Shown here: positions 1 to 22,879 of the stretch, piece by piece
How positions within the stretch are numbered: the stretch's first letter is position 1
Layout of the letters: each line of letters opens with the position of its first letter
Origin: a virus
Lineage: Duplodnaviria; Heunggongvirae; Uroviricota; Caudoviricetes
Reading direction: 5' to 3' (one strand)
IMG/VR virus record: IMGVR_UViG_2695420699_000018
Coordinates: 1-22,879 of that record
Length of the DNA stretch: 22,879 nucleotides
Program-made: the position numbers and the translations under genes
Notes under the pieces: model-generated
Database searches by the model: none
What the model was told of the DNA's origin: nothing
The model's input: the letters and a program-made list of their open reading frames with translations, nothing else

Positions 1-411
1 GAGTCCGAGCATTGCCCCCGTGCTGCTCATCTCGGACTCCTGTTCTTTCTTGGCGGTCAGCTCCGGATTTTTGACCATGCCACCCATTGCACCGGTGATG
101 GTGTTGCCCTGTCTGGCAATATTTTTCACGGCACGTCGCCAGAACTCATAGGCCACGCACCACCGCTCAAGTACCGCCAGGTCAGTCACGCACAGCAGGC
201 CCTGACCGCAGAGTTCTTTGGTTGTCAGTTGCCACATGATCGTGGCGAGAGGGAGATCTTCTTCAGCGAACCACTCCGGTGGCTCAACACCTTTGATGGG
301 CGTAAAAACAGGTTCATCTTTATTCAGGGCTCGCTTGCCGGGGTTTCCGGCCAGCGCCTTGCGCGCCGTTGGCTTGGGGCGACGCCCGGAACGCCCCGCC
401 GTTCCAGCCAT
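1..411 (-). CDS. Phage terminase small subunit (P27-like), copy 1, 3' end runs off the window
   Basis: DNA at 1..480 is near-identical to 2741..3220, which encodes the N-terminal part of the 2657..3151 TerS ORF. ATG (revcomp) at 409..411 preceded by AGGAG. Partial because the window starts inside the gene. Confidence 0.6.
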   Translation of the reverse strand, partial: MAGTAGRSGRRPKPTARKALAGNPGKRALNKDEPVFTPIKGVEPPEWFAEEDLPLATIMWQLTTKELCGQGLLCVTDLAVLERWCVAYEFWRRAVKNIARQGNTITGAMGGMVKNPELTAKKEQESEMSSTGAMLGL

Positions 412-480
412 ATGCGGCACTCCTGGTTAAATTTCATTTTTCGCGGGTATAAAAAAACGATGGGGCGGGCAGTCCGGAAG
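1..480. repeat. Direct repeat copy A (about 480 bp, a handful of mismatches) of the TerS 5' region; partner at 2741..3220
   Basis: Read directly: 1..480 aligns base-for-base with 2741..3220 with scattered substitutions (e.g. atg/ctg near 78/2818, cagcg/ctgcg near 254/2994). Similarity decays beyond 480/3220. Confidence 0.85.
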
Positions 481-536
481 ACGTCAGGCCGCAGGGATTT
501 GACCCGCCCCTCCCCTCAGGCAGTTGAGAATTATTA

Positions 537-887
537 TCACTTCAACCGTTCACGGGCCGTCTTCGCCTTATGACACGGCCAGCACAGACTCTGCAGATTA
601 CAGTCGGCATCAGTGCCGCCATGCGCTTTAGGGATGATGTGGTCAACGGTTTTCGCCTCGCGCACCACACCAGCACGCAGGCACAACTGGCACAGGCCTT
701 TGTCACGCTTGAGCACACGTTCACGGATAACATCCCATTTCGAACCATAACCGCGCTGGTGTCGGGACTGGCCTGGCTTGTATTGCTTCCAGCCTTCGCT
801 TTTGTGGCTTTCGCAATAGCCTGACGAGTCAGTGGTGGTATGGCGGCAGCCGCGAACGCGGCAGGCTTTTGGGGTTCGTGGGGGCAT
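537..887 (-). CDS. HNH endonuclease (phage-associated), copy 1
   Basis: Track ORF 537..950; preferred start is the internal Met (MPPRTPKACRVRGC...) at 887 with AAGAGGA SD. HNH signature VDHIIPKAHGGTD...NLQSLCWPCHKAKT and Cys-rich N-terminus. About 65 percent identical to the 3278..3628 protein. Confidence 0.8.
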   Translation of the reverse strand: MPPRTPKACRVRGCRHTTTDSSGYCESHKSEGWKQYKPGQSRHQRGYGSKWDVIRERVLKRDKGLCQLCLRAGVVREAKTVDHIIPKAHGGTDADCNLQSLCWPCHKAKTARERLK

Positions 888-1037
888 TGCATAATCCTCT
901 TGGATGGTTCGCGTACGATACGTGGCACCCTTCTCAGAATCGAATCGCACTCCATTCCGGTTTTGCCATAAACGATCTTTTATGCTTCGCTGGATGTAGT
1001 TGATAGTTGTTGAAACTCAATGAACAGGAGTTCACAA

Positions 1038-1373
1038 ATGAATAGTTATGAATGGGCATGGCTTTTGAACAAAGATGACACCCTATACTTTTTCCCCGTA
1101 GGCCATTCTGTAGAAGGTAATTACAAAATTCACTTTGAGTTGAGCGGTAGTTGTAACCTTAGAGTCTCAGATGCTGAATTGCATGGTAAACCTGTACTGC
1201 TGTTCGAATACTTCGATGAAGATGATGACCGCCCTGCAATAATCGAAATATTAGAAACAACCACTACAACTGTGGAGGCGATGATCGCACATCTGAATAG
1301 TATCGATAGTATTTACCATGAACCGATTTACAAAGCTGTTTACGAGTGGGCTGTAAAGTTTTTCTATCGATGA
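1038..1373 (+). CDS. Hypothetical small acidic protein (AT-rich cargo ORF)
   Basis: Track ORF 1020..1373; ATG at 1038 has AGGAG 8 nt upstream. Acidic (FEYFDEDDDRPAIIEILETTTTT), AT-rich, opposite strand to the phage late genes. No family recognised. Confidence 0.4.
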   Translation: MNSYEWAWLLNKDDTLYFFPVGHSVEGNYKIHFELSGSCNLRVSDAELHGKPVLLFEYFDEDDDRPAIIEILETTTTTVEAMIAHLNSIDSIYHEPIYKAVYEWAVKFFYR

Positions 1374-1652
1374 TACTTCGTTATCTTTCTGGCATTCACA
1401 ATACCTTTACATATTAATGACATGCCAGCACAATACTGTCACTTACAACCGTTCGGATTACCTAGAGAAAAGTATGATTCAGGATTTACTGATCGAAGCA
1501 ATTAGTCACGATAGGATGCATAAAAAGTTAAATGAACTGAATGGCTACTTCTACAATCGCAAACATGAAACACAAATACGTGATGAGTGATCTTACCCAG
1601 CAATAGTGGACACGCGGCTAAGTGAGTAAACTCTCAGTCAGAGGTGACTCAC

Positions 1653-1952
1653 ATGACAAAAACAGTATCAACCAGTAAAAAACCCCGTAAACAGCATTCG
1701 CCTGAATTTCGCAGTGAAGCCCTGAAGCTTGCTGAACGCATCGGTGTTACTGCCGCAGCCCGTGAACTCAGCCTGTATGAATCACAGCTCTACAACTGGC
1801 GCAGTAAACAGCAAAATCAGCAGACGTCTTCTGAACGTGAACTGGAGATGTCTACCGAGATTGCACGTCTCAAACGCCAGCTGGCAGAACGGGATGAAGA
1901 GCTGGCTATCCTCCAAAAGGCCGCGACATACTTCGCGAAGCGCCTGAAATGA
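1653..1952 (+). CDS. insE: IS3 transposase OrfA (HTH)
   Basis: [53 protein letters not shown]... recognised as IS3 OrfA. The track ORF begins at an upstream GTG (1644); the ATG is at 1653. Confidence 0.85.
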
Positions 1953-2597
1953 AGTATGTCTTTATTGAAAAACATCAGGCTGAGTTCAGCATCAAAGCAA
2001 TGTGCCGCGTGCTCCGGGTGGCCCGCAGCGGCTGGTATACGTGGTGTCAGCGGCGGACAAGGATAAGCACGCGTCAGCAGTTCCGCCAACACTGCGACAG
2101 CGTTGTCCTCGCGGCTTTTACCCGGTCAAAACAGCGTTACGGTGCCCCACGCCTGACGGATGAACTGCGTGCTCAGGGTTACCCCTTTAACGTAAAAACC
2201 GTGGCGGCAAGCCTGCGCCGTCAGGGACTGAGGGCAAAGGCCTCCCGGAAGTTCAGCCCGGTCAGCTACCGCGCACACGGCCTGCCTGTGTCAGAAAATC
2301 TGTTGGAGCAGGATTTTTACGCCAGTGGCCCGAACCAGAAGTGGGCAGGAGACATCACGTACTTACGTACAGATGAAGGCTGGCTGTATCTGGCAGTGGT
2401 CATTGACCTGTGGTCACGTGCCGTTATTGGCTGGTCAATGTCGCCACGCATGACGGCGCAACTGGCCTGCGATGCCCTGCAGATGGCGCTGTGGCGGCGT
2501 AAGAGGCCCCGGAACGTTATCGTTCACACGGACCGTGGAGGCCAGTACTGTTCAGCAGATTATCAGGCGCAACTGAAGCGGCATAATCTGCGTGGAA
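1949..2597 (+). pseudogene. insF: IS3 transposase OrfB (DDE), C-terminally truncated
   Basis: Track ORF 1949..2662 carries the IS3 OrfB integrase-core sequence (…[37 protein letters not shown]…[24 protein letters not shown]) then unrelated residues from about 2598. The C-terminal third of OrfB is absent. Confidence 0.8.
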
Positions 2598-2656
2598 ACG
2601 CACGACATCACGGGCATACTGATTGGCAGCATTTACGTTGGGGTAAGATTTCCGGC

Positions 2657-3151
2657 TCATGATTCGATGATTTTCAGAAACGGGTTAGTGGCTTTCTTCT
2701 GCCCCGCCAGGCCTATCAGACGCTGGCGGCTGCTGGGGTCGAGTCCGAGCATTGCCCCCGTGCTGCTCATCTCGGACTCCTGTTCTTTCTTGGCGGTCAG
2801 CTCCGGGTTTTTGACCCTGCCGCCCATTGCACCGGTGATGGTGTTGCCCTGGCTGGCAATATTTTTCACGGCACGTCGCCAGAACTCATAGGCCACGCAC
2901 CACCGCTCAAGTACCGCCAGGTCAGTCACGCACAGCAGGCCCTGACCGCAGAGTTCTTTGGTTGTCAGTTGCCACATGATCGTGGCGAGAGGGAGATCTT
3001 CTTCTGCGAACCACTCCGGTGGCTCAACACCTTTGATGGGCGTAAAAACAGGTTCATCTTTGTTCAGGGCTCGCTTGCCGGGGTTTCCGGCCAGCGCCTT
3101 GCGCGCCGTTGGCTTGGGGCGACGCCCGGAACGCCCCGCCGTTCCAGCCAT
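2657..3151 (-). CDS. Phage terminase small subunit (P27-like), copy 2
   Basis: Track ORF 2657..3160 (GTG); preferred ATG at 3151 ([25 protein letters not shown]…) with AGGAG SD. Sits immediately downstream of an HNH endonuclease, the usual HNH-TerS arrangement. The 3' end abuts the truncated IS3 rather than a large terminase gene. Confidence 0.65.
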
Positions 3152-3220
3152 ATGCGGCACTCCTGGTTAAATTTCATTTTTCGCGGGTATAAAAAAACGA
3201 TGGGGCGGGCGGTCCGGAAG
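2741..3220. repeat. Direct repeat copy B of the TerS 5' region (partner at 1..480)
   Basis: See copy A; read directly from the sequence. Confidence 0.85.
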
Positions 3221-3277
3221 GCGCGCGGTCGCAGAGATTTGACCTCCCCCTCCCCAGGCTGATGATGACATTAATTC

Positions 3278-3628
3278 TCACTTGAGCCGCTCGCGCGCGG
3301 TCTTCGCTGCGTGACACGACCGGCACAGGCTCTCAAGGTTGCTGTCTTCATCAGTACCGCCGTGGGCCTTCGCCTTGATGTGGTCAACGGTTGTGGCTGC
3401 GACAGCACGTCCAGTACGCAGGCAGTTCTGACACAGATGATTATCACGCTTCAGGATGCGGGCGCGTTTGATATCCCACTTGCTGCCGTAGCCACGCTCA
3501 TGGCGACTCTTACCCTGCTGATGCTGCTGCCAGCCCTCATTGCGATGCTGCTCACAGTAGCCTGAACGGTCCGTAGTCGTGCCAGGACAACCACGTTTGC
3601 GACATGCGCGGGGTATTAAAGTTGGCAT
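3278..3628 (-). CDS. HNH endonuclease (phage-associated), copy 2
   Basis: MPTLIPRACRKRGCPGTTTDRSGYCEQH… with HNH motif VDHIKAKAHGGTDEDSNLESLCRSCHAAKT. Homologous to but clearly diverged from the 537..887 copy. Confidence 0.85.
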   Translation of the reverse strand: MPTLIPRACRKRGCPGTTTDRSGYCEQHRNEGWQQHQQGKSRHERGYGSKWDIKRARILKRDNHLCQNCLRTGRAVAATTVDHIKAKAHGGTDEDSNLESLCRSCHAAKTARERLK

Positions 3629-3639
3629 ACATGCTCCGC

Positions 3640-3669
3640 AAAAACACCAGCCAAAGCTGGTGTTTTTTT
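3640..3669. terminator. Bidirectional intrinsic terminator
   Basis: AAAAACACCAGC-caaa-GCTGGTGTTTTTTT: perfect 8-bp GC-rich stem with a 4-nt loop, flanked by an A-run and a T-run, so it terminates in both orientations. Lies between the 187-aa gene and HNH copy 2. Confidence 0.75.
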
Positions 3670-3730
3670 ATTCTTATGTAACTCTAAAATTTAGAGATAA
3701 CATGTAGGAATGATTTGATAATTTGTAAGA

Positions 3731-4294
3731 CTACCCAAATCGAATAGCGCCACCCAACATTTCATTTTTGATTTTTGCCCTCGAATTTATCCTCTGGCAT
3801 ACATCATTATTATCCTTCATCCGCTCAACCCACTTAACTACCGCATCGCAGATATCATTAGATAAATTAATAACACTTAACTGAAGCACACCGTTAAACA
3901 TATTCATGTGCGCAGAAGAGTGCGTAAGTTGAATTTTTTGTAACTTAGTACTATCAGATGCCTCATGCAAAAATGCATTTCTTAAAGCCCAGTAGCTTTC
4001 ATGGTCAAAGCTTACCAATGGTTTTTTTGTTTTTAAATCATCGATTAAGTATTGAGGCATTTTATCTAATTGCTCGGGAAAGTTAGCCAAAAACGTCTCA
4101 TAAAGATTATCTGCAAAATATTTATCCTTAAGGTTATCCTTAAACCATCTTTTTGCTCTTGGCCCGTTCCGCTCTTCAGGAGTTTCAAGTTTCCCACATA
4201 TATCAGGAAGAGATAAGGCAATAAACAATGCAGCCTCATAATTTTCATCTAATAAAGATTTTCTTACTGACTCAACAAATTCAAGCATTTGCAT
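3731..4294 (-). CDS. Hypothetical 187-aa protein, AT-rich singleton (moron); possible HEPN-like R-x4-H motif
   Basis: Clean ORF with GGGGGAG SD before the ATG. GC content drops sharply relative to flanks. Contains LRNAFLHE (R-x4-H) in the central region. Bounded by the terminator at 3640..3669 and an 8-bp-arm hairpin at 4358..4375. Family not recognised. Confidence 0.6.
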   Translation of the reverse strand: MQMLEFVESVRKSLLDENYEAALFIALSLPDICGKLETPEERNGPRAKRWFKDNLKDKYFADNLYETFLANFPEQLDKMPQYLIDDLKTKKPLVSFDHESYWALRNAFLHEASDSTKLQKIQLTHSSAHMNMFNGVLQLSVINLSNDICDAVVKWVERMKDNNDVCQRINSRAKIKNEMLGGAIRFG

Positions 4295-4368
4295 TTACTC
4301 CCCCAGTTAATTAACTAGGGAAGAATATCATAAGCACATAATTAAAACCTGCTGTAGCTCCTAATTCA

Positions 4369-4599
4369 TTAGGAGAAGGAGATACCCAAATCAACCAGCA
4401 CAGCTTTCTTTTTCTCTATGCGGTGATCAAGCTCAGCAACAGCATGCGGGCGTATGGCCTCAAGAAAGGCATCGTCTTGATAGGTAGACTGGATTGTCAC
4501 ACCAAGCCCAGCACCACTTTCCAGTATGGTTTTCTGTCGCTGTAGCTCTTTCATCTCGTTATAGATGTAATGCGCGTTACTTAGGTTCTCTACGTTCAC
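4369..4599 (-). CDS. Hypothetical 76-aa protein downstream of the lysis cassette
   Basis: Track ORF; overlaps the 3' end of the o-spanin-like ORF by 23 nt in another frame. No recognised motif. Confidence 0.3.
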   Translation of the reverse strand: MNVENLSNAHYIYNEMKELQRQKTILESGAGLGVTIQSTYQDDAFLEAIRPHAVAELDHRIEKKKAVLVDLGISFS

Positions 4600-4819
4600 G
4601 ACCTGGATCCTTCATGCAGTTAGCCTGCGCTGATTTGTTGTGCGCCAATATGTCCCGCTTCGTCTGTTTATCCAGCACGGCAATATCGTGCTCAGTAAGG
4701 TAGATGATGCTTACCCAGTCACAGGCCGTGTCCGTTACTTCAGGTTTTGCGGGTAAATTTTTCGCGCAACTCACGGTCAACATCGTCATCAGGAAGATGG
4801 TTAACAGTCTGCTGTACAT
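4577..4819 (-). CDS. Putative o-spanin-like small secreted/lipoprotein-like protein
   Basis: N-terminal hydrophobic signal-like segment ending …LTVSC (non-canonical lipobox). The 5' end is embedded in the 3' end of the upstream TM-protein gene (overlap 4740..4819), the overlapped spanin architecture. Sits directly after the endolysin. Confidence 0.4.
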   Translation of the reverse strand: MYSRLLTIFLMTMLTVSCAKNLPAKPEVTDTACDWVSIIYLTEHDIAVLDKQTKRDILAHNKSAQANCMKDPGRERREPK

Positions 4820-5009
4820 CCCTGGCTCCTTTTGTTGTTTCTACCCGGCGTTCTGCAACGGCTTCAGTAGCTGCTGCGCGTTCTTCAGTGCGTTGCTGGT
4901 TCGCTTGTGTTTCTGCGATGCTTGTACCGCGTGATTTACCCAGACCAAAAGCACCTGCAATTGCAGCCAGCACAGCAACAGCTAGGCCGATAATCATTTC
5001 AAGTCCCAT
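4740..5009 (-). CDS. Putative i-spanin-like protein (N-terminal TM helix, charged periplasmic domain)
   Basis: Track ORF 4740..5171 overlaps the endolysin; the Met at 5009 (MGLEMIIGLAVAVLAAIAGAF…) has a GAGG SD and begins 8 nt after the endolysin stop. Single N-terminal TM helix followed by a charged, E/R/A/T-rich domain. Confidence 0.4.
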   Translation of the reverse strand: MGLEMIIGLAVAVLAAIAGAFGLGKSRGTSIAETQANQQRTEERAAATEAVAERRVETTKGARDVQQTVNHLPDDDVDRELREKFTRKT

Positions 5010-5016
5010 TGCGACC

Positions 5017-5631
5017 TCATACCAGTGCGGTTTTTGCTTTGGCATAACGTTCACGGCGGTCTTTAATGCCGTTCTGCCCGCCGTTAATAATCTGCGTGAC
5101 GCGCTCAACATCCCCCGAATATAGAAGGCAACCACGTAACGTGAAGTACCATGCCGCCGAACGGGCCGCATGTCGCTCTTGCGTCAAAAGTTCTGGCGTA
5201 CTGATCAGATCAAGGTTCAGCGCTGTACCGCATTTGGTGTAGTTCTCACGACCAGTGATTTGTAGCAGGCCACGACCGCGATATTTCCAGCCATCACCCT
5301 GACTGTTATTCCCCATGCGGTCACCATAAACCAGATTGGCTATTTGTGGCTGGTGAGCGACCTGTTTACCATCGACACGCCCCAGCATTTCGCACTGATA
5401 CGGCGTCAGGCGCTTACCAAAGGTTTTCTTCAGCCCTTCAACCGAGTAGTTAAAATTCTCTACCAGCGAGGTAAAGCCATTGGATTCATGCCCAACTTGT
5501 GCAATGAACATGGCCTGATCATTAATCGCTGTAATTCCAAACTCTTTCATTGCCGCATCAATGTGCGGAAACCAGCGCGCAGAAAGCCCGGCGCTGATAC
5601 CAGCCGCCTGCTGAAATTGTGATTGGTTCAT
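5017..5631 (-). CDS. Endolysin, glycoside hydrolase family 19 (chitinase class I-like lysozyme)
   Basis: GH19-type signature YRGRGLLQITGRENY and FIAQVGHESNGF. Lies between holin-like membrane proteins and spanin-like genes. Confidence 0.8.
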   Translation of the reverse strand: MNQSQFQQAAGISAGLSARWFPHIDAAMKEFGITAINDQAMFIAQVGHESNGFTSLVENFNYSVEGLKKTFGKRLTPYQCEMLGRVDGKQVAHQPQIANLVYGDRMGNNSQGDGWKYRGRGLLQITGRENYTKCGTALNLDLISTPELLTQERHAARSAAWYFTLRGCLLYSGDVERVTQIINGGQNGIKDRRERYAKAKTALV

Positions 5632-5912
5632 TATTGCCTCAGATGATCAACCAGACGTGCAACGTTGCCTCTGACGGACACCAGCACGGAAAGAAAAATA
5701 GTATTAGCCACGATAATGGGCCATGAGGAATGGGGATAAATCCCACAGAGATAGGCCAACGGAACAGCACTGTATGTAACAGTAATCAGCCAGGCTAAAC
5801 GTGAAACCCAAGGACGATGCCGCGAATCACCACGACGATAAAACATCAGAGTAATAACAACACAAGCACATAACAGCGCATTTATAGTTGCTGTCGGGTC
5901 ATTTAGCTCCAC
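5631..5912 (-). CDS. Small multi-TM membrane protein, putative holin/antiholin
   Basis: 93 aa with about three hydrophobic helices (ALLCACVVITLMFY, LAWLITVTYSAVPLAYLCGIY, IIVANTIFLSVLV). Directly upstream of the endolysin; its stop overlaps the endolysin start. Confidence 0.5.
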   Translation of the reverse strand: MELNDPTATINALLCACVVITLMFYRRGDSRHRPWVSRLAWLITVTYSAVPLAYLCGIYPHSSWPIIVANTIFLSVLVSVRGNVARLVDHLRQ

Positions 5913-6285
5913 CTGAACCTCCCCGGCGCGTTATGAGCACCACCAGCGAGCCGATATCCTGATTATTCAGGAACGTCAGGATTTTAACGGCTAAAGCAGA
6001 GACGATTACGGCACCAATAGCATCCAGAGGTTTATCACTGTATCCGGTCAAGTTCGCCAGCTTGGAGCCAACCAACCCAGAGCAAAGGATCCCGGCAATA
6101 TATGACACGATAAAATATGCCAGTCGGCGCGATGCACTCAGATCTGCTGCTGTTGCTATGTAGAATACAGCCCCTGCAAATGCGCCAAATACAACGCCGT
6201 AATCAGTTCCGGTCAGCAGTCCATAAACACTGGCACCCGTCAGGGCACCACCAGCCAGCCCAGTACCGGAAATCGGATCGGACAT
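5899..6285 (-). CDS. Putative holin (glycine/alanine-rich membrane protein)
   Basis: 128 aa with G/A-rich TM segments (VVFGAFAGAVFYIATAA, AYFIVSYIAGILCSGLVG, AIGAVIVSALAVKIL). First membrane gene of the lysis cassette; 14-nt overlap with the next gene. Confidence 0.5.
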   Translation of the reverse strand: MSDPISGTGLAGGALTGASVYGLLTGTDYGVVFGAFAGAVFYIATAADLSASRRLAYFIVSYIAGILCSGLVGSKLANLTGYSDKPLDAIGAVIVSALAVKILTFLNNQDIGSLVVLITRRGGSGGAK

Positions 6286-6364
6286 TTAGCCCCCTCTTAA
6301 TTGCTGTTGGTCCTCTCAGATATGAGGGGAAGGGATCTTAATGACAGTCTGTTTATTATTTCAG

Positions 6365-6622
6365 TCAAACACTACCCTGTTGATGATTTCTCAGAAGCGA
6401 ACTTGACTCCCAGGGGAAACTCAACTTTCCGTTAAAACCACCAGCAGACATTCGTTCAATTTCCACAGAAATATCACTGAGCCGTTCTTCAAGCTCTGCT
6501 TTTTCTTTTACCAGACGGTTATAGCGGCTTAGATGAAGCTTTTGCTGCTCCAGCCAGTCTTCAAGCTGTTCAACAGTCATACAAGGGTTAAAAAAATATG
6601 GCTGCTGCTTTTCGCCCTGCAT
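6365..6622 (-). CDS. Hypothetical 85-aa coiled-coil-like protein in the slot between the late terminator and the lysis genes
   Basis: Track ORF 6365..6691; preferred start is the Met at 6622 (MQGEKQQPYFF…) with GGAGG 6 nt upstream. The tR'-like terminator lies just upstream of that start. Confidence 0.45.
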   Translation of the reverse strand: MQGEKQQPYFFNPCMTVEQLEDWLEQQKLHLSRYNRLVKEKAELEERLSDISVEIERMSAGGFNGKLSFPWESSSLLRNHQQGSV

Positions 6623-6640
6623 TATTGACCTCCAGAAAAG

Positions 6641-6666
6641 CAAAAACCCCGCCGAAGCGAGGTTTG
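6641..6666 (-). terminator. Intrinsic terminator, tR'-like (late-operon terminator downstream of Q)
   Basis: Minus strand reads CCTCGC-TTCG-GCGGGG-TTTTT: 6-bp stem with one G-U pair, tetraloop, T-run. About 110 nt downstream of the Q stop and just upstream of the first late ORF. Confidence 0.55.
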
Positions 6667-6772
6667 TTATGATTTCGTTAACGGCAGACATACAAAGCCC
6701 ATCGTTAGGAGAATCCTAACCATATTTTTTGAAAAATGCAAGCATCATGTCGCCATCTTCGGCGAAAATCAT

Positions 6773-7525
6773 TTATCTTGTCACTTTTCTCAATTGTGTC
6801 TCTGCATATGCTTCTTCCTGCCAGCACTTTGTAACCAGTTTATCAATGACACCTGCATATCCTTTGTACCACTGATAATCCGTCAGGTCCGGTACCAGCT
6901 TCTGGACATGATGCCGCGCCAGTGTGGTTGGTAAACGGCTAAACCGGTTTCCATTGCAACGCCCACAAATCTTATAAACAGGCGTGCCATGAAGCCGGGT
7001 TCTTTTTTCATCCAGGACAATACCTTTACCCTTACACCCTCTGCACGCTGTGCTGACTTCTCCCTTACCATGACAATGCTGACATAGTTCCTTCACCCAC
7101 TCCTCCTTGATAACAGATTCACCGCTTCTGGAGTGTTTCACCACTTCGCGCAATACATTATGAAATCCAGTACCAGCACAATGCTCACAGCGAGCCTTAC
7201 TTGCCGCAGACCTGGAATAATCAGCAAAGGCAAAATTCACAAGGTAAGGAATGATCTGTAGCCGGGTTTCTTCACTCAATTTATTCAATGTCGGGTTATC
7301 CAGTGCCATCGCGTAATTGAGCAGACCTTCAATCGCAAACTGAGGATCCTGAACACCAACTTTTGCCAGGAATAAGGCAAAACCCAGTGGTGCTTTCGAC
7401 TGCACCATCCCCTGCGCAGCCATCACATCCGTAATCGTTAAACCACCAGAGCCTGTCGCCGGTGCGTCATCGCTCAATTTTGGAGATTTTGGGGAGTAAT
7501 ATTTTGGTAAGGCTTCAAGGTTCAT
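6773..7525 (-). CDS. Late-gene antiterminator, Q-like (250 aa, Cys-rich zinc-binding)
   Basis: Several CxxC pairs (CEHCAGTG, CQHCHGKG, CRGCKGKG, CGRCNG). Position immediately upstream of the tR'-like terminator and lysis cassette. Length and position match the Qin-prophage YdfT-type Q as I recall it. Confidence 0.65.
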   Translation of the reverse strand: MNLEALPKYYSPKSPKLSDDAPATGSGGLTITDVMAAQGMVQSKAPLGFALFLAKVGVQDPQFAIEGLLNYAMALDNPTLNKLSEETRLQIIPYLVNFAFADYSRSAASKARCEHCAGTGFHNVLREVVKHSRSGESVIKEEWVKELCQHCHGKGEVSTACRGCKGKGIVLDEKRTRLHGTPVYKICGRCNGNRFSRLPTTLARHHVQKLVPDLTDYQWYKGYAGVIDKLVTKCWQEEAYAETQLRKVTR

Positions 7526-7538
7526 GCTCGTTCTCCAC

Positions 7539-8534
7539 TTACGCCAGTACGCCTATTGCCAGCGCACGATCGATAAAACGAAATATCAGCTCCAGCTGGG
7601 AGCCATACTTCTCTTCAAATGCCACGGTATCCGCATGCAGCTCGTCGTGATGCTTTCTGCACAAAGGCAACACAAAAAGGTCATGCGCTTTTGTACCCAT
7701 TCCACCCTGACCGTGGCCTATCAGGTGGTGGGGATCATCAGCAGGCTTTCCACAACATGCACACGGCTGTGTCTTAACCCAGCGCGTGTACTTTTCATTA
7801 ACCCAGCGGCGACGTTTTGGGCGTAACATAAAAGACTCCGGCGACTCCGGATCCACTTTCAGCGCCAGCACCTTTTTCGCCTTATCCTGGATGATGCTGG
7901 TGGCAGGAACCGAAGGCACAAGGTCACTTTCCCGGGTAACAGACGGCACAACAGGCTTCGGTAATCTCAGTGCCTTACGGGCTGCACTTTCCGGTAAGGC
8001 ATCCGCCAGATCATTACGAATCAGCCACCAGCACAGTTCCGGCATTGTCACAACGTGACTGTCATCAAAACCGAGATCCCGACGCACAACAGACAACACC
8101 CAGCGGGCACAGTTATCCGTTGCCATTGATTCCAGCCGTTCCGTGAACTGATCGCGCAGCTGGTTATCGCAGTGCCAGCACAGACGGATTGCACCCGGAG
8201 CGTGTCGCATTGTGGTCATGTTCTCGCTGTGCCAGTCGGAATGAGGCCACTGGCAGCCTTTTTCACGAAGTAACCAGCTTTCAAGACATTCCACGCCACC
8301 AGCACGACGGATCACTGCCTCATTGCGGAACACGGCCCGAACGGCAGGATCATCCGCCAGCGGTTGTGATGCCGCCGGAACGGCACCACTGGCGAAAGAT
8401 GAATAACGCTCCGGCTCAGGCTCCAGCAGGACACGCCCCTGCATAAACAGGGGCATCAGCTCTGAACCTGGCCTGAACAATACGATCCCCATACGCGGGG
8501 CAATTTCAGGGGTCAGTAGTGCTCTCACGGTCAC
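7539..8534 (-). CDS. DUF968-family protein (YdfU-like) with HNH-like C-terminal motif
   Basis: C-terminal CACCGKPADDPHHLIGHGQGGMGTKAHD…LCRKHHDELH is HNH-like. Recalled similarity to lambdoid prophage YdfU-type proteins. Sits between KilA-N and Q. Confidence 0.6.
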   Translation of the reverse strand: MTVRALLTPEIAPRMGIVLFRPGSELMPLFMQGRVLLEPEPERYSSFASGAVPAASQPLADDPAVRAVFRNEAVIRRAGGVECLESWLLREKGCQWPHSDWHSENMTTMRHAPGAIRLCWHCDNQLRDQFTERLESMATDNCARWVLSVVRRDLGFDDSHVVTMPELCWWLIRNDLADALPESAARKALRLPKPVVPSVTRESDLVPSVPATSIIQDKAKKVLALKVDPESPESFMLRPKRRRWVNEKYTRWVKTQPCACCGKPADDPHHLIGHGQGGMGTKAHDLFVLPLCRKHHDELHADTVAFEEKYGSQLELIFRFIDRALAIGVLA

Positions 8535-8535
8535 C

Positions 8536-9345
8536 TCAATGAACGGTATCGAGCAGCTTTAACAGCTCAGGGAATCGGGATTCGAAGAAATGCGGCTGCG
8601 TCTCGCGCGGATTTGCGGGACTGGTGATGTTCTTGCCGAACATGCAACCTTTCGCTGTCAGCGACCAGAATTTTTTGATGTTGTTAATCGCGGTACGGCT
8701 GTATCGTTCGCGCTGCTCGACGATCCCCAGTTTCACCATCTGGTGATATGCCTGATTAGCCGTCAGGCGTATACCATACTGTTTCAGCAGTGCACTCAGT
8801 GACAGTGTCGGGCGACTTGAGCCATCGTGTGCATCAGCAGGAGCATCAATGGCATAGCGCGGTGCCAGATTCGGTAAGCCAACAGCCTCCTGGAGTTTCT
8901 GACAGGCACCAAGCACTGAAGAGTTAGACAGGTTTAACTCCCGGCGCATAAAGTCCAGCAGGATCACGCCAGCCTGCATCTTGTCAGCAGCCTGTCCGGA
9001 TAATTTTTCCGGTGCGCTGGTTACCATATCGAAAGTACGGATCACCTTCAGATGGAATGACGGGCTGATCCACATTGCATAGGCATACACCAGTTCCTTG
9101 CAGACATACGTTCCCCGTTCATTTCCCCCATGAATCACACTCACCGGGTCAACACCCAAATTCTGGGTGTTGGTCAATTCATGAACAAGCTCAACAGTTT
9201 GTTGGCTGGAAAGAAACTTTCCCGGCTCCTTGGTTCTGGCATTTGCACCAGATGCTACTGCTGCGCGATGCAGATCGTTCAGGCTGTAACGCCCATAAGC
9301 ATCACGACGAACTTCAATACCATCAATGACCATCAGATTATTCAT
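8536..9345 (-). CDS. KilA-N domain protein (putative regulatory / antirepressor-like)
   Basis: Track ORF 8536..9378; preferred start is the Met at 9345 (MNNLMVIDGIEVRRDAYGRYSLNDLHRAA…) with GAGGAG SD. N-terminal sequence is KilA-N-like. Confidence 0.55.
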   Translation of the reverse strand: MNNLMVIDGIEVRRDAYGRYSLNDLHRAAVASGANARTKEPGKFLSSQQTVELVHELTNTQNLGVDPVSVIHGGNERGTYVCKELVYAYAMWISPSFHLKVIRTFDMVTSAPEKLSGQAADKMQAGVILLDFMRRELNLSNSSVLGACQKLQEAVGLPNLAPRYAIDAPADAHDGSSRPTLSLSALLKQYGIRLTANQAYHQMVKLGIVEQRERYSRTAINNIKKFWSLTAKGCMFGKNITSPANPRETQPHFFESRFPELLKLLDTVH

Positions 9346-9364
9346 ACTTCGTTTCTCCTCTTGA

Positions 9365-9754
9365 TCAGGCGGCTGCACCCGCCGTTTTCTCGTACTTACT
9401 GATAGTGATCTCGACCTTCCCTTTCGGGATAACCGGTCCCCACTCCACCAGCATTCTTTTCACCTGACTGTCGTCTTCCCACACACCCGCATGGGTCAGG
9501 GCGTCAAACAGCGCCTTGTTATAGTTGTCCAGATCGCGGATCCGGTTATCCGGAGGAAACAACACGATCTCCACTGAAGCAGGTGCCGACGTTGGTTTCG
9601 GCAGACGACGTAACTGCTCAACTATTGCTGCGCACGCCGCGCTCTGGAATTTTCGCCCCGCCGAGCTTATCAGGCTCTTACCAGCAAACGCCCCTTTGTT
9701 GGGGTGTCGCCAGTACGTGTTCACGCTGGGCGGAAAAGGCAGGATCAGCTTCAT
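9365..9754 (-). CDS. rusA: RusA-family Holliday junction resolvase
   Basis: MKLILPFPPSVNTYWRH…DLDNYNKALFDALTHAGVWEDDSQV matches RusA catalytic-region signatures. ATGA start/stop overlap with the upstream gene. Confidence 0.85.
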   Translation of the reverse strand: MKLILPFPPSVNTYWRHPNKGAFAGKSLISSAGRKFQSAACAAIVEQLRRLPKPTSAPASVEIVLFPPDNRIRDLDNYNKALFDALTHAGVWEDDSQVKRMLVEWGPVIPKGKVEITISKYEKTAGAAA

Positions 9755-10077
9755 ACTTTCAGGTCCCTCTCATGTAACCAGTGGGTTGCACGCAGCCTTG
9801 CGTTTTCCTCACCGGCAAGCAGTGCGCGGATAATCCCGACCGCCTCGCTGTCGTCGTCCTTCACCGCGGTATGAAGCGTTATCCCCCGGGCCACGCCACG
9901 CTTTATCGTGATGACGCCTTTTTTCTCCAGTGCGCGAAGATGCTCCACCGCTGCATTCACTGAACGGTATCCCAGCATGGTTGCCACCTCCTGATTGGTT
10001 GGCGGAAAGCCACGCTCTTGCTGGTAAGAAATCAGCATATCCAGCACCTGCTGCTGGCATTGAGTTAACGTCGTCAT
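9751..10077 (-). CDS. LexA-type N-terminal DNA-binding domain protein without the S24 peptidase domain
   Basis: Aligns with the E. coli LexA N-terminus (recalled): QQQVLDMLISYQQERGFPPTNQEVATMLGYRSVNAAVEHLRALEKKGVITI versus [52 protein letters not shown]. Only 108 aa; no Ser/Lys peptidase domain. ATGA-coupled to neighbours. Confidence 0.7.
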   Translation of the reverse strand: MTTLTQCQQQVLDMLISYQQERGFPPTNQEVATMLGYRSVNAAVEHLRALEKKGVITIKRGVARGITLHTAVKDDDSEAVGIIRALLAGEENARLRATHWLHERDLKV

Positions 10078-10727
10078 GCCGCCATCTCCCTGACAAGTTT
10101 TTCTGCCTGCTGGCGAACCTGCGCCAGAAACGCCTCACCACATGCCTCAAGTTCATCGCGCCCGATGTAGCTGATTGCCGGTCCCTTCCAGGTCTTGTCG
10201 AAAACAGCAATAGCACCAGCGAAGAAAGCGCCTGTCGGCACCTGCTTCTCATCCTTCGGGATAAACCAGGCAGGCAGTTCAAAACCAATACGCCCGCGAA
10301 TAAAAGCAATATGGTCCGCATCTTCCGGCCACCACACTTCGCTGGTGGCAGCTTTGATCAGGAAAACATAGCGCCCGCCCTTATCACGCATGGCACTGGC
10401 ATGTTTCATGATGTAACGCATGCCGGTGATGTATTGCCCCTCATGCTGACTGGCGCGGCTGTATGGGGGATTACCAAAGGCAGCACCTTTAAGCTCCGCA
10501 AGACGTTCTGACCAGTCATGTGCCAGCGCGTTGTCTTCCGCCGTGTAATACGCGGCACATTTGGCGTTATCACCGTCAGTGAACAGATCCAGAACAAACG
10601 GACCAAACAGGGTGTTAATTCCCCAGAAAATGTTATCCGGCGTGCGCCACTGATCGCCTACTTCCTTCAGTTCATGGGCTGGTTTGTTCCGCAGTTCCAC
10701 CAGCGCCTGGCAATATTTATTACTCAT
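10074..10727 (-). CDS. Phage-type DNA N6-adenine methyltransferase (Dam-like)
   Basis: NPPY catalytic motif (AAFGNPPYS). Track ORF starts at 10760; the Met at 10727 (MSNKYCQALVEL…) forms a TAATG overlap with the upstream gene stop. Confidence 0.8.
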   Translation of the reverse strand: MSNKYCQALVELRNKPAHELKEVGDQWRTPDNIFWGINTLFGPFVLDLFTDGDNAKCAAYYTAEDNALAHDWSERLAELKGAAFGNPPYSRASQHEGQYITGMRYIMKHASAMRDKGGRYVFLIKAATSEVWWPEDADHIAFIRGRIGFELPAWFIPKDEKQVPTGAFFAGAIAVFDKTWKGPAISYIGRDELEACGEAFLAQVRQQAEKLVREMAA

Positions 10728-11221
10728 TAAGCCCCCACGTAATTCCCTGACAGATACCACTCTTCACCTGATGCAGCCCGCTTATTGCTTTTCCGTAAAC
10801 ACCGCTCACGACGTGCCAGAAAATTGTTTCGTTCTGGCTGGGAGTGGCTTTCACGGAATGCCGCCATCCACACCGTTGCAGCACGACGGTATAAGCCCCT
10901 GGACTCCAGTTCTTCAGCCTGGCGGGTCAGGCACAAAATCACCCGGGGATCGTTAGTGCCGACATAGAAATTGCGCACAGGTCTGGTTTCACGAACTGGT
11001 TGTGGTTCCGGTTCCTGCGCTCTCTCAGTCAGGCGCGGGAAATGTCTGCGTGTATCTCCTTCACAACGGTGATCCACACGCCCACTCTGACGTAACTTGC
11101 TTGCTGACTGCAGAACGCGCTGCCGTGAGTAACCTGCAAAAGCATCCGCAATGTCTCCGGAAGTACACCCCGGATGGGCTTCAATGAATTTCTGAACGTC
11201 ATTCAAAAGACTCATAATCAC
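10727..11221 (-). CDS. Hypothetical regulator, possibly PerC-family with an N-terminal winged-helix-like region
   Basis: C-terminal …LTRQAEELESRGLYRRAATVWMAAFRE… resembles the PerC-family core as I recall it. ATGA-coupled to the O-like gene. Family assignment is tentative. Confidence 0.4.
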   Translation of the reverse strand: MIMSLLNDVQKFIEAHPGCTSGDIADAFAGYSRQRVLQSASKLRQSGRVDHRCEGDTRRHFPRLTERAQEPEPQPVRETRPVRNFYVGTNDPRVILCLTRQAEELESRGLYRRAATVWMAAFRESHSQPERNNFLARRERCLRKSNKRAASGEEWYLSGNYVGA

Positions 11222-12036
11222 CCCCTGAATCCTGCCGGGATCTGGCTGTAGTCCACGTTGTCGTAACTGGCTTTGAAGTACGGGTCCTCGCGTCTGGCTG
11301 CAGATACCGCAGGAACTTCCCAGGATTCTTCGAAATGACGATCCGGACCAAAGAACGTGACAGCCTGTTTCACAAATTGTGTGCCGCTGTTACCCATCGC
11401 AGATACCCAGCACGAGTAGCGTTTCACACCTTCCAGCATGGTTTCGGGGTTTACCCCCTCATTCAAACGGGCTTTCCAGGCTTTGAAGGCTGCTGATTTT
11501 GAATTGCCACCAGCACGTTTGGGGTATGCCAGCCATGCCTGCTCAAACTCCGGAGAGTATTCCGGTCGGTTTGAACGAACTCGCACAGACTCATCAGCAG
11601 ATGCACCAACAGCTATTGGTTCATTGACTGGTTCTTTGACTGGTTCAAAAGAGTGACTGGTTCTGGGTGAATCTCCTGCACTACCCCCTGGTGCAACTCC
11701 TGCACTACCTAGTGAATTTGCTGCACCAGATAGTGAATTATTTGCACTACCCCCTAGTGAATCTCCTGCACCATCAAGATGAAGAAGATAGATATTACTT
11801 GAGTTACCTTTTTCACCTTTCCGGGTGACTTTTTTTACCAGCCCGGACTCACAGAGGGCCGCAATATGATTCATCACAGAACGTTTGCTAATCTCGCACT
11901 GATCAGCGATATGCTGATAGCTGGGCCAGCACTCGCCCTGATCGCTGGCATTATCAGCCAGCTTAATCAGAACCAGTTTTCGCAATGGATTTCCCACTCG
12001 AATTTTCATCGCTTTAACCATCAGCTCCATACTCAT
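11218..12036 (-). CDS. Replication initiator, lambda-O-like (N-terminal HTH, iteron-encoded linker, C-terminal domain)
   Basis: N-terminal HTH (…ADNASDQGECWPSYQHIADQCEISKRSVMNHIAALCESGLVKK…). The low-complexity G/S/A/N linker is encoded by the iteron array at 11667..11775. Sits in the early-right operon downstream of Cro. Confidence 0.65.
   Translation of the reverse strand: MSMELMVKAMKIRVGNPLRKLVLIKLADNASDQGECWPSYQHIADQCEISKRSVMNHIAALCESGLVKKVTRKGEKGNSSNIYLLHLDGAGDSLGGSANNSLSGAANSLGSAGVAPGGSAGDSPRTSHSFEPVKEPVNEPIAVGASADESVRVRSNRPEYSPEFEQAWLAYPKRAGGNSKSAAFKAWKARLNEGVNPETMLEGVKRYSCWVSAMGNSGTQFVKQAVTFFGPDRHFEESWEVPAVSAARREDPYFKASYDNVDYSQIPAGFRG
11667..11775. repeat. Iteron array (five about 19-bp direct repeats at about 22-bp spacing): candidate replication origin inside the initiator gene
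   Basis: Units GTGAATCTCCTGCACTACC (11667), GTGCAACTCCTGCACTACC (11691), GTGAATTTGCTGCACCAGA (11712), GTGAATTATTTGCACTACC (11734), GTGAATCTCCTGCACCATC (11757). Three copies of (T/G)TGACTGGTTC lie just upstream at 11624, 11636 and 11653. Confidence 0.6.
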
Positions 12037-12257
12037 GCAGCACCTCCGAGATGCTTCATGTTTTTTCCGGAGCGAAAGGCTATAAGCGGCATACTGACGC
12101 GGTAACTACGGCCCAGCGGTTCACAAATCACCTTCTGACATTCACGGTCAACCAGGCTAACACGTAGAACATGCCCTGCAGGTGTGGTGTACCACTGACC
12201 CGGACGAGGACAACGGAAAGTCTGATTGGTAAACCGTTTGAAAATATTCCGGATCAT
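12033..12257 (-). CDS. Hypothetical 74-aa protein, translationally coupled between the Rha-domain and O-like genes
   Basis: ATGA overlaps at both ends (12254/12257 and 12033/12036). No recognised family. Confidence 0.4.
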   Translation of the reverse strand: MIRNIFKRFTNQTFRCPRPGQWYTTPAGHVLRVSLVDRECQKVICEPLGRSYRVSMPLIAFRSGKNMKHLGGAA

Positions 12258-13405
12258 TTGCGCCCCCTTACCTCTGAAGGGTTCAGCGACAAATTTATGA
12301 GGCAGGCCAGTGCCGAAGCATCATTAATATAGTCATACAAGCTAACAGCCAGCGGAGATTCGGCTTTTGCCAACATAGGATAAAGCTGCTGCAGCCAGAC
12401 CTGATGAATTGATGAAATGTAGGAATAGAGAACGCTGGCGTTATGTGCAACGTCGCTCAGTACAGAGGGATTTGAAAGCTGTTTCTCCATCTGGTTAAAG
12501 GCATTGATGTATGCCTCTTTGAACTGGGCAGCACGTTTACCCGTGAAACCCATAGCAAGAAACGCAAAGCCGTCGCGGGTTATTTGGTAGCAAGGAAGTT
12601 TGCGACCTGTGCAATCAGTGTAATCACTCACCGAAAAATTGCGGGCAGTGAATGATGCTGAGCATTCAAGCGTGCGGATCTTTTTCAGTACATCGTCATG
12701 ACGTTTGGAGAAGAAGTTGGCAACAGCCAGGGATGAAGTAACAGCCTGACCATCAACGATGGCAATTTCAGGTTGAGTGAGGGTTGGGATCGTAGCCATG
12801 ATGGCAGCCTCTTTGGTGATTTTTAATAACTCACCACCAAGGCTTTCCACGACCTTATTGGTGGTGAGACGTACAGGGGTGGAAATACCGGTCACCAAAG
12901 AACCCGGCCCAACCGAAGTTGGCCCTGCACGCCCCACCATAATTTGGGCGTAATGCTGCTCATGACACAAAAAAACCGCAAGAGCGCGGTTGTGCGCTTT
13001 GGTGAATTCCGGGTTTCCACGCCCGGCACCCGTTTTATAAGGTGCCTGAACAGTGTAACGTCCCGGAATGGCAGAATCAATGTGCTGGTGGTCCTTCACA
13101 CTCAACAAAATCACGCCTGAATTTCCACAAAGGACTAAAGCACTCATGCGGGTAGTCTTTGCGAAGATAGATAACGCGCTGTGTTTCTGGTTCCCAACGA
13201 ATAACATGGACATAAAGCCCTCTTCCGTCACGAAACCAGCGGTTAAGTTCCTGCACAACTCGCCCCCCACAGTCAGGTAAAGTTCTCTGTGGTTACTTAC
13301 AGCCAGGTGATTTGGTAATCTGCATTCATGCCGTAACAACAGGTGTTCAGCGACACTGACCACCAGCTGTTGCGACAAACGGTTATTTGCCGTTAAACTG
13401 TTCAT
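12254..13405 (-). CDS. Rha-family phage regulatory protein with an uncharacterised about 200-aa N-terminal extension
   Basis: C-terminal half has the Phage_pRha-like core (…FFSKRHDDVLKKIRTLE…YQITRDGFAFLAMGFTGKRAAQFKEAYINAF). The frame is open for about 600 nt upstream and its ATG at 13405 makes an ATGA overlap with the preceding gene. An internal ATG at 12799 with strong AAAGAGG SD is an alternative start for a 182-aa Rha-only product. Confidence 0.5.
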   Translation of the reverse strand: MNSLTANNRLSQQLVVSVAEHLLLRHECRLPNHLAVSNHRELYLTVGGELCRNLTAGFVTEEGFMSMLFVGNQKHSALSIFAKTTRMSALVLCGNSGVILLSVKDHQHIDSAIPGRYTVQAPYKTGAGRGNPEFTKAHNRALAVFLCHEQHYAQIMVGRAGPTSVGPGSLVTGISTPVRLTTNKVVESLGGELLKITKEAAIMATIPTLTQPEIAIVDGQAVTSSLAVANFFSKRHDDVLKKIRTLECSASFTARNFSVSDYTDCTGRKLPCYQITRDGFAFLAMGFTGKRAAQFKEAYINAFNQMEKQLSNPSVLSDVAHNASVLYSYISSIHQVWLQQLYPMLAKAESPLAVSLYDYINDASALACLINLSLNPSEVRGRK

Positions 13406-13959
13406 GCGTTAGTTTCTCCACAACCAGAAGCAATCGACGCCACGACGCCCGGAGCTGCACACTCGCGGGCGTTACTCTTTTCTGGAGCGCAAAAGATTTT
13501 GTAGACCAGTGCTGCATGCTCCTGGAGCTTCGAAATTGACAGATACAACTCATCATTAATTGCTGTCTGCTCGTGTGGCTCCACGACCCCATCTTCGATT
13601 GCCGAACGAATCTGCTTTGAGTAATTCCCGATCTGTTCGATGACTTCCAGCAGGCGCTGGTTTATATCGGCGTTCTCTACTTCCTCAATTTCAGGAAGCG
13701 ATACGAACACCCCACCGGCAGACTGTGCGACAGCATCCGCAATGTAGTGAGTGCCAGCCGCGCGCTGTAAAACCATTGCCCATCCCAGCGGGAAAATCTG
13801 ATCGCCATCTGCACGAAGGCGGTTGAATAAAGCGTTCTCTGTTACATCCAGCCAGTCAGCAGCTTCAGCGTAACCCCCAGGCAATGCCGCGATAGTTTTT
13901 CTGACAGCTTTCACGTACCACTCAGGCTGTTTTTCTACTTTCCAGTGATGATTACCCAC
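13402..13959 (-). CDS. Putative CII/YdaT-like early regulatory protein
   Basis: Track ORF 13402..14070 overlaps the cro-like gene. A GTG at 13959 with GAGGAA SD 6 nt upstream lies 28 nt after the cro stop; ATG starts at 14037 or 14034 are alternatives. Family assignment is from position (immediately after cro) and vague recollection only. Confidence 0.35.
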   Translation of the reverse strand: MGNHHWKVEKQPEWYVKAVRKTIAALPGGYAEAADWLDVTENALFNRLRADGDQIFPLGWAMVLQRAAGTHYIADAVAQSAGGVFVSLPEIEEVENADINQRLLEVIEQIGNYSKQIRSAIEDGVVEPHEQTAINDELYLSISKLQEHAALVYKIFCAPEKSNARECAAPGVVASIASGCGETNA

Positions 13960-13987
13960 GGTTAATTCCTCGTTTCTGTGGTTACGT

Positions 13988-14251
13988 TTACGCAGCTGAA
14001 CCGCTAACTTTTGAATAGCACTCAGGTAATCCATCATTTGGATTGGGGTAAATATCAGGACGCAGTTCATGAGGGGTCACGGACCAGTTTCCCAACTCAC
14101 AAAGTTGTAAAACCCGTTCTGACGGGACTTGATTGTTAATTACCCAATTAGCGACGGATTGAGTGGACTTAAAACCAAAGCGACGGGCTACTTCAGATAA
14201 AGATTTTCCCGCAGCTTTTACTGCTTTCTCTGTGTAGTTTTGAGATGACAT
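13988..14251 (-). CDS. Cro-like HTH regulator (YdaS/Cro family)
   Basis: HTH segment (SLSEVARRFGFKSTQSVANWV). Divergent from the CI-like gene across an operator-rich intergenic region. AGGAGA SD. Confidence 0.7.
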   Translation of the reverse strand: MSSQNYTEKAVKAAGKSLSEVARRFGFKSTQSVANWVINNQVPSERVLQLCELGNWSVTPHELRPDIYPNPNDGLPECYSKVSGSAA

Positions 14252-14260
14252 ACCTTTCTC

Positions 14261-14367
14261 CTCTGAAATTCAGAGGGATAATGCTACTTAAAATAGCAAA
14301 ATGCAACTACTTAAAATAGAAATGACTAGCGTATGTGATGTGAGTAATCTTCTACCTATGGTAGAAG
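14261..14367. promoter_or_regulatory. Immunity-region operator cluster (OR-like)
   Basis: Palindrome CTCTGAA-A-TTCAGAG at 14261..14275; two 13-bp direct repeats CTACTTAAAATAG at 14284..14296 and 14307..14319; palindrome CTTCTACC-TAT-GGTAGAAG at 14349..14367 overlapping the proposed cI ATG. Shared half-site theme CTAC…GTAG. Confidence 0.6.
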
Positions 14368-15062
14368 AACAGAAGTATCCAGATTTCGCCAAGAGACTAA
14401 ACGAGCTAATGACAAACAAGGGAATTTCTGTCACCCAACTCAAAAGTCTTGTGGGCGTTACATATGAAATGGCGCGGCGATACACAATCGGCGCTGCGAA
14501 GCCTCGTGCCTCTGTCATGAATAAACTTGCATTGGCTCTGGGGGTATCAGCTTCATATTTAGAATATGGTGTTGGCGAGAGAGAAGGATGTAAGGAAATG
14601 ACAAGCATCCCCAATCCAACAAAACCCGATGTATACAGGATAGAAGTTTTGGATCTTAGCGTTAGCGCGGGACCTGGGACCTATATGCTTTCAGACTATG
14701 TTGATGTGCTCTACGCCATTGAGTTCACAACAGAACATGCCCGTTCTCTTTTCGGCAACCGTTCTCAGGATGATATTAAGGTTATGACTGTAAATGGCGA
14801 TAGTATGTCCCCTACTCTCGTTTCCGGAGACCGACTGTTTGTCGACATTTCTGTTCGTCACTTCCAGACTGATGGAGTTTACTCTTTCGTTTACGGTAAG
14901 ACTTTTCATGTTAAACGTCTTCAAATGCAAGGTGACAAGCTAGCCGTTCTTTCGGATAACCCCGCCTATGAGAAATGGTACATCGATGAAAAATCACAGG
15001 ATCAGCTTTATGTAATGGGCAAGGCGTTGATTCACGAATCTATAAAATACAACCGATTGTAA
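14358..15062 (+). CDS. CI-like prophage repressor (N-terminal HTH plus C-terminal S24 LexA-like peptidase domain)
   Basis: HTH (…FAKRLNELMTNKGISVTQLKSLVGVTYEMARRY…) and S24 motifs (GDSMSPT active-site Ser; Lys in …FHVKRL…). Track start at 14301 lies inside operator repeats; the Met at 14358 (MVEEQKYPDF…) is preferred, possibly leaderless as for lambda cI. Confidence 0.85.
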   Translation: MVEEQKYPDFAKRLNELMTNKGISVTQLKSLVGVTYEMARRYTIGAAKPRASVMNKLALALGVSASYLEYGVGEREGCKEMTSIPNPTKPDVYRIEVLDLSVSAGPGTYMLSDYVDVLYAIEFTTEHARSLFGNRSQDDIKVMTVNGDSMSPTLVSGDRLFVDISVRHFQTDGVYSFVYGKTFHVKRLQMQGDKLAVLSDNPAYEKWYIDEKSQDQLYVMGKALIHESIKYNRL

Positions 15063-15106
15063 AACTCAATCCTTTCAGGATTAAAAGATCTAAAAGGATA
15101 ATAATA

Positions 15107-15469
15107 ATGAAATCTGAACTATTTCATAGCGAAGCAAATTCAGAAATTATCACTGCAGATGAGTTTATTGATTTCATAAACTCTTTCAAAAAGCCTTTAA
15201 TTTGCCAAATTTGCGGAAATCAATCATGGAGTGTAGTCGGTACTCTAGAACTTGAAGTTGAAGACAATCAGCCAAAACATCACGTAATCGAAGTTCTCAG
15301 CTATGCCCAATACAAACCTGAAACTGATAGCGCTATAAATTATCCTGGTGGTATGCCGCTGTTTCGAATCACCTGTGATCACTGTGCACATGTACTTCTT
15401 TTTTCTTATAAAAAAGCTAGATCATTGATCCAAAAAAGAAAAAATGAAAAAGAAGAGGATGGAAAATGA
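15107..15469 (+). CDS. Hypothetical zinc-ribbon-like protein (two CxxC pairs, basic C-terminal tail), first gene of an AT-rich module downstream of cI
   Basis: CQIC (about aa 33) and CDHC (about aa 91); tail KKARSLIQKRKNEKEEDGK. AAGGA SD. Strong AT bias. Same strand as cI and immediately downstream of it. Confidence 0.6.
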   Translation: MKSELFHSEANSEIITADEFIDFINSFKKPLICQICGNQSWSVVGTLELEVEDNQPKHHVIEVLSYAQYKPETDSAINYPGGMPLFRITCDHCAHVLLFSYKKARSLIQKRKNEKEEDGK

Positions 15470-16098
15470 CGCGACCTTATCTCAGAGCAGTACCAAACTG
15501 TGGATCTGGTATTGATAAATGTGACCTTTACCCCAATGTTAAGAACAGGCTGCGCGTCGGTATAGAAGAAATGTATACTGATTTTATCGAATCCGCAGAT
15601 GAAACTTACAAAACTGATGGGGGAAATAAAATGTCATCAGTTAGTCGAGAAGAAATTCAAGCACTTTTAGCTGCCAATAAAGCAGAAATGGAGTCCATTG
15701 CATCCTCTATTAGAGTTGAAATGGCTTTATCTCGCGAGAACACAAACGTTCAGCTAGCATCTCTAAATTCAGCCATCAATTCTATCTCTTCGAAAATCGA
15801 AGGCAAAATGGACAGTGTTGACGGGGATGTGAAGGCCATCAATGGTAGATTCGAAGGTATACAAGGCCAAATTACTGGAATAAATACAGCCATTAGTGGT
15901 ATTCAATCTGGAATTTCTACCAGACTTGCTATTTTTGGAGTTATCATTGCGGTCATAGTTGCATTACCTAGCATAATTTCTGCTTTTAAAGATACTTCGC
16001 CAGTAGTTCAACCAGTTACACAACAACCAAGTGTTAAACATCTCAACCAAGAACCAATTACTCCACAAGTATTACCTCCGCAGGGAAAAGCAAACTAA
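15466..16098 (+). CDS. Hypothetical coiled-coil protein with a single C-terminal TM anchor and P/Q-rich tail, second gene of the cI-adjacent module
   Basis: ATGA overlap with the upstream gene (15466..15469). Heptad-like S/I/A/N/G-rich central region; hydrophobic helix LAIFGVIIAVIVALPSIISAF; tail …PVVQPVTQQPSVKHLNQEPITPQVLPPQGKAN. Alternative internal start at 15634 (MSSVSREE…). Confidence 0.55.
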   Translation: MTRPYLRAVPNCGSGIDKCDLYPNVKNRLRVGIEEMYTDFIESADETYKTDGGNKMSSVSREEIQALLAANKAEMESIASSIRVEMALSRENTNVQLASLNSAINSISSKIEGKMDSVDGDVKAINGRFEGIQGQITGINTAISGIQSGISTRLAIFGVIIAVIVALPSIISAFKDTSPVVQPVTQQPSVKHLNQEPITPQVLPPQGKAN

Positions 16099-16121
16099 AC
16101 CGGCTTTATGCCGGTTTTTTT
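16098..16121 (+). terminator. Intrinsic terminator closing the cI-proximal operon
   Basis: AACCGGC-tttat-GCCGGTT followed by TTTTTTT directly after the stop codon at 16096..16098. Confidence 0.8.
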
Positions 16122-16225
16122 CTATACAAACGCCCCCCTCTTTGTCTTGAATCACATCACAACACATTTAAAAAACATTTTAAATTCAAAGCATTAAACG
16201 CATCCACGCATATCAAACAAATTAT

Positions 16226-16262
16226 CTACTTTTAGTTGTTGATTTTTGCTACTTTTGGTAGC
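16226..16262. promoter_or_regulatory. OL-like operator pair upstream of the early-left genes
   Basis: CTACTTTTAGTTG (16226..16238) and the palindrome GCTAC-TTTTG-GTAGC (16248..16262) echo the CTAC…GTAG half-sites of the cro/cI operator cluster. Confidence 0.5.
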
Positions 16263-16368
16263 AGAATTATTTTAACGACAACGAACAGGCAGGACGCCCA
16301 CGAAGTAGCCGCCGGTGGCGTATGAATGACCGGATGATTCGTTAAATACTATGTGTAAGAGAGCGCAA

Positions 16369-16572
16369 ATGAACCGTTATTTCACATGTTCGTTTTGTGG
16401 CGCAAACGAGCTGCAGGCAAAAAAAATCATCGCCAAAGGCGGAAAAGATGAAGTTGCTATCTGCTCTGAGTGCGTAGTCTTGTGTGTCGGGGCATTAATT
16501 AATATCAGCACAACTATTCAGTTCACACCAAATGAGAATGCGCCTTTAGATGCGCGGAAATCTGGAGGTTAA
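16369..16572 (+). CDS. Stand-alone ClpX-type C4 zinc-finger (ZBD-like) protein
   Basis: FTCSFCGANELQAKKIIAKGGKDEVAICSECVVLCVGAL aligns with the ClpX N-terminal zinc-binding domain (recalled [36 protein letters not shown]). Track ORF starts at 16351; the ATG at 16369 (MNRYFTCSFCG…) is equally plausible. Confidence 0.65.
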   Translation: MNRYFTCSFCGANELQAKKIIAKGGKDEVAICSECVVLCVGALINISTTIQFTPNENAPLDARKSGG

Positions 16573-16580
16573 AGAACAAA

Positions 16581-16856
16581 ATGAAAGTCCAGATTTTAAA
16601 CAATAACTGTGAAGTCGTTTGGTCATACGACATAGCCGCCCCTGTAGATCAGAGCGGCGATAGCTGGACCAATGGGAAACATCAGATTATGGCTGGAGTT
16701 GTGTTCTCTTTACGCCGTGCTTTGGAACAGGCTGAAGTATTTCCATCAGACCCTGAATGGAAATGGCCTTTTTCTATTTGTCCAAATTCGGAGAGTACAT
16801 TTCAGAAAATTGGTCAGAAAGTCGCACTCGAAGAGCATCAGCCAACTGTTTCCTGA
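16581..16856 (+). CDS. Hypothetical 91-aa protein
   Basis: Track ORF immediately after the ZBD-like gene. Its 3' end overlaps a convergent minus-strand ORF by 83 nt, so the true 3' extent is uncertain. Confidence 0.35.
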   Translation: MKVQILNNNCEVVWSYDIAAPVDQSGDSWTNGKHQIMAGVVFSLRRALEQAEVFPSDPEWKWPFSICPNSESTFQKIGQKVALEEHQPTVS

Positions 16857-17019
16857 TTTTTTCAGGTAACTCGTCGGCATCGCAGAAACAACAACGCTCG
16901 ATCATGTTGAAAGCCGATTCGTAGAACTGTTTTTGCTGAGTGTCGCTGAGACAGGAAAAGAGCGACGTTACGATGATTTTATTAATTGCATTATCAAGTT
17001 CTTTTTCATCAAAAGTCAT
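16774..17019 (-). CDS. Hypothetical 81-aa protein (convergent, Cys-containing)
   Basis: AAGGA SD 8 nt before the ATG at 17019. Contains CCFC. Overlaps the 3' end of the plus-strand 91-aa ORF. Confidence 0.4.
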   Translation of the reverse strand: MTFDEKELDNAINKIIVTSLFSCLSDTQQKQFYESAFNMIERCCFCDADELPEKIRKQLADALRVRLSDQFSEMYSPNLDK

Positions 17020-17274
17020 TTGATTTTCCTTTTATGTATACGGGCTTAAAAGGATACCACCGAGCCTGAAGTGGTGAAAAGACAGGCACATAACAGCTAA
17101 GTATTTTCAACCAGAGAGAATCCTTAGCGTTGTGGTGAATGCGGCTCAGCGCACGCGGGTTAAGGTTGAGGCTGACAGTCGACCTTCTGTGGATACCCAC
17201 CCGCCTGGTGTGCAACCTTCGCCAGGCACCGGGAGGCACCCGGCACCACAACTTTATGCTGTGTGTAGTCCTGG

Positions 17275-17319
17275 CGGTACCAGTTTGTACCCTTGCTTCC
17301 GGCTGGTACCGTCCTTTTT
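17275..17319 (+). terminator. Terminator-like hairpin at the 3' end of a GC-rich, apparently non-coding structured segment
   Basis: CGGTACCAG (17275..17283) pairs with CTGGTACCG (17303..17311) around a 19-nt loop, followed by TCC then TTTTT (17315..17319). Confidence 0.35.
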
Positions 17320-17456
17320 ACAAAACAGAGAAGAGCATCACCGGACGACGGGCTCATAACCCAATCCATCCGGGCGGCTGCCACCGCAGGTGTTCTTCTC
17401 TGTTTTGTGGAGAAACTAATCGGCCTTGCAGGGTCGATATGATGAGGAGCAGCAAA

Positions 17457-17819
17457 ATGGCTAGCGAACGCAGTACTGATGTGCAGGCATTTATCGGGGA
17501 GCTGGACGGCGGCGTATTTGAAACCAAAATCGGCGCAGTTCTCAGTGAAGTCGCTTCCGGTGTGATGAACACGAAAACCAAAGGTAAGGTCTCACTCAAC
17601 CTGGAAATCGAACCATTTGATGAGAACCGTGTGAAAATCAAACACAAACTCTCATATGTTCGCCCGACTAACCGCGGGAAAATTTCTGAAGAAGACACCA
17701 CCGAAACGCCGATGTATGTCAATCGCGGTGGTCGCCTGACTATTCTGCAGGAAGACCAGGGACAATTACTGACTCTTGCCGGTGAACCTGACGGAAAACT
17801 ACGCGCAGCAGGTCATTAA
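17457..17819 (+). CDS. Hypothetical 120-aa protein (YfdP-like position and length)
   Basis: Track ORF 17139..17819 has a GC-rich junk-like N-terminal extension; the ATG at 17457 (MASERSTDVQAFIGELDGGVFETKIG…) follows GAGGAG by 8 nt. Confidence 0.5.
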   Translation: MASERSTDVQAFIGELDGGVFETKIGAVLSEVASGVMNTKTKGKVSLNLEIEPFDENRVKIKHKLSYVRPTNRGKISEEDTTETPMYVNRGGRLTILQEDQGQLLTLAGEPDGKLRAAGH

Positions 17820-17884
17820 TATCGTTCTTAATTAACTGATTATTTATCTCATCACTGAATATCTTTATATAGTGAGGACTTATT

Positions 17885-18709
17885 ATGTCTCAGAGCTTAG
17901 ACGCAACCGCAATTAATCAAATCCATGCCCTTATTTCTGCTCAGGGTGTTAATGAAATTATCAGTAAGATTGGTGCCGATGCTGTGGCATTGCCTGAGAA
18001 TTTCCGCATTCATGATCTGGAAAAATTTAATTTAAATCGCTTCCGTTTCCGTGGTGCGCTTTCCACTGCCAGCATCGATGACTTTACCCGTTATTCTAAA
18101 GATCTTGCAGATGAAGGCACCCGCTGCTTTATCGATGCTGATAATATGCGTGCCGTCAGTGTGCTTAACCTGGGTACTATTGATGAACCAGGTCACGCAG
18201 ATAACACCGCCACTCTCAAACTGAAAAAGACAGCACCGTTCTCTACTCTGTTGTCTGTTAATGGCGAGCGTAACTCCCAGAAATCACTGGCAGAATGGAT
18301 TGAAGACTGGGCCGACTACCTTGTGGGCTTTGATGCTAATGGTGACACCATTCAGGCAACAAAAGCGGCTGCGGCGGTCCGTAAAATCACGATTGAAGCA
18401 AACCAGACCGCTGATTTTGAAGATAATGACTTCAGCGGCAAACGCTCCCTGATGGAGTCTGTCGAAGCGAAGACCAAAGACATTATGCCAGTGGCATTTG
18501 AATTTAAATGCATTCCGTTTGAAGGTCTGAAAGAACGTCCGTTTAAATTACGCCTCAGCATTATCACTGGCGATCGTCCGGTACTGGTTCTGCGCATTAT
18601 TCAGCTGGAGGCGGTGCAGGAAGAAATGGCTAACGAATTTCGAGATCTGCTTGTTGAGAAATTCAAGGACAGCAAAGTAGAAACCTTTATTGGTACTTTC
18701 ACCGCCTGA
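17885..18709 (+). CDS. yfdQ: YfdQ-like protein (DUF2303 family), 274 aa
   Basis: Length, position in a yfdP/Q/R/S/T-like array and recalled similarity to CPS-53 prophage YfdQ. GAGGA SD. Confidence 0.5.
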
Positions 18710-18836
18710 TTTCATTACTGCAAATGCCCCTGCGGGGGCATTTATGGAAACGTAATTTACTCAATAATCGCCGGATGGTGAGGGATTCTTTTTACCAGAA
18801 TTCAGCGCGGTGCAGCGCATATACGTGGAGAACAAA

Positions 18837-19373
18837 ATGTCATTTATTAAAACTTTTTCCGGGAAGCATTTTTATTATGACAGGATAAATAAAGACGACA
18901 TCGATATTAACGATATCGCGGTTTCCCTTTCAAATATCTGTCGCTTTGCCGGTCATCTTTCGCACTTCTACAGCGTCGCCCAACATGCGGTTCTTTGCAG
19001 CCAGCTGGTGCCGCAGGAATTTGCTTTTGAAGCGTTAATGCATGATGCAACAGAAGCGTATTGCCAGGACATTCCCGCACCACTGAAACGCCTTCTTCCT
19101 GACTATAAACAAATGGAAGAAAAAATAGACTCCGTAATCCGTGAGAAATACGGATTACCCCCAGTTATGAGTACGCCCGTGAAATATGCCGATCTCATCA
19201 TGCTGGCAACCGAACGCCGCGATCTCGGGCTTGATGATGGCTCTTTCTGGCCTGTACTGGAAGGTATCCCGGCAACAGAGATGTTCAACGTGATTCCACT
19301 GGCACCGGGCCATGCCTACGGGATGTTTATGGAACGCTTTAACGAGTTATCGGAGTTACGCAAATGCGCATGA
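18837..19373 (+). CDS. yfdR: HD-domain phosphohydrolase (YfdR-like 5'-deoxynucleotidase family), 178 aa
   Basis: HD-domain metal ligands (…ALMHDATEAY… plus upstream and downstream His). Track ORF starts at 18810; the Met at 18837 (MSFIKTF…) has GGAGAA SD and yields 178 aa. Confidence 0.6.
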   Translation: MSFIKTFSGKHFYYDRINKDDIDINDIAVSLSNICRFAGHLSHFYSVAQHAVLCSQLVPQEFAFEALMHDATEAYCQDIPAPLKRLLPDYKQMEEKIDSVIREKYGLPPVMSTPVKYADLIMLATERRDLGLDDGSFWPVLEGIPATEMFNVIPLAPGHAYGMFMERFNELSELRKCA

Positions 19374-19726
19374 ATGTTTTCGAAATGGAAGGGTTTCTTC
19401 GTGGGAGATGTGTACCGCGAGATCTGAAAGTAAATGAAACAGATGCTGAATACCTGGTGCGTAAATTCGATGCGCTTGAAGCTAAATGTGCAGCACAGGA
19501 AAACAAAGTAATACCAGTGTCAACTGAACTGCCACCAGCAAATGAAAGTGTTTTGTTATTCGATGCTAACGGAGAAGGCTGGCTAATTGGCTGGCGTTCT
19601 CTCTGGTACACCTGGGGACAAAAAGAAACCGGAGAATGGCAGTGGACATTTCAGGTCGGGGACCTTGAAAACGTCAATATCACTCACTGGGCAGTAATGC
19701 CAAAAGCACCGGAGGCTGGAGCATAA
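19364..19726 (+). CDS. yfdS: DUF551-family phage protein (YfdS-like), 120 aa
   Basis: C-terminal W-rich DUF551-type motif (…WYTWGQKETGEWQWTF…NITHWAVMPKAP). Confidence 0.55.
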   Translation: MRMNVFEMEGFLRGRCVPRDLKVNETDAEYLVRKFDALEAKCAAQENKVIPVSTELPPANESVLLFDANGEGWLIGWRSLWYTWGQKETGEWQWTFQVGDLENVNITHWAVMPKAPEAGA

Positions 19727-20031
19727 TGACCACTTTTACCGACAAAGAACTGATTAAAGAAATTAAAGAGCGTATCAACAGCCTTGACGTGCGAGACGAT
19801 ATTGAGCGCCGTGCTTATGAAATCGCACTCCTATCTCTGGAAGTAGAACCAGATGAACGCGAAGCTTATGAATTATTCATGGAAAAGCGTTTCGGTGACT
19901 TAGTAGATCGTCGGAGAGCAAAAAACGGCGATAACGAATACATGGCATGGGATATGACTCTCGGTTGGATCGTCTGGCAGCAACGAGCTGGTATCCATTT
20001 TTCAACAATGTCACAGCAAGAGGTGAAATAA
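19726..20031 (+). CDS. yfdT: Hypothetical 101-aa protein (YfdT-like)
   Basis: ATGA overlap with the upstream gene. Length and position match YfdT of the CPS-53-type array as recalled. Confidence 0.45.
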   Translation: MTTFTDKELIKEIKERINSLDVRDDIERRAYEIALLSLEVEPDEREAYELFMEKRFGDLVDRRRAKNGDNEYMAWDMTLGWIVWQQRAGIHFSTMSQQEVK

Positions 20032-20381
20032 TGGAGCCATACAGCCTCACACTCGATGAGGCCTGTCATTTTCTCAAGATATCCAGACCGACTGCCATTA
20101 ACTGGATACGCACAGGGCGTCTTCAGGCAACACGCAAAGATCCCACTAAGAATAAATCTCCTTACCTCACAACACGACAAGCCTGCATTGCGGCTCTTCA
20201 GTCTCCGCTGCATACTGTCCAGGTGAGCGCGGGTGATGGCATAACAGAGGAAAGAAAATGTCACTCTTCCGCAGAGGTGAAATATGGTACGCCAGTTTCA
20301 CATTGCCGAACGGTAAAAGATTTAAACAGTCTCTTGGAACAAAGGACAAAAGGCAGGCGACAGAACTCCATGACAAGCTAA
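20031..20381 (+). CDS. xis: Excisionase-like / AlpA-type HTH protein (putative Xis)
   Basis: [37 protein letters not shown]… is AlpA/Xis-like. GAGGTGA SD. Immediately upstream of the integrase; the frame runs 124 nt into it, so the 3' end is uncertain. Confidence 0.5.
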
Positions 20382-21421
20382 AGGCTGAAGCATGGCGGGT
20401 CAGCAAACTTGGTGAAATACCTGATATAACGTTCGAGGAAGCGTGTGTCAGGTGGCTTGAAGAGAAAGCACATAAAAAATCACTGGACGATGACAAAAGC
20501 CGGATCGGATTCTGGCTTCAACATTTCGCAGGAATGCAACTAAGAGACATTACTGAATCAAAAATTTATTCAGCAATGCAGAAAATGACGAACCGGCGTC
20601 ATGAGGAAAACTGGAAACTCAGGGCAGAAGCATGCAGAAAAAAAGGGAAACCTGTTCCAGAATACACGCCAAAACCAGCGTCCGTTGCAACGAAGGCTAC
20701 GCATCTTTCATTTATAAAGGCCCTACTAAGAGCCGCAGAGCGTGAATGGAAAATGCTGGATAAGGCACCAATTATTAAAGTGCCTCAACCAAAGAATAAA
20801 CGGATCCGCTGGCTGGAGCCCCATGAAGCACAAAGGCTGATTGATGAATGTCCGGAGCCATTAAAGTCTGTTGTTGAATTTGCACTGGCAACAGGCTTAA
20901 GACGCTCGAACATCATCAACCTTGAATGGCAACAAATAGATATGCAGCGCCGGGTGGCATGGATAAACCCGGAAGAGAGTAAATCAAACCGCGCAATTGG
21001 CGTTGCGCTGAATGATACTGCATGTCGCGTATTGAAAAAACAAATCGGGAATCATCACCGTTGGGTATTTGTGTACAAGGAAAGCTGTACCAAACCAGAC
21101 GGAACGAAAGCGCCAACAGTAAGGAAGATGCGGTATGACGCAAACACAGCCTGGAAAGCGGCGCTGAGACGGGCTGGTATTGATGATTTCAGATTTCACG
21201 ACTTGAGACACACCTGGGCAAGTTGGCTGGTTCAAGCCGGAGTCCCGTTGTCAGTGTTACAGGAAATGGGAGGCTGGGAGTCTATCGAAATGGTTCGTCG
21301 ATATGCTCACCTTGCACCTAATCACCTTACCGAACACGCACGGCAAATAGACTCGATCCTGAACCCATCGGTCCCAAATTTGTCCCAGTCAAAAAATAAG
21401 GAAGGTACTAATGATGTGTAA
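20258..21421 (+). CDS. int: Tyrosine-type site-specific integrase (phage integrase family)
   Basis: C-terminal catalytic region …[42 protein letters not shown]… Stop codon 15 bp from the 3' end of the tRNA. Confidence 0.95.
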
Positions 21422-21435
21422 CTTATTGATTTAAA

Positions 21436-21511
21436 TGGTGCCGATAATAGGAGTCGAACCTACGACCTTCGCATTACGAATGCGCTGCTCTACCAACTGA
21501 GCTATATCGGC
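21436..21511 (-). tRNA. thrW: tRNA-Thr (anticodon CGU)
   Basis: Reverse complement of 21436..21511 is GCCGATATAGCTCAGTTGGTAGAGCAGCGCATTCGTAATGCGAAGGTCGTAGGTTCGACTCCTATTATCGGCACCA: 76 nt, cloverleaf-compatible, anticodon loop TTCGTAA, CCA end. Adjacent to proA as for thrW in E. coli. Confidence 0.95.
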
Positions 21512-21625
21512 CCTGAAAGGACATGTTCACGAACGTGAATCACGGTGGACAAGGTTAAAACTAACCGGGCGATGCGTCAATGGCCTTGTGAATCAAATGG
21601 CTACTTTTGCATCACCCGGTTTTAT

Positions 21626-22879
21626 TTACGCACGAATGGTGTAATCACCAATGCCGATCCACTTGTAAGTGGTCAGTGCTTCCAGCCCCATTGGGCCACG
21701 CGCGTGGAGTTTTTGTGTGCTTACCGCCACTTCCGCACCCAGACCAAACTGGCCGCCGTCGGTAAAACGCGTAGAGGCGTTAACGTAAACAGCGGACGAA
21801 TCCACTTCGTTAACAAAACGCTGGGCGTTGCGCATATCGCGGGTCAAGATCGCATCGGAGTGTTGTGTGCCGTGTTCACGAATATGGGCGATGGCATCGT
21901 CAAGATCGCTGACGATTTTGACGTTCAAATCTAATGACAGAAACTCATCGTCATACTCTTCGGCTTTAACAGCAACCACCTTCGCAGGGCCTGTCTGCAA
22001 CTGCGCCAGTGCAGCTGCATCTGCGTGTAATGTCACGCCGCTTTCCGCCATTTGTTTGCTTAATGCGGGCAGGAAGCTATCGGCGATGTTTTTATTCACC
22101 AGCAACGTTTCAACCGTATTACATGTGCTCGGACGCTGAGTTTTCGCGTTGACGATCACTTTTAATGCTTCAGCGATCTCTACACTTTCATCAACGTAAA
22201 TATGGCATACGCCTATACCACCTGTGATCACCGGGATTGTCGACTGTTCACGGCACAGTTTATGCAAACCAGCGCCACCACGCGGGATCAGCATGTCGAT
22301 GTATTTATCCATACGCAGCATTTCACTGACCAGCGCACGGTCAGGATTATCAATCGCCTGCACGGCACCCGCCGGTAAGCCGCAGGATTTCAGGGCGTCC
22401 TGAATCACCGCCACCGTTGCAGCGTTAGTGCGACACGTTTCTTTGCCACCGCGCAGGATCACCGCATTACCGGTTTTCAGGCACAGCGAAGCGACATCAA
22501 CCGTCACGTTCGGGCGCGCTTCATAAATCACGCCAATAACCCCCAGCGGTACGCGACGACGCTCAAGACGCAGGCCGCTGTCCAGTACGCTGCCATCGAT
22601 TACCTGCCCCACCGGATCGGCGAGGTTACACACCTGGCGCACATCATCGGCAATGCCTTTCAGCCGTGCGGGCGTCAGTGCCAGACGGTCAAGCATCGCT
22701 TCGCCAAGGCCATTGGCACGCGCGTCAGCAACATCCTGGGCGTTAGCGTTGAGGATGATTTCGCTTTGTGCTTCCAGTTCATCGGCGATTTTTTCCAGCA
22801 CGCGATTTTTTTCGCGGCTGGAGAGTTGCGCTAATTTATACGAGGCTTGCTTCGCGGCAATGCCCATTTGTTCCAGCAT
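21626..22879 (-). CDS. proA: Gamma-glutamyl phosphate reductase (glutamate-5-semialdehyde dehydrogenase)
   Basis: 417-aa ORF beginning [38 protein letters not shown]…, recognised as enterobacterial ProA. The start codon coincides with the window end. Confidence 0.97.

What the first reader, a model, noticed from the sequence alone, without database searches (positions are those of the whole stretch)
3640..4375. Terminator-insulated AT-rich singleton gene with a HEPN-like R-x4-H motif between the lysis and packaging modules
Seen in sequence: the 187-aa ORF (3731..4294) sits in a sharp GC trough, has its own SD, and is bracketed by a perfect bidirectional terminator (3640..3669) and an 8-bp-arm hairpin (4358..4375). 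The protein contains LRNAFLHE, fitting the R-x(4-6)-H pattern of HEPN RNase domains. Established knowledge: the interval between lysis genes and terminase in lambdoid phages is a recurrent moron and defence-gene insertion site. Inference: a horizontally acquired accessory gene, possibly a HEPN-type abortive-infection or toxin protein. The motif match is short and could be chance.
Basis: partly seen in the sequence, partly recalled or inferred. Interest (0 to 1): 0.65.

Follow-up and report, generated by a model that had tools for sequence, protein, structure and literature searches.

The report
Stand-alone HEPN-type RNase prophage cargo gene
A small AT-rich gene dropped between the lysis and DNA-packaging genes of an E. 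coli prophage encodes a member of a large, uncatalogued protein family with the fold and invariant catalytic residues of HEPN RNases, so it is probably a latent RNA-cutting weapon used in conflicts between phages, though nobody has tested it.

Summary
The observation mostly holds. A minus-strand ORF (3731..4294; probable true start 4288, 185 aa) lies in a 719-bp AT-rich cassette (3629-4347, GC 0.35; flanks 0.59 and 0.50) between the lysis genes and HNH/terminase. The 3640-3669 hairpin is a real bidirectional terminator-like element. The 4358-4375 hairpin is not: it folds no better than shuffles, has no U-run and is backbone DNA.

No Pfam, NCBIfam, PADLOC or PDB sequence match exists, yet the family has at least 2,700 clusters across many phyla. 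It is therefore an uncurated HEPN family.

No neighbour is conserved. The 76-aa ORF is backbone (239 genomes against 10), not an antitoxin.

In enterobacterial temperate phages the gene always follows the lysis cassette on the late strand, shows no recognisable promoter, and has its Shine-Dalgarno buried in a hairpin.

A defence (abortive-infection) role, like HepS or Tha, is inferred and untested.

The parts
3629..4347 (-). AT-rich cargo cassette (terminator, gene and leader) inserted between backbone genes
   Evidence: blastn against relatives with other cargo: homology ends at 3628 and resumes at 4348-4373. GC is 0.346, against 0.586 and 0.502 in the flanks. The whole locus is in only 10 of 5,426 complete E. 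coli genomes.
3731..4288 (-). CDS of the stand-alone HEPN-like protein. It is 185 aa from the probable true start (ATG at 4288); the mechanically called ORF starts at 4294 and gives 187 aa.
   Evidence: ORF list. All homologues begin at M3. AF2 gives pLDDT 87.8 and pTM 0.85. Matches phrog_18591 at E=2.7e-29.
3962..3985 (-). Codons for L104-R105-N106-A-F-L-H110-E111, the R-x4-H putative RNase active-site motif
   Evidence: R105 and H110 are invariant in A1, A2 and A3. They lie at the C-terminal end of predicted helix 98-109, which is where the HEPN motif is defined to lie (PMC3710099).
4190..4207 (-). Codons for P30-D31-I-C-G-K35, the invariant acidic residue in core helix 2 (a D-x3-K equivalent of the HEPN E-x3-[KR] motif)
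   Evidence: P30 and D31 are invariant in 56 and 94 diverse sequences. They lie in helix 19-37 of the model. Definition taken.
4298..4323 (-). 11-bp hairpin that pairs the Shine-Dalgarno (GGGGGAG, 4298-4304) with an upstream anti-SD; a probable brake on translation
   Evidence: The 86-nt leader fold has z -3.3. SD-occluding hairpins with unrelated sequences recur in enterobacterial relatives. SD pairing probability is 0.88 against 0.58 in background genes, p=4e-4 for that lineage.
3640..3669 (.). Bidirectional intrinsic-terminator-like hairpin at the 3' end of the cassette
   Evidence: It lies inside the cassette boundaries. Terminator-like hairpins follow the gene in 12 of 31 distinct lineages.
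4358..4375 (.). Weak 7-bp hairpin overlapping the stop codon of the 76-aa ORF. It is backbone DNA and not a terminator.
   Evidence: z 0.06 on the gene strand and no U-run. It lies in DNA shared with prophage L002, which lacks the gene.
4369..4599 (-). 76-aa backbone ORF (phrog_5415, unknown function). It is not a partner of the HEPN gene.
   Evidence: Present in 239 genomes, against 10 for the HEPN gene. Absent next to homologues elsewhere.

Best explanation
The gene encodes a stand-alone ('solo') member of a previously uncurated family of the HEPN superfamily of metal-independent endoribonucleases. It is carried as exchangeable cargo in the lysis-to-packaging slot of a temperate lambdoid/HK97-like prophage integrated at tRNA-Thr.

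SHOWN
- It is a discrete AT-rich cassette in a variable slot.
- The protein family is large and widespread, and it has no conserved neighbour.
- The predicted fold is a HEPN-type four-helix core.
- The invariant R105-x4-H110 sits at the end of core helix 3, and the invariant D31 sits in helix 2.
- A beta-sheet insert (residues 120-140, with the conserved H129) lies between helices 3 and 4, as in Csx1.

INFERRED
- The protein dimerises, as other HEPN RNases do, to form a composite R/H active site.
- It is kept latent by its conformation. In the enterobacterial lineage it is also kept scarce, because a hairpin buries the ribosome-binding site.
- When triggered by a component of a competing phage, it cleaves tRNA or mRNA and aborts that phage's infection. 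This is how the single-protein prophage systems HepS and Tha work.
- No promoter is recognisable, and the gene lies on the late strand directly after the lysis genes. Most of its transcription therefore probably comes from the Q-antiterminated late transcript. Expression in the lysogen would be low, or from a non-canonical promoter.
For: CARGO STATUS.

FAMILY SIZE AND SPREAD
- 2,710 representative clusters at E<=1e-3.
- 2,581 hits in the 90%-identity database, with no Pfam domain on any of the 120 listed.
- Members occur in Nitrospira, Methylomonas, Arthrobacter, Clostridia and Armatimonadetes.

INVARIANT RESIDUES: P30, D31, R105 and H110.

FOLD
- There are two independent AF2 models, with pLDDT 87.8 and 95.3.
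- The second model gives the same top three hits.
- The motif position, the polar residue after R (N106), the acidic residue in helix 2 and the insert between helices 2 and 3 all match the published definition (PMC3710099).

NO PARTNER
- No gene at -1 or +1 is shared by more than 3 of 32 lineages.
- Distant members are orphan genes.

POSITION AND CARRIERS
- The position after lysis genes of five different types is constant.
- All carriers are temperate-type phages.

PRECEDENTS: HepS (PMC13043305) and Tha (PMC11087260).

SD OCCLUSION.
Against: - No sequence-profile link exists to any curated HEPN family or any solved structure.
- PADLOC finds nothing.
- No sigma-70-like promoter is found upstream in the window or in most relatives. 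Constitutive expression in the lysogen, which HepS and Tha show, is therefore unsupported.
- The same slot also carries counter-defence-type cargo (an Acb2/Tad1-like gene next to a homologue). Guilt by association therefore cuts both ways.
- RNase activity, toxicity and phage protection have not been tested.
Confidence: 0.55

Rival explanations
1. The protein is a HEPN RNase that works for the phage during its own lytic cycle rather than as lysogen immunity. It would be made late from the Q-antiterminated transcript. It would then cut host or competitor RNAs (host shut-off, nucleotide scavenging, exclusion of co-infecting phages or satellites) or counteract a host defence.
For: - The gene is on the same strand as the late genes and directly follows the lysis cassette in every enterobacterial lineage.
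- No promoter is recognisable within 250-400 nt upstream.
- The downstream terminator would be read through by Q-modified polymerase (established lambda biology).
- An Acb2/Tad1-like counter-defence gene shares the slot in one relative.
Against: - Distant family members are orphan chromosomal genes outside prophages. Others sit beside an integrase or after umuDC. A late-lytic role does not explain these positions.
- The gene is rare and exchangeable in otherwise identical prophages, so it is dispensable for the lytic cycle.
- Throttling translation through SD occlusion fits a dangerous latent enzyme better than a bulk shut-off nuclease.
Confidence: 0.22
2. The protein is the toxin of a toxin-antitoxin or addiction module whose antitoxin has been missed. 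The antitoxin could be the 76-aa upstream ORF, a small antisense RNA or a tiny ORF.
For: - Many HEPN proteins are TA toxins (HepT/MntA, RnlA/RnlB, LsoA; one search hits; PMC3710099).
- The SD-sequestering leader resembles the translational control of type I toxins.
Against: - The 76-aa ORF is a backbone gene in 239 genomes, against 10 for the HEPN gene, and it is absent beside homologues.
- No neighbour is conserved across 32 lineages.
- There is no MNT gene, and the RX4HXY signature of HepT is missing (the sequence is H-E-A).
- Rfam finds no element in the cassette above chance level.
- HepS shows that a solo HEPN protein needs no antitoxin.
Confidence: 0.08
3. The protein is a catalytically inert HEPN-like helical protein, such as a ligand- or protein-binding regulator. 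Some HEPN domains fused to nucleotidyltransferases, and MtlR, are of this kind.
For: - There is no profile match to RNase families.
Against: - Non-catalytic HEPN domains characteristically lose Rx4-6H. Here R and H are invariant across about 100 sequences that share as little as 24-30% identity, as is the helix-2 Asp.
Confidence: 0.1
4. The ORF is not a real gene, or the R-x4-H is a chance match.
For: The motif is short, and AT-rich DNA yields long ORFs less often but gives odd composition.
Against: There are thousands of homologues with conserved length and conserved motifs, and the structure models are confident.
Confidence: 0.01

Closest known systems
HepS (Gifsy-1 prophage 'HEPN Solo' abortive-infection protein; PDB 9OIJ/9OIK; PMC13043305)
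   Same: - Both are single-gene, prophage-borne HEPN proteins of about 200 aa with R-x4-H at nearly the same position (R100-H105 in HepS, R105-H110 here).
- Neither has a conserved partner or inhibitor.
- Both are found from Firmicutes to Enterobacteriaceae.
- HepS provides the mechanistic template: a latent oligomer that a phage structural protein activates to cut tRNA anticodon loops.
   Different: - No sequence relationship is detectable. Two family profiles gave no hit at E<=10 against PDB chains.
[quoted passage not shown] This gene sits after the lysis cassette on the late strand, with no visible promoter.
- I could not retrieve the HepS sequence for a direct comparison.
Tha/Ith (Staphylococcus aureus prophage tail-activated HEPN system; PMC11087260)
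   Same: It is a prophage-encoded HEPN RNase that structural proteins of incoming phages activate, and it faces the same problem of avoiding self-targeting on induction.
   Different: Tha is transcribed from the cI operon and has a dedicated antisense-encoded inhibitor, Ith. No such partner or arrangement exists here.
Csx1/Csm6 HEPN domains (type III CRISPR ancillary RNases)
   Different: This protein has no CARF sensor domain and no CRISPR context, it is much smaller, and no sequence similarity is detectable.
HepT (DUF86) toxins of HepT/MntA type VII TA systems
   Different: There is no adjacent MNT antitoxin, no RX4HXY signature and no Pfam DUF86 match.
AbiV (Lactococcus HEPN abortive-infection RNase)
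   Different: The match is not significant. The AbiV family typically lacks the motif His and uses an alternative one, and it works as a two-component system.
Phage 'morons' (cargo cassettes inserted between conserved late genes of lambdoid phages)
   Same: It is a discrete insertion with deviant GC between backbone genes. It has its own terminator, and the contents of the slot vary between relatives.
   Different: No recognisable promoter of its own was found.

Membership tests
HEPN superfamily (Anantharaman et al. 2013, PMC3710099) | [quoted passage not shown] | tested here: met
HEPN superfamily (Anantharaman et al. 2013, PMC3710099) | Conserved R-x4-6-H at the end of helix 3, running into the loop towards helix 4 | tested here: met
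   R105 and H110 are invariant. They lie at the C-terminal end of helix 98-109, followed by a loop. In the second model R81 and H86 lie at the end of helix 74-87.
HEPN superfamily (Anantharaman et al. 2013, PMC3710099) | Polar residue (N, D or H) immediately after the motif Arg | tested here: inconclusive
   It is N106 in this protein and in the enterobacterial subfamily, but Cys in the majority of the wider family (consensus LRCAxLH).
HEPN superfamily (Anantharaman et al. 2013, PMC3710099) | Second conserved acidic residue in helix 2 (E-x3-[KR]-like) | tested here: met
   D31 is invariant within P-D-I-C-G-K35 (a D-x3-K) in helix 19-37.
HEPN superfamily (Anantharaman et al. 2013, PMC3710099) | Profile-level sequence similarity to an established HEPN family | tested here: not met
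   hmmscan of 21 and 56 members against Pfam gave no HEPN family. NCBIfam and PADLOC gave none. Profiles against PDB chains gave 0 hits at E<=10. HHpred-type profile-profile comparison against HEPN families could not be run.
HEPN superfamily (Anantharaman et al. 2013, PMC3710099) | Metal-independent endoRNase activity from a composite dimer active site | not testable with these tools
   This needs biochemistry or multimer modelling.
HepS family (PMC13043305) | Sequence homology to HepS (STM14_3211; PDB 9OIJ) | tested here: not met
   No PDB chain matched either family profile or the protein itself at E<=10. HepS is not among the top structural hits. I could not confirm that 9OIJ is in the local copies, and I could not obtain the sequence.
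HepS family (PMC13043305) | Stand-alone HEPN protein under 250 aa, prophage-borne, with no co-occurring partner | tested here: met
   The protein is 185-187 aa. No neighbour is conserved across 32 lineages. Prophage contexts are shown.
HepS family (PMC13043305) | Activation by the siphovirus tail-tip protein J, and anticodon-loop cleavage | not testable with these tools
   This is an experimental question.
HepT/MntA type VII toxin-antitoxin | Adjacent MNT nucleotidyltransferase antitoxin and an RX4HXY motif | tested here: not met
   The neighbours are Rz/Rz1, a 76-aa backbone ORF and an HNH gene. The motif reads R-N-A-F-L-H-E-A.
Csx1/Csm6 | N-terminal CARF domain and a CRISPR-Cas context | tested here: not met
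   The protein is a single domain of 185 aa in a prophage late region.
Known defence systems in PADLOC-DB v2 | Match to any of the 5,027 defence-protein models | tested here: not met
   No match was found at E<=1.
Phage moron (promoter-gene-terminator cassette between backbone genes) | Discrete insertion with deviant composition and its own terminator | tested here: met
Phage moron (promoter-gene-terminator cassette between backbone genes) | Own promoter active in the lysogen | tested here: inconclusive
   No sigma-70-like site scoring at least 8-9 of 12 lies within about 400 nt upstream, nor in most relatives. A consensus scan cannot exclude weak or atypical promoters.

The most novel reading that the evidence does not exclude
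This is the founding phage-borne representative of a large, entirely unannotated HEPN family (at least 2,700 clusters, bacteria-wide). It acts as a self-contained sensor-effector with a new trigger and/or a new RNA target. In enterobacterial temperate phages it is deliberately wired into the late operon behind a structure that occludes the ribosome-binding site. The RNase would then be made only during the prophage's own lytic burst, as a weapon against co-infecting phages or satellites rather than as classical lysogen immunity.
Probability: 0.2. Interest if true: 0.65.

Novelty: new member of a known kind. Interest (0 to 1): 0.5.

Why it matters
HEPN RNases are recurring effectors of antiviral immunity (Cas13, Csm6, RnlA, AbiV, HepS, Tha). 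This finding adds a widespread family that none of the curated libraries tried here (Pfam, NCBIfam, PADLOC) recognises, so genome annotation and defence-system censuses currently miss it.

The E. coli copy is an experimentally convenient single-gene cassette in a defined prophage hotspot. Toxicity, RNase specificity, trigger identification by escape mutants, and the puzzle of how a prophage tolerates its own RNase can all be tested directly.

The late-strand position, the lack of a promoter and the occluded ribosome-binding site also raise a question about timing: immunity in the lysogen, or competition during the burst. The known solo HEPN systems do not pose that question.

Tried and rejected
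- Pfam, NCBIfam and PADLOC scans of the protein and of 21 and 56 relatives gave no family. PHROGs gave only phrog_18591, of unknown function.
- Sequence and profile searches against PDB chains gave nothing at E<=10.
- Foldseek against the PDB gave no significant hits. The AFDB50 library was unavailable.
- I tried to obtain HepS for a direct comparison. The LT2 Gifsy-1 record has no ORF with R100/H105, and the paper's supplements are not held.
- The 76-aa ORF as antitoxin was rejected, because it is a backbone gene with a much wider distribution.
- The 4358-4375 hairpin as an upstream insulator was rejected.
- A promoter search with the tool and with a looser scan found nothing convincing.
- Rfam gave only sub-threshold matches to the terminator hairpin.
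- A literature search for the protein accession and the PHROG found no paper.
- GiPD474, another Gifsy defence protein, is an ATPase and unrelated.
- The search for related loci with the very diverse alignment A2 failed because it had no stretch conserved enough. It was rerun with A1.

Full report
WHAT IS THERE

The minus strand carries the prophage late genes, in this order:
- a Q-type antiterminator (6773-7525);
- two holins (5631-6285);
- a GH19 endolysin (5017-5631);
- Rz/Rz1 spanins (4577-5171);
- a 76-aa ORF (4369-4599, phrog_5415);
- the 187-aa ORF;
- an HNH endonuclease (3278-3628);
- a P27-type small terminase (2657-3160).

GC falls from 0.50-0.59 in the flanks to 0.346 across 3629-4347.

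The hairpin at 3640-3669 has a 12-bp stem and T/U runs on both sides. It folds far better than shuffled sequence on both strands (z -4.0 and -4.4).

The hairpin at 4358-4375 is weak. It has 7-bp arms, z 0.06 on the gene strand and no U-run. It lies in DNA shared with prophages that lack the gene, so the gene is not insulated on both sides.

Every homologue starts at the residue equivalent to M3. The Shine-Dalgarno GGGGGAG (4298-4304) is 9 nt from that ATG (4288) but only 3 nt from the first ATG. The product is therefore probably 185 aa.

IT IS EXCHANGEABLE CARGO

The whole locus is present at 99.8% identity or better in only 10 of 5,426 complete E. coli genomes. A further 229 genomes match only the part that carries the 76-aa ORF.

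In those relatives the interval between the 76-aa ORF and the HNH gene holds other genes. One has a YfbU-family gene and another has two hypothetical genes, in both cases on the opposite strand.

blastn places the breakpoints at 3628, which is the HNH start codon, and at 4348-4373. The cassette therefore consists of the terminator, the gene and its leader.

A 94%-identical allele (L028, L029) has different DNA immediately after its stop codon. The slot is thus a mosaic that can hold several cargo genes.

THE PROTEIN FAMILY

Pfam, NCBIfam and PADLOC give nothing. PHROGs gives only phrog_18591, of unknown function.

A first search found 22 relatives, mostly from Enterobacterales. A profile search of 1.84 billion representative proteins found 2,710 clusters at E<=1e-3 and 1,507 at E<=1e-10. 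A profile search of the 5.8-billion-protein set found 2,581 hits, and none of the 120 listed has a Pfam domain.

Members occur in Nitrospira, Methylomonas, Arthrobacter, Clostridia, Armatimonadetes and other groups.

Most members are about 170 aa. The enterobacterial subfamily carries an extra helical insert at residues 60-97.

P30, D31, R105 and H110 are invariant in alignments of 56 and 94 diverse sequences. N18, R46, W50, H129 and W155 are nearly invariant. The R-x4-H motif is therefore the most conserved feature of a large family and not a chance match.

THE FOLD

AlphaFold2 gave pLDDT 87.8 and pTM 0.85 for the window protein. For a Methylomonas relative of about 30% identity, modelled from a 94-sequence alignment, it gave pLDDT 95.3 and pTM 0.89. 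Both models show the same layout:
- helix 1 (residues 3-15);
- helix 2 (19-37), which carries D31-x3-K35;
- a helical insert;
- helix 3 (98-109), with R105 in its last turn and H110 at its end;
- a small beta-sheet (120-140), which carries H129;
- helix 4 (141-159).

Foldseek was not significant; its best hit was AbiV at E=0.65. Family profiles match no PDB chain at E<=10.

I conclude that this is a HEPN-fold family with an intact catalytic signature that has no sequence-detectable tie to any curated HEPN family. I put confidence in that assignment at about 0.85.

NO PARTNER

I collected 68 family loci from genomes and viral contigs, called their ORFs and clustered the neighbours.
- Across 32 distinct lineages, no gene at position -1 or +1 recurs in more than 3.
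- The recurrent neighbours are lysis genes lying upstream on the same strand. They belong to five different types: GH19, P21-type holin, phage lysozyme, holin_3_7/GH108 and Rz.
- One lineage sits directly after umuD-umuC.
- In Acinetobacter phage TCUAN1 the gene lies beside the integrase.
- In Escherichia phage ECP1, a lambdoid member of the Hendrixvirinae, an unannotated homologue occupies the same lysis-to-packaging slot.
- Distant members are orphan genes between unrelated operons.

The 76-aa ORF is therefore not an antitoxin, and the protein is a 'solo' HEPN.

EXPRESSION LOGIC

No sigma-70-like promoter lies upstream in the window or in most relatives. The gene is co-oriented with the late operon.

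A terminator-like hairpin follows the gene in 12 of 31 lineages, mostly enterobacterial ones.

The SD is paired in an 11-bp hairpin at 4298-4323. In at least six of eleven enterobacterial lineages, leaders with unrelated sequences also bury the SD. In that lineage the SD pairing probability is 0.88, against 0.58 for 125 background genes (p=4e-4). For the whole family the difference is not significant (p=0.08), and I chose the subset after seeing the data.

The inference is that transcription comes mainly from the late transcript, and that translation is throttled, as expected for a dangerous enzyme.

MECHANISM AND COMPARISON

The closest functional precedents are two prophage systems.
- HepS of Gifsy-1 is a single HEPN protein (R100-H105). 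It forms a latent tetramer that the tail-tip protein J of incoming siphoviruses activates, and it then cuts tRNA anticodon loops (PMC13043305).
- Tha of S. aureus prophages is a HEPN RNase that tail proteins activate and that its inhibitor Ith holds in check (PMC11087260).

The present protein shares the solo architecture, the prophage carriage and the catalytic motif. It shows no detectable homology to either system, it sits in a different genome position and it has different apparent expression signals.

My best explanation (confidence 0.55) is that it is a latent, trigger-activated HEPN RNase used in conflicts between phages. The main rival (0.22) is a role in the phage's own late lytic programme. 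A toxin-antitoxin toxin (0.08) and a non-catalytic HEPN-like protein (0.10) are less likely. A chance ORF or motif is excluded.

NOVELTY AND SCORE

This is a new, uncurated family within a well-known superfamily, in a known type of cargo slot, with recent close functional precedents. I class it as a 'new member of a known kind'.

It is worth following up because the family is large and completely unannotated, and the E. coli cassette is easy to test. A specialist would not find it very surprising. Interest 0.5.

Noticed in passing
window 1-3454 (copies at 1-713 and 2741-3454; IS3-family element at 1644-2662): The left end holds a second, 90%-identical copy of the 5' part of terS plus an HNH gene (537-950). 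An IS3-family element (HTH_Tnp_1 and rve ORFs, the latter apparently truncated) separates it from the first copy. This looks like an IS-associated junction or recombination between two related prophage packaging modules. Prophages in strain M8 instead continue directly into terL.
   Followed up: partly
window 951-1643: The equivalent cargo slot upstream of the second HNH copy holds different AT-rich cargo (GC 0.39). It has two plus-strand ORFs (1020-1373, 117 aa; 1417-1590, 57 aa) with no Pfam or PADLOC match. It is a second example of the hotspot within the same window.
   Followed up: partly
window 4286-4323: The annotated and mechanical start (ATG at 4294) is probably wrong. The homologues and the SD spacing favour ATG at 4288. 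The SD is sequestered in an 11-bp hairpin, and the same feature recurs with unrelated sequences in enterobacterial relatives.
   Followed up: yes
L006 1116-1415 (Logan SRR31617696 contig): In one Enterobacter-type relative the gene immediately upstream of the HEPN homologue carries an Acb2/Tad1 hairpin domain, typical of anti-CBASS/anti-Thoeris sponges. The slot therefore also carries counter-defence cargo.
   Followed up: no
L004/L032 6953-9558; L043 6743-9411; L049 6711-8773; ECP1 (L079) 6672-9264: A recurrent gene set follows the HEPN homologue in several relatives. It comprises a glycosyltransferase-like protein of about 486-489 aa, a protein of about 190-206 aa and an HNH_3/AP2 endonuclease. 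It may be a DNA- or surface-modification module.
   Followed up: no
L052, L053, L059, L065, L068 (IMG/VR contigs): A distinct lineage of the family sits directly downstream of a umuD-like (Peptidase_S24) and umuC-like (IMS) gene pair. This suggests co-transcription with an SOS-regulated operon in those prophages.
   Followed up: partly
KY979108.1 8611-9039 (Escherichia phage ECP1): A homologue with 32% identity over 90% of the query lies in a stretch with no annotated feature in the deposited phage genome.
   Followed up: partly
window 20258-22879: The prophage end holds an integrase (20258-21421), a tRNA-Thr(CGT) gene (21436-21511) that is the likely attachment site, and then a host gene of the aldehyde-dehydrogenase family.
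   Followed up: partly
family members P0049 (328 aa), P0055 (324 aa), P0120 (326 aa), P0281 (361 aa); one TPR-fused member in A2: A few family members are fused to extra N- or C-terminal regions, and one has TPR repeats. These could be sensor domains and may hint at how the solo forms are regulated.
   Followed up: no
window 6365-6691 (minus strand): A 108-aa ORF between the Q antiterminator and the holins, at the head of the late operon, has no Pfam or PADLOC match.
   Followed up: no

What the first reader, a model, noticed from the sequence alone, without database searches (positions are those of the whole stretch)
9751..10077. LexA DNA-binding-domain-only protein in the nin-like region: possible uncleavable SOS-box binder
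Seen in sequence: a 108-aa ORF that aligns across the whole LexA N-terminal winged-helix domain but stops before the S24 peptidase domain, translationally coupled (ATGA overlaps) between the Dam-like methylase and RusA. Established knowledge: full-length LexA autocleaves through its C-terminal domain on RecA activation; the isolated N-domain cannot. Inference: a phage-encoded, non-inducible LexA-like binder that could occupy SOS boxes or phage sites regardless of DNA damage.
Basis: partly seen in the sequence, partly recalled or inferred. Interest (0 to 1): 0.5.

Follow-up and report, generated by a model that had tools for sequence, protein, structure and literature searches.

The report
Phage-encoded LexA DNA-binding-domain protein
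A small, strongly conserved prophage gene encodes only the DNA-binding half of the bacterial DNA-damage repressor LexA plus a short helical tail, so it has no self-cleaving domain through which DNA damage could inactivate it; the gene is very common in E. coli and already annotated, but I found no test of its function.

Summary
Window 9751..10077 (-) encodes a 108-aa protein. Residues 1-70 are a LexA winged-helix domain (Pfam E=2.6e-19; 1.0-1.3 Å rmsd to E. coli LexA). Four of LexA's five DNA-contact residues are kept. Residues 71-108 form a conserved two-helix tail instead of the S24 peptidase domain. ATGA overlaps couple the gene to Dam upstream and RusA downstream.

It is a real gene under purifying selection (pN/pS 0.14). 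It belongs to PHROG 362, which includes SfV orf42 and mEp460 gp46. The surrounding 2.3-kb segment matches about half of complete E. coli genomes, where the gene is annotated "LexA family protein". I found no functional study.

The SOS-box-binder reading is plausible but unproven. The window has no SOS box. GIL01 gp6, the only characterised LexA-domain-only phage protein I found, is an activator with its own operator.

New supporting evidence comes from a sister branch of the family. There the gene lies in a LexA-box-controlled cassette (UmuD-like, DinI, orfX, LexA-like) in 27 of 34 loci.

Best guess (confidence 0.4): a RecA-insensitive binder of LexA-type operators, made during lytic growth.

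The parts
9751..10077 (-). LexA-like ORF, 108 aa plus stop (PHROG 362; counterpart of SfV orf42 and mEp460 gp46)
   Evidence: pN/pS 0.14
9868..10077 (-). Residues 1-70: LexA-type winged helix-turn-helix (helices 6-22, 28-35, 40-52; strands 56-58, 66-68)
   Evidence: Pfam PF01726 E=2.6e-19; AF2 model; Foldseek to 1lea/3jso at 1.0-1.3 Å
9922..9963 (-). Residues 39-52: recognition helix SVNAAVEHLRALEK. S39, N41, A42 and E45 are as in E. coli LexA; E44 is V
   Evidence: contact residues from PMC3091678; no nonsynonymous polymorphism in residues 34-47
9754..9867 (-). Residues 71-108: linker plus two-helix tail (helices 74-88 and 93-103) that replaces the S24 domain. Family consensus EAVxxIRALLAGExxARxRAxxWLxxxG. 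Proposed, not shown, to be a dimerisation or partner-binding element
   Evidence: AF2; alignments A1-A3; pN/pS 0.24; no structural match for the tail
10074..10077 (-). ATGA overlap: Dam stop codon and LexA-like start codon
   Evidence: sequence
9751..9754 (-). ATGA overlap: LexA-like stop codon and RusA start codon
   Evidence: sequence
10086..10089 (-). GGAG Shine-Dalgarno, 8 nt upstream of the ATG, inside the Dam coding sequence
   Evidence: sequence
10074..10760 (-). Phage Dam-type N6-adenine methyltransferase. The likely true start is the ATG at 10727, giving 217 aa as annotated in mEp460
   Evidence: PF05869 E=1e-45, TIGR01712 255 bits
9365..9754 (-). RusA Holliday-junction resolvase, translationally coupled downstream
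   Evidence: PF05866; adjacent or near-adjacent to the LexA-like gene in most lineages (not Klebsiella ST846 or Edwardsiella EPP-1), down to 38% identity
6773..11221 (-). Operon context: PerC-like (10727..11221), Dam, LexA-like, RusA, KilA-N (8536..9378), DUF968/HNH (7539..8534), Q antiterminator (6773..7525). Genes overlap or abut, and no promoter-like site was found inside on the minus strand
13988..15062 (.). Immunity region: cro-like (13988..14251, minus) and cI with HTH plus S24 peptidase (14301..15062, plus). This is where the early-right promoter that would express the gene is presumed to lie
6347..6366 (.). Best SOS-box-like site in the window, GTCTGTTTATTATTTCAGTC, 9.5 bits, in the gap upstream of the holin gene. 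Not significant; listed only as the top candidate

Best explanation

Shown:
- It has a LexA-type winged helix with four of LexA's five base-contact residues, and no peptidase domain.
- A conserved two-helix tail replaces the C-terminal domain.
- The gene sits in the cI-repressed early-right operon, tightly coupled to Dam and RusA.
- It is under purifying selection.

Inferred:
- The protein is made only after induction or infection.
- The tail supplies the dimerisation that LexA's missing C-terminal domain normally provides.
- The dimer binds LexA-type (CTGT-containing) operators.
- Because RecA-stimulated self-cleavage is impossible, it keeps or restores repression of LexA-controlled promoters while host LexA is being destroyed. 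Targets would be host SOS genes and the LexA-controlled genes of co-resident mobile elements. In relatives, targets would also include the phage's own LexA-boxed genes.

The result would be a phage-run damper or off-switch on the SOS regulon.
For: - Fold and sequence: LexA_DNA_bind E=2.6e-19; ungapped alignment to E. coli LexA 2-70; 1.0-1.3 Å rmsd.
- Contact residues: S39, N41, A42 and E45 are retained (PMC3091678), and residues 34-47 are invariant across 101 alleles.
- Precedent for the fragment: the isolated LexA N-terminal fragment retains some SOS-box binding and repression, and is cleared by ClpXP (PMC10584840). The phage protein ends in ...DLKV rather than LexA's exposed VAA. That the VAA end is the ClpX signal is from my memory of Neher et al. 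2003.
- Company it keeps: in the P0137-like branch of the same PHROG (phrog_362, E=8e-40), the gene follows canonical LexA-repressed promoters (-35, -10, then a 17.5-30 bit SOS box). The cassette is [box]-UmuD-like-[box]-DinI-orfX-LexA-like. 27 of 34 loci have a box within 1.5 kb upstream. 35 of 45 boxes fall in the 13% of sequence that lies upstream (binomial p=7e-23). Counting distinct box sequences gives 19 of 26 (p=3e-12).
- The same pattern occurs in L174, L170 and Edwardsiella phage EPP-1.
- Close relatives of the window often carry very strong SOS boxes within 10 kb (44 of 80 loci).
Against: - The window has no credible SOS box: best 9.5 bits against a mean shuffled maximum of 10.7 and 12.6-26.6 for real boxes. 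36 of 80 close loci also have none.
- Box presence is not significantly linked to gene presence: 43 of 69 loci with the gene against 3 of 10 without, p=0.08, and the comparison is confounded by linkage.
- E44 is never kept in the tailed family. E45 is replaced (G, L, I or D) in several members, including ones that sit directly behind perfect SOS boxes (SPNAVALHLRAL; P0217). That argues against a universal SOS-box target.
- GIL01 gp6 shows that a LexA-domain-only phage protein can have a different operator and activate transcription (PMC6182141).
- No binding data exist.
Confidence: 0.4

Rival explanations
1. It is a phage-specific transcription factor with its own, non-SOS operator, working like GIL01 gp6. 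It would activate or repress a phage promoter, for example timing of late or accessory genes, and merely descends from LexA.
For: - gp6 is a truncated LexA homologue that binds GaCACAnnTGTGaC and activates late promoter P3 (PMC6182141).
- Contact positions 42, 44 and 45 vary among members in enterobacterial hosts, as expected if operators co-evolve with the protein.
- E44 is lost in the whole tailed family.
- The window has no SOS box.
- The fixed position just upstream of Q, in a conserved module, fits a phage-internal role.
Against: - No conserved alternative palindrome turned up in the window's intergenic regions.
- Late genes here already have a Q antiterminator with a downstream promoter-terminator region.
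- The window's branch keeps four of the five LexA contact residues without any polymorphism.
- The sister branch travels with SOS modulators (DinI, UmuD-like), which points to the SOS network.
Confidence: 0.3
2. It is a DNA-binding accessory of the neighbouring DNA-transaction enzymes, RusA or the methyltransferase, rather than a transcription factor. It might recruit or restrain them on DNA.
For: - RusA is the adjacent or near-adjacent downstream gene in most lineages, down to 38% identity, and is often joined by a start/stop overlap.
- A DNA methyltransferase (Dam, C5 or a fusion) sits upstream in most lineages: the window, L165, L169, L172/173 and L174.
Against: - RusA and phage Dam occur widely without this gene (my background knowledge; also L164 and others).
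- Several lineages lack the methyltransferase (mEp390, L166-168, L042) or have RusA separated or missing (Klebsiella ST846, L165).
- Retention of base-specific LexA contact residues suggests sequence-specific operator binding.
Confidence: 0.1
3. It acts through protein-protein contacts, for example as a decoy or adaptor for LexA, RecA filaments or a protease, using the winged helix or the tail, and not by binding DNA.
For: - Winged-helix domains can be protein-binding modules; there is a weak Foldseek hit to the RPA32 C-terminal domain.
- The tail is conserved and has no known fold match.
- An A88-G89 pair aligns with LexA's A84-G85 cleavage site.
Against: - As far as I recall, RecA and the protease active site engage LexA's C-terminal domain and cleavage loop, not the DNA-binding domain.
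- The A-G pair is not conserved: V-G, T-G and A-E occur in relatives, A88S and A88V alleles exist, and the pair lies in a predicted helix.
- The strongest conservation is in the DNA-recognition helix.
Confidence: 0.05
4. It is a decaying remnant of a captured lexA gene with no present function.
For: - Frameshifted and truncated copies exist in the databases.
- The window's prophage carries an IS element near terS, so it may be defective.
Against: - pN/pS is 0.14 over 101 alleles.
- Length, tail and synteny are conserved down to 38% identity.
- The gene is present in isolated phages (SfV, mEp460, cdtI, Stx2 phages).
Confidence: 0.03

Closest known systems
Host SOS repressor LexA (E. coli; PDB 1lea, 3jso; TIGR00498)
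   Same: Same winged-helix DNA-binding domain. Residues 1-70 align without gaps at about 50% identity and 1.0-1.3 Å rmsd. S39, N41, A42 and E45 are retained.
   Different: No S24 peptidase or dimerisation domain and no Ser/Lys dyad. It scores below the TIGR00498 cutoff. E44 is V. A 38-residue two-helix tail takes the place of the C-terminal domain. It is phage-borne and placed in a cI-repressed operon rather than behind its own SOS boxes.
GIL01 (Bacillus thuringiensis tectivirus) gp6, a truncated LexA homologue that activates late promoter P3 (PMC6182141)
   Same: A phage-encoded protein made of a LexA DNA-binding domain without the cleavage domain. It is expressed early in the lytic programme of an SOS-inducible temperate phage.
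   Different: No detectable BLASTP similarity to gp6, so this is an independent capture from a gammaproteobacterial LexA. gp6 is 66 aa with no tail. Its operator (GaCACAnnTGTGaC) and activator role are shown experimentally, whereas nothing is known for this protein. This phage also has a Q antiterminator for late genes.
The LexA N-terminal cleavage fragment (residues 1-84)
   Same: A LexA DNA-binding domain detached from the C-terminal domain. It is reported to keep residual SOS-box binding and repression (PMC10584840).
   Different: The host fragment is degraded by ClpXP (PMC10584840). From memory, this is through its exposed C-terminal VAA, and it dimerises only weakly on DNA. The phage protein has a different, structured C-terminus (...HERDLKV) that might stabilise it and dimerise it; both are inferred.
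Other PF01726-only phage proteins (PHROG 362 and relatives; BFVD hits including Mycobacterium phage Wildcat and Tectiviridae)
   Same: Short phage proteins (65-150 aa in the BFVD hits) built on the LexA winged helix, widely annotated as 'LexA DNA-binding domain protein' or 'transcriptional repressor'.
   Different: Most are the bare domain of about 70 aa. This family adds the conserved two-helix tail and a fixed place in the [methyltransferase]-LexA-like-RusA-DUF968-Q module.

Membership tests
Canonical LexA SOS repressor (TIGR00498) | N-terminal LexA-type winged helix-turn-helix (PF01726) | tested here: met
   E=2.6e-19, profile positions 1-65 of 65; rmsd 1.0-1.3 Å to 1lea/3jso
Canonical LexA SOS repressor (TIGR00498) | C-terminal S24 peptidase and dimerisation domain with the Ser119/Lys156 dyad | tested here: not met
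   The protein ends at residue 108. There is no PF00717 hit. TIGR00498 aligns only to positions 1-91 of 203. RusA starts at the stop codon.
Canonical LexA SOS repressor (TIGR00498) | Whole-protein score above the curated equivalog cutoff | tested here: not met
   70.3 bits against a cutoff of 110.95
Canonical LexA SOS repressor (TIGR00498) | Ala-Gly self-cleavage site in a strand-loop region | tested here: inconclusive
   A88-G89 aligns with LexA A84-G85. However, it lies in a predicted helix, is V-G, T-G or A-E in relatives, and varies among alleles as A88S and A88V. With no catalytic domain, self-cleavage is excluded. Cleavage in trans was not tested.
Canonical LexA SOS repressor (TIGR00498) | Specific binding to CTGT-N8-ACAG SOS boxes as a dimer | not testable with these tools
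   Indirect only: four of five contact residues are kept (PMC3091678). A dimer model could not be run.
PHROG 362 / tailed LexA-DBD phage proteins | Full-length match to the family profile (DNA-binding domain plus tail, about 106 aa) | tested here: met
   E=6e-59, residues 1-108 against profile positions 1-106 of 106. 95-99% identical to SfV orf42, mEp460 gp46, the cdtI copy and Stx2c phage copies.
PHROG 362 / tailed LexA-DBD phage proteins | Position in the [PerC]-[methyltransferase]-LexA-like-RusA-[KilA-N/Rha]-DUF968-Q module of lambdoid prophages | tested here: met
   Window; mEp460, mEp390, Klebsiella and Edwardsiella phages; L165-L174
GIL01 gp6-type truncated LexA activators | Phage protein consisting of a LexA DNA-binding domain without the S24 domain | tested here: met
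   gp6 described in PMC6182141
GIL01 gp6-type truncated LexA activators | Sequence relatedness to gp6 | tested here: not met
   BLASTP finds no alignment at E<=100
GIL01 gp6-type truncated LexA activators | Binds its own palindrome overlapping the -35 of a late promoter and activates it | not testable with these tools
   No conserved non-SOS palindrome was found in the window, which is weak negative evidence only.

The most novel reading that the evidence does not exclude
Roughly half of E. coli strains carry a prophage gene for an uncleavable LexA look-alike. During prophage induction or infection it re-imposes repression on the SOS regulon after host LexA has been destroyed. That would shut down host repair, mutagenesis and toxin genes, and block LexA-controlled rivals (186/Gifsy-type antirepressors, colicin operons). 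In the sister branch it would act together with phage DinI and UmuD-like proteins as a dedicated, LexA-box-driven, self-limiting SOS off-switch cassette.
Probability: 0.3. Interest if true: 0.7.

Novelty: new variant of a known kind. Interest (0 to 1): 0.45.

Why it matters
If the protein binds SOS boxes, many pathogenic and commensal E. coli carry a second LexA-type repressor that cannot self-cleave. That includes lysogens of Stx2 phages and Shigella serotype-converting phages. Such a repressor would alter SOS dynamics exactly when prophages are induced. This bears on Shiga-toxin release, on SOS-dependent mutagenesis and resistance evolution, and on competition among prophages and colicin plasmids.

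If it instead has its own operator, it would be a second, independent case, after GIL01 gp6, of a phage turning the LexA domain into a private regulator.

Either way the family is abundant and cheap to test, and I found no study of it. The sister-branch cassette (UmuD-like, DinI, orfX, LexA-like behind canonical LexA promoters) is a concrete, testable unit of phage interference with the SOS response.

Tried and rejected
- **A88-G89 as a cleavage site.** Rejected. The pair is not conserved in relatives, varies among alleles, and lies in a predicted helix.
- **Exact CTGT-Nx-ACAG sites in the window.** Counts for x=0-20 show no enrichment. The single perfect N8 site (13287-13302) lies inside the Ash/Rha ORF and scores only 7.8 bits.
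- **Other operators.** An inverted-repeat search of 5800-15200 found nothing operator-like apart from the hairpin downstream of Q.
- **The 6347-6366 site.** It overlaps a promoter-like hit upstream of the holin gene. Neither is above chance, and its resemblance to the strong box in relatives is not positional homology, because that box sits at the start of a methylase gene.
- **Gene presence against SOS-box presence.** The DUF968-anchored loci gave an inconclusive result (p=0.08).
- **Database scans with little return.** The genome-contig scan returned mostly genuine host lexA genes. It was useful only as a positive control for the PWM: L234 has boxes of 22.5 and 13.6 bits just upstream of lexA. 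The A5 alignment was too divergent to search with. P0217 had no viral-contig relatives.
- **Literature.** Eight full-text searches found no study of the enterobacterial family. The LexA-DNA crystal-structure paper (PMC2921665) is not held, so the contact residues come from a secondary citation.
- **Defence-system models.** PADLOC gave only a weak, irrelevant hit.

Full report
**1.
- The minus strand carries an ATG-to-TGA ORF of 108 aa at 9751..10077.
- The sequence shows ATGA at 10077..10074, where the stop of the upstream Dam-type methylase overlaps the ORF's ATG. It shows ATGA again at 9754..9751, where the ORF's stop overlaps the RusA ATG. A GGAG lies 8 nt upstream of the start.
- Pfam LexA_DNA_bind matches residues 1-65 over the whole 65-position profile at E=2.6e-19. 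Dam (PF05869) and RusA (PF05866) are confirmed as the neighbours.
- phmmer against PDB aligns residues 2-70 to E. coli LexA residues 2-70 without a gap.
- An AlphaFold2 model (mean pLDDT 84) gives the LexA topology: helices 6-22, 28-35 and 40-52, with a two-strand wing at 56-58 and 66-68. It superposes on solved E. coli LexA (1lea, 3jso) at 1.0-1.3 Å with about 50% identity.
- There is no S24 peptidase domain. NCBIfam's lexA equivalog aligns only to positions 1-91 of 203 and scores 70.3 bits against a cutoff of 110.95.

**2. It is not a bare N-domain.** Residues 71-108 are predicted as a linker plus two helices (74-88 and 93-103). The tail is conserved across about eight 50%-identity clusters of homologues, with consensus EAVxxIRALLAGExxARxRAxxWLxxxG. 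It has no structural match in PDB or BFVD. HMMER extends the LexA alignment through the hinge, so that A88-G89 falls on LexA's A84-G85 cleavage site. That pair is V-G, T-G or A-E in relatives, varies among alleles, and lies in a predicted helix. I treat it as a vestige of descent, not a cleavage site.

**3. It is a real, selected, very common gene.**
- Across 147 copies (101 distinct alleles) there are 72 synonymous and 31 nonsynonymous variants. This gives pN/pS 0.14 overall, 0.07 for the DNA-binding domain and 0.24 for the tail, with no amino-acid change in residues 34-47.
- The protein matches PHROG 362 ("transcriptional repressor") end to end at E=6e-59.
- It is 95-99% identical to genes in SfV (orf42), SfII, SfIV, cdtI, mEp460, and Stx2a, Stx2c and Stx2k phages.
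- The 2.3-kb segment around it matches 2705 of 5426 complete E. coli genomes, 1630 of them at 80% coverage or more. PGAP calls the gene "LexA family protein/transcriptional regulator".
- The window is an SfV-like prophage at tRNA-Thr(CGT) next to a proA-like gene.
- The gene order is cI(S24)/cro, cII-like, Ash/Rha, replication, PerC-like, Dam, LexA-like, RusA, KilA-N, DUF968/HNH, Q, then a promoter-terminator region and lysis genes. The genes overlap or abut, and no promoter-like site lies inside the block on the minus strand. Expression from the cI-repressed early-right promoter, during lytic growth only, is therefore the natural inference.

**4. Synteny is deep.** The order [PerC]-[DNA methyltransferase: Dam, C5 or fusion]-LexA-like-RusA-[KilA-N or Rha/ANT]-DUF968-Q recurs in homologues down to 38% identity from several enterobacterial hosts. 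RusA is the most constant neighbour and is often joined by a start/stop overlap.

**5. What is known.** Eight full-text searches found no functional study of this enterobacterial family.
- The one characterised analogue is GIL01 gp6. It is a 66-aa truncated LexA homologue that binds GaCACAnnTGTGaC at the -35 of late promoter P3 and activates it, while host LexA plus gp7 repress the same promoter (PMC6182141).
- gp6 has no detectable BLASTP similarity to the window protein. The two are therefore independent captures of a LexA domain.
- BFVD shows many further LexA-domain-only phage proteins. Some bacterial relatives carry two LexA domains in tandem with no S24 domain.
- The isolated LexA N-terminal fragment is reported to retain some SOS-box binding and repression, and to be removed by ClpXP (PMC10584840).

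**6. Does it bind SOS boxes? Evidence for.**
- LexA's DNA-contact residues are Ser39, Asn41, Ala42, Glu44 and Glu45 (PMC3091678). The window protein has S, N, A, V and E at those positions, with no polymorphism there.
- A sister branch of the same PHROG gives new evidence. This is the P0137-like branch (the L278 protein hits phrog_362 at E=8e-40).
- In that branch the gene sits behind textbook LexA-repressed promoters: a -35, a -10, and a 17.5-30 bit SOS box at or just after the -10.
- The full cassette is [box]-UmuD-like (phrog_3469)-[box]-DinI (PF06183)-orfX (phrog_1813)-LexA-like-phrog_1212-(RusA)-DUF968-Q.
- 27 of 34 loci have such a box within 1.5 kb upstream.
- 35 of 45 boxes lie in the 13% of sequence upstream of the gene (p=7e-23). 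Counting distinct box sequences gives 19 of 26 (p=3e-12). The loci share descent, so these p-values overstate the independence of the data.
- The boxes differ in sequence but keep the consensus, which indicates selection on the LexA site.
- The same arrangement occurs in L170/171, L174 and Edwardsiella phage EPP-1.
- Travelling with DinI and a UmuD-like gene under LexA control ties the family to the SOS network.

**7. Evidence against, or limits.**
- The SOS position-weight matrix was built from 19 E. coli boxes that I recalled from memory. It was validated on a genuine host lexA locus, with boxes of 22.5 and 13.6 bits just upstream.
- In the window its best hit is 9.5 bits. The mean shuffled maximum is 10.7, and real boxes score 12.6-26.6. 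This copy therefore has no SOS box within 22.9 kb.
- Among 80 close relatives, 44 carry very strong boxes within 10 kb. These lie inside cI ORFs, between rusA and an alternative kilA-N allele, and at the start of a late methylase gene. The other 36 have none.
- Loci with and without the gene do not differ significantly in box presence: 43 of 69 against 3 of 10, p=0.08.
- Position 44 is never Glu in the tailed family.
- Position 45 is G, L, I or D in several members whose hosts are enterobacteria, which as far as I know share one SOS-box consensus. This includes members directly behind perfect boxes. For them the box may simply be the input (SOS-induced expression) and not the protein's target.
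- Dimerisation by the tail could not be modelled.

**8. Verdict on mechanism.**
- *Best supported (0.4).* A RecA-insensitive binder of LexA-type operators, made in the lytic phase, that dampens or re-represses LexA-controlled promoters. The fold, contact residues, lack of a peptidase domain, operon position, selection and SOS-cassette association are shown. DNA targets, dimerisation and physiological effect are inferred.
- *Main rival (0.3).* A gp6-like private regulator with its own operator.
- *Minor rivals.* An accessory of RusA or the methyltransferase (0.1), a protein-protein decoy (0.05), or a dead remnant (0.03).

**9. Novelty and interest.** The gene is already catalogued in Pfam, PHROG and PGAP, and the idea of a truncated phage LexA has a precedent. 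It is therefore not categorically new. It is an independently derived variant with an added conserved tail and a fixed place in the lambdoid nin-like module. In its sister branch it forms part of a LexA-driven cassette of SOS modulators. It is abundant, I found no study of it, and it is easy to test. I rate interest at 0.45.

Noticed in passing
L013 4515-4534; L008 6444-6463; L169 2836-2855; L001 (mEp460) 9334-9353: Perfect or near-perfect SOS boxes (TACTGTTTTTAYATACAGTA, 25.7-27.1 bits) lie inside cI repressor coding sequences, in the linker between the HTH and the S24 domain. This is seen in 25 of 80 close relatives and in a diverged cI (L169). The window's cI has none. A LexA site inside a repressor gene (roadblock, or antisense promoter control) is unexplained.
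   Followed up: partly
L278 4837-6327 (also L261-L282, L289, L170, L174, L003): A sister-branch prophage cassette: [SOS box]-UmuD-like (109 aa, phrog_3469)-[SOS box]-DinI-orfX (phrog_1813, about 75-100 aa)-LexA-like-phrog_1212 (67 aa)-(RusA)-DUF968-Q. In these prophages Q appears to lie in the same run of genes downstream of the LexA-controlled promoter. orfX and phrog_1212 have no known function.
   Followed up: partly
L042 10765-10784 (7 loci): Some close relatives lack Dam and have a 150-bp gap after rusA with a 21.6-bit SOS box (TACTGTATTTATGAACAGTG) in front of an alternative kilA-N allele. This implies a LexA-controlled KilA-N (antirepressor-like) gene inside the nin region.
   Followed up: partly
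L015 13919-13938; L174 10739-10758: A strong SOS box overlaps the first codons (MKNTVKINS...) of a 352-aa late-region DNA methyltransferase in 20 loci. A similar box lies just upstream of an N6_N4 methyltransferase in a distant prophage.
   Followed up: no
proteins P0126, P0133, P0144, P0149, P0154, P0157, P0162: Proteins of 140-220 aa with two LexA DNA-binding domains in tandem and no S24 domain. They look like single-chain pseudo-dimers and come from varied bacteria.
   Followed up: no
window 1-300 and 2741-3040; 1644-2662; 2657-3160: A 300-nt direct repeat (98% identical) flanks an IS-type transposase (rve domain, 1949..2662) beside the small terminase gene. A second, 74%-identical 132-nt repeat pair lies nearby. 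The prophage's packaging region may be disrupted or duplicated.
   Followed up: partly
window 12254-13405 (-): A single 383-aa ORF combines Ash (PF10554) and Rha (PF09669) domains. It contains a terminator-like hairpin at 12974-12991 and the window's only perfect CTGT-N8-ACAG (13287-13302, a weak 7.8 bits).
   Followed up: no
L174 11794-13390: A distant prophage carries a solo Cas1 gene next to an AcrVA2-like gene between Q and the lysis genes.
   Followed up: no
L170 5863-7232: A bacterial RNase-A-like toxin gene and a CdiI-like immunity gene (the latter a faint Pfam hit) are inserted in the nin region just upstream of the SOS-box promoter of the orfX/LexA-like unit.
   Followed up: no

Follow-up and report, generated by a model that had tools for sequence, protein, structure and literature searches.

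A modular gene pair, unrelated to RexAB, in the post-repressor slot of a temperate phage is a candidate lysogen-expressed exclusion module

Genes that a lysogen expresses to exclude other phages classically lie in the interval behind the repressor gene. In phage lambda these are rexA and rexB, which are co-transcribed with cI in the lysogen and exclude T4 rII-type phages; to our knowledge, RexAB is still incompletely understood after 60 years. BstA, another occupant of this interval, is a single large DNA-binding protein. Other membrane-associated phage proteins are made in nested forms, including SieB of P22 and lambda, whose gene also yields the in-frame internal product Esc, and the lambda S107/S105 holin-antiholin pair. 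RexA-type proteins carry a DUF4747 domain, and RexB-type proteins four transmembrane helices (PMC6426596). Accessory genes expressed in the lysogen are known from the cI-to-N interval, among them rexAB and bstA, an abortive-infection gene that in the Salmonella prophage BTP1 lies downstream of cI and is transcribed from the repressor promoter (PMC7067206).

Here we analyse a two-gene unit, orfA-orfB, of a lambda-like E. coli prophage, in a stretch of Caudoviricetes DNA of 22,879 nucleotides (IMG/VR record IMGVR_UViG_2695420699_000018; hereafter, the window). Like lambda RexA/RexB and Sbash gp30/gp31, proteins A and B are encoded as a two-gene unit behind a repressor gene with a terminator before OL/PL, and, as in RexAB, a soluble protein is paired with a (predicted) membrane protein. 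There is, however, no sequence relationship to RexAB: A is without DUF4747, B has one C-terminal transmembrane helix as opposed to the four of RexB, and both (120 and 210 residues) are far smaller than the RexAB proteins. Judged by sequence, the pair is not a RexAB homologue. BstA and other single-gene abortive-infection morons share the genomic niche of A-B, yet BstA is unrelated to the pair in both sequence and architecture. Our preferred reading, to which we assign a probability of roughly 0.4, is that A-B may be an analogue of RexAB, a lysogen-expressed, two-component, membrane-acting module that would protect the lysogen from other phages; position, architecture and analogy make it a good candidate for an exclusion or abortive-infection role.

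Table 1. Coordinates of the features of the immunity region and of the orfA-orfB cassette within the window.
Feature	Position	Strand	Description
cro-like gene	13988-14251	-	divergent from cI
OR-like operator repeats	14284-14296, 14307-14319, 14352-14364 (one mismatch)		CTACTTNNNNTAG
cI-type repressor	14301-15062	+	253 aa, HTH_3 and Peptidase_S24
cI-orfA spacer	15063-15106	+	44 nt; Shine-Dalgarno AAGGA at 15094-15098
Hairpin 3' of cI	15068-15082 / 15069-15099		
orfA	15107-15469	+	120 aa, cytoplasmic, PHROG 4293
Cys pairs of A	15203-15214, 15374-15385	+	C33xxC36, C90xxC93
orfB, long form	15466-16098	+	210 aa, PHROG 5820
orfA stop/orfB start overlap	15466-15469	+	ATGA
B N-terminal extension	15466-15630	+	aa 1-55, hypervariable across the family
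Internal Shine-Dalgarno and ATG	15619-15633	+	GGGGGA 15619-15624, ATG 15631; putative short-B start
B conserved cytoplasmic helix	15637-15807	+	aa 58-114, SREE-x-A-L-x-ANKAE...M..EMA..RE
B heptad repeats	15808-15924	+	aa 115-153, Gly/Ile-rich
B C-terminal transmembrane helix (predicted)	15925-15993	+	aa 154-176, single
B P/Q-rich tail	15994-16098	+	aa 177-210, predicted periplasmic
Intrinsic terminator closing the cI-A-B unit	16097-16121	+	stem 16097-16117 plus T-run
OL-like operator repeats	16226-16238, 16249-16261		far edge of immunity region

The upstream gene encodes a repressor that matches PF00717 (E = 2e-16), PF01381 (E = 2e-5) and phrog_4 (E = 3e-50). It may in fact start at 14358, since the longer reading frame contains an operator-like repeat and PGAP picks the shorter, 705-bp version. 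The OR-like repeats lie between the divergent cro-like gene and cI, and the operator motif occurs nine times in the window against 2.6 expected, a count reached by 0 of 100 shuffles. With OR-like repeats on one side, OL-like repeats on the other and a terminator preceding OL around the cI-A-B unit, the pair occupies the rexAB slot, as proposed by a preliminary description made from the window's letters; the gene ends, strands and ATGA overlap reported there were found at the same coordinates (Table 1). The hairpin it had noted behind cI does exist, but it folds weakly (dG -9.3, z -1.9) and lacks a U-run, and we therefore ruled it out as a terminator; transcription is expected to read through from cI into orfA. 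The strong terminator claimed after orfB was borne out (dG -12.8 kcal/mol, z -4.6, with 0 of 200 shuffles folding equally well), and it splits the cassette from the PL operon. The region has about as many promoter-like sites as chance would give (7, with 6.3 expected), and RNA folding together with an Rfam scan of a conserved element at 16267-16344 found nothing.

Both genes of the pair are AT-rich, as first described, with GC contents of 0.350 (orfA; GC3 0.25) and 0.395 (orfB; GC3 0.28), whereas cI has 0.432 and the window 0.489. Comparison with Enterobacter cloacae yields dN/dS values of 0.06 for orfA and 0.12 for orfB, indicative of purifying selection, and these are real genes. Protein A matches PHROG 4293, a family of unknown function, over its full length (E = 1.7e-33, residues 3-118 of 120). 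The two CxxC pairs seen in the first reading, Cys 33/36 and 90/93, are invariant across 50 diverse relatives, and from these two conserved knuckles A is predicted to be a zinc-ribbon-type protein, with no specific Pfam zinc-ribbon family reaching threshold. Beyond its own family, A has 178 distant superfamily representatives. The protein has no transmembrane segment; it starts with an N-terminal helix (ITxxxFxxF) and ends with a charged C-terminal one. The tail, residues 101-120, had been called basic and is so in net terms, yet with 8 K/R against 4 D/E it is of mixed charge.

Protein B likewise matches a PHROG family of unknown function over its full length (PHROG 5820; E = 6.8e-69, residues 8-201 of 210). 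Its only segment common to the whole B superfamily is the helix of residues 58-114, and selection is stronger on the core (dN/dS 0.03) than on the N-terminal extension (0.22, still purifying). The heptads (VKAINGR/FEGIQGQ/ITGINTA/ISGIQSG), the single hydrophobic helix and the P/Q-rich tail of the preliminary description are all present: 7-residue indels in the heptad region distinguish family members, the transmembrane prediction it had suggested places one helix at ~154-176 (19-residue Kyte-Doolittle maximum of 2.73 at residue 154, in one segment), and 38% of the 34 tail residues are P or Q. The structure model of B, one of a set of low confidence (mean pLDDT 61), contains helices at 61-114 (pLDDT 80-87) and 149-174.

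Within orfB, a Shine-Dalgarno sequence and ATG predict that a short B isoform of 155 residues is probably made from 15631 beside the long form. This internal signal is present in all eight long B homologues whose DNA was examined and in 39 of the 46 viral-contig B genes carrying the motif, and stand-alone short B genes begin at the equivalent point (L010, P0017 and L019). A promoter-like site at 15605-15632 was rejected as the source of short B, as it is at chance level and its own -10 element overlaps the ATG. SieB/Esc and S107/S105 resemble B in being membrane-associated phage proteins with an in-frame internal start; in B, by contrast, 55 codons separate the long start from the short one.

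Neither protein resembles a described system at threshold in Pfam, NCBIfam, PADLOC or PDB profiles, in agreement with the first reading that the composition of the pair was unlike known ones, and the fold searches proposed alongside profile searches returned nothing with these models, that of B having been searched against BFVD only. Against PADLOC-DB 2.0 (the library of 2023), A had no match and B only chance-level coiled-coil matches (PbeC, E = 1.4e-3, 15 bits); partners from other cassettes were also negative in PADLOC. A Pfam scan of A returned 0 families, DUF4747 included among the absent; for B there was no match to Pfam holin families, and the SieB family did not appear among hits at E <= 0.1. 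B shows a weak, repeated similarity in its Gly/Ile-rich and hydrophobic helices to components of tripartite alpha-pore-forming toxins, namely MakE (NCBIfam; E = 1.2e-4, with 21.2 bits where the cut-off is 360) and, in the PDB, SmhB (E = 0.015) and AhlB (E = 0.67). It is, however, half their size and without their head/tail-domain fold, and this sequence similarity is a lead only. B was rejected as a ClyA-type alpha-pore-forming toxin, with scores far under family thresholds and no fold match in BFVD.

The cytoplasmic coiled coil and single C-terminal transmembrane helix of B are shared with CCDC90-like (PF07798, formerly DUF1640) and XhlA-type proteins, families with no known role at a repressor-adjacent locus. 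B itself scores 14.7 bits against PF07798 and members of its superfamily 14.7 to 28.1, all under the cut-off of 33.5. As this architecture is also common to ElaB/YqjD-type proteins, the cassette could in principle serve lysogenic conversion, altering host physiology (membrane stress tolerance, or a stationary-phase or ribosome-associated function) and not acting on phages at all; we regard this as highly improbable, given that the ElaB/DUF883 family was unmatched and that the fast shuffling of partners and extensions described below resembles an arms race, not housekeeping.

The cassette behaves as the cargo module that had been suspected. Identical A and B proteins are found on backbones that have diverged by ~5%, and other strains have a ParA-family gene or a different A-type pair in this slot, which supports the view that A-B is a mobile, AT-rich cassette alternating with others at the same point. 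In lambdoid prophages from six genera of enterobacteria (Klebsiella, Yersinia, Salmonella, Kosakonia, Cedecea and Enterobacter), B-family genes lie directly 3' of the repressor, as they also do in coliphages HK542 and HK244, where the order is lambda-type cI, a 144-aa ORF, B, PL and N; in HK542, a B-family pair stands in for rexAB beside a lambda-type cI. These two were the only sequenced phages with a B gene, whereas a nucleotide search of sequenced phages with the whole cassette and a tblastn search with A found no match. Among 5,426 complete E. coli genomes, 9 have near-identical cassettes of the window type, 17 of the CX12-like type and 51 of the HK542-like type, and all copies are annotated as hypothetical proteins. 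Literature on HK542/HK244, rex-slot cargo, tail-anchored anti-phage proteins and repressor-linked membrane proteins did not yield these families.

On IMG/VR viral contigs, a small partner ORF abuts 50 of 52 distinct B-like genes, and a detectable repressor lies just upstream in at least 43 of the 52. The partners fall into at least three unrelated classes, a zinc-ribbon, a beta-rich phrog_5893 type and a ~100-aa 'ITFxxH' type, and the N-terminal extension of B changes together with the partner class. Conversely, in 5 of 5 A-family members whose context was checked (the E. coli window, CX12, Serratia, Edwardsiella and E. hormaechei), the next ORF encodes a tail-anchored coiled-coil protein, the family of which varies; the first gene of the CX12-type cassette (L003 alt1) matches PHROG 4293 at E = 1.1e-30. 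The zinc-ribbon protein is thus one of several interchangeable partners of B, and the pair belongs to a large modular family. The preliminary description was right about position, cargo character and the lack of a known match, while it missed the modular family, the other partners and the two probable isoforms.

The co-variation of partner and extension is also what would be expected of cognate toxin-antitoxin pairs. B would then be a small membrane toxin and A, or an alternative partner, its antidote, in an addiction unit that stabilises the prophage or immunity region and is not primarily for defence; the compact operon, with its stop/start overlap and small soluble protein first, has the appropriate form. 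We nevertheless find it improbable, as our search for similarity of A and B to toxin-antitoxin families found none, and as partnerless, stand-alone short B genes exist (Xenorhabdus L010; L065), which are hard to square with an unneutralised toxin.

As a protective module, the pair could work as follows. From the layout, cI, orfA and orfB would be co-transcribed from the repressor promoter, ending at the terminator before OL. Sequence and model suggest that B is a tail-anchored inner-membrane protein, with ~150 N-terminal residues forming a cytoplasmic, oligomerising coiled coil followed by the transmembrane helix and a periplasmic P/Q tail. A would be a soluble zinc-ribbon protein and the specificity or sensor subunit; we infer that it docks on the extension of long B, since partner class and extension co-vary. 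Short B, starting at 15631, would be without the docking extension, and the ratio of long to short B may set the firing threshold, much as in holin/antiholin or SieB/Esc, a role suggested for a start signal that is conserved. Some trigger from a superinfecting phage might then cause B assemblies to rearrange, compromising the inner membrane and aborting the infection. The target could also be cytoplasmic instead of the membrane, because the part conserved superfamily-wide is the cytoplasmic helix and not the transmembrane one.

HK97 gp15 and P22 SieA interfere with DNA injection at the inner membrane without killing the cell. B could act similarly at the entry step, its transmembrane helix and periplasmic tail blocking the inner-membrane injection machinery, and A assisting its folding or insertion or regulating it. 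This would be in keeping with the predicted inner-membrane location of B, with the retention of the motif QPIIIQVPQ in the tails of close relatives and with a position that fits other lysogen-expressed exclusion genes (PMC7067206). Across the superfamily, however, helix and tail are freely swapped and the cytoplasmic helix is the invariant part, while the partner-linked variable elements are cytoplasmic where the specificity of an entry blocker would be expected in the periplasm; we consider superinfection exclusion of this kind unlikely.

Several observations speak against reading A-B as a protective module. One transmembrane helix and a 34-residue tail would make for a minimal effector, A and B have no homology to known defence proteins, and adjacency to the repressor fits the phage's own regulation equally well.

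Such a role in the life cycle of the phage itself, with the pair modulating induction or the choice between lysis and lysogeny from the membrane, or serving as an XhlA-like accessory to lysis timing, draws on the tight linkage to repressors of many immunity types, on the dual-start design that recalls holin/antiholin and on a weak match (E ~0.005) of the second gene of the CX12-type cassette (L003) to XhlA-like 'hemolysin' PHROGs. The cassette is nonetheless dispensable and patchy: prophages that are otherwise almost identical have a ParA-family gene or unrelated pairs in its place, and lambda has rexAB at that position. Moreover, the lysis genes of the window are elsewhere (in L001, to which it is closely related, genes for holin, endolysin and spanin are present) and the terminator separates the cassette from the PL operon, so that we think this function has only a slim chance of being the right one.

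Returning to the protective module, we tentatively extend it, as a possibility somewhat less probable than the module itself, to a large, so far undescribed class of immunity-region modules unrelated to RexAB, in which a tail-anchored effector with nested starts would be combined with swappable sensors that plug into a matching extension, giving mix-and-match abortive infection.

The A-B family is a second, RexAB-unrelated occupant of the post-repressor slot and is widespread across Enterobacterales. Its members follow a modular grammar, in which a swappable small partner comes behind the repressor and precedes a coiled-coil protein that is tail-anchored and has nested starts. Should A-B truly be a defence system, it would represent a new type of effector and a natural case of sensor swapping; and the family can be tested directly in HK542, a phage in culture that has lambda immunity and a B-family pair instead of rexAB.

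The window is an E. coli lambdoid prophage of the e14/CPS-53 type, with homologues of ymfL, yfdP, yfdQ and yfdR and an integrase adjoining tRNA-Thr, and its close relative L001 carries an HK97-type head module. The preliminary description had read orfA and orfB, the pair 3' of cI, as cargo in the slot that holds rexA-rexB in lambda, and it was right in all material respects. The feature is real, the two overlapping ORFs end in a strong terminator, both are AT-rich (35% GC for A and 39.5% for B, against 43% for cI and 48.9% for the window), and the cargo reading is supported by a layout that matches lambda's cI-rexA-rexB-terminator-OL. The 13-bp repeat listed below, matched nine times in the window where chance would give 2.6, provides the OR-like (cro-cI side) and OL-like operators. 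Because the hairpin that follows cI lacks a U-run and is weak (z -1.9), transcription from cI would pass unobstructed into A and B, and we infer that the three genes are co-transcribed. Since two operator-like repeats (14307 and 14352) fall within the 253-aa cI ORF and PGAP annotates a 234-aa version starting at 14358, the longer call is probably wrong.

Features of the window discussed in the text
Feature	Position	Strand	Remarks
Possible frame upstream of transposase	1644-1952		
IS-type transposase	1949-2662		HTH_21 + rve
HNH endonuclease	3278-3628		
187-aa ORF	3731-4294	-	beside HNH endonuclease
383-aa ORF	12254-13405		mechanically called; Ash + Rha domains
C4 antisense RNA	12857-12944	-	Rfam, 83.6 bits
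isrK	12969-13045	-	Rfam, 67.9 bits
cro-like gene	13988-14251	-	divergent from cI
13-bp repeat CTACTTNNNNTAG	14284, 14307, 14352		cro-cI interval, 2-3 copies
cI-type repressor	14301-15062	+	HTH_3 + Peptidase_S24 domain matches
orfA	15107-15469	+	120 aa; between cI and OL-like operators
orfB	15466-16098	+	210 aa; between cI and OL-like operators; ATGA overlap with orfA
Internal Shine-Dalgarno GGGGGA	15619-15624	+	inside orfB
Internal start ATG	15631	+	inside orfB
Intrinsic terminator, strong	stem 16097-16117		3' of orfB; dG -12.8 kcal/mol, z -4.6
13-bp repeat CTACTTNNNNTAG	16226, 16249		far side of cassette, 2 copies
Short element	16267-16344		3' of OL-like operators, 5' of ClpX-zinc-finger ORF
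ClpX-zinc-finger ORF	16351-16572		
Tyrosine integrase	20258-21421	+	directly adjoins tRNA-Thr
tRNA-Thr(CGT)	21436-21511	-	

Elsewhere in the window, the C4 and isrK RNAs both lie within the 383-aa ORF, which is probably over-called; the region resembles a C4-controlled antirepressor unit of the P1/P7 type, which would form a second layer of immunity. The integrase/tRNA-Thr junction (20258-21511) is likely the attachment site and the right end of the prophage. The transposase sits in the GC-rich left part; the 187-aa ORF, which could be a further cargo gene, is located in a distinct island of high AT content (GC about 0.35). Of 1,435 E. coli genomes that match a query from this region, the majority do so only over ~65-130 bp at the short element beyond the OL-like operators, a very widely conserved stretch; its fold is unremarkable (z -1.45), an Rfam scan gave no match, and a nut/put-like site or promoter-proximal signal is possible.

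Genomic context was inspected for seven B homologues in unselected assemblies. Six of them (Klebsiella, Yersinia, Salmonella, Kosakonia, Cedecea and Enterobacter) lay on the same strand directly 3' of a repressor gene in lambdoid prophages with differing replication modules, and the seventh, a short Xenorhabdus homologue (146 aa), lay 3' of an Arc/Arc/ORF6N immI-like region. HK542 and HK244, sequenced coliphages of lambda immunity, show the order PRM, lambda-like cI, 144-aa ORF, B homologue, PL, N, and in them the B-family pair stands in place of rexAB. An IMG/VR survey yielded 75 loci with 52 distinct B-like genes, 50 of which follow a same-strand ORF of 87-165 aa ending -17 to +39 nt from the B start; a repressor was detected just 5' in at least 43 of the 52, an underestimate given the small BLAST reference set used. 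The cI-to-N interval is a mosaic hot spot of accessory genes expressed in the lysogen, rexAB and bstA among them (PMC7067206).

Both orfA and orfB are real genes under purifying selection: against their Enterobacter cloacae orthologues (protein identity 88% for A and 82% for B), A has a dN/dS of 0.06 and B one of 0.12, close to the 0.11 of cI, and within B the ratio was 0.22 over the first 55 codons and 0.03 in the core. The two CxxC pairs noted earlier in A (C33xxC36 and C90xxC93) are borne out, all four cysteines being invariant among 50 diverse relatives; A lacks a hydrophobic segment, and its low-confidence model combines a small sheet with one helix at the N-terminus and another at the C-terminus. 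With the A profile, an exhaustive HMMER search recovered 178 representatives at E <= 1e-3, making the family far bigger than its few enterobacterial members; nearly all of the 150 matches listed are small proteins, about 65-180 aa and for the most part 90-125 aa long. The architecture first described for B was likewise recovered. Its N-terminal 55-60 residues are modelled at low confidence without regular structure, residues 61-114 form a long helix predicted with confidence (pLDDT 80-87), exact heptads (VKAINGR FEGIQGQ ITGINTA ISGIQSG) make up a Gly/Ile-rich stretch, with family members varying by 7-residue indels within the repeat region, and a single predicted transmembrane helix (~154-176) precedes a 34-residue tail with 38% P+Q. 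Since it has no signal peptide and one C-terminal transmembrane helix, the best reading of B is a protein anchored by its tail in the inner membrane, its coiled coil lying in the cytoplasm.

The partner of B varies. Assigned against a reference set, the partners of the 52 B-like genes were phrog_5893-like proteins of 143-162 aa without cysteine (17, HK542 included), proteins of ~100 aa like that of locus L005 (12), proteins of 87-106 aa unmatched to the set (12), the zinc-ribbon A type (5), proteins of ~100 aa like that of L012 (3) and one like that of L008; two genes had no partner. An 'ITFxxH'-like motif, recognised by eye, is common to the L005-type, L012-type and most unmatched partners, which may therefore belong together as one class (about 90-110 aa). 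The N-terminal extension of B varies with partner class, reading 'LKVVGGSxFxAxFDNS' with phrog_5893 partners and 'AVPNCGSGIDKxDLYPN' with A. All five A-family members examined for context are followed by a tail-anchored coiled-coil ORF of differing family: phrog_5820 in the window, phrog_3556 in E. coli CX12, Serratia and Edwardsiella, and in E. hormaechei a chimera that opens with the signature helix of B but departs from B thereafter. Across the whole B superfamily, only the cytoplasmic helix S/T-R-x-E-L-x-A-x-L-x-x-N-K-A-E-V...M..EMA.WRE is shared.

Whole cassettes also change places. Copies of A and B with identical protein sequences are found on backbones that differ by about 5%, and other E. 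coli strains carry at the same locus, between the same flanks, a CX12-type A-like pair or a ParA-family gene. Near-identical cassettes of three types (that of the window, CX12-like and HK542-like) are present in 9, 17 and 51 of 5,426 complete E. coli genomes, respectively, every copy annotated as hypothetical proteins. The CX12 type (17 genomes; locus L003, 3778-4477) is a second cassette of the same logic, with a 115-aa A-family zinc-ribbon protein (phrog_4293) and a 126-aa tail-anchored coiled-coil protein of another family (phrog_3556) that has weak XhlA-like matches; the N-terminus MPTPxxNVVPF is kept in the Serratia and Edwardsiella versions. In EC11 (locus L002, 3933-5009) and ECOR29, whose prophages otherwise resemble that of the window, one 358-aa ParA-family gene fills the slot between cI and the OL-like operators, and its N-terminus matches the PADLOC candidate PDC-M28B (E 6e-9) over residues 3-40 only.

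All eight long B genes with DNA (window, L004, L005, L008, L012, L013, L015 and L022) have an in-frame ATG or GTG 3-4 codons 5' of the conserved SREE motif, preceded by a Shine-Dalgarno-like run within the ORF, and this signature recurs in 39 of 46 viral-contig genes having the motif. Stand-alone short B genes start exactly here (Xenorhabdus, 146 aa; P0017, 154 aa; the second gene of E. hormaechei). The 55 codons upstream are coding, since they are under purifying selection and their frame is open (chance P about 0.02 for this composition). B is probably made in two forms, a long one carrying the partner-matched extension and a short one that lacks it. SieB/Esc and S107/S105 are nested-start designs that B recalls, by analogy only.

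Sequence-profile searches of Pfam, NCBIfam, PADLOC-DB and PDB gave no match at threshold for either protein, and fold searches with the low-confidence models were empty; A falls in PHROG 4293 (E 1.7e-33) and B in PHROG 5820 (E 6.8e-69), both of unknown function. The recurrent sub-threshold matches of B are to other coiled-coil-plus-transmembrane proteins, including Baculo_PEP_C; its relatives reach 28 bits against CCDC90-like/DUF1640, below the 33.5 cut-off, and B also matches tripartite alpha-pore-forming toxins over their head region (MakE 1e-4, SmhB 0.015, both sub-threshold). We take these as leads on architecture, not family membership. RexAB, the nearest system by function and position, has DUF4747 and four transmembrane helices, whereas A lacks DUF4747 and B has one helix, so the pair does not belong to that system (RexAB features from PMC6426596).

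The exclusion or abortive-infection function first proposed is plausible. Because the fast-evolving, swappable parts are cytoplasmic, we favour an abortive-infection-like design (probability about 0.4), in which a small variable cytoplasmic sensor would act on a conserved membrane effector, A would dock on the N-terminal extension of B, and the pair would act at the membrane against superinfecting phages; exclusion by blocking entry is rather unlikely. The cassette matched no PADLOC system, SieB, BstA, holin family or known toxin-antitoxin family; a toxin-antitoxin or addiction pair is improbable, participation in induction of the phage itself or in the timing of its lysis equally so, and conversion of host physiology more improbable still. 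Our literature search found no paper on the family, of which an earlier description may exist. A and B belong to a widespread, modular and wholly uncharacterised family, which is of more interest than one orphan pair would be, and HK542 offers a readily testable model phage for this type of module.

Follow-up and report, generated by a model that had tools for sequence, protein, structure and literature searches.

The locus described here raises the question of why a temperate phage should open its early-left operon with a small protein that resembles the N-terminal docking domain of the host ClpX. The window, by which we mean the whole stretch of DNA analysed (22,879 nucleotides), comes from a lambdoid E. 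coli prophage of SfV/CPS-53-like type. It contains a cro-like gene on the minus strand (13988..14251), a LexA/cI-type repressor gene on the plus strand (about 14358..15062) and, between the repressor gene and a strong intrinsic terminator (16097..16117), two extra genes (15107..15469 and 15466..16098). Downstream of the intergenic region, a plus-strand operon leads through yfdP, yfdQ and yfdR homologues to xis and int (20258..21421), and a tRNA gene is located at 21439..21511. The first ORF of this early-left operon, at 16351..16572 on the plus strand, is the subject of the analysis. A preliminary description had interpreted it as a stand-alone counterpart of the ClpX zinc-binding domain (ZBD), placed after OL-like operators where lambda has N, and had proposed that it acts on host ClpXP proteolysis as a decoy or adaptor.

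Operators, promoter and start of the coding sequence

Upstream of the ORF, two OL-like operators were identified, CTACTTTTAGTTG at 16226..16238 and CTACTTTTGGTAG at 16249..16261. Their half-sites, of the CTAC-N5-GTAG type, recur in three sites that lie between the cro-like and cI-like genes (14284, 14307 and 14352), and the pattern was matched five times against 1.47 expected, a number reached by 2 of 100 shuffles. The operators claimed in the preliminary description are thus borne out. A PL-like promoter can be inferred from the sequence at 16239..16267 on the plus strand, consisting of a -35 element TTGATT (16239..16244), a 17-nt spacer that holds one of the operators, and a -10 element CAGAAT (16262..16267). 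With 8 of 12 consensus positions it falls below the threshold of the consensus scan and was therefore not flagged there; it aligns to a near-consensus SfV promoter, TTGACA/CATAAT. The boundary of the immunity cassette lies directly after this promoter.

Counted from its first ATG, the ORF at 16351..16572 encodes 73 aa. An ORF of 67 to 73 aa had been described, and its existence stands; its start is moved here to the second ATG, so that the true coding sequence of the stand-alone ClpX-type ZBD protein is likely 16369..16572 on the plus strand (67 aa, with the alternative ATG upstream at 16351). This placement follows from three features. The N-termini of the homologues all read MN.Y(F/Y)TCSFC. 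An SD-like sequence, AAGAGAG (16357..16363, plus strand, read from the sequence), lies 5 nt ahead of the ATG at 16369, and its position is occupied by AGGAG in the Salmonella homologues. Furthermore, in E. coli strain 998 the RefSeq/PGAP annotation calls exactly the 204-nt form (WP_001083098.1). Residue numbers below refer to the 67-aa form unless stated otherwise.

Identity and fold of the encoded protein

The preliminary description had suggested alignment to the zf-C4_ClpX profile as a check of the domain assignment. The protein matched this profile (Pfam PF06689) over residues 12-46 of the 73-aa form with 41.3 bits (E=1.4e-10), well above the curated gathering cut-off of 27 bits, and homologues of the same family scored between 26 and 41 bits. 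Sequence matches in the PDB at E<0.01 were exclusively to ClpX or the isolated ClpX ZBD. BLASTP against an E. coli ClpX N-terminal sequence that is consistent with the alignment to 2DS5 gave 16/37 identities (43%) with a single loop insertion of three residues. The four cysteines at positions 7, 10, 32 and 35 align to the zinc-ligand cysteines of ClpX. They all fall within the zinc-binding-domain part of the protein, the conserved family block of residues 1-46 encoded by 16369..16506 (plus strand).

A structural model was built with AlphaFold2 from the family alignment. It is of moderate confidence (pLDDT 70-81 for residues 1-40) and predicts a treble-clef fold, with beta hairpins followed by a C-terminal helix (residues 33-49). 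When the PDB was searched with this model using Foldseek, the only meaningful matches were the ClpX ZBD structures 2DS5, 2DS6 and 2DS8 (TM 0.78-0.81 on the target, rmsd 1.5-1.7 Å, 36-39% identity), the remaining matches being noise. No AAA+ ATPase module, with its Walker motifs, pore loops and IGF loop, was found in the 67-aa protein; one NCBIfam ClpX equivalog, with a cut-off of 359 bits, scored 25.8, and another, with a cut-off of 371, scored 22.7. By profile and predicted fold, the protein is a ClpX-type C4 zinc-binding domain without the ATPase, as had been claimed. It shares with the ClpX ZBD the CxxC...CxxC zinc site, the CSFCG/ICxECVxLC motifs and the hairpin-plus-helix treble clef, on which the model superposes closely; it differs in that the AAA+ module is missing, in an identity of only about 40%, in a loop longer by three residues, in an invariant alanine in place of Y34, and in a free, variable tail.

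A further protein for comparison is CsfB (Gin) of Bacillus subtilis (PDB 5N7Y), likewise a small stand-alone treble-clef zinc protein akin to the ClpX NTD, and dimeric (PMC5890618). CsfB is only about 20% identical to ClpX; the profile match marks the phage protein clearly as ClpX-type. The Gin/CsfB Pfam family did not match the 67-aa protein at E<=10, and CsfB was not among the PDB matches that Foldseek returned for the model. The PADLOC models of known anti-phage defence systems gave no match at E<=0.01 for the protein or for its downstream neighbours.

Conservation within the family

Among homologues, residues 1-46 are nearly unchanged, and the tails differ in both length and sequence (proteins of 57-121 aa). 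For the first 46 codons of divergent E. coli and Salmonella forms, the median dN/dS was 0.12 (range 0.07-0.30, at a dS of about 1.8); the zinc domain is under strong purifying selection. The four cysteine ligands were retained in every family form aligned; two degenerate kinds of copy (P0008 and the 35-aa frameshifts) have lost them. Broken copies were also observed, comprising 35-aa frameshift forms in 6 loci, a truncated or fused tail in P0004, and unannotated copies of 221 or 223 nt.

Invariant across the family are the KKIIAxG strand and two motifs, CSFCG and ICxECVxLC, all of which ClpX also has. In the comparison of the hydrophobic pocket, which rested on ClpX F16 and I46 only and is a weak test of surface conservation, F9 is the equivalent of F16 and is invariant across the phage family, and the position that matches I46, the second pocket residue, is variable (A/T/V/I/K). 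The family furthermore has invariant features of its own, namely the AKGGKDE loop, which is three residues longer, and A30, which replaces Y34 of ClpX. Three helix residues, V37, V40 and I44, take the places of D41, N44 and R48 in E. coli ClpX; V40 is invariant, and V37 and I44 vary. These family-specific features hint, at the level of sequence, at a specialised partner.

The variable C-terminal tail (residues 47-67, 16507..16569 on the plus strand) is predicted to be disordered, with pLDDT below 50 for residues 51-67 of the model. The C-terminal extensions of the long homologues contained no Pfam domain. A weak C-terminal motif, (I/L)x(I/V)xFxx(A/S)P, was observed in several of these long homologues, and the sequence TIQFTPNENAP of the protein studied here is similar to it.

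Distribution and genomic context

The gene occupies a constant place just downstream of the immunity region, both in 80 viral contigs found via the protein and in Salmonella phage 118970_sal3. As the first ORF past the operators and the PL-like promoter, it was observed at over 80 loci of E. coli and Salmonella, so that its description as the first gene after the operators extends well beyond the window. Among the adjoining repressors, identity to the one found here varies between 26% and 98%, and others are unrecognisable. Because the neighbouring repressors are so varied, the gene is counted as part of the early-left module, not of one immunity cassette. No informative association was obtained from its co-occurrence with neighbours (cII-like, Rha, repressor type, yfdPQR). 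The next gene of the operon (16581..16856, plus strand), a member of PHROG 3195 and the equivalent of SfV orf33, starts 8 nt past the stop codon of the ZBD gene. It was found both with and without the ZBD gene and is therefore an independent module.

The ZBD gene itself is infrequent. A homologue was present in 4 of 50,697 phage records and in 98 of 5,426 complete E. coli genomes, and, among 120 contigs selected solely by the upstream leader described below, 8 carried it. In SfV the leader runs straight into orf33 (PHROG 3195) and the ZBD gene is missing. In other relatives the slot is filled by different small genes, such as kil in mEp237. Since SfV and most relatives do without the gene and other genes take its slot, it is optional cargo, dispensable for this phage type and not an analogue of N. 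Of the statement that the gene stands where lambda has N, the position is therefore retained and the analogy to N is given up.

The family already has a PGAP name, 'ClpX C4-type zinc finger protein', and corresponds to PHROG 5259, in which the function is unannotated. The zf-C4_ClpX domain occurs in four PHROG families, PHROG 5259 and three more. An exhaustive ZBD profile search returned 632 cluster representatives at E<=1e-3; the 150 matches listed were for the most part either short proteins that stand alone or arrays in which two to four ZBDs follow in tandem, and one protein of 2,505 aa had 37 matched stretches. With 632 representatives, mostly stand-alone or tandem among those listed, ZBD-only proteins are, as judged by profile matches, a large class. 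Full-text literature searches brought up only annotation-level mentions and no work on the function of a ClpX ZBD that is phage-encoded or stands alone. By its sequence, the phage protein adds a member to the stand-alone zf-C4_ClpX proteins that have already been annotated.

Possible roles of the zinc-binding-domain protein

Our leading interpretation is that the protein may serve as a trans decoy, competing with the ClpX N-domain for adaptors and substrates; we assign it a probability of roughly 0.35. In this mechanism, the repressor-controlled early-left promoter would transcribe the gene at once upon prophage induction or infection. The protein would bind zinc and dimerise like the ClpX ZBD, would compete in trans with the N-domain of ClpX itself, and would capture partners that dock there, such as SspB- or RssB-type adaptors and lambda-O-like or MuA-like substrates. 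Substrates that depend on an adaptor or on the N-domain would then be spared from ClpXP, and N-domain-independent degradation, for example of ssrA-tagged proteins, would go on.

Such a decoy is plausible because a free ClpX ZBD, supplied in trans, inhibits sigma-S turnover that is mediated by RssB and because lambda O needs the ZBD for its degradation (PMC7804408). The block of RssB-dependent sigma-S degradation by the free domain was obtained in vitro, and deletion of the ZBD from ClpX abolishes this degradation and leaves ssrA substrates unaffected (PMC7226468). This use of the isolated ZBD as an in-vitro competitor is described in PMC7226468, where Wojtyra et al. 2003 is cited. That competitor resembles the phage protein in being a free ZBD without the ATPase; it is a piece of the host protein prepared in the laboratory, whereas the phage gene is natural and diverged, and its activity is putative. 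The hydrophobic pocket around F16 and I46 of ClpX is common to the partners lambda O, trigger factor, SspB and RssB (PMC7804408), and the invariance of F9 and of the edge strand shared with ClpX argues for a decoy, as do the exclusive profile and fold likeness to ClpX, the first place after the PL-like promoter beside many repressor types, and the low dN/dS of the domain. Several observations argue against one. The protein is only about 36-43% identical to the ClpX ZBD, with a variable equivalent of I46; the family-specific loop, A30 and helix residues do not make it a close copy of ClpX; and the gene is missing from SfV and the majority of relatives, while some prophages have it in frameshifted form. 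In addition, according to bioRxiv 10.1101/2022.09.18.507959, repressor fragments are cleared by ClpXP in some systems, so that a block of ClpXP could hinder induction.

The proposed decoy would not be the only phage protein directed at a host AAA+ protease. Inhibitors of this kind include lambda cIII (FtsH), T4 PinA and T7 gp4.5 (Lon), and SPO1 gp53 (ClpC), and cIII, the small inhibitor of FtsH, is encoded in the lambda PL operon. The protein described here resembles them as a small, presumably early phage protein with a proposed role in sparing selected proteins, and resembles cIII also in being encoded in a PL-type early-left operon. It has no sequence relation to any of them, and the proposed mimicry of a docking domain is unlike their known mechanisms.

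The ClpX-like domain may also be a compact dimeric scaffold that was turned to a target other than ClpXP, such as a host sigma factor or RNA polymerase, or else some defence protein or phage regulator, which we consider possible but doubtful. The comparison with CsfB is relevant here, since this small dimeric treble-clef zinc protein is an anti-sigma factor whose nearest structure is the ClpX NTD (PMC5890618), and cyanobacterial sigma-70 factors carry zf-C4_ClpX as an accessory domain (PMC11119718). The spread of the domain over 632 clusters (E<=1e-3) and four PHROG families suggests uses beyond ClpX, the invariant surface residues that are not found in E. coli ClpX would be unneeded for mere mimicry, and the slot holds varied host-directed cargo in relatives, kil of mEp237 among them. 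Against these points, the likeness in both sequence and fold is specific to the ClpX ZBD, CsfB was recovered neither by Foldseek nor by the Gin/CsfB Pfam family, and the edge strand and the F16 equivalent, which ClpX partners use, are among the conserved motifs.

The tail draws attention to a further possibility, which we regard as unlikely. The protein could form a mixed dimer with the N-domain of ClpX and, acting as an adaptor or anti-adaptor, redirect the hexamer; the variable tail would then be the cargo-binding or regulatory part of the protein. The ClpX ZBD and CsfB both dimerise via the C-terminal helix and the hairpins (PMC5890618). Helix hydrophobics are conserved in the family, and the C-terminal extensions, although different from one another (57-121 aa), include the weak shared motif that TIQFTPNENAP resembles. 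These tails are nevertheless poorly conserved, predicted to be disordered and without a Pfam domain, and truncated or fused tails persist in genomes (P0004). The N-domains of ClpX are already paired inside the hexamer, and for this reason an exchange of partners may be unfavourable.

A conserved leader RNA upstream of the gene

Between the PL-like promoter and the ZBD gene, a conserved structured leader RNA of 66 nt was identified at 16279..16344 (plus strand). It consists of an outer helix P1, an invariant P2 hairpin (GGC-AGGAC-GCC) and a covarying P3 hairpin, and a single copy is present in the window. The leader was observed to be more conserved than the ZBD gene itself. Its core, GGCAGGACGCCCACGAAGTAGC, is invariant in temperate phages of E. 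coli, Shigella, Salmonella, Pectobacterium, Yersinia and Aeromonas, and a slightly altered copy is found in T5-like Providencia phages. In six annotated relatives the leader is intergenic and precedes a first gene that varies and shares its strand; five of these relatives are temperate, and in them the repressor gene comes before the leader.

Covariation was evaluated over 35 distinct sequences. Standard pairs were formed in 95.3% of the cells, against 70.6% in shuffles (0 of 500 shuffles reached the observed value), and the covariation score was 0.628, compared with 0.165 in shuffles and at most 0.13 when partners were slid by 1-3 columns. Compensatory changes were found in 10 of the 14 pairs. 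A covariance model built on the leader scored the copy in the window at 89.7 bits (E=6e-31) and recovered the Providencia copy, which is outside the seed, at 69.2 bits. Rfam gave no match to the leader even at E<=10, and its single-sequence fold was not unusual (z=0.07). The plus strand is inferred from the orientation of the genes, as G-U counts do not settle the strand.

According to a survey of lambdoid phages, those of this type have no homologue of N and may rely on an RNA like put instead (PMC12315714). The leader resembles the put RNA of HK022 as a structured RNA of 60-70 nt directly downstream of PL in an N-less lambdoid phage (PMC9378689). The two differ in architecture, since put has two long stem-loops and the leader an enclosing helix with two hairpins, and they differ in number and sequence, since the leader is single-copy and has no sequence or covariance-model match in the HK022 PL/PR region. 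Homology to put was rejected, as the core motif is absent from HK022 and the covariance model finds nothing at its putL or putR; the position of putL was checked against the numbering in the cryo-EM paper (PMC9378689). The leader is a concrete candidate for the element behind early antitermination or regulation in lambdoid phages that have no N.

The presence of this structured RNA immediately upstream, together with the lambda N position of the gene and the absence of an N homologue from these phages, could suggest that the ZBD protein is itself an N-like early regulator, a nucleic-acid-binding zinc protein for early-left transcription or antitermination. We consider this highly improbable. 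The leader is kept without the ZBD gene in SfV, ZF40, YeP1, mEp237, SPN3UB and the T5-like PSTCR5, and only 8 of the 120 leader-selected loci have the gene. The sequence of the 67-aa protein contains no arginine-rich motif, and the Pfam search matched no nucleic-acid-binding family. As relatives that lack the gene keep both the operon and the leader, an N-like role was rejected.

That the ORF is a decaying or neutral passenger with no present function, as its frameshifted and out-of-frame fused copies and its absence from most relatives might suggest, is scarcely credible given the dN/dS of 0.07-0.30 at a dS of about 1.8, the conserved start, SD sequence and position, and the cysteine ligands kept in all but the two degenerate kinds of copy.

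Implications for phage and host

The decoy interpretation can be extended from this protein to others of its kind. Free ClpX docking domains of temperate phages might act generally as early decoys that selectively blind ClpXP and leave ssrA quality control intact, a tentative proposal that we advance with considerable reserve. Given the four PHROG families and the hundreds of stand-alone or tandem ZBD-only clusters, control of a host protease by domain mimicry could be widespread.

If the decoy interpretation is true, the phage protein would amount to a naturally occurring inhibitor, encoded by a gene, that selectively affects one branch of proteolysis by ClpXP. Its action would be parallel to that of lambda cIII on FtsH, yet through mimicry of the protease's own docking domain, and it would give a handle on the phage and host proteins that need protection early in lytic growth. 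It would also provide a small tool for separating adaptor-dependent from adaptor-independent functions of ClpXP. Demonstration of the mechanism would add a new variant to the anti-protease strategies of phages, and if the protein binds another target instead, this would be the first function for the large uncharacterised class of ZBD-only proteins. The leader, for its part, bears on a gap in the early regulation of N-less lambdoid phages, one that PMC12315714 names explicitly.

Structured leader RNA of the early-left operon

Between the PL-like promoter and the gene for the stand-alone ClpX-type zinc-binding-domain protein (hereafter the ZF gene), a structured RNA leader of 66 nt was identified on the plus strand (window 16279..16344). 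Its core, GGCAGGACGCCCACGAAGTAGC, is invariant, while the two helices carry many compensatory changes, with 10 of the 14 pairs covarying and pairing reaching 95.3% vs 70.6% in shuffled sequences. Many N-less lambdoid phages keep this leader after PL, and the first gene behind it is variable; the leader was also observed in T5-like Providencia phages, again preceding a variable first gene. No Rfam match was obtained for 16279..16344. A relationship to put, the structured RNA downstream of PL in the N-less phage HK022, was considered and rejected. The leader also contains two GGA motifs, which recall CsrA sites. It represents a candidate put-like antiterminator or another control element of the early transcript.

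Variation and decay of the zinc-domain protein

Several long-tailed homologues of the ZF protein (P0009, P0010, P0013, and P0021) share a weak C-terminal motif, (I/L)x(I/V)xFxx(A/S)P, which the sequence TIQFTPNENAP in the tail of the ZF protein itself (window 16513..16551) resembles. This motif might act as a putative docking peptide forming a beta-strand. Additionally, tandem arrays of ClpX-type zinc domains lacking an ATPase were found in other proteins, including P0016, P0024, and P0028. Among the matches listed, array proteins of 100–300 aa contain 2–4 zinc-domain copies, and one protein of 2,505 aa contains 37 matched zinc-domain stretches; P0024, with 4 repeats, scored 220 bits against the zf-C4_ClpX profile.

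Degenerate copies of the ZF gene form a minority, comprising those in E. coli genomes H54 and H69–H77, the loci with a 35-aa form, and the homologues P0004 and P0008. Their defects consist of a frameshift, an out-of-frame fusion to a yfdQ fragment, or loss of the first CxxC, the latter observed in one plasmid copy. This minority shows that decay of the gene is ongoing in some prophages.

Other features of the prophage

In the early-right operon, two Rfam matches above the gathering score were detected on the minus strand, a C4 antisense RNA (12857..12944, 83.6 bits) and an isrK Hfq-binding RNA (12969..13045, 67.9 bits). Both lie within the 5' part of ORF 12254..13405, called as a Rha/Ash-family regulator, and together they appear to form a c4-ant-like module of the P1/P7 type within this operon.

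The stretch of approximately 440 nt that separates yfdP from the convergent PHROG 3311 gene (17020..17456) contains no convincing ORF; at the matching place in E. coli strain 998, PGAP marks a frameshifted hypothetical gene (10032..10342 in locus L002). Directly behind the integrase gene (20258..21421), a tRNA gene on the minus strand (21439..21511) is probably the attachment site of the prophage.

Two overlapping plus-strand genes occupy the position of lambda rexAB, with the repressor gene before them and a terminator after. The first (15107..15469) encodes a 120-aa protein with a CxxC...CxxC pattern (PHROG 4293), and the second (15466..16098) a 210-aa protein (PHROG 5820) with a long helical region, a hydrophobic segment at its C-terminal end, and weak similarity to MakE and PbeC. 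Both genes are rare in related loci (0/112 and 1/112), and they constitute a candidate exclusion or defence pair expressed in the lysogen.

Follow-up and report, generated by a model that had tools for sequence, protein, structure and literature searches.

Locus and question

What is specified by the GC-rich stretch that separates the repressor-side genes of SfV-like prophages from yfdP, a protein or an RNA? The window considered here (the whole 22,879-nucleotide stretch of viral DNA that was analysed, record IMGVR_UViG_2695420699_000018) is such a prophage, and its positions 17020–17460 are 99.5% identical to Shigella phage SfV. The GC content over 17100–17399 amounts to 0.565–0.59, versus 0.38–0.45 in the flanks, and four ORFs, distributed over both strands, overlap this stretch (Table 1). 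A previous sequence-only reading had aptly described it as a GC-rich island open in several frames and proposed that it encodes a structured RNA on the plus strand. We find that 17096–17319 on the plus strand is a conserved gene for a structured non-coding RNA of ~220 nt, which belongs to a divergent, unannotated clade, located in early-left leaders, of the STnc100/PasD superfamily of lambdoid-prophage small RNAs. As that reading had suggested, the RNA is placed at the head of the early-left genes: it lies between the cI-side cargo genes and yfdP-xis-int and shares the strand of the latter. The same reading had considered a retron unsupported; indeed, the flanking ORFs from 14301 to 19373 (cI to yfdR) contain no reverse-transcriptase domain detectable with Pfam, which rules out a retron non-coding RNA.

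Table 1. Genes, ORFs and RNA features in and around the GC-rich stretch (window coordinates)
Feature	Position	Strand	Sequence, basis or remark
S24/HTH repressor gene	14301–15062	+	
Cargo ORFs	between repressor gene and GC-rich stretch	+	
ORF	17009–17251	−	overlaps GC-rich stretch
Upstream module, 46 nt	17051–17096	+	contains hairpin CCACCGAGCCTGAAGTGG; separate from the RNA
P0 hairpin	17096–17128	+	GCUAAG 17096–17101 / CUUAGC 17123–17128; abuts P1; MFE fold
Five-way-junction core	17129–17252	+	closed by P1; sequence comparison, RF02076 match, model R1
P1	17129–17137 / 17244–17252	+	GUUGUGGUG / CACCACAAC
ORF	17132–17359	+	overlaps GC-rich stretch
AA linker	between P1 and P2	+	
ORF	17139–17819	+	overlaps GC-rich stretch
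P2	17140–17143 / 17150–17153	+	UGCG / CGCA
P3	17155–17159 / 17200–17204	+	
ORF	17160–17384	−	overlaps GC-rich stretch; matches phrog_3651
H-type pseudoknot	17162–17168 / 17213–17219	+	AAGGUUG / CAACCUU; joins P4 loop to the strand just after P3
P4	17205–17210 / 17220–17225	+	
P5	17229–17243	+	CCGGG-AGGCA-CCCGG
Unpaired linker	17253–17272	+	motif AUGCUGUGUGUAGUC (17256–17270); unpaired in centroid fold
Intrinsic terminator	17273–17319	+	11-bp stem 17273–17283/17303–17313 (one G.U), 19-nt loop, U5 17315–17319
Second leader hairpin	17320–17408	+	20-bp outer stem 17320–17339/17389–17408, branched interior
Small hairpin	about 17419–17438	+	3′ of the 20-bp leader hairpin
RBS	17444–17449	+	GAGGAG, ahead of yfdP ATG at 17457
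yfdP	17457–17819	+	3′ of GC-rich stretch
DUF2303 gene	17885–18709	+	after yfdP
HD-domain gene, then xis and int	after DUF2303 gene	+	
tRNA-Thr	21436–21511	−	ARAGORN

Architecture of the RNA

From 5′ to 3′, the RNA consists of the hairpin P0, a five-way junction formed by helices P1 to P5 together with a pseudoknot, an unpaired stretch and an intrinsic terminator. The linkers of the junction are 2, 1, 0, 3 and 0 nt long, and the junction core, UGGUGAAU...CACCGGGAGGCACCCGGCACCA, is nearly invariant. The plus strand folds with an energy of −91.5 kcal/mol (z = −3.48; one of 200 shuffles was equally good), as compared with z = −1.64 for the minus strand. Many of the conserved pairs are G.U pairs, which would be A.C mismatches on the minus strand, so the fold fits the plus strand only, the one favoured from the outset. 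The span proposed earlier, 17040–17320, does enclose the RNA, which starts, however, near 17096 with P0 and not at 17040. Both inverted repeats on which that proposal was based are present, CCGGG/CCCGG at 17229–17233 and 17239–17243 and GCCTGG/CCAGGC at 17203–17208 and 17222–17227, the 3′ coordinate of the latter having been given one base off. The 9-bp perfect stem 17275–17283/17303–17311 was located exactly and can be extended to 11 bp, after which T5 follows at 17315–17319. The sequence-only reading missed the family identity of the RNA, the pseudoknot with the five-way junction, and the second leader hairpin.

At the site of P0, other members form a helix from different sequences (12 bp in ST64B, 13 bp in phiES15, 10 bp in locus L059 and 11 bp in locus L141). 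P0 and the outer part of P1 change in sequence with pairing retained, and both helices covary; P1 reaches 19–22 bp in a Klebsiella phage (L143) and a Lelliottia prophage (L129). Beyond the junction, the motif UUGCUGUGUG(U/A)AGUC is common to SfV-type phages, ST64B, phiES15 and phiNP despite differing flanks, and the linker that follows P1 (17253–17272) is a candidate seed or protein-binding stretch. The terminator stem is retained in e14 and other copies, with indels in its loop, and phiES15 has a classical terminator at the equivalent site. A simple scan did not list this plus-strand terminator because its 19-nt loop exceeds the 8-nt limit of the scan. The loop is unusually large for a terminator, and the U-tail comprises only five U. 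Further downstream, the 20-bp leader hairpin is conserved with compensatory changes in e14, ST64B, phiNP and mEp460, and the module 17272–17460 is found alone in many lambdoid and Stx2c phages.

The 46-nt module upstream of the RNA is always situated between a minus-strand gene and the fold, and its identity is 95–97% in Klebsiella phages and a Lelliottia prophage, in which the fold has otherwise diverged. It is a putative promoter or regulatory region of the RNA. The promoter scan listed no consensus sigma-70 promoter on the plus strand upstream of the RNA, which could simply be a segment of a longer early-left transcript. A weak promoter candidate, CTGAAG-17-CATAAC, can be read by eye within the module.

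Covariation and the pseudoknot

The covariance model R1 was built from five clade members with the structure P1–P5, the pseudoknot being left out; its search returned 87 matches in 76 loci, and the window scored 150.5 bits over 17127–17254. The helices covary across 83 distinct homologues. In the R1 alignment of these sequences, changes on both sides were seen in 21 of 29 pairs, standard pairs occupied 91.1% of the model-paired cells (73.5 ± 0.6% in shuffles, none of 500 being as high) and the covariation score was 0.381, versus 0.118 in shuffles and 0.02–0.11 with partners slid, all pair counts being biased towards the structure by the fitting of the alignment to the model. Compensatory changes affect eight of nine pairs in P1, all five in P3 and all six in P4; P5 never varies. 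P5 and the junction are more strictly conserved than would usually be expected of a scaffold that only stabilises the RNA, a hint of some specific partner.

The pseudoknot provides an independent test, because R1 does not include it. Across 76 distinct cores, the P4 loop can pair with a strand starting 26–30 nt after UGGUGAAU, and this complementarity is kept by at least 18 different sequence pairs, for example, AAGGUUG/CAACCUU, AAGGCUG/CAGCCUU, AGACUGACA/UGUCAGUCU, CCAGUC/GACUGG, CUGGUG/CACCGG and CAGUUAA/UUAACUG. In a permutation test on 42 classes, the mean complement was 6.86 nt, versus 4.78 ± 0.17 nt with the loops reassigned, and the observed value was reached in none of 10000 permutations. 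The anchored search and the permutation were used for this purpose; in alignment A3 the P4 loops are insert columns and out of register, which makes the pseudoknot pair count from its columns noisy, and MAFFT alone misaligned the interior of the fold.

Membership in the STnc100/PasD superfamily

At curated thresholds, an Rfam search of the whole window returned only C4, isrK and a tRNA. The covariance-model check that the sequence-only reading had proposed does, however, connect the RNA to STnc100: positions 1–206 of RF02076 align to 17099–17321 on the plus strand with 43.1 bits (E = 6.7e-8), below the gathering cut-off of 47 bits. The relatives in ST64B, phage 118970_sal3 and Cronobacter phage phiES15 score 35.1–40.6 bits, also below the cut-off, and neither Klebsiella phage ST405-OXA48phi1.2 (L143) nor the Lelliottia prophage L129 yields an RF02076 match at the gathering threshold. 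Canonical members, which share the core and have a first hairpin of the CCCCC type, score 58–148 bits. The core pattern TGGTGAAT-N70-100-AGGCA-N5-CACCA occurs in at least 120 viral loci, whose cores comprise 70 distinct sequences. The core was present in 130 of 134 matches to a pattern that left the hairpin sequence free, although UGGUGAAU, the AGGCA loop and CACCA were preset by that pattern. A clade-specific pattern retrieved 15 loci from Escherichia, Shigella, Lelliottia, Pseudescherichia, Trabulsiella, Pantoea and Buttiauxella.

Besides the alignment over the full model, the window RNA shares with STnc100 an identical core, UGGUGAAU...CACCGGGAGGCACCCGGCACCA, the architecture of P1, P4, P5 and pseudoknot, all of which are formed in the window, and a terminator 3′ of an unpaired stretch, the terminator stem of the window starting 20 nt after P1 (20–60 nt in canonical members). 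The hosts, lambdoid prophages of Enterobacteriaceae, are also the same. In contrast to canonical members, in which GAAU is followed by a CCCCC/GGGG hairpin 1, the window has UGCG-GCUCAG-CGCA, and two of the five hairpin 1 pairs of STnc100 would be non-standard in it. The window clade also has the extra hairpin P0, and certain of its members lack a terminator. Canonical members carry sigma-70 promoters similar to TTGACx-17-TAAATT a few nucleotides before P1, whereas the plus-strand scan of the window lists none, and they end with a strong terminator after the unpaired stretch that follows P1. Their setting differs too: they occupy the late region (Q, tRNA genes, stx, esterase, lysis genes) rather than the early-left leader, often in tandem arrays such as the four copies within 1.1 kb in locus L015. 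Some adjoin tRNA genes of the same strand (L009, L015, L039); other copies are found near Q and the esterase gene.

Several members of the superfamily are known as transcripts. PasD1 and PasD2, structural homologues of STnc100 (Zhu, Shabalina and Storz; bioRxiv 10.64898/2026.05.13.724894), have been validated by Northern blotting, and their stability is Hfq-dependent (PMC8550237). In EDL933 all 11 STnc100 copies are transcribed, one of them with Northern confirmation (PMC5331693). An Hfq-binding sRNA, EcOnc27/sRNA103, overlaps the STnc100 copy that lies 3′ of stx2B and contains SNPs that predict HUS (PMC12711010). In EPEC, PasD2 forms the most abundant CsrA-bound chimera (bioRxiv 10.64898/2026.08.12.744399). 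Compared by description, PasD1 and PasD2 share the superfamily with the window RNA via the published homology to STnc100, whereas their position, in the late region near Q and lpxR, differs from the early-left leader of the window. The late leader of phage lambda (44855–44943) contains a relic of P0 and P1, GUGCUCUUUCCGUUGUGCUGAAU...CAGCACAAC, which is nearly identical to the Pantoea type but has lost part of the interior in length.

Position across relatives

The position of the clade is constant in SfV, e14, ST64B, sal3, phiES15, the Klebsiella phage and the prophages of Lelliottia, Buttiauxella and Pantoea. The fold is found downstream of a cI/DicA-like repressor gene, usually right after a minus-strand gene, and it immediately precedes the early-left genes (yfdP, kil or xis), whose strand it shares. 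What follows the fold is variable. In SfV-type phages, ST64B and phiES15, the UUGCUGUGUG(U/A)AGUC motif and then a terminator come after it. No terminator was found after the fold in Buttiauxella L134, L137 and L138, Lelliottia L129, Pseudescherichia L130 and the Klebsiella phage L143; in these six lineages an RBS and an ATG come 10–60 nt after P1, the gene in question being yfdP in L137 and L138. In mEp460-type and Stx2c phages, terminator, hairpin and yfdP are retained and only a remnant of the fold is left. The presence of the terminator and yfdP without an intact fold in mEp460-type phages implies that passage of the terminator cannot depend on the fold.

Coding potential and ymfH

The copy of the RNA in E. 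coli K-12 is located in prophage e14, where it is annotated as ymfH, a gene for a 103-aa protein. That annotation, together with the match of the minus-strand ORF 17160–17384 to phrog_3651 (E 5.8e-50), speaks for a protein-coding region, be it through a YmfH-like ORF on the plus strand or through the minus-strand ORF. We regard this as extremely improbable. Compared with the window, e14 lacks 1 nt of the P5 loop, has an A in place of a G in the P5 stem and carries +2/−3 indels in the terminator loop; owing to these indels the reading frames of the two copies differ, and the frames of both strands are broken. More diverged homologues have core lengths of 96 to 124 nt, which differ by non-multiples of 3, and other copies are labelled by PGAP as pseudogenes for a 'frameshifted' hypothetical protein. 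The plus-strand ORF 17132–17359 has no Pfam or PHROG match and contains the intrinsic terminator. The phrog_3651 match is limited to the C-terminal half of that profile, the remainder of which would fall antisense to yfdP and in a different frame, and we take this ORF to be an annotation shadow. The G.U pairs through which the helices covary also argue against coding.

Of 5426 complete E. coli genomes, 1878 (35%) contain the fold, in as many as four copies each. RcaT, the toxin of retron-Sen2, is reported to be triggered when the e14 'ymfH' clone is over-expressed (bioRxiv 10.1101/2020.06.22.160242); because the terminator is located in the middle of the ORF, we infer that this clone should mainly make the RNA. 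The gene list of the YmfT iModulon places ymfH together with xisE, intE and further genes of e14 (PMC12133099).

Comparison with other known systems

Several known RNAs and regulatory elements were considered as identities of the fold. The five-arm topology and the linker lengths resemble those of a class II tRNA, but the P5 loop has 5 nt, the CCA end is absent and there is a pseudoknot. The Rfam tRNA model has no match in 16800–17600 at E values up to 10, and ARAGORN finds only the tRNA-Thr gene at 21436–21511; these findings exclude a tRNA. No Rfam riboswitch or ribozyme matches the fold, and a riboswitch is ruled out in that a P1 of 19–22 bp, as seen in some members, is too stable to switch. 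A terminator/antiterminator switch, in which CCUGGCG (17270–17276) would pair with the 3′ strand of P4, was discarded as well, given that this pairing is not conserved in ST64B and phiES15; the switch positions vary freely even within the SfV type. The UGCUCUUUCC-like run that precedes P1 in several relatives is not the boxA of a nut site: it is the 3′ strand of the covarying P0. Operator repeats for cI beside the fold were likewise rejected, as the k-mers common with the cro-cI region lie near 16244–16275 and do not adjoin the fold.

Among phage leader RNAs, the put RNA of HK022 consists of two simple stem-loops. It is similar to the window RNA in being a structured RNA in an early-operon leader, upstream of terminators and in a phage without N, whereas relatives of the window RNA terminate efficiently. 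R1 has no match anywhere in the HK022 genome at E values up to 10, which rules out a relationship to put. DicF, an sRNA of the Qin prophage encoded in the dicB operon downstream of dicA, has an analogous post-repressor position and ends with a terminator-like hairpin; it lacks, however, the 5′ structured domain, and its model (RF00039) aligns to 17260–17314 with 15.7 bits (E 1.5), far under the gathering cut-off of 48 bits, so the window RNA is not a member of that family. StxS of Stx phages is reportedly an sRNA generated by early termination of the pR′ transcript. It is comparable in outline only, as an operon leader that ends at an intrinsic terminator and yields a regulatory RNA, with read-through expressing the operon; StxS originates from a late promoter, and Q is required for its read-through.

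Proposed function and alternatives

In the window copy, the core is intact and the terminator is present. The most likely account, to which we assign a moderate probability, is that this copy yields a leader RNA of ~220 nt, discrete and ended by the terminator, which works as an sRNA of the Hfq type. Judging from the relatives, on which we base its expression, ends, Hfq dependence and targets, transcription that reaches the element would end mostly at 17319 and release a discrete stable RNA, protected from decay by its compact 5′-paired domain. The unpaired 3′ stretch and the U-tailed terminator would allow it to work with Hfq as a base-pairing regulator, as reported for PasD1/PasD2, EcOnc27/sRNA103 and STnc100, and the terminator would insulate yfdP-xis-int against upstream transcription.

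It appears unlikely that the fold is instead a purely cis-acting 5′ leader of the early-left operon (yfdP...xis-int), with no trans role, that acts on the downstream mRNA through its stability, its processing (e.g. by RNase III or RNase E) or its translation, the terminated RNA being a by-product. The six lineages in which an RBS and ORF directly follow a terminator-free fold favour a cis role, and the strand and position of the fold, after the repressor and before the early-left genes, are fixed in at least eight lineages. The P1 of L143 and L129 is as long as a substrate of RNase III, another conserved hairpin, of 20 bp, lies further downstream, and ymfH-xisE-intE are given as one operon in RegulonDB-style annotation (PMC12133099). 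However, the canonical relatives that share the core are free-standing genes, each with a promoter and a terminator of its own, which often form tandem arrays without a downstream ORF, and the mEp460-type operon works with a mere remnant of the fold. The latter observation also bears on a put-like processive antiterminator, in which the nascent RNA would bind RNA polymerase and cause read-through at 17273–17319 and at later terminators, standing in for the N protein that is absent from these phages. Although the fold belongs to an early operon and precedes a terminator that has to be passed for xis and int, with no N-like gene found between it and xis/int, and although the invariant core suggests a fixed macromolecular partner, we consider such a mechanism very unlikely: mEp460, whose terminator and genes are the same, lacks the fold, many members have no gene after them at all, canonical relatives that share the core build up as discrete, terminated RNAs, and HK022, which holds both putL and putR, yields no R1 match.

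A further possibility, decidedly improbable in our estimate, is that the RNA serves as a decoy or processing module, either tRNA-like or protein-binding (for RNase P, CsrA or a defence sensor), for which base pairing is secondary, its five-way junction mimicking the cloverleaf of a class II tRNA or binding a specific protein. Consistent with mimicry are the short linkers and the arms, with 4 bp in the 'D' arm, 5 bp in a 'T' arm that stacks on P1 and a long 'variable' arm, as well as the arrays that canonical members share with tRNA genes (L009, L015, L039). Protein binding agrees with the invariance of P5 and junction next to helices that covary freely, with the top rank of PasD2 among CsrA-bound chimeras in EPEC (bioRxiv 10.64898/2026.08.12.744399) and, for a defence sensor, with the report that the retron-Sen2 toxin is triggered when e14 'ymfH' is over-expressed (bioRxiv 10.1101/2020.06.22.160242). 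The failure of both ARAGORN and the Rfam tRNA model to detect anything at the fold, the 'T loop' of 5 nt instead of 7, the missing CCA end and a pseudoknot that has no tRNA counterpart all stand against tRNA likeness. The related proposal that the invariant junction and pseudoknot form a ligand for a specific protein or enzyme, and not a scaffold, is quite unlikely; such a ligand may serve as a decoy or processing signal resembling tRNA, as a module bound by CsrA, or as an RNA that anti-phage systems sense. If the ligand proposal were true, the triggering of retron-Sen2 by e14 'ymfH' would be due to the RNA and not to the YmfH protein, and the co-location with phage tRNA arrays would indicate a shared role in processing or counter-defence.

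Implications

About one third of the complete E. coli genomes, including that of K-12, carry this RNA, which annotation pipelines label as a hypothetical or frameshifted protein (YmfH) because its score falls just under the Rfam threshold. An elaborate pseudoknotted core, supported by covariation and containing an invariant junction, is common to the STnc100/PasD superfamily. To our knowledge, the pseudoknotted five-way junction of STnc100/PasD has no earlier description; a recently published consensus structure of these RNAs was derived with RNAalifold, which predicts no pseudoknots. Family members have been linked to virulence regulation in EHEC and EPEC and to HUS outcome, and the defined fold offers concrete mutants for probing the role of the conserved domain. 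Phenotypes that have been ascribed to 'ymfH', such as the triggering of the retron, merit re-reading.

Remnants of the fold in other phages

We identified a relic of the fold, a structured RNA with a P0 hairpin, a P1–P5 junction and a terminator, in the late leader of phage lambda. It consists of a P0-like helix, a 9-bp P1 (GUUGUGCUG/CAGCACAAC) that is one compensatory change apart from the P1 of the window, and GAAU, with the interior reduced to 65 nt. The covariance model R1, made from five clade members, scores it at 10.8 bits (E 0.01), and its flank GUGCUCUUUCCGUUGUG is identical to that of the Pantoea members. In phage mEp460, a truncated remnant, CCGGAGAUCAGCACCGGUCACCACAAC, lies immediately 5' of the shared terminator, and it points to recombination or deletion within the element.

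Elements flanking the fold

A second conserved structured element follows the terminator. It comprises a hairpin with a branched interior and a 20-bp outer stem (17320-17339/17389-17408), after which come the conserved stretch GUGGAGAAAC and, at about 17419-17438, a small hairpin. The large hairpin (17320-17408) is retained, with compensatory changes, in e14, ST64B, phiNP and mEp460, and its outer stem has sufficient length for an RNase III substrate. A minus-strand ORF spans the fold, the terminator and this leader hairpin and has a PHROG match, which is limited to the C-terminal half of the profile; that family probably reflects ORFs called spuriously in conserved non-coding DNA.

On the 5' side lies a 46-nt module, ACCACCGAGCCTGAAGTGGTGAAAAGACAGGCACATAACAGC, which Klebsiella phages and one Lelliottia prophage share at 95-97% identity. 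Its position is constant, with the start of a minus-strand gene on one side and the fold on the other, and it may serve as a promoter or operator. Further upstream, two ORFs with strong PHROG matches are convergent, with an overlap of 83 nt. The cargo ORF 15466-16098 is followed (16098-16275 region) by a strong intrinsic terminator, AAACCGGCTTTATGCCGGTTTTTTT, and about 120 nt past this terminator is a promoter-like TTGATT-17-CAGAAT (16241-16269), with the palindrome GCTACTTTTGGTAGC in its spacer. This site and palindrome are a candidate operator/promoter that would serve the two ORFs beginning at 16351 and 16581.

Features in the window and in homologous loci (L-numbers)
Feature	Position	Strand	Remarks
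C4 antisense RNA	12857-12944	-	Rfam, 83.6 bits, above gathering score
isrK	12969-13045	-	Rfam, 67.9 bits, above gathering score
ORF	16351-16572		ClpX-type zinc finger (PF06689)
ORF	16581-16856	+	phrog_3195
ORF	16774-17019	-	phrog_3311
46-nt module	17051-17096		5' of fold
ORF	17160-17384	-	phrog_3651, E 5.8e-50
Second structured element	17320-17438		between terminator and yfdP RBS
e14 'ymfH' copy of fold	L002 4077-4393		E. coli K-12
mEp460 remnant	L007 2460-2500		P5-like + P1 3' strand
Lambda relic	L144 1056-1144 = lambda 44855-44943		between tR' and S
Canonical STnc100 tandem arrays	L015 2265-3380; L009 8044-8560; L039 4449-4995	-

Other structured RNAs and the e14 copy

The matches to C4 and isrK both lie within a 383-aa minus-strand ORF (12254-13405), and the pair also occurs in ST64B and locus L064. 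The tandem arrays of canonical STnc100 (RF02076 members with a CCCCC-type first hairpin), of which that in L015 has four copies within 1.1 kb, are directly adjoined by tRNA genes on the same strand. Co-transcription is possible for certain array members, which carry no individual terminator.

The e14 copy has lost an A of the P5 loop and carries a G-to-A change in the P5 stem, at positions that are invariant elsewhere. The annotated 103-aa YmfH ORF exists only because of the frameshift from this loop deletion. According to one study, a ymfH clone triggers the retron-Sen2 toxin (bioRxiv 10.1101/2020.06.22.160242).
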